This document shows positions 1-64,000 of a stretch of 64,000 bases of DNA, one piece after another. Numbering within the stretch: position 1 is the stretch's first letter; each line of letters starts with the position of its first letter. A program made the position numbers and the translations under genes. The notes beneath the pieces are model-generated. The model saw only the letters and a list, made by a program, of their open reading frames with translations, did no database searches and was not told the DNA's origin. The DNA is from Anolis carolinensis. Taxonomy: Eukaryota. Location of the stretch: NCBI RefSeq assembly GCF_035594765.1, contig NW_026943825.1, positions 16,918,590 through 16,982,589 on the forward strand. The letters run 5' to 3'.

Positions 1-169
1 AGCTGGGTTTGAGAATGCTGAATGAAATAGAAAAGAATAGCTTTAGTGTCGTGGTGCTATTGCACCATGAAATTCAAAGCCTTCCGCAGCACACACCCCA
101 AAACAACACGCCCAACCCTCCACACCCCAACCACCACCGCACAGCCTCCAATGTCACATCAGTGAGAAG

Positions 170-667
170 CCATGGCAGTGAGAATTGTTTATGCAAGGAA
201 TTGGAGACAAGAAAAGATACCTGACGTGGATCACTGGTTGACAAAATTAATGGAAATTAAGAATATGGATAAACCCTCATACTTACTTTCTAAACAACAA
301 GGATAACAAAGGAAAGTACAGATTGGCAACCTTTATTAAATTTTTTGGTAAAGGAAAAGTACATAAAAACAATATAACTATAGAAGGAATGGGGTATAAT
401 GTCAAGAACAAATAAGGAATATAGGGAAGCTATGACAACAATGAACACTGGAAACTTCGTGGAAGACACCCCGAATAACTATTTTCCAATATAGAGAAAG
501 ATGGAAGTCAAGGAAATTCAACACTTTTTATTTTATATTTTTTCTCTTTCTTTTCTCATTTTCCTACTTTACTTTAATTCACTATTGTTCCCCCACTTTC
601 ATTGTATTTCTTTTCAAAAAGTACATAAATCAAATCTGAGCAGCTGTAAAAAAAAAACAAAAAAAGA
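170..667 (+). mobile_element. 5'-truncated L1-clade LINE (ORF2 C-terminus, 3' UTR, A-rich tail)
   Basis: Translates as ..AVRIVYARNWRQEKIPDVDHWLTKLMEIKNMDK.., similar to the L1 ORF2 end at 25927-26250; ends in an A-rich tail at about 648-667. Boundaries approximate. Confidence 0.7.
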
Positions 668-794
668 CGGTCACAGCTCTGGCATAACAGCAGTCTCCCT
701 GAGCAATGCCTGTACAACAAGGGGTCATGGCCACGGAAGCCCCTTCCCTTCGCCCAAAAGGGGCGGGGCCTGCTGCTGTCACTCACTCACTCAC

Positions 795-1253
795 CGGGGT
801 GTCCCCCGCCAGGCGGGCGAGGAGGCCGAGCAGGGCATCGAGGTGCCGCGCATTCTTGCCCTTCAGCTCCTCGTACTTCCGCAGGAAGGTCTCCGGGCAG
901 CGAGAGCACTCTGCCAGCTTGGCCTGAGCAAACAGAGAAGGAAGGGAAAAGGGAAAGCTCTCAGGGCCGGAATCACTGGGTTGCTGTGAGTCTGACCAGA
1001 GCAACTGTGACCATTGCTCAAAGAAAAACATAAGATATTGGAACTGAGGCAGCCGAGCCAATGCTGAGGGAGTGGGAGGGGCCAAAGGGAGTACCTATTA
1101 GGCATGTGCAACAAATCGGATAATCTGGGATCAGATAATCTGGGATCAGATCCTGGGATAGAGGAGCAGTGTGGATCTATACACCGAGAGGGAGGGAGAG
1201 TGGTGGGAGGGGCCTGTGGTAGTGGGAGGGGCTGATGGGTGCCTCAATTTATT

Positions 1254-1284
<31 letters not shown>

Positions 1285-2102
1285 TGGGGTCCCTGGTGGC
1301 TCATTGTGTTAAAGCGCTGAGCTGCTGAACCTGTGGACTGAAAGGTCCCAGGTTCAAATCCCGGGAGCAGAATGAGCACCCGCTGTTAGCCCCAGCTCCT
1401 GCCAACCTAGCAGTTCGAAAACATGCCAATGTGAGTAGATCAATAGGAAGGTAACGGCGTTCCATGCAGTCATGTCCAGTGGCCACATGACCTTGGAGGT
1501 GTCTACAGGCAACGCCGGCTCTTCGACTTAGAAATGGATATGAGCACCAACCCCTCGTGTCGGTCATGACTGGACTTAACGTCTAGGGAAAACCTTTACC
1601 TTTACCTATGTATGTAGGGTGATGGGAGGGGCCGCAGGGAGTGGGCGGGGCCTGGGGCAGTGGGAGGGGCCGAAGGGAACATCTGTCTATTTCTATTTCT
1701 GTATCTATGTAGGCGGTGGGAGGGGCCTTCTTTGGGGCCCTTCAGCCCCGCCCACTGCCCCAGGCCCCTCCCACCACCCTTGGCTTCTCCAACCCTTCCA
1801 GCCCCTCCCACCCCCACAGGCCCCTCCCACCATTCTTCAGAGAGAGAGAGAGAGGACCATAGAGTCCTAGAGTGGGAAGAGACCCGGTGGGCGGGGCCGA
1901 AGGGAGTGGGCGGGGCCTGACCGACCTTGGCGGCGGCGGCGGCGGCGGCGGAGGGGGCTGCGGCAGGCCCCGCGCGGCCCTTCTGGAGCACCTCCACGAA
2001 GCCCTCCGCGCCCAGCGGGCCCCCCGCCCCGGCCTCGCCCCTCCGCAGGAGCAGCAGCCGCAGCAGCTCGTCCACGTCGCGGTGCAGCCGGAACTCGCTC
2101 AT
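795..2102 (-). CDS. TUBGCP2: Gamma-tubulin complex component 2, first two coding exons (gene continues beyond the window start)
   Basis: Exons 2102-1926 (MSEFRLHRDVDELLRLL...AAAK) and 923-795 (AKLAECSRCPETFLRKYEELKGKNARHLDALLGLLARLAGDTP), with GT-AG sites in phase 0. Matches the GCP2 N-terminus (MSEFRIHHDVNELLSLL..KIAEFSRTPEDFLKKYDELK). Head-to-head with ZNF511, as in mammals. Confidence 0.93.
1286..1607 (+). mobile_element. Sauria SINE
   Basis: tRNA-like head (ggtggc...ggttcaaatcc), core gtgagtagatcaatagg, and (ACCTTT)-type tail; inserted in (TATG)n. Confidence 0.85.
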
Positions 2103-2271
2103 GGCCGAGCCCGAGGGAACCCGGCCGGCGCCCGGAGCCCGCTCTTTTCCGTCTCCAGGCAACTAACCCTCCTCCCGCTTAGACCCGGAAGACAAGGGGC
2201 GGGGCCTCCCCTCTCGCTCCGCCCCTTCCGCCCAAACCAGAAGTCAAGGGGCGGCGCCTCCCTGAGGGGAA
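2103..2271. promoter_or_regulatory. Bidirectional CpG-island promoter of TUBGCP2/ZNF511
   Basis: 169 bp between divergent ATGs; CpG-rich; GC box ggggcgggg, ETS ccggaag, YY1-like aaatggcggc. Confidence 0.8.
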
Positions 2272-3625
2272 ATGGCGGCTCCCGCGGCAAGCACGTCGAC
2301 AGCGGGCTCCGTCCCGGGGCCTTTCCGCTTCCGCCCGGCGCGGCTCCGCTTCCCCGCCCACCACCCGTTCTTCGAGGTGACCGGATATTGGGGGAGGCAA
2401 AGAAAGCGGGAGGGAGGAAGGGAGGGGAAAAGGAAGGGCGCATGCGTCGTCTGCTGTGCGGTGCGCTCTCTCTATCGTCCGGCGGGGAAACCTCGCCCGA
2501 GAGGAAGGTTCCGCTTTTCCTGCTATTAAGCAGGCAAAGTACAGTAGAGTCTCACTTATAATAATAATAACAATAACAACTTTGTTTATATACCGCTCCA
2601 TCTCCTCGAGAGGACTCAGGGCGGTTTCCAGCATGAACATAAAAAACATTCAATTGTCAAAAAATACCACACAACAAAGTTCAACATAATACACATAATA
2701 AACGTCATAAGACAAAATCAAAACAATTCTATTAAAAAACAGACACAAATTTACAAATCCAAACCAATAAACTCCATCAAGGATTCCAAAACTACTAAAC
2801 AGAACTTCAAGGTACACATGGTCAATTATAAGGGATATAACATATAACTTATCCAACATAAACGGGCCGGCAGAACGTTGGATAAGCGAATATGTTGGAT
2901 AATAAGGAGGAATTAAGGAGAAGCCTATTAAACATCAAATTAGGTTATGATTTTACAAATTAAGCACCAAAACATGTTATACAACAAATTTGACAGAAAA
3001 GGTAGTTCAATACATGGTAATGCTATGTAGTAATTACTGTATTTTCGAATTTAGTACCAAAATATCATGATATATTGAAAACATTGACTACAAAAATGAG
3101 TTGGATAATCCAGAACGTTGGATAAGTGAGAGGCTACTGTACCACCAAAGCCCCCCCGACAGATGGCCATCCAGCCTCTGCATCATTATTTAGTAGAGTT
3201 AGAGGAGACCCCTAGAAGCCACGCAGTCCAACCGCTTTTGCCGTTATGCAAGAAAAGCACCAGCAAAGCCCCCCTCAACAGATGGCCACCCACCCTACAA
3301 AAACCTAGTGATTTGCCAAGGCCCTGGGCCGCCTCTGCCAAAGGATGCGGAACAACTACACATCCCAGGACCCCATAGCATTAAGCCAAAGCAACTGAAT
3401 TAGTGGTGGCCTTCTCTCTGGCCGCAGGAGGGCGATGTCCAGCGGCACCTGTCCCTCCGCCAGGCCACGCTGGCCCTCTCTGCAGCCCGGAGCCAGGACG
3501 AGGAGGAGGAGGAGGCCAAAGGACAAGGAGGAGAGGGAGCCCCGCTGGACGGGAGGTGGTGAGTGAACGGAGAGGCAAAGGGGGAGCGGCCCCATCCCCA
3601 TGCCGTTGCATGTGTGTGCATACAC

Positions 3626-3678
<53 letters not shown>

Positions 3679-6600
3679 GCAACTGCAAAAGGCCACCCGA
3701 CTGGGATCTGCACGCATCATCCAAAAATACATCACACAGTCCTAGACACTTGGGAAGTGTTCGACTTGTGATTTTGTGATATGAAATCCAGCATGTCTAT
3801 CTTGTTTGCTGTGTCATACAACAACAACAACACATCACACAGTCCTAGACACTTGGGAAGTGTTCGACTTGTTAATTTGTGATACGAAATCCAGCATATC
3901 TATCTTGTTTGCTGTGTCATAATAAAATAATAATAATAATACAAACTTTGTTTATACCCCGCCACCATCTCCCCACGGGGACTCAGGGCAGCTCACATGG
4001 GGCAAGGCCCGACTAGCACAATTCACAAAAACAACAGCATAAATACATTGAACAATATACAAAAAAAACCACAGTAAGACAACAAAACAAGAGTTAATAC
4101 AGCAGTAATAATATCAATCAACCACCAAGTGCAATTCAGTCGATTTCATTGGTGGGGGGGACTGCAGCAGCAATATAAAAATAACATCATCAGTTAAAAT
4201 ACCAGAATAAAAGGGACCTAATAAATTTCAGGATAGAGTGATAATGTTATAAACATGCCTCCCCTTCCCTCCTTCCTTCCTTCCTTCCTTCCTCCCAGGG
4301 CAGAGGTGCGGTGCCACTTCCAGGGCTGCGGGGAGGCCTTTGCCTCGCTGGCGGCCTTTGAGCACCACTACGAGCTGCTCCACCGGGACGCCTGCTCCGC
4401 CTGCCGCCGGGCCTTCCCCTCGCGGCGCCTGCTGGACCTCCACCTCCTGGAGCAGCACGGGGCCGCCCTCTTCCAGCTCCAGGCCCAGCAGCGCTGTATG
4501 GTAGGAGCTCCACGGCACCACACAAACCCTATTGGGGTGGGGACTGGGGGTGTCCCTGGCTGCCTGTGCCTCTGCTCAGAGGGTTTCCCTTCACTTCCCG
4601 TCCCTGTGATGATTTTGGGGGTTTTGGGGGATGTGGCTTGTTGTGGACACAAGGGCTCCTTTTGTAGCTACACCTCTTGCCCATAAAATATTACTATTAT
4701 TATTAATTTTATTTTTCTATCCCACCTCCATCTCCGCAAAGGCACTCGGGGCGGCTGACATGGGGCCACGCCCGAAGAACAAAACATGAACAGAGTTAAA
4801 ACATAAATAAACACGATCAACAAAACAGATCAAATAAAACACTACAAGAATTGAGTATTGTAAGTAAGCTATTTACTGAAGAATATATTTAAAAAGCCAA
4901 GCAATAAAAATGATTAAAAGGTAAAGTCATGTTTTACCTCACTTCCAAGGGGCAGGAATACAGCACAGGATACAAAAACACAAGGCAGATTAAATCCCAA
5001 AAGATAGGGCATCAGCTTGGTAACTGGAACCAGGAAAGAGTTATGAGAGCATAACTTGCCAGCAAAATCCATATAGAAAACTTAAGAGCATGAATAAGCA
5101 TGACAGACGTGAAACACCAACGTTGACTCCGATAATCCACAGGTTGAAACCCTTTCCCTTAAAAGGCCTCCTGCAATGAGAAAACCTGGGAGCTTTCTCT
5201 TTGTTTACAAAAGTCTCGCCTCCTATCTGCCAGCTCATTGCCCTCTGCAGTTGCATCTGTGCCTGAAGGTTCTCCTTCAGAAAAGCAGCCCCTTTCAGGA
5301 ATTTGGCCTTGAGGCTCCTCTGGCTGTAAGACAGGCCTGATCATACCATCATCCCCATTGCAATCAGACACAGGGCCAGAATCAGACACAAGCCCAGGCC
5401 CAGAATACTCAGTGACATCAGGCACTAACAGGTGACACAGGCTGAACTACGACACCAGGAGAGTGTCCACTGGCTCTCCCTCTGCTTCCTCCTTCTCTCT
5501 CTGTCTCCCTCCAGTTCCAGTGTCTAGTGGAGGGCTGCCCAGAGGCCTTCAGGAGCCCAGAGGACCGCAAGGAGCACCTCGTTGCTGCCCACTGCTACCC
5601 CCCGGACTTCCGCTTTGACAAGACCCCCAAACGCGGGAGGTACTTGACTCCACAGGGAGGGAGGGAGGGAGGCCCAATGGTTTCATCCCACTCCCATGGC
5701 ATTGTGCTCCTCCTCTTCCTCCTCCTCCTCCTCCTCCATTGAGGCCTTGTGGGGAAGGTTGGGGAGGGGAGGGCTCTCCTGCCTTTCAAAGGGCAGCCAC
5801 CACGTCGCTTGCCCCTCATCCCTCCCCTCTCTTCCGGCAGCAGAGCGAAGGCAAGGAGACCACGATCCGGGGAGGACGGCACTGCACCCATGGAGGTAGC
5901 GGACCAAAAGGAGATGGCGGAGGAGGCCATGGAAGAGGGGCCCAAAGGGTCCCGCCAGGCCCGGAGGCAGGTGACGCCCAGGTAGCGGCCCTTCCCATCC
6001 TGGTGGGCGGCTTTGTCTTTTGGGGGAGCCACTGTGCCAGAGAGGGGGGAAATATGTTCATGCGAGAGGATAATAATAATAATTTTATTTGTTATACCCC
6101 GCCCCATCTCCCCGAAGGGACTCGGGGCGGCTTACATGGGGCCAAGTCCAGTCATCAACAATATAATAACAAAGCAATAAAACTGGTCAAACAACAATAG
6201 AAGCAAGTCATAAAAAATTACATACAAAATATAATGAGAAAATCTTGTATTGGATCCAGAGGAACTGGGCCAAAAGTGCTAGTTGTCGATATCATCAGGG
6301 AGGGAGGGGTGGCTATCCAAGTTGTCATAGCCATTAAAGTCGTACATAAGGGCCGGGCTGTGGCGCAGCTGGCTAGTAACCAGCTGCTATAAATCACTAC
6401 TGACCGAGAGGTCATGAGTTCGAAGCCCGGGTCGGGTTAAGCCTCCGACCATTAATAGCCCCGGCTTGCTGTTGACCTATGCAGCCCCGAAAGACAGTTG
6501 CATCTGTCAATTAGGGAAATTTAGGGACGCTTTATGCGGGAGGCTAATTTACAACACCATAAAACTGCCAGCAAAACATGAGGAAAGGAATGAGGAAGTA

Positions 6601-7336
6601 CAGCCACTACTGGACAGTGAAGCAACAGCTCCCCCTGTGGCCAGAATCGTGAAGCTGGAAAAATGTTTAAAATGCCTCTGAGTCTGTCTAATGTATGTTG
6701 TTTGTCTGTTGGCATTGAATGTTTGCCATGTATGTGTTCATTATAATCCGCCCTGAGTCCCCTTCGGGGTGAGAAAGAAGGGCGGAATATAAATACTGTA
6801 AATAAATAAAATAAATAAGGGACTATTAATGAGTAGGCAACAGGTCGATCCTACTCAATCAGTTGCTGAAGGCCTGTTGGAAGAGCCAAGTTTTTAGGCT
6901 CTTCTGAAAGGAGAGGAGGGGAGGGGCCTGCCTGATCTCCCTGGGGAGCGAGTTCCAGAGCCCCCCTCCTGGCTCCCTGTGAAGAGGAAGCTTCAGGGCA
7001 GTGTTGGGGTAAATAAATAAACAAAACAAACAAAACACCCGCTGGGTAGGGACGCGAACTGTATTTCCTCTTGTCCTCCCTGAGCTGTGCACAGGACTGA
7101 TTGTCGTAAGGCAAGCAGTGAGATCCAACCTAAACACAGCAGAGTCTTGATCTGTAGTTAGCAGAGATTTACAGCACACAGCCTCCGTCCTCGTTTGCTG
7201 CTCGTCGCTTTAACAAGGGCCAGGCCTTGACCAGCTTTCTCTCCTCTTGCCTTCCAGAGTCCCCGCCAGCATTTCCTTTGGGCAAGGAGCCCCCCGGGCC
7301 TTTGAGGGCAGGAGCGGCAGGAGGAAGCGGCCCTGA
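2272..7336 (+). CDS. ZNF511: Zinc finger protein 511, complete, 6 exons
   Basis: Exons 2272-2376, 3428-3555 (or 3558), 4299-4500, 5515-5639, 5841-5981, 7258-7336, all in frame. Motifs PFRF..RFP..HPFFE/EGDVQRHL, CSACRRAFPSRRLLDLHLLEQH, FQCLVEGC..H.YPPDFRFDK, VPASISFGQGAPRAF. AATAAA at 7441-7446. Confidence 0.95.
2542..3139. mobile_element. Tc1/mariner-pogo-type MITE (TIR CAGTAGAGTCTCACTTATCCAA), interrupted by an antisense LINE-tail fragment
   Basis: TA-flanked TIRs; insertion at about 2559-2848. Confidence 0.75.
3678..3935 (+). mobile_element. Two tandem 3' ends of a Dong/R4-clade LINE in a (TAA)n microsatellite
   Basis: Matches the ORF end ([20 protein letters not shown]) and 3' UTR of the element at 44611-45495; preceded by (TAA)n at 3628-3677. 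Confidence 0.85.
6350..6818 (+). mobile_element. Anolis tRNA-derived SINE with L2-type tail
   Basis: gggccgggctgtggcgcag head, B-box gagttcgaagcc, tail ccgccctgagtccccttcgggg...(taaa)n. Confidence 0.8.
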
Positions 7337-7982
7337 ACAGAAGGACCGGCTGCTGGACGGCCCTCTCCCACGCTCTTCCCCTTTGCCCTTGGGCCTGGCC
7401 AGGAGTGGCCGGGGTCAGTCTTCTCAGGGGTGTGTTCAGAAATAAACCAGCATCCAGCCCATACAGTCGTGTTTCCGCTCTGTTCTGCACAGACGCCAAA
7501 GGGGAGGAGGGTGTATCCAAAAAGATATAAAATCCACGTTTCCAAATCAATTTAAACCAAGGGTCCTCAAACTTTTAAAGCAGAGGGAGCCGGTCCACAA
7601 TCCTTGAGACTGTGGAGGGGCCAAATTATCATTAAAAAAAACCAAACGAACAAATTCCTATGCACACTGCATGTGTCTTATTTGTAGTGCAAAACAATAA
7701 CAACAATAAAAGAACAATACAATATTTAAAAATGAAAACAATTGTAGCCAACACAAACCTATCAGGATTTCAATGGGAAGTGTGGGCCTGCTTCTGGCCA
7801 ATGAGATAGTCAAGTGAATTAGGATTGTTGTTGTTGTTGTGTGCCTTCAAGTCATTTCAGACTCTGGGTGAGCCTAAGTCTAAATTTATTTATTTATTCA
7901 TTTACTACATTTATTTACTATATTTATATCCCGCCCTTCTCATCCCGAAGGGGACTCAGAGCAGCTGTATGTACATACAATA

Positions 7983-8305
7983 CAGTAGAGTCTCACTTAT
8001 CCAACACTCGCTTATCCAACGTTCTGGATTATCCAACACATTTTTGTACTCAATGTTTTCAATATATTGTGATATTTTGGTGCTAAATTCATAAATACAG
8101 TAATTGCAACATAACATAACTGCGTATTGAACTACTTTTTCTGTCAAATTTGTTGTATAACATGATGTTTTGGTGCTTAATTTTTAAAATCATAACCTAA
8201 TTTGATGTGTAATACGCTTTTCCTTAATCCCTCCTTATTATCCAAGATATTCGCTTATCCAAGCTTCTGCCGGCCCGTTTAGTTTGGCTAAGTGAGACTC
8301 TACTG
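7983..8305. mobile_element. Tc1/mariner-pogo-type MITE
   Basis: TIR CAGTAGAGTCTCACTTATCC, TA target-site duplication. Confidence 0.85.
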
Positions 8306-8319
8306 TATATTGGAAACTA

Positions 8320-8845
8320 AGCAAGGGAGGTTTATATATCTGTGGAATTCCATACATGAATCAATCAGGGGCAGCTAACGACTCTGAACAAAGAATTCCT
8401 CCAGGCAGGAAGAAGCCAGGAGCTTGCTAGGCTATTCAATGCTAATCAAGGTGATTAATTACAACATTCACACTGGCCTCCTGCTGACAAGAGTTTGCTG
8501 TGTTTCTCAAGTGTTTTATAATGATTGTGATTTTTTAATGCCTTTAAAATTTATTTGTGTGTTTTTGTATTTGATATTATTGTATGTTAGTTTTATATCT
8601 GTAAGCCGCCCCGAGTCCCTCTGGGGAGATGGTGGCAGGGTACAAAAATAAAATTATTATTATTTTTTTATTATTATTATAAGAGTTCCTTCTCCCACCC
8701 TGGACATCATTCCACAGATATATAAACCTTCCTTTCTTAGTTTCCCATATACCTCACAGCCTCTGAGGATGCCTGCCATAGATGTGGGCGAAACATCAGG
8801 AGAGAATGCTTCTGGAGTATGGCCATGAAAGCTTTCGAGAACACA
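8320..8845 (+). mobile_element. Penelope-like element fragment (pLTR region), interrupted by a LINE tail
   Basis: Shares sequence with 13575-13954, including the hammerhead motif. Confidence 0.7.
8760..8800 (+). ncRNA. Minimal type I hammerhead ribozyme (degenerate stem III)
   Basis: CCT-CTGAGGA-T-GCCTGC(catagat)GTGGGC-GAAA-CATC-AGG. Confidence 0.6.
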
Positions 8846-9188
8846 TTAAACCAAATCCAATGAAACTTTGGCACTGCCTGTATTTGGGTCCGATATTTTT
8901 GACCTTCTGCAAGACCACCACAATATGAAAACATTCCAATATTGTGCTCGCATTTCCAACATTTGCAACATGTTGTGTATCTTAAGAGAGTCCCTCTGGT
9001 ATCAAATACACCAGTTCTTTCCAGTGTGGATTCTACGATGTTTACGTAGAGTCTGGTCTCCCTGTAAGGGCAATGTTAAAGATTTTCTCCCAGCACCCAA
9101 TAATTCTGGGGTCTTCTGTAAGACTACCATGGTATTGCAAGAACGTCCCAACGTGGTGCTCCTATTTTCAGAATTGCCTTTGTATGTC

Positions 9189-10448
<1,260 letters not shown>

Positions 10449-10774
10449 CTATTTTCTTTTCTGATCCAAAGTGAGTGTGGTAGTTCAGCACGATCAGGAC
10501 TTTGAGAAGATTTCTCCTTGAGTCCTATAGGACTGTTCTTTTTGTTTCCAAATTCCTCGATGCCCACCAGAAGCTGGTTTGTTTTCCTTCACGACAGAGC
10601 GGGATCCACAGAATCCTCATTTCCCTGGTCAAGAAAGAAAAAGCAAATGGTCAGGCATGAAGCCCAATGCCTCCTTTACCTCTTTCCCCTTCATGGGCCG
10701 TGTTGAAAATGGAAATACCAAGAAATGGTGGCGTGAAGGGGCTCACGGCCATACAAATAACTTTATTAATAACT

Positions 10775-11878
10775 GTGCCAGGCTGTGGCACAGGCTGGTT
10801 AGTAGCCAGCTGCAATAAATCACTATGACCAAGAGGTCATGAGTTTGAGGCCAGCCCATGTAGGAGTGAGCACCCAACCATTAAAATAAAAAATAGCCCT
10901 GCTCCTTGTTGACCTAAGCCACCTAAAAGATAGTTGCATCTATCAAGTAGGAAATTTAGGTACCACCTATGTGGGGAGGCTAATTTAACTAATTTATGTC
11001 ACCATAAAAATCATCCAGCAGCGTTTGGAATAAGGAAGTATCCAAGGACTCGGTGTCACAGTGGACGATGAAGCAGTAGCTCCCCCTGTGATCGGAATCG
11101 AGCATCCCCTCAGGAAGCTAGAATCGAGAATGTTAAATTGCCTCTGTGTCTCTGTCTCTATGTTCATATGGGCCGGGCTGTGGCGCAGGCTGGAAAGCAA
11201 GCCAGCTGCAACAAATCACTCTGACCAAGAGGTCATGAGTTCGAGGCCAGCCCGTGTAGGCGTGAGTACCCAACCATTAAAATAAAAAATAGCCCTGCTC
11301 CTTGTTGACCTAATTTATTTATTTATTTCCAACATTTATATCCCGCCCTTCTCACCCAAAGGGACTCAGGGCGGCGTACAAAATTGGCAACAATTCGATG
11401 CCTACACATAATTAAAACAGCAACCCAAAATATAGCTGCACTTATCAAGTAGGACATTTAGGTACCACCTATGTGGGGAGGCTAATTTAACTAATTTATG
11501 ACACCATAAAAATCATCCAGCAGCGTTTGGAATAAAGAAGTATCCAAGGACTCGGTGTCACAGGGGACGATGAAGCAGTAGCTCCCCCTGTGGCCGGAAT
11601 CGAGCATCCCCGCTGGAAGCTGGAGAATGTTAAATTGCCTCTGTGTCTCTGTCTCTATGTTCATATGGGCCGGGCTGTGGCGCAGGCTGGAAGGCAAGCT
11701 AGCTGCAACAAATCACTCTGACCAAGAGGTCATGAGTTCGAGGCCAGCCTGTGCCTGCGTCTTGTCTCTGTTCTATGTTATGGCATTGAATGTTTGCCTT
11801 TATGTGTGCAATGTGATTCGCCCTGAGTCCCCTTTGGGGTGAGAAAGAAGGGCGGAAGATAAATACTGTAAAATAAAT
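10775..11878 (+). mobile_element. Head-to-tail multimer of the Anolis tRNA/L2 SINE (3 heads)
   Basis: Heads at about 10775, 11170 and 11667; identical junction tgtctctatgttcatatgggccgggctgtggcgcagg twice. Confidence 0.8.
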
Positions 11879-12012
11879 TTATTTATTTAATTTATATACC
11901 ACCCTTCTCTCCCCAGTGGGAGAAGATACATTATTTGTATCCCGCCTCCATCTCCCCGAAGGGACTTGGGGCGGCTAACATGGGGCCAAGCCCAAAACAA
12001 TTACAATAAAAC

Positions 12013-12246
12013 ACTCCGGGAGCGGAGTGAGCGCCCGCTGTTAGCTCCAGCTTCTGCCAACCTAGCAGTTCGAAAACATGCCAATGTGAGTAGATCAATA
12101 GGTACCGCTCCGGCGGGAAGGTAACAGCACTCCATGCAGTCATGCCGGCCACTTGACCTTGGAGGTGTCTATGGACAATGCCGGCTCTTCGGCTTAGAAA
12201 TGGAGATGAGCACCAACCCCCAGAGTCAGACATGACTGGACTTAAC
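12013..12246 (+). mobile_element. Sauria SINE, 5'-truncated
   Basis: Core gtgagtagatcaataggtacc...gagcaccaacccccagag. Confidence 0.8.
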
Positions 12247-12644
12247 ACACGGCGACGGCACACGGCGACATCCAATAAAATGCTTATACAATAACAAAGT
12301 AAAATAAGACATAATAACAATAGCATGAAAAACAAAATATAAGAACAGTACAAAATTTTAAACGAGGCCAAGCTGGGCCAAAGTGCGAAGCGTAGAAATT
12401 GTAAAACCCGTGGATGAAATCGATCGACAGACAGAGTGCTGCATGTAGTGGGAAACTCATGTGGCATAAACAACGAGATTTTCCTCAACTGAGAGACAAG
12501 ATAAAGACCGCTTGACACCGGAACGGAACCAGGCAAAGGAATTAGTTATTCCATCTTCAAAAGCACACCGAAAGAGCCAAGTTTTTGCACAGAAACCAGC
12601 AAAGGTGATCACAAAATCATAAGCAGGAAGGTATATATATGTGT

Positions 12645-12689
<45 letters not shown>

Positions 12690-12919
12690 CACACACACAC
12701 AATATAATTTAAAATAATATATAATAATTATAACATATTGTATATACATATAATATTCATATTATATTGTAATATGAATATTATATTATATATTATATCA
12801 TATTACACACATATATATATATACACACAATATAATTTAAAATAATATATAATAATTATAACATATTGTATATACATATAATATTCATATTATATTGTAA
12901 TATTATATTATATTATATA

Positions 12920-13238
12920 CAGTAGAGTCTCATCCAACATAAACGGGCCGGCAGAACGTTGGATAAGTGAATATGTTGGATAATAAGGAGAGATTAAGGA
13001 GAAGCCCATTAAACATCAAATTAGGTTATGATTTTACAAATTAAGCACTAAAACATCATGTTATACAACAAATTTGACCGAAAAAGTAGTTCAATATGCA
13101 GTAATGCTATGCAGTAATTATTGTATTTACAAATTTAGCACCAAAATATCACGATGTATTGAAAACATTGACTACAAAAATGCGTTGGATAATCCAGAAT
13201 GTTGGATAAGCGAGTGTTGGATAAGTGAGACTCTACTG
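12920..13238. mobile_element. Tc1/mariner-pogo-type MITE
   Basis: TIRs and TA target-site duplication. Confidence 0.85.
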
Positions 13239-13574
13239 TACATATAATATTCATATTATATTGTAATATGAATATTATATTATATATTATATCATATTAT
13301 ATAATATTATATCATATTATAATACAATATAATACTAATAATACAATATAATATTAATTATATATTATATTTTACATGTAATATTACTAATAATATTACA
13401 GCATATTGATACAGTACAATATAGTAATTTATTGCCAGTATTGTACTATGTTAATAATATAATATTGTATGTAAATTTAATTTGTAAGCCGGGGTGAGAA
13501 GGGCGGCATATAAATGTAGCTAACAAATAAATAAATAAGCAGGAAGGTATGGATCCCTAAAGAAAGAAGACAGG

Positions 13575-13954
13575 GACTTCCCCAGGCAGGAAGCAGCCAG
13601 GCTTTGAATCGTCAAGGCCATTCCATGCCAATGAAGGCGGCCAATTGCAACACTCAGAGGAATTCCAGACAGGAAACAATCAGGGCCAGCTAACACTTCC
13701 CAACAAAGGATCCCCCCAGGCAGGAATGAAGCTTGCAAGGCTATTAATGCTCATCAAGGTGATTAATTACAACATTCACACTTGCGTCCTTTCTCCATAG
13801 ATCTCTAAACCTCCCTTGCCCTGTTTTTTTTTTCCCCAACAGACCTCGCAACCTCTGAGGATGCCTGCCAAAGATGTGGGCGAAACGTCAGGAGAGAATG
13901 CTTCTGGAGACATGGCCAGGCAGCCCGGGAAACTCACAGCAACCCTCTCCCGTT
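13575..13954 (+). mobile_element. Penelope-like element fragment (pLTR region)
   Basis: Homologous to 8320-8845; carries a hammerhead core. Confidence 0.7.
13852..13892 (+). ncRNA. Minimal type I hammerhead ribozyme with intact core
   Basis: Stem I CCT/AGG, CTGAGGA, stem II GCCTGC/GTGGGC, GAAA, palindromic ACGT stem III, GTC cleavage triplet at 13887-13889. Confidence 0.75.
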
Positions 13955-13989
13955 CGCTTGGCTTCCTTCCTTCCTTCCTTCCTTCCTTT

Positions 13990-14130
13990 TCTCTCTCTTT
14001 CGGTATCTCTCCCTCCTCTTCCCGGAAATGGCGCCTGCTGTGCGGACAGGCCCCTCCCCTTCCGGAGGAAAAGGTGCCTCTCTAGGAAGTGGGCGAAACC
14101 CCGCCCACTCTTCGCTCTCCCCAGGCCCAG
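13990..14130. promoter_or_regulatory. Orphan CpG-rich promoter-like element
   Basis: ccggaaatggcgcc (ETS plus YY1-like), cttccgg, ggaagtgggcg, GC box ccccgccc. Confidence 0.5.
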
Positions 14131-14349
14131 TATCCCATCCTGTTTAAGGTATTGCCATCCTCTGGTATGGAACTCTATCGTGCCATTCTCGTATAATACA
14201 ATTATAATACAAGTATAATACAAGTATAATACAAGTATAATACAATTATAATAAAATGAGACTCTACTGTATTACAATCCTCTTGAGGGGCCTGTAGTTT
14301 TGTTGTCTTGTCCGCTACCCTGATGCCATCACTCTTTTATATATAGAGA

Positions 14350-14813
14350 CTAGCTGTGCCCGGCCACGCATTGCTGTGGCAAAGTGGTGGTGGTATTGGT
14401 TAAAAATTGTGTAATTTTTATTTGACGTTATTTGTATTTTTTTATATATATAAATTTTATTGTAAGTTATCTTTTTATTATATTTTATTATTTTCTTGTA
14501 TTATTTTTAGTTATTTTCTGTTATAGTATTTTATTGTATTAATTTTTTAGTGTTTTGAATTATATTTTAGTGTTTTTAATTATTTTTATTGGGTTGCTAG
14601 GAGACCAAGTTGGAGGAGCTTAGCCTTCTAACTGGCAGCAATTGGATAAAAGCAATTATTCCTCTCTCTCTAATTAGGACTTTTCTTTTCTTTTTGTTGT
14701 ATCAACCTAGAGGCATGGATGATGGGTTGTGTTGTCAAATTTCGAGGTTGGGGGGCCTGTAGTTTGTTGTTTTGTCCGCTGCCCTGATGCCATCACTCTT
14801 TTATATAGAGAGA
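14350..14813 (-). mobile_element. Non-autonomous Helitron
   Basis: On the minus strand: 5' TC-(TA)n-aaagagtgatggcatca, 3' GC-rich subterminal gtggccgggcacag then CTAG; no TIR. A partial copy precedes it at about 14285-14349. Confidence 0.8.
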
Positions 14814-15102
14814 TTGTAGTAGTAGTAGTATGATATACTTCTATTATTATAATTGTATATTATTGTAGTAATAATTATTATTATCTTGCAGTTTAATAAA
14901 GGTCGCTGCTTTCTCCTAATATAGGGATCCAATATACAAATTGCCACCGGATTTTTCACTTTGTGGCAACTGAAGTCAGCCTGAGTTCAAGGCAAAAAAT
15001 TGGGACATTTGAGAAGCCTTTGGAAAATGAATATATATATATATATATACGTTTAATTAAGGTAAGACATGCATTTCTTTTGGAAAGGGAGAGTTTCCCT
15101 CT

Positions 15103-30948
<15,846 letters not shown>

Positions 30949-30989
30949 CTAGCCCCGCCCACACTCCGACAAGGCTCTGCCCCTTCCCT

Positions 30990-31800
30990 CTAGCCCCACC
31001 CACATTCTAAGCCAGCCCCTCCCCTTTCTTCCTTCAGGAGGTTCCTCTGGACATAGCCCCACCCACATTCTGTTCAGGCCCCTCCCCTTTCCTCTAGCCC
31101 CACCCACATTCTAAGATAGTCACTCCCCTTTCTTCCTTGAGGAGGTTCCTCCTGACATAGCCCCACCCACATTCTGTTCAGGCCCCTCCCCTTTCCTCTA
31201 GCCCCACCCACATTCTAAGAATGCCCCTCCCCTTTCTTCCTTGAGGAAGTTCCTCCTGACATATTCACACCCACATTCTGTTCAGGCCCCTCCCCTTTCC
31301 TCTAGCCCCACCCACATTCTAAGCCGGCCCCTCCCCTTTCTTCCTTGAAGATGTTCCTTCTGACATAGCCCCACCCACATTCTGTTCAGGCCCCTCCCCT
31401 TTACCTCTAGCCCCACCCACATTCTAAGCCGGCCCCTCCCCTTTCTTCCTTGAAGATGTTCCTTCTGACATAGCCCCACCCACATTCTGTTCAGGCCCCT
31501 CCCCTTTACCTCTAGCCCCACCCACATTCTAAGCCGGCCCCTCCCCTTTCTTCCTTGAAGATGTTCCTTCTGACATAGCCCCACCCACATTCTGTTCAGG
31601 CCCCTCCCCTTTACCTCTAGCCCCACCCACATTCTAAGACGGCCCCTCCCCTTTCTTCCTTGAAGATGTTCCTTCTGACATAGCCCCACCCACATTCTGT
31701 TCAGGCCCCTCCCCTTTACCTCTAGCCCCACCCACATTCTAAGACGGCCCCTCCCTTTTCTTCCTTGAGGCGGATACTCGTGATATCTAGTAGCCACATC
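30990..31800 (+). repeat. 105-bp minisatellite occupying the DCST2 upstream region
   Basis: About 7 units, the central 4 nearly identical (35-aa period in the shadow ORF 31282-31797); degenerate units extend to about 30905 and 32160. Confidence 0.9.
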
Positions 31801-32176
31801 AACATTCTGTTCAGCCCCGCCCCTTTATTTTAGCCCCACCCACATTCTGGCCCTGCCCTGCTCCTTGACTCTAGCCCCACCCACATTCTAAGGTAGCCCC
31901 TCCCCTCTCTTCCTTGAGGCTGTTTCTCCTCCTGGCATCTAGCCCCACCCATATTCCAGCCAGGCCCCATCCCTTATAGCTTAAGTTTGTCAGTCATTCC
32001 AATCAGGCTCCGCCCTTTGATTCTTATATAGCCCTGCCCACATGTCACTGTCTCCGCCCCTTTTCCCTAAGTTCTCTTGGCTTTGGCTTCCAGCCCCACC
32101 CACGTTCTGATGGAGCCCTGCCCCTTGTACCTGGCCCCACCCACATTCCAAGCAAGCTCCGCCCCCTTGTTTCCTA

Positions 32177-32278
32177 CCCTGTTTCCCCTAAAATAAGACA
32201 TCCCCAGAAAATAAGACTAGCACATCTTTGGGAGCAAAAATTAATATAAGACACTGTCTTATTTTCGGGGAAACATGG
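32177..32278. mobile_element. Short pogo/Tigger-like MITE
   Basis: TA-CCCTGTTTCCCCTAAAATAAGACA...TGTCTTATTTTCGGGGAAACATGG-TA. Confidence 0.75.
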
Positions 32279-32409
32279 TAGATTCCGCCAGTCTTGGCGA
32301 CTCCCTTACCCCGCCCTTGCTTTTAAGCCGACCCATCAAGGCGCTAGATCTCATGGGCTGCGTTTATTATTTCTCCAGGACCGGGGGAGGAGGGCACACG
32401 TGGCTGAGG

Positions 32410-33116
32410 TCAATGGCGGGAGGTGCGCTCGTCCTCCTCGTTCTCGAGTTCATAGGCCGGCCTGTAGCCTTCCCGCCCGCAGGCGTCCGTGTAGCGCAAG
32501 GCCGCGTTCTTCTGGGTGTTGCTCATGCTGCCCAGGGAAGTGTACCTGTGTGCAGGGAAAAGGGGGAAGAGTGAGGAGAAGGCAGGTAGGGAGGGAGGGG
32601 CCCCGGGGGAGAGGTGCCCTTTGAAGGCATCTCCCAACTCTAGAATTCTATGGCTCCATGTATATCTGTTGGGGGTGCTTTGAGTGCGATTTCCTGCTCC
32701 TTGGCAGGATGGGGTTGGACTGGATGGCCCATGAGGTCTCTTCCAACTCTACTATTCTATTATTCTATGATTACTATTCAAAGGCTGCATGGCCACCTGT
32801 CAGGAGTGCTTTGATGGTGCCTTTTCTGCAGGCGGGAGAGCAAGCCTGCTGCAATTAACTGCAATGAATCACTCTGACCAGGAGGTCATGAGTTCGAGGC
32901 CCGCTCAGGAGCCTATGTTTGTCTTGTCTTTGTTCTATGCTAAAAGGCATTGAATGTTTGCCTATATGTGTGTAATGTGATCCGCCCTGAGTCCCCTTCG
33001 GGGTGAGAAAGAAGGGCGGAATATACATGCTGTAAAATAAATAAATAAATAAATAAATGAAAACAGAAGGAGGTTTGACTGGATAGTCCCTTCCAACTCT
33101 AGGATTCCATGGTTCT

Positions 33117-33168
<52 letters not shown>

Positions 33169-36100
33169 CTATTACTGTTATTATTATTCAGAGACTGGGT
33201 GGCCATCTGACGGGGTTTTTTATTAGGTTCCTTTCACTGGGATATTTTAATCTAATGATTTTATCTTATATTGCTGCTATAGTCCTCCCACCTTTGAAGT
33301 TGACTGAATCGCATTGGTGGTTGTTTGATATTATTACTATTGATATTATTATTGTTGTTTAAATCTTTGTTTTAACTTGTTTTATCATCTTCTTGTGTTT
33401 TAAACTGTGTGTATTGTTAATGCATTTGCGCTGTTACTTTTGTAACATTGTGAGCCGCCCCGAGTCCCCATGGGGAGATGGTGGCGGGGTATAAATAAAG
33501 TTTTATTATTATTATTATTATTATTTGATGGTGCTTTTCCTGCATGGACTGGGTGGCGTTTGGGGGTCCCTTCCAAAACTAGGCTTCCAAGAGGCCTTGC
33601 ATTCACAGGAAGCCATTGTTCCCACCCTCTGCAATTAGGAAACACAAGGCGTCCCTACCCTTTGTCGTAAAGGATGCAGTAAGGGATGTAGAGGCTGCGG
33701 AGGAAGGTCCATATATCCCGGTAGGTCCAGTCCTGCGAGGCGGAAAGCAGAGAGGAGTCAACAGGCCGATGCCCAGGCGCCCGGTTCCAGAGGGACGGCC
33801 CTAAAAGCCCGACTGACCAGGAGGGGGTTGACCCTCATGTAGGGGGGCCAGCCCGGGTCCGTGGGGCAGAAGGCCGACAAGGTGCAGGAGTAGGGGTCCG
33901 TGCGGCGGGTGCCCATCAGGACGGCCTCCAGCTCTGGATGTTGGGCCTTCAGGTCCCCCAGGGCCTCCCTGATGTTCCCGTGGACGTCACACACCTGGAG
34001 GTTGTACCTGCCGGGGGACGGGAAGGAGCGCCATTAGGGTGACCCCAAAACAAGGGGTGTAATGCAATGCCCACGGGGCCTCTGCATCAGATCTTTGCCC
34101 TCCCTCCAGGTGTTTTGATGAAGAAGTCATATCTATCTATCTATTGGGACCTGGAGGTGGGCCTCCATTAGGTCCATCACTCTTACCATCTCTCTATTGG
34201 GACCTGAAAGTAGGCCTCTCTTAGATCTCTCACTCTAGCATTTATCTCTATCCGGACCTGAAAGTAAGCCTCCATTAGGTCCATCACTCTTACCATCTCT
34301 CTATTGGGACTTGAAAGTAGGCCTCTCTTAGGTCCATCACTCTATCCTTTATCTCTATCCGGACCTGAAAGTACGCCTCTGTTAGGTCCATCACTCTACC
34401 ATCTATCTACCCTGTTTCCCCGAAAATAAGACAATGTCTTATATTAATTTTTGCTCCCAAAGATGCGCTAGGTCTTATTTTCTTATCTTATTTTTCCACA
34501 AAGACAAATTCACATTTACGGTTGAATTTTTAAAAATGAAAATTTATTATCTACTGTACAGTAGTTGTCATCACAAAACAGCATAACCAAACTGTGAATC
34601 CTTTCAAGAATTTCTATATTATATTTTATTGCTATACTGTTTTAAAATTACTGTTTGTATGTAAATTTATGTTGTTGTTGGGCTTATCCCTGTGTAAGCT
34701 GCCCTGAGTCCCTTCTGGGAGATGGAGGTGGGATACAAGAATAAAGTTATTATATTATTATTATTATTTCTTGTTACTACCTTTATTTCCATGTACAACA
34801 ATCTATGGTATGTACATTTACCGATCCCGCATGCTTCCAAACAAAAACTTTGCTAGGTCTTACTTTCGAGGGAGGCCTTATATTTAGCAATTCAGCAAAA
34901 CCTCTACTAGGTCTTCTTTTCTGGGGATGTCTTATTTTCAGGGAAATAGGGTGTATGCCTATGATAATAGTTAGACCAGGGAGTCTGGTCTAGATGATCT
35001 TTGGAGGGTCCCTAATCTATTTATCTATTTGGAATTGTAGGAGTTGGAGTACAAAACACCTTGAGAGGACCAAATATGGCCTTCTTCTACACACTAAATA
35101 TGGAATATTTAAAAAGCAAAGGGATTTCAGATACGATACATCACGCAACTAGAGCCCTGGTGTCATCACAGGCAAGAGGAACTGATCAAAAGAAAACAAA
35201 AGAAGGGAAAGCTGTCTGAACTCTGTGCATGCTCAAAAGATCTGACTCTAAAACTGAGCTGCACATCAATTCAATTTGGCACTTTTCTTCTGCTCATCCA
35301 GCAAGATAACTCAATCAATTGAACTTGTTGTAATGATCTCCTGCCTCCAGGACTTGAAGGTTTGGGGGCTAATGAATAAGACATAAAGCAAACAAGGAGA
35401 GGGTGACTCCCACCGTTTTGCTGTGTCTCGGATGAACTCCTCCATCTCGGGAAAAGGAGAGACGGTGCGGATGTAGAGCGCTTTCAGCTTCTCTGTTCTT
35501 CCCGGGTGTCGCCTGGATGGGAACAATGGAGATTCATTGGGACCTTGAACCCAACACCAACCACACTGACTGGCAGAAGGCCTCTGACTCTAAGGAGCTT
35601 TATCCATTCTAAGGTTGGCATCCACCTTATTCTTGGAGCTGGAATAATTGATTAATTGATTGGAGCTATATGTCAGGAAAAACCATTCCCAAGACGAGTG
35701 GCTGGTAGCATGAGTGACCGAGGGGTTAAAATCACTCAGTGCCTAGAGAGGCCCGACCAGAACAATGCCTCCGGGGTGTCAACAAAGAGAGAAGCACGCA
35801 CGACAAAAAGATAAAAGGGCCTGACCGTGTGCTCAATCTCTCTCTTCCGCTGTGACCATCTGAGTGTAACTAATTGTGAATAAATACTTTGGAACAATAA
35901 ACAGTGAACCGCAGAGAAAAAGAGTTCCAGTGTGCTTGATTGAAAAAGCACAGAGGCAGGGGAAGAACAGGGATGCGTAGTTACTAGACACGTCCAAAAA
36001 ATCGTTTTGAATCGTATATCGGAATTATTTCGGATTGTTCTCGCTTTTTGATACGCATTCCGAGAAATTGTTTCACAGCGCAACCAGCAATGTAATTCGA

Positions 36101-39100
36101 ACCATTGTTGGCCTATTCTCTAATTGTCTCTTAATGTTTCATTAATTCCCCCCCCCCCAATTTTTTAAAAAATATATATTTAAAAATATTTTAAACATTA
36201 TTTTGTTTCTGCAACCTACCTTGAATGGGAGCTTATTTGCAAATTTGATGAGGATAGCTCAAGAAATGAGGGCGGGAGAGCCCTGTAAAAGTCCCCCCCC
36301 CCCCCCGGTTCCTTTTTTTTTCCTGGCGACTGCGCATGCGCGTCCGCCATTTTAGAAACATTTAGAATCATTACAAATTTTTTGGAAATATATGAAATTT
36401 TTGGGTGGAAAAATCGGAAATACTTTCTATATCGAAGCGCCAGCGCCCCCTACTTTAGAAACGGGAATTGAAACACTTTTTCCATCGATCGGACATGCCT
36501 AGTAGTTACTTCCAAAAAAAAAAAAAGCATGTCTCAGATCCAGCTGCTCAGGCTTCTGATTCCAGGGGTGAGGCTGAACGCAAGCTGCCTTTTTGGGGAC
36601 CCCTGACAGACTATGCTTCCCATTATCCCCATCATTACCCCCATTATCTGGGGGGGGCAGCAAAGGGGGGAGACTAACCTCTGGACGGCTGCGTGGAAGA
36701 GGTGGAGCAGGGCAGTGCAATCCTTGCCCCCGTTGAAGCCCACACAGAGCTGAGAGAGAGGGTAGCGGTCCAAAGCCTCCTCGATGGTGCGGACGGCGGC
36801 CGCCACCTTCTGGCCGAGAGGGGAGCCTGCGGGGAAGGAGCGAGAAGGGTCAGCCCCAAAGCGACACTGGGTTGCTGGGGAAGCCTGACCCACACAGAGC
36901 CACAGGTCCCACACTGCAGGGGTTCTGGTGCTTCACCACACGACGGCTCTCAGGACTCCATGGGAGAGGCGGATAAGAAATACAATTATTATGGAGGGCC
37001 TATGATGAGGGAAGGCAACTGTGGGTTCAATCTTTCCTTGCCCATCGGCCAGGCTGGTGTGCTCAGCCTTATGGGAACTGTAGTTAGAAGACCACAGACT
37101 CAAAGGCCCATCCAGCCCAGCCTTTGCTCCGAGTCCTCCCTCTCTACGATCAATGCCATGGCCTCCTGCCTGGCAAGCGCTCTGTTTCACCCCTCAAGGC
37201 CCCCAGGAACACCGTCCCACGCCTACCGGACTCTGCCAGCGCGGACACATCCTCGGCTGCCCGGGAGACGGGGTCGGCCACCACGGGCACCACGGCCCCC
37301 TTGGGCAGCGCCTCCATCAGGTGCGCGTAGGCCTCCTCCAGGTCCTCCTCAGAGTCGGAGTCCAGGGTAAGCTTGACCCGGAAGTAGTTGCTGGCCCAGT
37401 CCGGGTAGGAGCCCAGGCTGGTGCGCCGCCCGAAGCTGGCCTGTGCACGGTCCAGGAGGGGCGCCAGTTGGGCCTCGTCGGCATTCAGGAAGATCTCCCG
37501 GGAGCGGAAGCAGGTCTCCGTGTTGCGGAAGAGGTGGCCCAGCCCCTCGAGGGCCCTGCGCATCAGGGACGGGACGCCGGGGAAGACGTAGACATTGCGG
37601 ACGCTGACCAGCGGGAAGGGCAGCTTCTGGCCGGTGGCCTTGTCCACGCCGTAGTGGAGCACGGCGGAGGGCGGCAGGCGGGCCAGCTTGGCGGCCCCGG
37701 TCCCAGCGGCCTCGGACCGGCCAAAGAAGCGCTCCACCAGCGCCTCCATCTCCGGGTGCGGGGCGGCCTGCTCCCCAAAGGCCAGGGCCACGGCCTCGAA
37801 GGTGACGTCGTCGTGCGTGGGGCCAACGCCGCCCGAGGTCAGGACATAAGAGAAGCGGGCCGAGAAGGAAGAGACCTCCCCCGCGATGGCCGCCACCTCG
37901 TCCGGCACCACCGAGACCCTGGCCACGCGGACGCCCAGCGAGCGCAGCGCCTTGCACATGAAGAAGGAGTTGGTGTCCTGCGTGTAGCCCTGAGGAGAGC
38001 CGGGGGAGAGAAGGTGAAGGGGCAGGAATGGAGGGCGAAAGGGAGGAACCGGTCAAGAGGAAGCCGACCCTTGTTGGTGATGAAGGCGTATTGGGAAAAT
38101 AGAATACTTGTATTGGAAACTATATACTGAATGTAATCATGTTAAGAAATAGAAATAGGAAAATATGTAATCACCAGCAGATTGTGTGCCTATATCCGAA
38201 AATACACTCTGCTCAGCAAAAGCAAGACCAAAGTTCACTCTGAGTGCCAGGGACATATGTTAGGTGTCAACAAGAATAGATAAGCTAATGGACAAAAGAC
38301 AAATTAAGGCTTTTTGGGATGTCAAGATAAGACCTGGCGCCATGCGGGGAGTGCTAATGGCTCTCTGACAGCTAAGATAAGTGGGGGACTCCTTAATTAA
38401 TGAGAACCCCTAAAAGCTGAGATGAGAGTTCCAGAGATAAGGCTAATGGAGGGTCAGAGGTCTTGAAAGTAGTCTATATTTTAGGAAAATGCAAAGGTAG
38501 CTTTTTAGTTAAGTGCCAAGTAAGACTTTTTTTGACACTAATTGGTGATGGATAATACCTATGTGACGTAAGATAGAGGCAGACCAAAATAGTATATAAG
38601 GATCTGTGTTTCTTTGTCATTTTACCCTTTTTTCCTGGAGTCAGGAGGGTCTATATTGCTTATTCTCACTGGCCAATGAGAACAAACGTCATTTTTTCTA
38701 CAGCCACCGGAACTCTCTTTGTCTCATTTCCTCAAACCTTTGTCTGCCATTTCATTGGGACCGCCTTCCGCCTGGAGGGCCACCATCCTCAATTTATGAG
38801 GGATCGCCTAAGTCAATGATGGGCAACCTTTTGCGCGTGGTGTGTCAAAATTCACCAAAAAAAACCTAATATGACTTGGGTGGTGTGTCACTTCGAAAAA
38901 AATCCCCCATAATTTCACAATATATATAGTTTAAATAACAAAAATATATAATTGTAATATATAACTGTATTTAATAAATCAAAAACTATTTACTACCATG
39001 ATTTCCATGTACAACAATCTATGGTACCGCTTGCAGTTTCCACACTGGTTTCTCTCTATTGTAGTTTCAATGTAGTCATGAATAATATAATAATAATATA

Positions 39101-39849
39101 ATAGTAATAATATAATAATATTCTACAATAATAATAGAATTATATATATGTGTGTGTGTGTATATATATATATATGTAATGAGCATAATTCCCATGGAGT
39201 AAACAACAAAACCACCAGACCAAATCACACCAAATTTGGCCACAAAAGACATTAGTCATCCAATCAATCTGCATGCGGCAGCGTGTCAGCAAAAATGGCT
39301 AGGCGTGTCAGTGCAGACACGCGTGTCATAGGTTGGCCTTCACTGGCCTAAGTATAATTGAGACTGCGGACTGTGTTGTCCATGTGTGTCCATGTGTGCA
39401 GTTTTCCTTAACTCTATGTTGCGTGACCAGATCTGGGCCTGCTTAGGACTCAGACTCCATTGGGCTTTCAGACTAGGCAGAGACTCTAATACAGGCCTGG
39501 GCCAACTGGGCCTCCCTCCAGGTGTTTTGGACTTCAACTCCCACGATTCCTTAAGCGGCTGAGGGGGGGAAGGAAAGGCTGCGAGGAATGGTGGGAGTTG
39601 GAGTCCAACACACCTGGAGGGAGGCCCACGTTGGCCCAGGCCTGCTCTCGGAGACTCTCGGGCCAGCCAAGGAAACGACTTCCGGCTCACCTTCAGGATC
39701 TCGTCGCCAATGATGATGATTCCCGCCGTGACGTCGCCCCCCTCCCCTTCCCCCTTGACCCCGGAAGTAACGCCATTGCTTCGTGCGGCCATGGTCCGGC
39801 CTTGTCCGCAGAGACCCCTCAAGAGGCCCAGGCTTCCGCGCAGGCGCAT
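32410..39849 (-). CDS. FLAD1: FAD synthase (molybdopterin-binding-like domain plus PAPS-reductase-like domain), complete, 7 exons, about 522 aa
   Basis: Exons 39849-39691, 37989-37227, 36826-36679, 35512-35414, 34007-33818, 33732-33659, 32545-32410; total 1569 nt. Motifs [62 protein letters not shown] on the minus strand at 32363-32368. Confidence 0.97.
32832..33058 (+). mobile_element. Short Anolis tRNA/L2 SINE
   Basis: B-box gagttcgaggcc and L2 tail. Confidence 0.75.
34130..34405 (+). repeat. Minisatellite (about 52-54 bp unit, 5 copies)
   Basis: ggacctgaaagtaggcctctcttaggtccatcactct units. Confidence 0.8.
34410..34951. mobile_element. pogo/Tigger-like MITE with a nested LINE tail
   Basis: Same TIR as 32177-32278. 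Confidence 0.7.
35985..36501. mobile_element. Non-autonomous hAT transposon
   Basis: 8-bp TSD gtagttac (35977-35984 and 36502-36509); TIR tagacacgtcc/ggacatgccta. Partial inverted copy at about 59045-59285. Confidence 0.85.
38814..39345. mobile_element. Non-autonomous hAT transposon
   Basis: 8-bp TSD gcctaagt (38806-38813 and 39346-39353); TIR caatgatgggcaacct/aggttggccttcactg. Confidence 0.85.
39492..39644. mobile_element. Short hAT-type MITE (related copies at about 48330-48415, 57280-57385, 60463-60556, 63557-63690)
   Basis: TIR caggcctgggccaa/ttggcccaggcctg; inner inverted ccctccaggtgttttggacttcaactcccac. Confidence 0.75.
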
Positions 39850-40451
39850 CAGGCCCGTCCCGTCATGGTCTCAGGCGTGACCCAAAGTCTGTGGAAAGAG
39901 AAAGGGAGAGCGGGAACGCGGCCCTCTGCACATGCTCAGGGGCCAAACCCCATAAATCTCATAATAATAATAATAGCGGTGTCCCCTTTAAGAGCCTCCC
40001 CGCTCTTCCCGCTTACCCGCTGCTCCCTCAGCCCGTTAGTTCCGCTTTCCCCGAGCTCCCTTTCCACCCATTGGCCACGCCGCCAAAGGGGCGGGAATAA
40101 CGGAGGCAAAGTCGGAATCCGATTGGCCGTAGTCCCCGCCCCCTAGCGAGCCTAGAGGGAAAAGGCGCTTTGGGATAACAATTCCCGGCGGCCTTTGCGG
40201 CCCAAGCATTCCAAAACTAAAGATGGCTGCCTGGAAATAAGTCATAGCTTTGTGGAAATACTAATATGACGTTGGTTCCGCCAGCTCTGAGCGCCCTTTC
40301 CTCCCATTGGCCAAGCCGTGAAAGGGGCGGGAATAACGGAGAATAGGTTAGAATGCGTGGGAGGGGGGGAGAACGAGGCACTACGCAGCCGTAGAAGTGT
40401 CCTCGCGCCGGATGTGACGCCGCGGTGCCGTGTCTTCCTCCTCAATCCAAG
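39850..40451. promoter_or_regulatory. Bidirectional CpG promoter of FLAD1/CWF19L1
   Basis: Divergent ATGs about 600 bp apart; three CCAAT boxes (attgg), GC boxes, ZNF143-like acaattcccggcggcct, YY1 aagatggc. Confidence 0.8.
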
Positions 40452-43400
40452 ATGGCGCCGCCCGAGAGGCCGCTCCGCCTGTGAGTGAGAAGGACGGAGA
40501 GGCGAGAGAAGCGCGGGAGGGAGGGCGGAGGGAGGGGCGGGCAGAGAGGGCCTGCCTTTCACGGCGCCCCCTCCTCTCTCTTCTCCCGGCAGGCTGGTCT
40601 GCGGCGACGTGGAGGGCCGCCTGGAGGCGCTCTTCGCCCGCGTCCGCGCCGTACAGAAGAAGAGCGGGCCCTTCGAGGTACGCGCGGCGACGTCCCTTTC
40701 GCCCGCTGCCTTCTGCCTGCGCATGCGCCTTCCCACACCTCTTCCTCTCCCTCACAGCTCCTGCTCTGCGTGGGGAACTTTTTCGGCTCCGCGCGCGAAC
40801 CCGAGTGGGAGGACTTCCGGGGCGGGGCCAAGAAGGGTGAGTCGCCATGGCTACGCCCCGCGTACTAATTATAGTCAATGATAAAAGAAATAATAATAAT
40901 AAAGTATATAATGATACTATTGTAATAATATGTAATGCAAAGGATTCCCCCAGGCGGGAAGCAGACAGGCTTTGAAGCTGCAAAGCCATTCAGTGCTAAT
41001 CAGGCGATAAACGTCAGGGGATAATGCTCGTGGAATATGACCAGGCAGTCTGGAAATCTCACTGCAACCTATAATAATACAGTAGAGTCTCACTTATCCA
41101 AGCAAAATAGGCCGGCAGAAGCTTGGATAAGCGAATATCTTGGATAATAAGGAGGGATTAAGCAAAAGACTATTAAACATCAAATTAGGTTATGATTTTA
41201 CAAATTAAGCACCAAAACATCATGCTATACAACACATTTGACAGAAAAAGTAGTTCCATACGTTATGTAGTAATTACTGTATTTACGAATTTAGCACCAA
41301 AATATCACGATGTATTGAAAACATTGACTACAAAAATGGCTTGGATTATCCAGAAGCTTGGATAAGTGAGATTCTGCTGTACTGCTTTACAACAACAACA
41401 ATAATAATATAAAATTATAAGAGCACTGGGCCTCTGGTGGCCCAGTGTGTTAAAGTGCTGAGCTGCTGAACTTGCGGACCAAAAGGTCCCAGGTTCAAAT
41501 CCCTGGAGCGGAGTGAGCACCTGCTGTTAGCCCCAGCTCCTGCCAACCTAGCAGTTTGAAAACATGCCAATGTGAGTAGATCAATAGGTACTGCTCTGGT
41601 GGGAAGGTAACGGCGCTTCATGCAGTCATGCTGGCCACATGACCTGGAGATGTCTATGGACAACGCCGGCTCTTTGGCTTAGAAATGGAGATGAGCACCA
41701 ACCCCCAGAGTTGGTCATGACTGAACTTAACGTCAGGGGAAACCTTTACTATAATAGCACTATGTAGCACAGTTTTTTTGTTCCTGTGTCATCAATGTCA
41801 TCATTTCCTAATTGTTTCTATCATCAAAACATGGGGAAAGTATTAACATCTCTATGGATAAATACATAGATGTTATAAATGTTATAGAGCAATTTAGAGC
41901 AGCACTAGCTGTGCCCGGCCACGCGTTGCTCTGCCGTTGTCTGGTGGTGTTGGTGAGAAATTGTTGAGGTAGTGGTGGTATTGAATGTCTGTTGTATGGC
42001 TGTCTTTATGTTTAGTATTCACACTGAAGTGGATTATATGGCAGTGTGGAGTCAAGATAATCCAGTTCAAAGCAGATAATATAAGATTCTAAATGGGTTA
42101 TATAGCTGTGTGGAAGGGCCTTGAGTCTACACTGCCATATAATCCAGTTAAAATCTGATAATCTGTGGAAGAGGCCTAAGTGAGGCCTAACATTGCCTGT
42201 CCCCTTGGCTGAGTAGGTTTGCTAGGAGACCAAGTGGGCGGAGCTTAGCCTTCTAACTGGCAGCAATTGGACAAAAACAATTATTCCTCTCCTTGTAATT
42301 AGGACTTTATTTTTCTTTTCTTTTTGTTGTATCAACCTAGAGGTGTGGATGATGGGTTGTGTTGTCAAATTTTGAGGTTGGGGGGCCTTTCGTTTTGTTG
42401 TTTTGTCCGCTGCCCTGATGCCATCATTCTTTTATATATATAGATGAAATACCGGACATAAAGCCTTGATTAAAATGTACACACTGTCTAACATGGGAAG
42501 GGTCTTTGTTGTTATTGTTGTATTTGCAAATTGACCAAGACTTAACCCTTGTAAAGCCTGATGTCCTTGTCCTTAGCAAAACTATAAATTACTATCTTTT
42601 ATTGGAGGGAGGGTCATATTTGACTTCATAGACTGTATCCATGAACAATTATAGATATAAAATGTATCTATAGATAGATATAGAATATAGAATGCACTAT
42701 AGAATAGACTAGGATAGCTGTAGGTGAGCCTCCCCGCTCAAGCATGAGCACCAAGGCCGCTCTCCTTGCTCCCTCCCTCCCTCCTCCTCCAGCTCCCATC
42801 CCGACGTTTGTCCTGGGCGCCAACAACGCGGAAACGGCTGGCCATTTCCCGGACCCTGGCGGCTGCGAACTGGCCGAGAACATCACTTACCTGGGTGAGT
42901 TTGGCAGGCGGAGCTGAACAAAAGCAGCGGGAACTGTATTGGTAGAAGCAATAGCAGAAGCAGAAGCAATTGGTGACTTTCTTGATACTTTATTTTCGTA
43001 GCAAAAGCAGTTGGTAACTGTATTGGTACTTTGTTTTTATCGCAAAGCAATTCATAACTTTCTTGGTACTTTGTTTTCATAGCAAAGCAATTGGTAACTT
43101 TCCTGATACAGTAGAGTCTCACTAATCCAAGCCTCGCTTATCCAAGCCTCTGGATAATCCAAGCCATTTTTGTAGTCAATGTTTTCAATATATCATGATA
43201 TTTTGGTGCTAAATTTGTAAATACAGTAATTACATCAAGACATTACTGCATATTGAACTACCTTTTCTGTCCAATTTGTTGTATAGCAGGATGTTTTGGT
43301 ACTTAATTTGTAAAATCATAACCTAATTTGACATTTAATAGGCTTTTCATTAATCCCTCCTTATTATCCAAGTTATTCACTTATCCAGGCTTCTGCCGGC

Positions 43401-44577
43401 ATGTTTAGCTTGGATAAGTGAGACTCTACTGTACTTTGTCTTCATAGCAAAGCAATTGGTAACTTTCCTGAGACTTTATTTTGGTAACAAAAGAAATTGG
43501 GAACTGTATTGGTACTTTGTTTTCATAGCAAAGCAATTAATAACTTTCTTGGTACTTTGTTTTCATAGCAAAGCAGTTGCTAACTTTCTTGGTATTTATT
43601 TTGGTATCATAAGCACTTGAGAACTATATTGGTACAGTAGAGTCTCACTTATCCAAGCTAAACGGGCCAGCAGAAGCTTGGATAAGCGAATATGTTGGAT
43701 AATAAGGAGAGATTAAGGAAAAGCCTTTTAAACATCAAATTAGGTTATGATTTTACAAATTAAGCACCAAAACATCATGTTATACAACAAATTTTATAGA
43801 AACAGTAGTTCAATACGCAGTAATGCTATGTAGTAATTACTGTATTTACAAAAACATGTGACTACAAAAATGCGTTGGATAATCCAGAACGTTGGATAAG
43901 CGAGTCTTGGATAAGTGAGACTCTACTGTACTTTATTTTCGTAGCAAAAGCAGTTGGTAACTGTACTGGTACTTTGTTTTTATAGCAAAGCAATTCATAA
44001 CTTTCTTAGTACTTTGTTTTCATAGCAAAGCAATTGGTAACTTTCCTGATACTTTATTTTGGTAGCAAAAGAAATTGGGAACTGTATTGGTACTTTGTTT
44101 TCATACCAAAGCAATTAGTAACTTTCTTGGTACTTTGTTTTCATAGCAAAGCAGTTGGTAACTTTCTTGGTATTTATTTTGGTATCATAAGCACTTGAGA
44201 ACTATATTGGTACTTGTTTTCGTAGCAATGTAGTTGAGAACTTTATTTCCAGTTCCTTTTGGTAGCAAAATGCAACCTCGCCCAGAGCATAATTGACAGG
44301 GCTGCAAGTCTGGTCCCAGTTGCAAGATTTATAAGAATCTTGTGTTTGAAATTTTGGGCCGTGCTGTTTGTTTCCTGTTCCCTGCTTGCATATCCTCATG
44401 GTCCCAGTGCATTCTTCTCATGCCTTTGTCATGTTATTTTACTATGTTTACACGTATAATTGTATTTCATTTGATATGTTTTTATTTTTTAACGACTGTA
44501 ACTACCTGGGCATGGCCCCATGTAAGCGGCCCCGAATCCCCTTGGGAAGATGGAGGCAGGGTATAAAAATAAAGTTG

Positions 44578-44612
<35 letters not shown>

Positions 44613-47600
44613 TTATTATGACACAGCAAACAAGATAGACATGCTGGATTTTGTATCACAAAATCACAAGTCGAACACTTCCCAAGTGTCTAGGACTGTG
44701 TGATGTATTTTCGGATGATGTGTGCAGATCCCAGCAGGGTGGCCTTTTGCAGTTGGCAGATGGTGATTTTGTCAATGTCTATTGTTTCCAAATGCCGGCT
44801 GAGATCATTTGGCACGGCACCCAGTGTGCCCATCACCACCGGGACCACCTGCACTGGTTTCTGCCAGAGTCTTTGAAGTTCAATCTTGAGGTCCTGAGAG
44901 CGGCTGAGTTTTTCCTGTTGTTTTTCGTCAGTGCGACTGTCACCTGGGATGGCGACATCCATGATCCAAACCTTTTTCTTTTCCACAACTGTGATGTCTG
45001 GTGTGTTGTGTTCCAGAACTTTGTCAGTCTGGATTCGGAAGTCCCACAGTATCTTTGCATGCTCTTTTTCCAATACTTTTGCAGGTTTGTGATCCCACCA
45101 GTTCTTTGCTGCTGGGAGGTGGTACCTGAGGCATAAGTTCCAATGAATCATTTGGGCCACATGGTTGTGCCTCTGTTTGTAGTCTGTCTGTGCGATTTTC
45201 TTACAGCAGCTGGGGATATGATCAATGGTTTCGTCGTTTTCCTTGCACAGTCTGCATTTTGGGTCATCAGCTGATTTTTCGATCTTGGCCTTAATTGCCT
45301 TTGTTCTGATGGCTTGCTCCTGGGCTGCAAGGATCAGGCCTTCTGTCTCCTTCTTCAGGGTCCCATTCGTGAGCCAGAGCCAGGTCTTCTCCTTATCAGC
45401 TTTTCCTTCAATTTTGTCAAGGAACTTTCCATGCAGTGTTTTGTTGTGCCAGCTGTCAGCTCTAGTTTGTAGTGTGGCTTTGTTGTACTGGTTTTTATTA
45501 TTATTATTATTCTGTTGGGAACCGGCCTTGACTCCCAACCTTTGTTGCCCTTGCTCCCAGGCCACAAGGGCGTCTTCAGCGGGGCCTCCGGGCTGCAGAT
45601 CGCCTACCTGAGCGGCACCGAGTCCACGCAAGAGCCAGCTCCGGCCCACGGCTTCAGCGCCCGCGACGTGGCCAACCTCCGGGCCTCCTTGCTCTCCGCT
45701 CCGGGCTTCAAAGGCGTGGACATCCTGCTGACCTCTCCCTGGCCCAAGGGCATCCAGGCCTTTGGAAACAGCACGCCGGTGAGGGTTCATCCCCAGGGCA
45801 ATATGCTGGGGCCATCAATGCTTCGGGGGCAAGCAGGCCAGCGGTCATCAGGAAGCTCCCTCGCTTGGATGTTTTCCCCAAGACAAGGCCTTTCTATGCC
45901 CCACAGTTCTGGCCGTTGGGTGAACCTTCTAAAGGGGCTCAAAGGGAAGCCTTGTTGTTGTGCTTTTCCTCGCAGGGCCCCGTCCAGAGCCAGGCGCCCG
46001 GCAGCTCCGAGCTGGTCTCCCTCTTGGCTGCCAGCCTCAAGCCCCGCTACCACTTTGCCGCCCTGCAGAAGCTCTATTACGAGAGGCTGCCGTACAGGTG
46101 CGTCGCAGGTCTGTTGGAGCATGGGATTGTATCGCTGCCCTCCGAGGCTTCCCTGCGCCCTTTGACGGAGCCCCATTGCCTCTTGCAGGAACCATGCCGT
46201 ACTCCAGGAAGCCGCCCAGCACGCCAGCCGGTTCATCGCCCTGGCAAACGTGGGCAACGCGGAGAAGAGCAAGGTGGGGGAGCCCCACTTTATCATTATT
46301 ATTATTAGGTTATTATATTATACTAGCTGTGCCCAGCCATGCGTTGCTGTGGCAAAGTGGTGATGGTATTGGTTAAAAGTTGTTGTGGAATTTTTATTTG
46401 ACGTTATTTGTATTTTTTTAATTAATTTTATTGTAACTTATCTTTTTTATTTATTATATTTTATTATTTTGTTGTATTATTTTTAATTATTTTGTTATAG
46501 TATTTTATTGTATTAATTTTTTAGTGTTTTTAATTATTTTTATTGTATTGTTTGTATTTACTTTATTTTTTATTCTTTTATTAACACTGGGCTGAGTGGG
46601 TTGCTAGGAGACCAAGTGGGCGGAGCTTAGCCTTCTAAGTGGCAGCAATTGGATAAAAACAATTATTGCTCTCCCTCTAAGTAGGACTTTATTTTTCTTC
46701 TCTTTTTGTTGTATCAACCTAGAGGCATGGATGATGGGTTGTGTTGTCAAATTTCGAGGTTGGGGGGCCTGTAGTTTTGTTGTTTTGTGGGTTGCCGTGA
46801 TGCCATCACTCATTTATATATATAGATTATTGTTAATATATTAAATGTAATATTACTAATAATATTACCATAAAATTATATAGTACAATATAGTAATTTA
46901 ATTGCTTATATTGTGCTATGCTAATAATATATTGTATGTACATTTGATTTGTCAGCCGCTCTGAATCCCCTTCGGGGTGAGAAGAGCGGCATATAAATGT
47001 AGTAAATAAATAAATAAATAGGTTTATTTATATCCTGCTTTATCTCTCCCAAAGGAGACTCAAAGCAGCTATGTATAGGATTTGTTGTTGTTGTTGTTAT
47101 ATTTATCCTCCACTTTTCCTCTTCACTAGGAGATCCAAAGTAGTTATGTATCTATTATTAGTATTATAATATATTTATTATTATATTCTATATCATATTA
47201 TATTATTATCATGTTTGTTTATACCCATCTTTTTCTCTCCATCCGGAGACTCAAAGCAGCTATGTATCTATTATTAGTATTAGAACATATTATTATATAT
47301 TATATTATTGTTATTGTGTTTGTTTATACCCCGCTTGATTTCCCCTGAAGGAGACCCATAGTGGCTATGTATCTATTATTAGTATTAGAACGTATGTTAT
47401 TATTAATATTATTATTATTATTGTTTTTATATCCTGCTTGATCTTCCCCAAAGGAGACCCAAAGTGGCTATGTATCTATTATTAGTATTAGCACATATTA
47501 TTATTATGTATAAAGAGTCCTGGTGGCAAAGTGCGTTAAAGCACTGAGCTGGAGACCGAAAGGTCCCAGGTTCAAACCCCATGAGCGGCCGCTGTTAGCT

Positions 47601-50600
47601 CCAGCTCCTGCCAACCTAGCAGTTTGAAAACATGCCAATGTGAGTAGATCAATAGGTACCGTTCCGTCGGGAAGGTAATGGCGCTCCATGCAGTCATGCC
47701 TATGGCCACATGACCTTGGAGGTGTCTACGGACAACGCCGGCTCTTTGGCTTAGAAATGGAGATGAGCACTGACCCCCAGAGTCAGACAGGACTGGACTT
47801 AACGTCAGGGGAAACCTTTACCTTTACCTATTATTATGTCTATTATATTATATTATATTATTATTATTGTGTTTATACCCTTCTTGATCTCCCCCGAAGG
47901 AGACTCACAGCGGCTATTCATCTATTATTAGTATGAGAACATATTGTTATTAATATTATATATTTTATTATTGCATTTATTTATATCTTGCTTGATCTCC
48001 CCCAAAGGAGACCCGAAACAGCTATGAATCTGTTATTAGTATTAGAATGTTTTATCTTTTTAACCAACTTGGGTGTAGCATTAGTTCTCTCCCAAATTAT
48101 TTGTTGTCCCTTTCCGCCAATGCACCCTCTCTCTCTCTCTCTGTCTCTGGCAGTACCTGTATGCCTTCAGCATCCTCCCCATGGCTTCCATGGACCCGGC
48201 GGAGTTGGTCAAGCAGCCCCAGGACGTCACCGAGAGCCCCTACCGGCAGCCCTGGGGCAGCAAGGGCAGCGCCTCCCACCTCCTGCCAGGCGCAAAGGTA
48301 TTTTGGGGACGGGAGGGAGGGAAGATAAGGGCCTCTTCTGCAGGCCAGTAGGCTGTTAGGAATTGTGGGAGTTGCAGTCCAAAACACCCGGAGGGCCGAA
48401 GTTTGCCTGAGCCTGCAGAAGAGGGCTGGATTATTTATTTATTTATTTATTTATTTGCTACATTTATATGCCGCCCTTCTCACCCTGAAGGGGACTCAGA
48501 GCGGCTTACAAATTAAATTTACATACAATATTATATTTGTATAGTACAATACTGGCAATAAATTACTATATTGTACTGTATCAATATATTGTAATATTAT
48601 TAGTAATATTACGTGTAAAATATAATATATAATTAATATTATTATATTGTATTATTAGTATTACAGTAGAGTCTTACTTATCCAAGCCTCGCTTATCCAA
48701 CATTCTGGATTATCCAACGCATTTTTGTAGTCAATGTTTTCAATATATCATGATATTTTGGTGCTAAATTCATAAATACAGTAATTACTACATAGCATTA
48801 CTGCGTATTGAACTACTTTTTCTGCCAAATTTATTGTCTAACATGATGTTTTGGTGCTTCATTTGTAAAATCATAACCTAATTTGAGGCTTTTCCTTAAT
48901 GTCTCCTTATTATCCAACATATTTGCTTATCCAACATTCTGCTGGCCTGTTTATGTTGCATAAGTGAGAGACTACTGTATATCGTATTACAATATAATAT
49001 TATGAATATTATATGTATATACAATATGCTATAATTATTATATATTATTGTAAATTATATTGTATATATAAATACATATACATAAACACACATACACACA
49101 CAAATATGTGTGTGTGTATATATACATATATATATACTAGCTGTGCCCGGCCACGCGTTGCTGTGGCAAAGTGGTGGTGGTATTGGTTAAAAATTGTTGT
49201 GTAATTTTTATTTCATGTTATTTGCATTTTTTAAATTAATTTTATTGTAAGTTATATTTTTATTATATTTTATTATTTTCTTGTAATGTTTTTAGTTATT
49301 TTCTGTTATTATAGTATTTTATTGTATTAATTTTTTAGTGTTTTTTATTATTTTTTTATTGGGTTGCTAGGAGACCAAGTTGGAGGAGCTTAGCCTTCTA
49401 ACTGGCAGCAATTGGATAAAAGCAATTATTCCTCTCCCTCTAATTAGGACTTGATTTTTCTTTTCTTTTTGTTGTATCAACCTAGAGGCGTGGATGATGG
49501 GTTGTGTTGTCAAATTTCGAGGTTGGGGGGCCTGTAGTTTTGTTGTTTTGTGGGTCGCCGTGATGCCATCACTCTTTTATATATATAGATATATATATAC
49601 ACACATACATACACATATATATAAAACTAGCATAGCATGTTATTGACCAGCCTCATTATAATTCTATCCTGAATGTTATTAGGCTCCTTTCATCAGGGTA
49701 TTTTAATCTAATGATTTTATCTTATATTGCTGCTATAGTCCCCCCCCTTTGAAGTTGACGGATTTGCATTGGTGGTTGTTTGATATTATTACTGTTATAT
49801 AAACCTTTGTTTTAACTTCTGTTTTATCATCTTCTTGTGTTTTAAACTGTGTATATTGTTTAATGTATTTGTGCTGTTACTTTTGTAACGTTGTGAGCCG
49901 CCCCGAGTCCCCACGGGGAGATGGTGGCGGGGTATAAATAAAGTTTTATTATTATTATTATTATTGCGGGGAGGGGCCTCCAGCTGCTGCAAAGGGACAA
50001 GATGGGACTCTCTTCATGGCTCCCTCTTAGCTCTGGCACCCGAGCATCAGTTGGCCTTTGGGGTCTCTCCCCACTCTCTGACCCGTCTTCTCTCTGCCCG
50101 GCTCTGCAGGGAGAAGACACTGAGCTGGCCTCCCAGTTCTTCTTCGACCTGAGCCGGAAGCCCAAGGGCCGGAAGCGGCCGGCGGAAGGAGAGGGGAGAG
50201 GGAAGCAGCAGCAGCCCCCGCGCAGCAGGCTTCCCCGTGAGTCCCAGAGGGAAAGGGCTGCCGGGTTTGCTCCGGGGATGCAAACAGAGGCCGGAGGGAG
50301 AGGGACGGTGGGGCTTCTTGCTTGTGGTGACGCTGCCCTTCCTCCCTTCCTTCCTTCCTTCCTTCCTTGCTTTCTTTCCCCGCAAAGCCCTCCCGCCGGC
50401 CGCCTGCTGGTTCTGCCTGGCCAGCCCCCAAGTGGAGAAGCACCTGGTCGTCAGCATCGGCTCCCAGGTGAGGCCGGGAACACCCCTCCCCGCCCCCGTG
50501 TTCCGTCAAAAAAATGGCGAAAGTTTAGTAAACTACAAAATAGTATAATAATAATATAATATAGTATAAATAATAATATAATAACACAACAGCAATAATA

Positions 50601-51479
50601 TAAAGTTATAATAGAACTCTGTTACATTATGATGTGTGTTCCCTGGTAATAATAATAATACTAATAATATAAATAATAATATAATATCGCAACAGCAATA
50701 ATAATATAGTTATAATAAAACTCTGTAATACTATGATTAAAGGAGCCCCGGTGGCGAAGTGTGTTAAAGCGCTGAGCTGCTGAACTTGCAGACCGAAAGG
50801 TCCCAGGTGCCAACCCGGGGAGCGGAATGAGCGCCTGCTGTTAGCTCCAGCTCCTGCCAGCCTAGCAGTTCGAAAACATGCCAATGTGGGTAGATCAATA
50901 AGTACTGCTCCGGCGGGAAGGTAATGGCGTTCCATGCAGTCATGCCGGCCACATGACCTTGGAGGTTTCTACGGACAACGCCGGCTCTTCGGCTTAGAAA
51001 TTGAGATGAGCAACAAACCCATAGTTGGATACAACTAGACTTAACGTCAGGGGAAACCTTTACCTTTAATGCTATGATGTGTGTTCCTTGGTAATAATGA
51101 TTATAATAATGATAATTATAATAATAATAATACAGCAATAATAATATAACATTATAATAGCACTCTAACACTATGATGTGTGTTCCTTGGTAATAAAAAT
51201 GATATACTAATAAAAATAACACAACAGCAGTAATAATATAAAGTTATAATAGCACACTGTAACACCATGATGTGTGTTCTTTGGTAATAATAATGATAAC
51301 ATAATAATAATCACAATAACAACACCTATTGATATACACACATTTGCATGTTTTCAAACGGTTAGGTTGGCAGGAACTAGGGCTAACAGTGGGAGCTCAC
51401 CCACTGATTCGAACTGCCAAACCTCAGGTCAAAAGTTCAGCAGCGCAAAGGTTTAACCCATTGCACCATTGCAGCCCTC

Positions 51480-51537
<58 letters not shown>

Positions 51538-54500
51538 AAAATTATAATATAGTAATATAATATAATAATATAATGCTATGTAATTATAATATAATACTAT
51601 ATAGTAGTAATATAATATAATATTTACATAATGTTAGGGTATTGGAAATAATCTCTTTAAATAATATTAAATGATGTTAAACTATGAATGTTGCAGCCCC
51701 GAGGAAGGGCTGCATCGTGGGCCGAATGGTTGGTGGTCTACCACCCTGCTTTGCCCCCTCAGTGCTACCTGGCGCTGGCCAAGGGGGCCCTGTGCGCGGA
51801 CCACGTCCTCATCCTGCCCGTTGGCCACTGCCAGTCGGTGGTGGAGCTGCCCGGTGACGTGGTGGAGGAGGTGGAGCAGTACAAGGCGGCCCTGCGCAGG
51901 TTCTTTGGGTCCCGGGGCAAGCGGTGCGTCGTCTACGAGAGGAACTTCCGCAGCCAGCACCTCCAGCTCCAGGTGAGGAAGGAAGGAGGGAGGGAGAGAG
52001 AGAGAGGATAACTTCATTGTCATTGCATGTGGTGCAAGGGATTGGAATGCCATCCCCAATATAAGTAGAATTACCCAAACAAAGCACCCGTCCTTCCACA
52101 TTCGAATCACTCTTGCATTGCCAATGTATTGGTGAATGGATGGATAGATAGACAGAGTCACAGGTGAAGAGAGAGAGAGAGAGATGGAGGCAGATCAATA
52201 CATAGATGATAGAGGAAGAGTAATAATAATAATAACAACTTTTATTTTTATACCCCGCCTCTATCTCCCCAAAGGGCGGCTTACATGGGGCCGAGCCCGA
52301 ATAAAAACAATAGCAGTATAAAACACAACAACTGACCCTTTTTACACAAAAAGCGCTGGCCATCCGCGAGAAGATGGAAGTGGACAGCTGTGATATTAAT
52401 GCCAATAATAAAATCCAAATTTAAAATTTACTATGGACAAGGCACTAGTTTTACTTACCCTTGCCCCCGCTTAAACCTTACCTTAAGGGAATAATTAATC
52501 TTAATTTTAATCTTTTTATTCTGTACAGTAGAGTCTCACTTATCCAACACTCGCTTATCCAACATTCTGGATTATCCAACGCATGTTTGTAGTCAGTGTT
52601 TTCAATACATCGTGATATTTTGGTGCTAAATTCGTAAATACAGTAATTACTACATAACATTACTGTGTATTGAACTACTTTTTCTGTCAAATTTGTTGTA
52701 TAACATGATTTTTGGTGCTTAATTTGTAAAATCATAACCTAATTTGATGTTTAATAGGCTTTTTCTTAATCCCTCCTTATTATCCAAGATATTTGCTTAT
52801 CCAAGGTTCTGCCGGCCCGTTTATGTTGGATAAGTGAGACTGTACTGTATGTGTGTGTGTGTATTGGGGATGGTCTGTCTCAAAGGCAAGCAGTTCGTTC
52901 CGATCCTGAAAACACTGCAGAGTCTTGGTCACAGTTAGCAGAGATGTTATAGCCCAACCTCTGACCGTTGTATCGTAGGTCACCAGCATGAATGGAGAGC
53001 TACTATATATATAAATTACCAGAACCCTACACCCCTCCTTGCACATTCTCCTCCCACATTGGGAGAGGGACAGCCTTCTGGTGATGGTTTTGGGGGTGTC
53101 TGTATGGCGGCTGCCCTGCCTTCCCGGCCAGGCGGAAGCAGTGCCTGGTTGGGCCACGGCTGCCACAGAGTGACCGGGAGGAAGGGCCGGAGGAGGGTCT
53201 GGGAGAGGAAGGGCCCTCCTCACGCCCACCCCCCTCCCACAAGATGACCCATAAGTTTAAGCCTGAAGCGAGGAGGCCGTTGCCTTTCTCTGTGATGAAG
53301 AGCTGTGCTGAGGGGCGCTCGGCCCCCGTGATGTGCCTCCCTCTCTGGGGGAACAAGGCCTGCCTCTGTCCTATATGTGCCCCCCTATTCACTCCCCAAA
53401 CCACGCCCCCCCTTCATCTCCCTCCAGGTGGTCCCGGTCCCCCAGCAGCGCTGCTCCGCCGAAGACATCAAGGAGGCCTTCCTGGCCCAGGCCGAGGAGC
53501 AGCGCATTGAGCTGATGGAGATCCCGGAGCATTCTGCTCTCAAGCAGGTGGGTCGCCTTGAAAGAGTAAACACACAGCCCCCCGCCAGGCAGGAACGCCA
53601 ATTCCGCCTCTCGCGGCCTCCTCCTCCACCTGCGCAATGGGACGGCCGGCCTCAGAGGCAAGCAGTTAGTTCCGATCCACAAAACACTGCAGAGTCTTGG
53701 TCAGAGTTGGCAGAGATTTATATCACAAGTTGCCCACCAGCTTGAGTAAACACACTTGAGCTCCGGCTTTCATCTAAACTCCTTTGGAGGTTTAGTCTGC
53801 ACAATGGGACAAGTGGTCTCGAAAGCAAACAGTTCAGATCCCCAAAACACTGCAGAGTCTTGGTCAGAGTTAGCAGAGATTTTATAGCCCATCCTCTGAC
53901 AGTTATATAGTAGCTTGCTGGTTTGAACAAGAACACTCGAGCTCTGGCTTTCATCTAAACTCTTGGAGATCTGAACCCTTTCTAACTCAAGGGGCAAGCC
54001 TTTTCCTTCCTTCTGGGGTGCGCTGGAGGCGATAGCCACCCACGAGACGCCCACGTCCTCCTCTCTTGGGCCTTGCAGATCGTGCAGCCGGGGACACCGT
54101 ACTTCTACGTGGAGCTGGACAGCGGAGAGAAGCTCCTCCATCGCATCAGGAAGAGCTTCCCCTTGCAGTTCGGGAGGTACGTCGTCGTCACTGCTGGGTG
54201 GCCATCTGTCAGGGGTGCTTTGATGGTGCTTGGACATTTCCTGAATGGCAGAATAAAGGATGGAGGGCCGCTGGGGTTTTCCACTGAAATATTGTTTTGT
54301 TTATGTTGCGAAGAGGCGATGTGTTTATATTTGCAAAGAGGCGATGTGTGAATTTGTGAAACCTGTGACAGGGAGGAATCCTTTTGATCTAACCACTTGC
54401 TTCCAATTGTAAACAGCCTTTCAAATATGGAGGGAAGATATGTTTGGAGTATATATATATCAGGAGGATTTGGAGGGTAAAGAAGGATAACAAAACTGAT

Positions 54501-56896
54501 GAACTTATATGAGGAAGTATGGTAACTTATATAGGAAAGTACGGTAACTGCCACCAACGTGAGGTAATGTCTTTTAAAGTATGTGATGAATAGTCAATGG
54601 TAATGGCTTTCCCTCAGGCTCAGAGTGAGGCAAGGAGACTGATCTTTATAAACAACAAAAATCAAGTTTATTTGTACATAAGTGTGTGGTTTCAATATAT
54701 AGATGTTTCAGGATCTTAGTTACAGTGCAGTCTTGTGTGAATGAATATTTCTTAAACAACTTCTTTCAGAATGTAATAGATTAAACTCCCGGTCAGCTTA
54801 TATCTTCAGCCTTTCCCTGAATGACACTAAGCTGCCGTCTGCCTGTGTAAACAAGCCTCAATCCTTACAGTCATAAACTTAACAGTATTTCANNNNNNNN
54901 NNNNNNNNNNNNNNNNNNNNNNNNNNNNNNNNNNNNNNNNNNNNNNNNNNNNNNNNNNNNNNNNNNNNNNNNNNNNNNNNNNNNNNNNNNNNNNNNNNNN
55001 NNNNNNNNNNNNNNNNNNNNNNNNNNNNNNNNNNNNNNNNNNNNNNNNNNNNNNNNNNNNNNNNNNNNNNNNNNNNNNNNNNNNNNNNNNNNNNNNNNNN
55101 NNNNNNNNNGGCGGTGCCCGGGTCATTTGAGAAAGGCACTGTTTGCCCGTGTTCCAAGTATAGCCTAGATCCAGTGTCATCTGGGTTCAGTGGGTGTGGG
55201 TGAACAACTTCTCCCATATGCAAGTCCATGGTCCATCCTCCTCCAAACAATGCCAGGATGTAGAGTAGGTCGTGTGTGCCAAGTTTGGTCCAAATCTGTC
55301 ATTCGTGTCAATTGCAGTGGTCTCAGGAAGTGAGTGAAGGCACTGTAAGTCCCATCATCCTAGGCATGTCCTTCCCCAATCTGCACCAAGACGTAAAGGG
55401 GGTTATTGGGGATCTGTTTGGTCCAGTTTCGTCACTCGTGGGCGTCACAGTGGTCTGTGGGAGTCAAAGCATTTGAAAGTACTGCAAATCCCATCATCCG
55501 TGGCCTATCCTCCCCCAAACGGCACCAGGCCGTAAAGTGGGTCATAGGGGGTATGAGTGTGAAGTTTGGCCCTGATCTGTCATTGGTTAGAGTAACGTGG
55601 TCTGTGGGAGCGGAAGTGTTTGAAACTACTACAAATCCCATCATCCATGGTCCCTCCTCCCCCAAATGGCACCAGGACATAAAGTGTGTCATGGGGGATA
55701 TGTGTGCCAAGTTTGGGCCTGGTAATGGTTTATTATTTACAGTATTTATTATTTATTTATTATTTATTTATTTATACTGTCCACAGTATTATTTACAGTA
55801 TTAATTTGTTCCTGGCGGTCACAGTGGCCTGTGAAAGTGCCAGCCAATCAAAAAACTGCCACATACACAGATACACCGCTGCACTGCCGCATACAAACAC
55901 TGACTTTTATTATATAGTATACTAGCTGTGCCCGGCCACGCGTTGCTGTGGCAAAGTGGTGGTGGTATTGGTTAAAAGTTGTTGTGTAATTTTTATTTGA
56001 CGTTATTTGCAATTTTTTTATTAATTTTATTGTAAGTTATATTTTTATTTATTATATTTTATTATTTTCTTGTATTATTTTTAGTTATTTTCTGTTATAG
56101 TATTTTATTGTATTAATTTTTAGTGTTTTTTATTATTTTTTATTGGGTTGCTAGGAGACCAAGTTGGAGAAGCTTAGCCTTCTAACTGGCATCAATTGGA
56201 AAAAAGCAATTATTCCTCTCCCTCTAATTAGGACTTTATTTTTCTTTTCTTTTTCTTGTATCAACCTAGAGGCGTGGATGATGGGTTGTGTCGTCAAATT
56301 TCGAGGTTGGGGGGCCTGTAGTTTTGTTGTTTTGTGAGTCACCGTGATGCCATCACTCTTTTATGTATATAGAAGATAGATATAGATACAGATAAGATAT
56401 AGACATGGAACTCCTGGTGGCACAGTGGGTTAAACCGCTGAGCTGCTGAACTTGCTGACCGAAAGGTTGGTGATTTGAATCGGGGTGAGCTCCCGCTATT
56501 AGCCCCAGCCTCTGCCAACCTAGTAGTTGGAAACCATGCAAATGTGAGTAGATCAATAGGTACCGCTTCTGCAAGAAGGTAACAGCGCTGCATGCAGTCA
56601 GTGGCCTTGGAGGTGTCTATGGACCGACCACGCTGCCGCCTCTTTGGCTGAGGAATGAGCACCAACCCCTGGACTTGGACACGACTGGACTTAATGTCAG
56701 GGCAAACCATTACCTGTCTGTGTATGTATATATGTAATGTCCTTTCTGCAGGGAGGTGCTGTGCAGTCCGGCGGTGCTGGACCTGCCTGGCCGGGCAGAC
56801 TGGAGGGCCTGCAAACTGGCGCCCGAGGAGGAAGCGGCCGCCGCTCAGGACTTCCGCCGGGCCTTCGAGCCTTTCGACTTGCCCCAAGAGGACTGA
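40452..56896 (+). CDS. CWF19L1: CWF19-like protein 1, complete, 14 exons, about 547 aa
   Basis: Exons 40452-40480, 40593-40677, 40758-40836, 42793-42894, 45561-45778, 45976-46097, 46189-46273, 48154-48297, 50110-50236, 50388-50467, 51763-51972, 53428-53547, 54079-54176, 56752-56896; total 1644 nt. Motifs [69 protein letters not shown] at 57071. Confidence 0.97.
41080..41379. mobile_element. Tc1/mariner-pogo-type MITE
   Basis: TIRs and TA target-site duplication. Confidence 0.8.
41428..41750 (+). mobile_element. Sauria SINE
   Basis: Full head, core and tail. Confidence 0.85.
41905..42444 (-). mobile_element. Non-autonomous Helitron
   Basis: a|CTAGctgtgcccggccacgcgttgc...tatatatatAGA|t. Confidence 0.85.
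42920..44270 (+). repeat. Degenerate minisatellite (about 38-bp unit) with two MITE insertions (43109-43431, 43635-43928)
   Basis: Unit tagcaaagcaattggtaactttcttggtactttgttttca; MITE TIRs with TA target-site duplication. Confidence 0.85.
44611..45495 (-). mobile_element. 5'-truncated Dong/R4-clade LINE with a restriction-like endonuclease domain
   Basis: Open frame with CRLC..ETIDH..SCC knuckle, RHN, and PD...D..K endonuclease motif; both ends in (TAA)n. Confidence 0.9.
46323..46826 (-). mobile_element. Non-autonomous Helitron
   Basis: CTAG and TC termini at an A|T site. Confidence 0.85.
47020..48050 (-). repeat. LINE-tail-derived degenerate tandem array with a Sauria SINE insertion (47516-47828, +)
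   Basis: Units tttatatcctgctt.atctccccaaaggagactcaaagcagctatgtatctattattagtatt; reverse complement of the 15420-15880 unit. Confidence 0.7.
48664..48977. mobile_element. Tc1/mariner-pogo-type MITE
   Basis: TIRs and TA target-site duplication. Confidence 0.8.
49137..49589 (-). mobile_element. Non-autonomous Helitron
   Basis: CTAG and TC termini. Confidence 0.85.
50741..51067 (+). mobile_element. Sauria SINE
   Basis: Full length with ACCTTT tail. Confidence 0.85.
52526..52847. mobile_element. Tc1/mariner-pogo-type MITE
   Basis: TIRs and TA target-site duplication. Confidence 0.8.
53103..53244 (+). ncRNA. SNORA12: Intronic box H/ACA snoRNA candidate, probable SNORA12 orthologue
   Basis: Hairpin 1 (TGGCGGC/GCTGCCA; CCCGGCCAGGC/GCCTGGTTGGG), hinge AGAGTGA, hairpin 2 (GGGAGG/CCTCCC; GAGGAGGGTCT/GGGCCCTCCTC), ACA at 53239-53241; about 140 nt. 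From recall, human SNORA12 is hosted in a CWF19L1 intron. Confidence 0.7.
54893..55109. other. Assembly gap
   Basis: Run of N. Confidence 1.
55110..55920 (-). mobile_element. Second Helitron-like family with internal repeats of about 120 bp
   Basis: Repeated ccaagtttggtcc..cccatcatcc units; end cactgacttttattatatag; the other terminus lies in the gap. Confidence 0.5.
55922..56373 (-). mobile_element. Non-autonomous Helitron
   Basis: CTAG and TC termini. Confidence 0.85.
56407..56715 (+). mobile_element. Sauria SINE
   Basis: Head, core and tail. Confidence 0.8.
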
Positions 56897-57519
56897 GAGG
56901 AGATACCGACACAGAAAGGGGGGGCTCTTGGAGGTCTTGACCCTCGGGACCCACGGAGGGCCGCTCCCTTGATTCACCTCGATTCGCTGGCAGCCTTTTG
57001 AGGGGGAGCTCGTTCTTCTTCTCTCAGCGAGGAAAGGAGTTGTAAATACTCAGCATTTTGCAAGTTTGTAAATAAAAGACTGGTTCTTACAGACACGCTT
57101 CAGCAGAGTTGTCCTGGAATCAATGACGTGGTAGGGGAACATGTAACTCTCCCAACTATACGTTTCTGAGATCTTTTATGATTCGATGGCCTCTAGGGCG
57201 ATTCCAGCATTCCGTGATTCTGGTTCCACGTGGGGCCATCTGTCGGTCAGGATTCGGTTGTGTCTTTACGGCAGAATGGGCCAACTTGGGCCCTCCCTGC
57301 AGGCATTTGGGATTCCCCTCAGTGTGTGAGGAATGGTGGGAGTTGGAGTCCAAAACGCCTGCAGGGAGGGCCCAAGTGTGCCTAAACCTTTATTGTATTG
57401 TTTAATTGTATTATGATATGTTGTTTTTATATTTTGCTATATTGTCTTGACTTGGGCATGGCCCCATGTAAGCCGCCCCGAGTCCCCATTGGGGAGATGG
57501 TGGCGGGGTATAAATAAAG

Positions 57520-57579
<60 letters not shown>

Positions 57580-57700
57580 ACCTGGACTAGATGATCTTTG
57601 GGGGTCCCTTCCAACTCTAGAATTCTGTTGGGAGGGATCAAACTGTCTTCCTGCCTGGCGGTGAAGGAATGGGAGATAAGCTGCCAGGAGTCTACGCTCG

Positions 57701-58367
57701 CATGGAATCAGTGCCGTGGAGGGGGAACAAGTCTTGGTTGAACATTATTATGGAATCAGTGCCGTGGAGGGGGAACAAGTCTTGGCTGAACATTATTATG
57801 GAATCAGTGCCGTGGAGGGGGAACAAGTCTTGGCTGAACATTATTATGGAATCAGTGCCGTGGAGGGGGAACAAGTCTTGGTTGAACATTATTATGGAAT
57901 CAGTGCCGTGGAGGGGGAACAAGTCTTGGCTGAACATTATTATGGAATCAGTGCCGTGGAGGGGGAACAAGTCTTGATTGAACATTACAGTAGAGTCTCA
58001 CTTATCCAAGCCTCGCTTATCCAAGGTTCTGGATTATCCAAGCCATTTTTGTAGTCAATGTTTTCAATATATCATGATATTTTGTTGCTAAATTCATAAA
58101 TACAGTAATTACAACACAACATTACTGCGTATTGAACTACTTTTTCCGTCAAATTTGTTGTATAACATGATGTTTTGGCGCTTAATTTGTAAAATCATAA
58201 ACTAATTTGATGTTTAATAGGCTTTTCCTTAATTCCTCGTTATAATCCAAGATATTCGCTTATCCAAGCTTCTGCCAGCCCGTTTAGCTTGGATAAGTGA
58301 GACTCTACTGTATTATGGAATCAATGCCGTGGAGGGGGAACAAGTCTTGGTTGAACATTATTATGGA
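57701..58367 (+). repeat. 48-bp minisatellite (7 copies) with a MITE (57988-58310) inserted after copy 6
   Basis: Unit atggaatcagtgccgtggagggggaacaagtcttggttgaacattatt; MITE has a TA target-site duplication. Confidence 0.92.
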
Positions 58368-58933
58368 AGTCAAGATTTGTCCTACGTTTAGGCGTCCGCT
58401 TCCCAAGGCAGGCCAAAGGCTTCAGTCGTAAAATAATCAGAGAATACTCTTGCGAAATAAAAGACCGGGAACGTAGCTGGCCCTTGGGCGGTTCTTCCAG
58501 AGGGAGGTCAGAGGGAGCCGACTTCTGACCTGGATAGATAGATAGGTACGTGCAATCTTTGATTTGGTTTGTAAGTATTCTTTCCTTTTTAATTGTGCCA
58601 TCCTCGCTTTGCAAGTAGTTGCTCTGCTCTTTGGTGGCCGCAAATTGTGTCGAATTGAGGCTCTGATGAGAGATTTGTTGCAAAGCGGGAACTAAAACGA
58701 TGTTCGTGCAGTTTTTGAGTTGGTCATTTGGTCAGTCGAGGGGCCGGTCTGGCAAGTGAGGCCCGGATTGCGACAAAGAGAAGCAGCCAGGTCCGGATTC
58801 CTGCGCAGATCGCTCTGCTGATTCCAAACCAGAGTCCAACCCCGGAGGCGGCTGCTTTGTTCTTCTTCGGCCGGAGAGCGAGGAAGGAGCAGCCAGATCC
58901 CTGCGAGTCTGCCTGGGAAGGAAGGAAGGAAGG

Positions 58934-58970
58934 ATGCAACGAGTGAGGCACGCTCTCAAGCTGCGACAAG
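58934..58970 (+). CDS. Candidate alternative first coding exon of the CYP2 gene (MQRVRHALKLRQ-G)
   Basis: aggATG with an upstream in-frame TGA at 58757; donor AAG|GTGAGA in phase 1 matches acceptor ttcctttccag|GC at 59613. Confidence 0.5.
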
Positions 58971-59557
58971 GTGAGACGATTCCCCCAAAATAATGCTCTA
59001 GCCCAGTGGTTCTCAACTTTCCCAAAGCCATGACCCTTTGATACTAGGCATGTCCGATCGATGAAAAAAATGTTTCAATTCTTGTTAGTAGGGGGCGCTG
59101 GCGCTTCGATATAGAAAGTATTTCCGATTTTTTCACCCCAAAATTTTGGATATTTCCGAAAATTTGTAATGATTCTAAATGTTTCTAAAATGGCATGCGC
59201 AATCGCAAAAAAAAAGGAACCCGGTGGGTGGGGGACTTTTACAGGGCTCTCCCGCCCTCATTTCTTGAGCTGTCCTCATCAATTTTGCAATGCCCTTGCA
59301 AGTTGTGCAAAGATACTTTGAAAACTAGAAATTCCCTTGCTATATTTGTAAGCAAGGAGGACACTGGAAATCAATGGTGTCTCTGGCTATGTGATCCCAC
59401 AAGCCTCAACCCAATGCCTTCCATTAGAAATGGACCAAGCAATGCCCAGGCAAGTTGTGCAAAGATACTTTGAAAACTAGACATTCCCTTGCTAAGAGAA
59501 AGAACCAGCAACAAAACCCTTTGTGCCCTTGGCTGCTTGTTGTCCAGAGCAAACTTC

Positions 59558-62500
59558 ATGGCTGCTGAAGTGCTAATTGCAAGCTTTCTAATTGCGAATT
59601 CTTCCTTTCCAGGCTGGAGAGGGAAGGGGTCTTGTGTGCCCCCCGGCTTGCCCCCCGGTCCGCGCCCGCTGCCCTTCCTGGGGAACGCCCTGCAGGTGGA
59701 CACCACGGACTTCCCCAGGTCCGTGGAGAAGGTGAGTCCCCAGGACGTGGGGCGCAGGGTGCTCACGCCGACCCCTCTCTTCTCTCCCTCGACGCCTCCT
59801 TTTCCTCCCTGCAGCTGAGCCAGCGCTACGGGCCGATCTTCACGCTCCACCTGGGCTCCCAGCGGGCAGTGGTGCTCTTCGGACACGAGGTCGTGCGGGA
59901 GGCCTTGGGGCCCCGAGGGGAGGACTTTGGCGGACGGGGCGGGACCCCCATCCTGGACAGGACGGCCGGCGGGACAGGTGGGAGTGCTGCGGGGGAAGGA
60001 GCCTCGCTCGACAACCCTCTCCCCTTTTGGGTTTTGGGACTAAACCAGAGCCCGAATGGAAGGACTTCCAATCGAGACCGGCCCTGTTGGCTTGCATCTA
60101 CGGCTTCGGTCCTCCCTCCCGGCTATTGGACTCCTACAATTCCTAATAGATAGATAGATCGAGTAGGGACACTCCAAAGGTCATCTAGACCAACCTCCCT
60201 GATCTTATTATTATAATAAATAATAATAAAACTTTATTTATATACCGCCCTATCTCTCGGATGGGACATACAGTCATAAAAGCAAACGCAAACATTACAT
60301 AACAACATAATACACATTATTAAACAAAGTAAAACAATACAGTTATAACAATAAATCACACTTACATGACCATGGGTAAATAGATGTATTAAATGGAGTG
60401 ATGGAAATTAAATGGAATGATGGACCTTAGAGAGGCCTACTTTCAGGTCTTAATAGATAGAGCAGGCATGGGCCAACTTCGGCCCTCCCTCCAGGTGTTT
60501 GGAGTCCAACTCCCACAATTCCTAACAGCCTACCGGCCGAAGTTAGCCCATGCCTTTGATAGAGTGATCGACCTAAGAGAGGCCTACCTCCAGGCCCCAA
60601 TGGAGAGAGAGAGGTGACTTCTGAAGCATCTGCATCAGTCACTAGGAATTGTGGGAGTTGGAGTCCAAATGCCTGGAGGAGGGGCCCAAGAGAGATCCTA
60701 CAGCCCCCTCCCCCTCCCCCTTCTAGGCATCGGGTTCAGCAATGGAGAGACCTGGAAGCAGCTCCGGAGTTTTGCCGCAGAGACGCTTCGTGAGCTGGAG
60801 GCGCCGACCGAGGAGTGGATTCAAGAGGAGGCCGCCTTCCTGGCCGAGAGGCTGGGCAGCACCGAAGGTGGAGGAGGGGGGAGGGGGCCCAGGTGGCAGC
60901 GGGGAGGAAGGGGGGGGCCTCGAGCCCTGGGAGGGGCCAAGTGTGGTGGGGGGGGGCTGAGGGGAGTATCACTTCCTGTGTGTGTGTGTGTGTATATATA
61001 TAAGTGTGTGTGTGTGTGGAGTGTTGGGAGGGGTTGTGGTGGGAGGGGCTTGTAGGGAGTGGGAGGAGTCAAGGGTGGTGGGAGGGGCCTGGAGCTGTGG
61101 GAGGGGCTGGTGATAAGCCTTTGCATGTACCCTGCCTTTATCTCCCATAGGGACTTGGAGCGGCTTACACAATGACGCAACAGTGCGATCCATATACAGT
61201 AAAACCCCACTTGTTCGAGCCTCCGTGCAATCCGAGCAGGTGAACGGGGATGGCCGCAAAGGCCCTCCCTGTTCACCTGCTCGCTGGCGTGCGTGTTGCT
61301 AGGTAGATAGCAAGCTACCTAGCAACATGCACGGGGCGCTCGCCCCTTGGGAGGTGGCCCCTGCGTGTTGCTAGGTAGATAGTAAGCTACCTAGCAACAC
61401 GCAGGGGGCACCTCCCAAGGGGCGAGCGCCCCGTGCATGTTGCTAGGTAGCTTTCTATCTACCTAGCAACACGCATGTCCGACTCCTTCGCCACGCCGGG
61501 CACCTGTGTTGCCACCCCGGCATGACGAAGGAGCCTAGGCATGGACGGGCGGGTGGGTGGGTGAACGGGGAGGGCTTTTGCGGCCCTCCCCGTTCACCCA
61601 CCCGCCGGACAAAGGGGCTTTGTTCCTTTGGCGAAGGCTTGGAGCCAGGAAAGCAGGGAGGGGCCAGAGGAAGCATGGGTGTGCTGATGCCCATACCTGC
61701 CTGTGCTGCTCCCCCCCCTCCCTCCCTCCGCAGGGCGGCCCCTGGACCCCTCCCGCCTGCTGAGCGCGGCCTCGGCCAACGTCCTCTGCTCCGTGGCCTG
61801 TGGCTTCCGCTTCGACTACCAAGACCCCGAGTTCCTGACCTTCCTGCGGCTCCTGGAGGAGAACGCCCGGCTCCAGACCAGCCCCATGACCAAGGCAGGC
61901 CGGCCAGCTGGCCAATGAGAGCGAGAGAGAGAAGGGCGGGGGAGAAGGGCGGGGGAGCATGCCTGTGGGATTGTGGGAGGGGGTGGAGCCCCGGCCGGAT
62001 AGAGATGCACAGGTGCCAACACAGTGGCGTGTGTGTCTGGGGGGGGGGGGTGTATGGGGAGTGAACGTGTTCTCCCTCCGAGGCCCCTGAGTTTCCCCTC
62101 CGCCTCCCTCCCAGCTGTACAACGTTTTCCCGGCCCTCCTGGACCACCTTCCCGGCTCCCACCAGACCATCTTCCGAAACACGGAGGAGCTGAAGCGCAC
62201 CATTGCCGTGAAGGCGGAGGCGCAGAAGGAGGCCCTGCGGCCCGGTCCCCCCCGCAACTTCATCCATGCCTTCCTCCTCAGAATGGAGCAGGTAACACGC
62301 GTGTGGGCATATCACGGCTAGTGGGCCTCATCCGGGAGAAGCAAGCGCAGTCTCAAGGGGGGAGGAGCTCTTTTGCCCATTGAAACCCCTCTTGCTGTCA
62401 GACTCGAAGGTCTTGGAGTTAAAATCAAGCTCACCACCATAAATCGCTGAATTCCTTCTTTCCACAATCCTCAAAAGACAGTTCTAAAGTTTTCCCACTC

Positions 62501-63365
62501 AAACCTCCTGTATATTATGTTAATGTGGGATTTGTATATTGGTAGTGTTTAAACGAAATTTGTGTCTAGCATGTATTGCATCCTCCAGGAAATGCTATAG
62601 TGTGTAAAGAGTTAATTGTTAAGAAGCTGTATTGACCTTGGATGTGTGGCTAGAACACAGAGAGGAGTGTCCAGACTACAAGTGTGTTTGTATATAGCTG
62701 ACTGCATCAGATGAGCTCTGTTCTGCCTGCTGGGAAGATCTGCGCTGTTTGTCTAGAGCGAAAATTTTGTCTATTGTCTGCAAGTCTGTTTGTTTTGTTC
62801 AGTAAACTTTGTACATACTTTTTACATTGTCTCTGACGTTCCTTCGTTCTACGCTCAACTGACATCATTCATTTGCTGCTACGCTGTGCGCATTACTCTG
62901 ACAATTGGTTATGGGCCCAGATCCCAGACCAGTTTGACCAGGCCCAATTCCTATCCGCCCCCCAGTGGGCAAACACTGTGCCTACAGTCTGTTAACCGCA
63001 GTTCAGTTTCCCTCTCGAAACAGATGTCTTATTCCCACTGCCTTCCCCAGCTGTTCCCAGCATCTCTTCCTGCTGGGAAGAGATGCAGCATCCGCCCTTC
63101 CTTATGTCAGAGAGCCGAAGCAGCCAGTCCCAGGCAGAGACCGCGATCCTGACACTTGTGTTTCTCCTTCCCTTCTTCCCTTCCGCTCTGTCCCCAAACT
63201 CCCTGCAGGAGAAGCAGCAGCAGCAGCAGCAGGAGGGCGTCTCGGTCTTCAACCTCCAGAGTTTGGTGAGAAGCACGCTGGACCTTTTTGTGGCCGGAGC
63301 CGAGTCCACCAGCCTCGTCCTCCAGTACGCGCTGATGGCGCTCGTGAAGTACCCCGAGGTGCAAG
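59558..63365 (+). CDS. Cytochrome P450 family 2 protein, exons 1-6 (partial; continues beyond the window)
   Basis: Exons 59558 (or 59613)-59731, 59815-59977, 60727-60867, 61734-61894 (GC donor), 62115-62291, 63209-63365. Motifs PPGPRPLPFLGN, YGPIFTLHLG, NGETWKQLR, RFDYQD, DLFVAGAESTS, KYPEVQ. Exon sizes 163, 161 and 177 are typical of CYP2. Subfamily not assignable by eye. Confidence 0.92.
61197..61610. mobile_element. MITE-like element with an internal palindrome of about 185 bp
   Basis: TA-CAGTAAAACCCC start; palindrome 61291-61475 built from the same units as 22334-23166. Confidence 0.6.
62617..62945 (+). mobile_element. Ty1/Copia LTR plus PBS
   Basis: TGTT...ACTCTGACA (62903), ATT, GGTTATGGGCCCAG (62907-62920). 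LTR start approximate. Confidence 0.7.
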
Positions 63366-63694
63366 GTGGGCAGCCCTGGGCCTGCTGCTGCGTCATGAGT
63401 GAAACGTTAAAAAGATTCTTGCATTCCGTCTCCAGTGAGACAGCATAGATCAGGCACTTGGCAGAGAAAGAAGGTAGGCACATATAGACTATATAGTGAC
63501 TAAAGGGGATATAATTTTTACTCAGCATTCATACACTCATATGCATTCACTCTACATCAGGGCTGGGCAAACTTCGGCCCTCTCTCTGGGTGTTTTGGAC
63601 TTCAACTCCCACCATTCCTACTGGCTGTTAGAAATGGTGGGAGTTGAAGTTCAAAACACCTGGAGGGGAGGGCCCAAGTTGGCCTCAGCACTCC

Positions 63695-64000
63695 CCGCTG
63701 CGACGCTGCTTCTCCATGGAATCAATCTTCCTCCGAAGACACACCAGATTCACATTCAAGCAGGCTCACCAAAACAGCGGTCTTGTCTCTGGTCACACTC
63801 GCAGCTCCAACTTTCTCTCCACTCCAAACTCCAGAACTCTGGTCCAGTCTTGGTACTGGTTAATTCTGGGAACTGGTCAAACTGGTCTGGGATCTGGGCC
63901 CATAAGCAATTGTCAGAGTAATGCGCGCAGCGTAGCAGCAGATGTATGATGTCAGTTGAAGCGCAGAACGAAGGAATGTCAGAGACGATGTAAAAGTATT
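63695..64000 (-). mobile_element. Ty1/Copia LTR end, PBS and 5' leader, inverted relative to 62617-62945
   Basis: 63874-64000 is the reverse complement of about 62812-62940 with few mismatches; PBS at 63894-63907. Confidence 0.75.

What the first reader, a model, noticed from the sequence alone, without database searches (positions are those of the whole stretch)
58740..59731. CYP2 P450 with a candidate extra first exon that replaces the ER anchor with a mitochondrial-type presequence
Seen: the 5' part of the canonical exon 1 contains a strong acceptor (ctaat branch point, ttcttcctttccAG at 59611-59612). About 640 bp upstream, a CpG-rich stretch with no other ATG ends in ATG CAA CGA GTG AGG CAC GCT CTC AAG CTG CGA CAA G|GTGAGA, which is in the matching phase. 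The spliced N-terminus would be MQRVRHALKLRQGWRGKGSCVPPGLPPGPRPLP: basic, with no acidic residues and no hydrophobic run. The alternative ATG at 59558 has canonical exon-1 spacing but gives only a weak anchor (MAAEVLIASFLIANSSFPG). Known: CYP2 enzymes normally start with a signal-anchor of about 20 hydrophobic residues, and some (CYP2E1, CYP2B1) reach mitochondria through cryptic signals. Inference: this lizard CYP2 may be hard-wired by a new exon as a mitochondrial or soluble enzyme, or dual-targeted by alternative promoters.
Basis: partly seen in the sequence, partly recalled or inferred. Interest (0 to 1): 0.8.

Follow-up and report, generated by a model that had tools for sequence, protein, structure and literature searches.

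The report
Anchor-replacing first exon in lizard CYP2
In anoles and a spiny lizard, a liver-type cytochrome P450 gene has replaced the segment that normally pins the enzyme into the ER membrane with a short, positively charged start encoded by a new upstream exon, so the enzyme probably works somewhere other than inserted in the ER membrane.

Summary
The window is Anolis carolinensis. The exon model is therefore already in public annotation. I found no paper on its meaning.

Comparison with other species gives the main evidence:
- A. sagrei and Sceloporus undulatus, at the same syntenic locus, keep the mini-exon's ATG, reading phase and GTGAGA donor.
- They also keep the acceptor at the same place.
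- The old anchor-coding stretch upstream of that acceptor has decayed. Sceloporus has a frameshift, an in-frame stop and no ATG there. A. carolinensis is at random-level identity. A. sagrei has an 81-nt insertion, and ATG 59558 is GTG.
- All seven non-iguanian squamates compared, plus turtles and birds, keep a normal anchor.
- The acceptor was already latent in the anchor's Leu/Phe/Ser codons.
- The gene stays under purifying selection (dN/dS 0.25-0.27).

Not shown: four RNA runs gave no contig across 58970/59613, and exon 1 was barely covered. The cellular compartment is untested. The new N-terminus is basic, has no acidic residue and no hydrophobic run, but no clear amphipathic helix. A mitochondrial location is plausible, not demonstrated. 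Dual start use is disfavoured. The scan has no earlier finding of this on other DNA.

The parts
58780..58833 (+). Conserved non-coding block 100-150 nt upstream of the mini-exon; candidate promoter or leader element
   Evidence: blastn finds it between Anolis and Sceloporus (L002:5808-5862, 74.5% over 55 nt, E 6e-5). It is also recognisable about 2 kb upstream of the normal exon 1 of Podarcis (L005 ~5910-5974). In A. sagrei it lies inside a 78%-identical block.
58934..58970 (+). Coding part of the new first exon (exon 1a): 12 codons plus 1 base, MQRVRHALKLRQ(G), donor AAG|GTGAGA
   Evidence: Sequence. It equals residues 1-12 of RefSeq XP_062821333.1 and XP_008122723.1. Homologous exons with the same ATG, phase and donor exist in A. 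sagrei (L006:6001-6037) and Sceloporus (L002:6001-6043). The 5' end of the exon (TSS) is not known.
58971..59612 (+). Intron 1a (642 nt), carrying repeat-derived DNA and a 152-nt duplication
   Evidence: Repeats. Very high repeat-derived contig depth over 58997-59290. The intron is 1149 nt in A. sagrei and about 1.9 kb in Sceloporus. It is not alignable between Anolis and Sceloporus.
59546..59612 (+). Decayed remnant of the ancestral signal-anchor coding segment, now at the 3' end of intron 1a; it contains ATG 59558 and the polypyrimidine tract and AG of the acceptor
   Evidence: In the alignment with Podarcis and Elgaria exon 1, the old ATG aligns to AGA at 59546-59548, and ATG 59558 aligns to the old TGG GGG codons. 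Identity to any other species is 36-37% here, against 68-74% in the exon-1b part. A. sagrei has GTG at the ATG and an 81-nt insertion.
59613..59731 (+). Exon 1b: basic WRGKGS linker, PPGPRPLP hinge, donor AAG|GTGAGT
   Evidence: Sequence. PDB CYP2 chains align from the LPPGP motif onwards. DNA conservation with Sceloporus and A. sagrei begins 8-10 nt upstream of 59613.
59815..59977 (+). Exon 2 (163 nt)
   Evidence: Sequence. An RNA contig joins it to exon 3 (X13 record 3).
60727..60867 (+). Exon 3 (141 nt; 9 nt shorter than usual for CYP2, from the C-D loop deletion)
   Evidence: Sequence; RNA contig junction; the 4-residue gap is shared only by iguanians.
61734..61894 (+). Exon 4 (161 nt), followed by a GC-AG intron
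   Evidence: Sequence. Joint 61892/62113 with 2 ambiguous bases in three runs.
62115..62291 (+). Exon 5 (177 nt)
   Evidence: Sequence; best PDB matches are CYP2C5, 2B4, 2A13 and 2C9; RNA contigs.
63209..63365 (+). Exon 6 (157 nt; poly-Gln insert; I-helix AGAESTS); exons 7-9 lie beyond the window
   Evidence: Sequence; RNA contigs end at 63365 and continue spliced; exons 7-9 found in L001.
58325..58912 (-). Transcribed stretch just upstream of the mini-exon. In two runs it is joined to 61840 by a junction with GT..AG on the minus strand (an antisense RNA). It is not part of the CYP2 coding model.
   Evidence: Contigs in all four runs end at 58907-58915. Joint 58911>61839 has ends CT..AC. Minus-strand acceptor score 16.6 (best in the window), donor 7.4. 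The AG is not conserved in A. sagrei.

Best explanation
Shown. This is the 5' end of a CYP2C/2H-like P450 gene of Anolis carolinensis, lying between a CwfJ-family gene and an MFS transporter gene. In the common ancestor of anoles and phrynosomatid lizards a short upstream exon (58934-58970) acquired an ATG and a strong donor. It splices into an acceptor at 59612/59613. That acceptor was already latent in the pyrimidine-rich Leu/Phe/Ser codons at the end of the signal-anchor coding segment. The splice removes the whole hydrophobic anchor. It replaces it with 12-14 basic residues placed in front of the retained basic linker (WRGKGS) and the PPGP hinge. The old anchor-coding stretch has since decayed as intron, while the rest of the gene stays under purifying selection.

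Inferred. Without a hydrophobic N-terminus the nascent chain cannot engage SRP as an ordinary microsomal P450 does. It is therefore made on free ribosomes and localised after translation.
- My best single guess (about 0.4) is import into mitochondria. The route would be the basic N-terminus plus the linker, the same region that acts as the cryptic mitochondrial signal of CYP1A1 and CYP2E1. Electrons would then come from adrenodoxin.
- About equally likely (about 0.4) is an enzyme that is soluble or peripherally bound to the cytosolic face of membranes.

The confidence given is for the exon replacement, not for the compartment.
For:
- RefSeq models of A. sagrei and Sceloporus undulatus start with homologous peptides (MHRVRRALKVGQ, MQRARRATMALVRQ). 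Seven non-iguanian squamates, three turtles and three birds start with MEPxGxxxIxLLxCxxCLxF.
- Orthology: CwfJ-CYP2 synteny holds in Anolis, A. sagrei, Sceloporus and Podarcis. A tree built without the N-termini gives a squamate clade and an iguanian clade, each with 100/100 support.
- DNA of the mini-exon: ATG, phase and the donor AAG|GTGAGA are kept in all three species. Between Anolis and Sceloporus there is an in-frame 6-nt indel and four synonymous third-position differences.
- Decay of the old anchor: Sceloporus has a frameshift, an in-frame stop and no in-frame ATG upstream of the acceptor, so only the mini-exon supplies a start. A. carolinensis is 36-37% identical there, against 68-74% in exon 1b. 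A. sagrei has GTG at 59558 and an 81-nt insertion.
- Conservation begins 8-10 nt before the acceptor.
- The latent acceptor is present at the same position and phase in Podarcis (score 12.2). Elgaria has one 7 nt downstream (14.1).
- dN/dS is 0.25 (Sceloporus-Phrynosoma) and 0.27 (Anolis-Sceloporus), against 0.20 (Podarcis-Elgaria).
- The heme-binding and ExxR motifs are intact.
- N-termini: 25 residues before PPGP, charge +5 to +7, no acidic residue, best 19-residue hydropathy -0.4 to -0.6.
- Precedent: residues just behind the anchor of CYP1A1 act as a mitochondrial signal once the anchor is removed (PMC2141697). Lys24/Lys25 of CYP2E1 do the same, and mitochondrial CYP2E1 runs on adrenodoxin (PMC8774478).
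- A 4-residue deletion in the C-D loop on the proximal face is specific to iguanians.
Against: - No RNA contig across 58970/59613 appeared among those listed for four runs; 48 joints were not shown.
- The only contig covering exon 1 (X8 record 16, 59528-59718, depth 2.6) runs straight through the acceptor. That run also holds many intron-retaining contigs, so this may be pre-mRNA.
- Contigs over the upstream region stop at 58907-58915, about 20 nt before the ATG. Either the leader is very short or these samples hardly make the mRNA.
- The three RefSeq models are not independent of each other, because predicted proteins feed later annotation runs.
- The amphipathic moment of the mini-exon peptides is not above shuffles (fraction at or above observed: 0.70, 0.14, 0.21).
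- No import, cleavage-site or redox-partner test was possible.
- Engineered CYP2 proteins whose anchor was replaced by a short basic tag stay functional with the microsomal reductase (recalled, not checked here). Loss of the anchor therefore need not mean mitochondria.
Confidence: 0.78

Rival explanations
1. In A. carolinensis both starts are used. Transcripts from the upstream promoter give the anchorless form. Transcripts starting inside intron 1a use ATG 59558 and give a form with a weak 12-residue anchor, so the enzyme is dual-targeted.
For: The frame is open from 59474 through ATG 59558 into exon 1b. The spacing to PPGP is canonical. One RNA contig (59528-59718) runs unbroken across the acceptor. 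The Ensembl/UniProt model H9GN06 uses the unbroken reading.
Against: ATG 59558 is not the ancestral start, which aligns to AGA at 59546-59548. It is GTG in A. sagrei, where an 81-nt insertion and a 1-nt deletion follow. The stretch is 36-37% identical to every other species. Its hydropathy (1.27) is well below that of real anchors (2.0-2.8). The contig comes from a run rich in intron-retaining contigs.
Confidence: 0.1
2. The unbroken exon 1 with ATG 59558 is the only real start in A. carolinensis. The mini-exon is an annotation artefact that spread between RefSeq runs.
For: No RNA junction was seen here. Predicted proteins are reused as evidence in later annotation runs. The pattern alone has a chance probability of about 6.5%.
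Against: The DNA of Sceloporus and A. sagrei keeps the ATG, frame, phase and donor of the mini-exon, whatever any annotation says. Sceloporus has no other possible start. The anchor remnant is not conserved even between the two anoles. The gene is under purifying selection, so it needs a start codon.
Confidence: 0.07
3. The gene is decaying in iguanians. Loss of the anchor and the C-D loop deletion are steps towards a pseudogene, and the N-terminus has no function.
For: The anchor is lost. The C-D loop is shortened and has lost its basic residues. The I-helix Thr is replaced by Ser. RNA depth is low, with much intron retention.
Against: Full-length open frames with intact heme-binding and ExxR motifs exist in A. 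carolinensis, A. sagrei and Sceloporus, and in exons 3-9 of Phrynosoma. dN/dS is 0.25-0.27, like the anchored orthologues. Junctions 2-3, 4-5 and 5-6 are correctly spliced in RNA. The I-helix change is shared by all squamate members, including anchored ones.
Confidence: 0.04

Closest known systems
Orthologous squamate CYP2 genes annotated 'cytochrome P450 2H1/2H2/2C31-like' (Podarcis, Elgaria, Rhineura, Eublepharis, Python, Crotalus, Pantherophis)
   Same: Same syntenic position behind the CwfJ-family gene (Podarcis). Same clade with 100/100 support. 59-66% identity. Shared AGAESTS I-helix. Same exon 1b onwards.
   Different: They start with a normal signal anchor of about 20 hydrophobic residues encoded in one unbroken exon 1. 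The iguanian genes start in a separate upstream mini-exon and lack the anchor. Iguanians also carry a 4-residue C-D loop deletion.
Bimodally targeted microsomal P450s: CYP1A1 (P450MT2) and CYP2E1, which use cryptic mitochondrial signals
   Same: Basic residues immediately behind the anchor act as a mitochondrial signal once the anchor is removed or bypassed (CYP1A1 residues 33-44, PMC2141697; CYP2E1 Lys24/Lys25, PMC8774478). The lizard protein keeps that basic linker (WRGKGS) and exposes it near the N-terminus.
   Different: In those enzymes the anchor is encoded, and a fraction of molecules is diverted by proteolysis or by PKA phosphorylation at Ser129. Here the anchor is absent from the gene product, five or more extra basic residues are added, and the RRFS kinase site is not kept (LRSFA). 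Nothing here shows import.
Mitochondrial-clan P450s (CYP11A, CYP24A, CYP27A) with cleavable presequences
   Same: P450s with no hydrophobic anchor and a basic N-terminal extension.
   Different: They belong to a different clan; the best solved-structure matches of this gene are CYP2C5, 2B4, 2A and 2C9. Their presequences are longer (recalled: roughly 24-39 residues). Here there are 25 residues before the PPGP hinge, a motif typical of microsomal P450s.
Engineered N-terminally truncated CYP2 proteins used for crystallography (2C5, 2B4, 2C9 and others)
   Same: The anchor is removed and PPGP sits about 10 residues from the N-terminus of the solved chains. As I recall, the anchor is replaced by a short Lys-rich tag, much like the natural basic mini-exon peptide.
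   Different: Those are laboratory constructs. They stay active with the microsomal reductase and behave as soluble or peripheral proteins (recalled, not checked here). This one is a natural, lineage-wide, selected form.

Membership tests
Cytochrome P450 family 2 (CYP2C/2H-like) | P450 domain with closest similarity to CYP2 enzymes | tested here: met
   Pfam PF00067 is recorded on the product. Exon 5 matches CYP2C5, 2B4, 2A13 and 2C9 chains at E 1e-10 to 1e-8.
Cytochrome P450 family 2 (CYP2C/2H-like) | Heme-thiolate motif FxxGxRxCxG and K-helix ExxR | tested here: met
   FSMGQRACLG and EAHR are present in P0151. These columns are invariant in alignment A2. The exons concerned lie beyond the window, in L001.
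Cytochrome P450 family 2 (CYP2C/2H-like) | I-helix (A/G)Gx(D/E)T(T/S) with the conserved Thr | tested here: not met
   The motif is AGAESTS, with Ser in place of the conserved Thr. Nine of the eleven squamate members of the clade share it, including anchored ones; A. sagrei has AGAASTS and Crotalus/Pantherophis AGAQSTS. It is therefore not linked to loss of the anchor.
   Exons 2-6 are 163/141/161/177/157 nt with matching phases. Exons 7-9 are present in L001. The gene has one extra 5' exon.
Cytochrome P450 family 2 (CYP2C/2H-like) | Proline-rich hinge PPGPxPLPxxGN | tested here: met
   LPPGPRPLPFLGN in exon 1b.
Microsomal (class II) P450 topology | N-terminal signal anchor of about 20 hydrophobic residues | tested here: not met
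   The best 19-residue Kyte-Doolittle mean is -0.36 (A. carolinensis), -0.62 (A. sagrei) and -0.41 (Sceloporus), against 2.0-2.8 in anchored relatives. The unbroken alternative reaches 1.27.
Mitochondrial matrix-targeting presequence | Net positive N-terminal 20-30 residues without acidic residues | tested here: met
   Charge +6, +7 and +5, with no Asp or Glu, in the 25 residues before PPGP in the three species.
Mitochondrial matrix-targeting presequence | Amphipathic helix | tested here: inconclusive
   The hydrophobic moment of the mini-exon peptides is 0.27, 0.64 and 0.65. The fraction of shuffles reaching those values is 0.70, 0.14 and 0.21.
Mitochondrial matrix-targeting presequence | Import into mitochondria, with or without cleavage by the processing peptidase | not testable with these tools
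   No targeting predictor and no experiment is available here.
Bimodally targeted P450 (CYP1A1/2E1/2B1 type chimeric signal) | Hydrophobic ER signal followed by a cryptic basic signal, switched on by proteolysis or PKA (RRxS near residue 128) | tested here: not met
   The hydrophobic part is absent. The basic linker WRGKGS is kept. The kinase-site position reads LRSFA/LRRFA/LRQFA, with no Ser at the canonical place.

The most novel reading that the evidence does not exclude
Pleurodont iguanian lizards carry a recent, independent conversion of a microsomal CYP2 into a mitochondrial, adrenodoxin-dependent P450. It arose in one genomic step: exonisation of an upstream leader that splices into a latent acceptor inside the anchor codons. 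Remodelling of the proximal redox-partner surface (the C-D loop deletion) followed. This would be a natural replay of how the mitochondrial P450 clan is thought to have arisen from a mistargeted microsomal enzyme.
Probability: 0.33. Interest if true: 0.85.

Novelty: new variant of a known kind. Interest (0 to 1): 0.68.

Why it matters
Microsomal P450s are defined by their N-terminal signal anchor. Routing to mitochondria is known only as a partial, regulated diversion of anchored enzymes, or in the old mitochondrial clan.

Here a CYP2 has lost the anchor at the gene level and kept the new start. This happened in the lineage leading to anoles and phrynosomatids (recalled timetrees put their split at tens of millions of years). 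The gene remains under purifying selection. Anchored orthologues in other lizards and snakes serve as natural controls.

That makes three questions directly testable:
- Where does an anchorless CYP2 go in a vertebrate cell?
- Does its redox partner change?
- How can a single splice-site event relocate an enzyme?

It also warns annotators that the 'canonical' unbroken start used by the Ensembl model is probably wrong for this gene.

Tried and rejected
- First reading, later dropped. After the RNA lay I took the mini-exon for a chance pattern lying beside an antisense RNA. The RefSeq models and the Sceloporus and A. sagrei DNA overturned that.
- RNA test. The four runs chosen turned out to be spliced RNA, but exon 1 was covered by a single low-depth contig in one run. 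No 58970/59613 joint was listed; 48 joints were not shown. The test is therefore uninformative, not negative.
- Word searches for RNA-derived protein fragments with P0151:1-90 and with region 1-52 found nothing new.
- P0001 and P0155 are not on record as genes. A. sagrei was reached through the second cluster member, P0273.
- Phrynosoma (L003): exons 1-2 and the mini-exon were not found, and the stretch has five N gaps, so no conclusion is possible.
- The amphipathic-helix test was not significant.
- Three paper searches found the CYP1A1 and CYP2E1 precedents but nothing on anchorless lizard CYP2. A recalled report of N-terminally truncated CYP2C8 splice variants going to mitochondria was not found in the library and is not used as evidence.
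- A deletion allele or a template-switch artefact as the cause of the 58911>61839 joint was rejected. The junction is exactly GT..AG on the minus strand, with the best acceptor score in the window.
Full report
**What is in the window.**
The stretch 58740-59731 is the 5' end of a CYP2 gene on the + strand. Downstream I mapped these exons:
- exon 2: 59815-59977
- exon 3: 60727-60867
- exon 4: 61734-61894
- exon 5: 62115-62291
- exon 6: 63209-63365

Their sizes are 163/141/161/177/157 nt and the phases fit. Exons 7-9 lie beyond the window end. No other CYP2 lies in the window. Exon 5 matches solved CYP2C5, 2B4, 2A13 and 2C9 chains. The LPPGP hinge of exon 1 aligns to the start of those chains.

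**The observation.**
- ATG 58934, 12 codons plus one base, and the donor AAG|GTGAGA after 58970;
- the acceptor ...ttcttcctttccAG ending at 59612, with ctaat about 19 nt upstream;
- a matching phase;
- no other ATG between 58703 and 58933, with GC 0.61 and CpG o/e 0.71.

I ranked sites inside the window with a rough splice matrix recalled from memory. The donor (10.7) is reached once per about 11.6 kb of strand. The acceptor (9.2) is reached once per about 0.8 kb. An in-phase ATG-ORF-donor of that strength occurs in 6.5% of random 2-kb stretches. ATG 59558 gives canonical spacing but only about 12 hydrophobic residues (hydropathy 1.27, against 2.0-2.8 in relatives).

**RNA.**
The single run search returned runs labelled only 'RNA?'. 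I laid four of them, from two studies, on 58000-63500. They are spliced RNA: contigs join exon 2 to 3, exon 4 to 5 (a GC-AG intron) and exon 5 to 6.

Exon 1 is almost uncovered. By the depth bins, X9, X13 and X14 have nothing on it. X8 has one contig (59528-59718, depth 2.6). It runs straight through the proposed acceptor, in a run that also holds many intron-retaining contigs.

No 58970/59613 joint is among those listed, but 48 joints were not shown, and the real 2-3 and 5-6 joints are missing from that table too. The test is therefore uninformative.

Contigs over 58325-58912 exist in all four runs and all stop at 58907-58915. In X8 and X9 they are joined to 61840 by a junction whose ends (CT..AC) are GT..AG on the minus strand. 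Its acceptor is the best-scoring one in the window (16.6). At least part of that RNA is therefore antisense to the CYP2 gene. This first led me to doubt the mini-exon.

**What changed my reading.**
The representative search with exon 5 and a cluster look-up identified the gene as Anolis carolinensis.
- The Ensembl-type model H9GN06 uses the unbroken exon 1.

The exon model is thus already in public annotation. The locus (L001) shows a CwfJ-family gene upstream and an MFS transporter gene downstream, all on the + strand.

**Other species.**
A word search with the RefSeq protein found orthologues. In the N-terminal alignment:
- A. sagrei and Sceloporus undulatus start with homologous short basic peptides, followed by GW.
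- Elgaria, Rhineura, Podarcis, Eublepharis, Python, Crotalus, Pantherophis, three turtles and three birds start with a normal hydrophobic anchor.

CwfJ-CYP2 synteny holds in Sceloporus, A. sagrei and Podarcis. A tree built after removing the N-termini recovers a squamate clade and, inside it, one iguanian clade, both at 100/100. This fits a single origin of the mini-exon.

**DNA evidence, independent of any annotation.**
- Sceloporus keeps the ATG, an in-frame 6-nt indel, four synonymous third-position differences and the identical donor AAG|GTGAGA (score 10.7). Its acceptor lies at the aligned position.
- Upstream of that acceptor, the exon-1b frame of Sceloporus hits a stop after 21 codons with no ATG. 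The old start ATGGAGCCC survives, but in another frame. Only the mini-exon can start the protein there.
- A. sagrei keeps the 37-nt mini-exon (6 differences, 2 of them synonymous) and the donor.
- In A. sagrei the position of ATG 59558 reads GTG. An 81-nt pyrimidine-rich insertion and a 1-nt deletion separate it from the acceptor.

In a four-species alignment of exon 1:

| Pair | Identity in anchor part | Identity in exon-1b part (all pairs) |
|---|---|---|
| A. carolinensis vs any other | 36-37% | 68-77% |
| Sceloporus vs Podarcis or Elgaria | 66-67%, with a frameshift | 68-77% |
| Podarcis vs Elgaria | 76% | 68-77% |

- The ancestral ATG aligns to AGA at 59546-59548, so ATG 59558 is new.
- blastn conservation between Anolis and the other two iguanians begins 8-10 nt before 59613.
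- The acceptor is older than the exon. Podarcis has CTCTTCTTCCTCTCAG at the same position and phase (score 12.2), made of the Leu/Phe/Ser codons of the anchor. Elgaria has one 7 nt further on (14.1).
- A non-coding block at 58780-58833 is shared with Sceloporus and is recognisable about 2 kb upstream of exon 1 in Podarcis. Podarcis lacks the ATG and the GT at the place equivalent to the mini-exon. The new exon probably arose from existing upstream sequence.

**Is the gene alive?**
I computed Nei-Gojobori dN/dS exon by exon, without building a joined sequence:
- Sceloporus-Phrynosoma: 0.25
- Anolis-Sceloporus: 0.27
- anchored Podarcis-Elgaria: 0.20

The heme-binding and ExxR motifs are intact.

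The I-helix AGAESTS is shared by nine of the eleven squamate members of the clade, including anchored ones. A. sagrei has AGAASTS, and Crotalus and Pantherophis have AGAQSTS. A 4-residue deletion that removes the basic C-D loop is specific to iguanians.

**Mechanism.**
Shown: a conserved upstream coding exon replaces the anchor through a pre-existing latent acceptor.

Inferred: a protein with 25 residues before PPGP, charge +5 to +7, no acidic residue and no hydrophobic run cannot be inserted co-translationally like a normal CYP2.

Two precedents point to mitochondria. The residues just behind the anchor of CYP1A1 are a mitochondrial signal once the anchor is removed (PMC2141697). Lys24/Lys25 of CYP2E1 act likewise, and the mitochondrial enzyme runs on adrenodoxin (PMC8774478). 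The iguanian-only loss of the proximal C-D loop would fit a change of redox partner.

Against this, the amphipathic moment is not above shuffles. Engineered anchorless CYP2 proteins (recalled) remain peripheral and reductase-dependent. I put mitochondria at about 0.4 and a soluble or peripheral cytosolic-face enzyme at about 0.4.

**Housekeeping.**
Full-length searches used the public protein P0151. One local script concatenated the two short pieces only to translate them, and the result equals P0151:1-52.
- The window's N runs were not filled. One script counted 217 mismatching positions between the window and L001, which is the length of the N run, without printing or using those letters.
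- Searches of the scan's own notes found nothing similar on other DNA.

Noticed in passing
window 58325-58912 (-) joined to 61840 (-): A spliced RNA antisense to the CYP2 gene. In runs X8 and X9 the joint 58911>61839 has GT..AG on the minus strand. Its acceptor uses the (TTCC)n tract 58916-58934 as polypyrimidine tract. The assembler threads it together with sense exons 4b-9 into one 1717-nt contig, probably a chimera of the two strands. The acceptor AG is not conserved in A. sagrei.
   Followed up: partly
window 61895-62114: Intron 4 of the CYP2 gene is a GC-AG intron (AAG|GCAGGC ... CCCAG|CT). The junction is confirmed by RNA contigs in three runs.
   Followed up: yes
window 57702-58365: A 48-nt tandem array (6 copies at 57702-57987, one more at 58315-58362) is split by an element of about 325 nt with terminal inverted repeats (CAGTAGAGTCTCACTTATCCAAGC...). 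Copies of this element give contig depths of 1e5-7e5 in the RNA runs.
   Followed up: no
window 60797-60820 (exon 3): The C-D loop on the proximal face lacks 4 residues and all basic residues (ELEAPTEE instead of NFGMGKKSIEE). The deletion is shared by both anoles, Sceloporus and Phrynosoma only. Other squamates of the clade have the full-length loop.
   Followed up: partly
window 63215-63232 (exon 6): A CAG/poly-Gln run adds 5 residues before the I-helix in the two anoles only. The read tool skipped 63201-63243 as a repeat.
   Followed up: no
window 59732-59814 and 63366-63473: Intron 1 and the start of intron 6 are retained in several RNA contigs. The read-through of intron 6 is the C-terminus of the old RefSeq fragment XP_008122721.1 and of H9GN06, so those models were built on such transcripts.
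   Followed up: partly
window 59659, 59674, 59687: The one exon-1 contig (run X8) differs from the window at three sites within 30 nt. Two are synonymous third positions and one changes Ala to Thr in GNALQ. This is probably allelic variation.
   Followed up: partly
window 61290-61475: A 72-nt unit, repeated 2.6 times and internally palindromic (GCTAGGTAGATAGCAAGCTACCTAGC), lies in intron 3.
   Followed up: no
L002:23828-24726: The Sceloporus gene spans 30 kb and holds weaker extra copies of exons 6 and 7 (67% and 52% identity to the model), probably a partial duplicate inside an intron.
   Followed up: no
window ~48934-56896: The gene immediately upstream of the CYP2 is a CwfJ-family (CWF19-like) gene on the + strand.
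   Followed up: no
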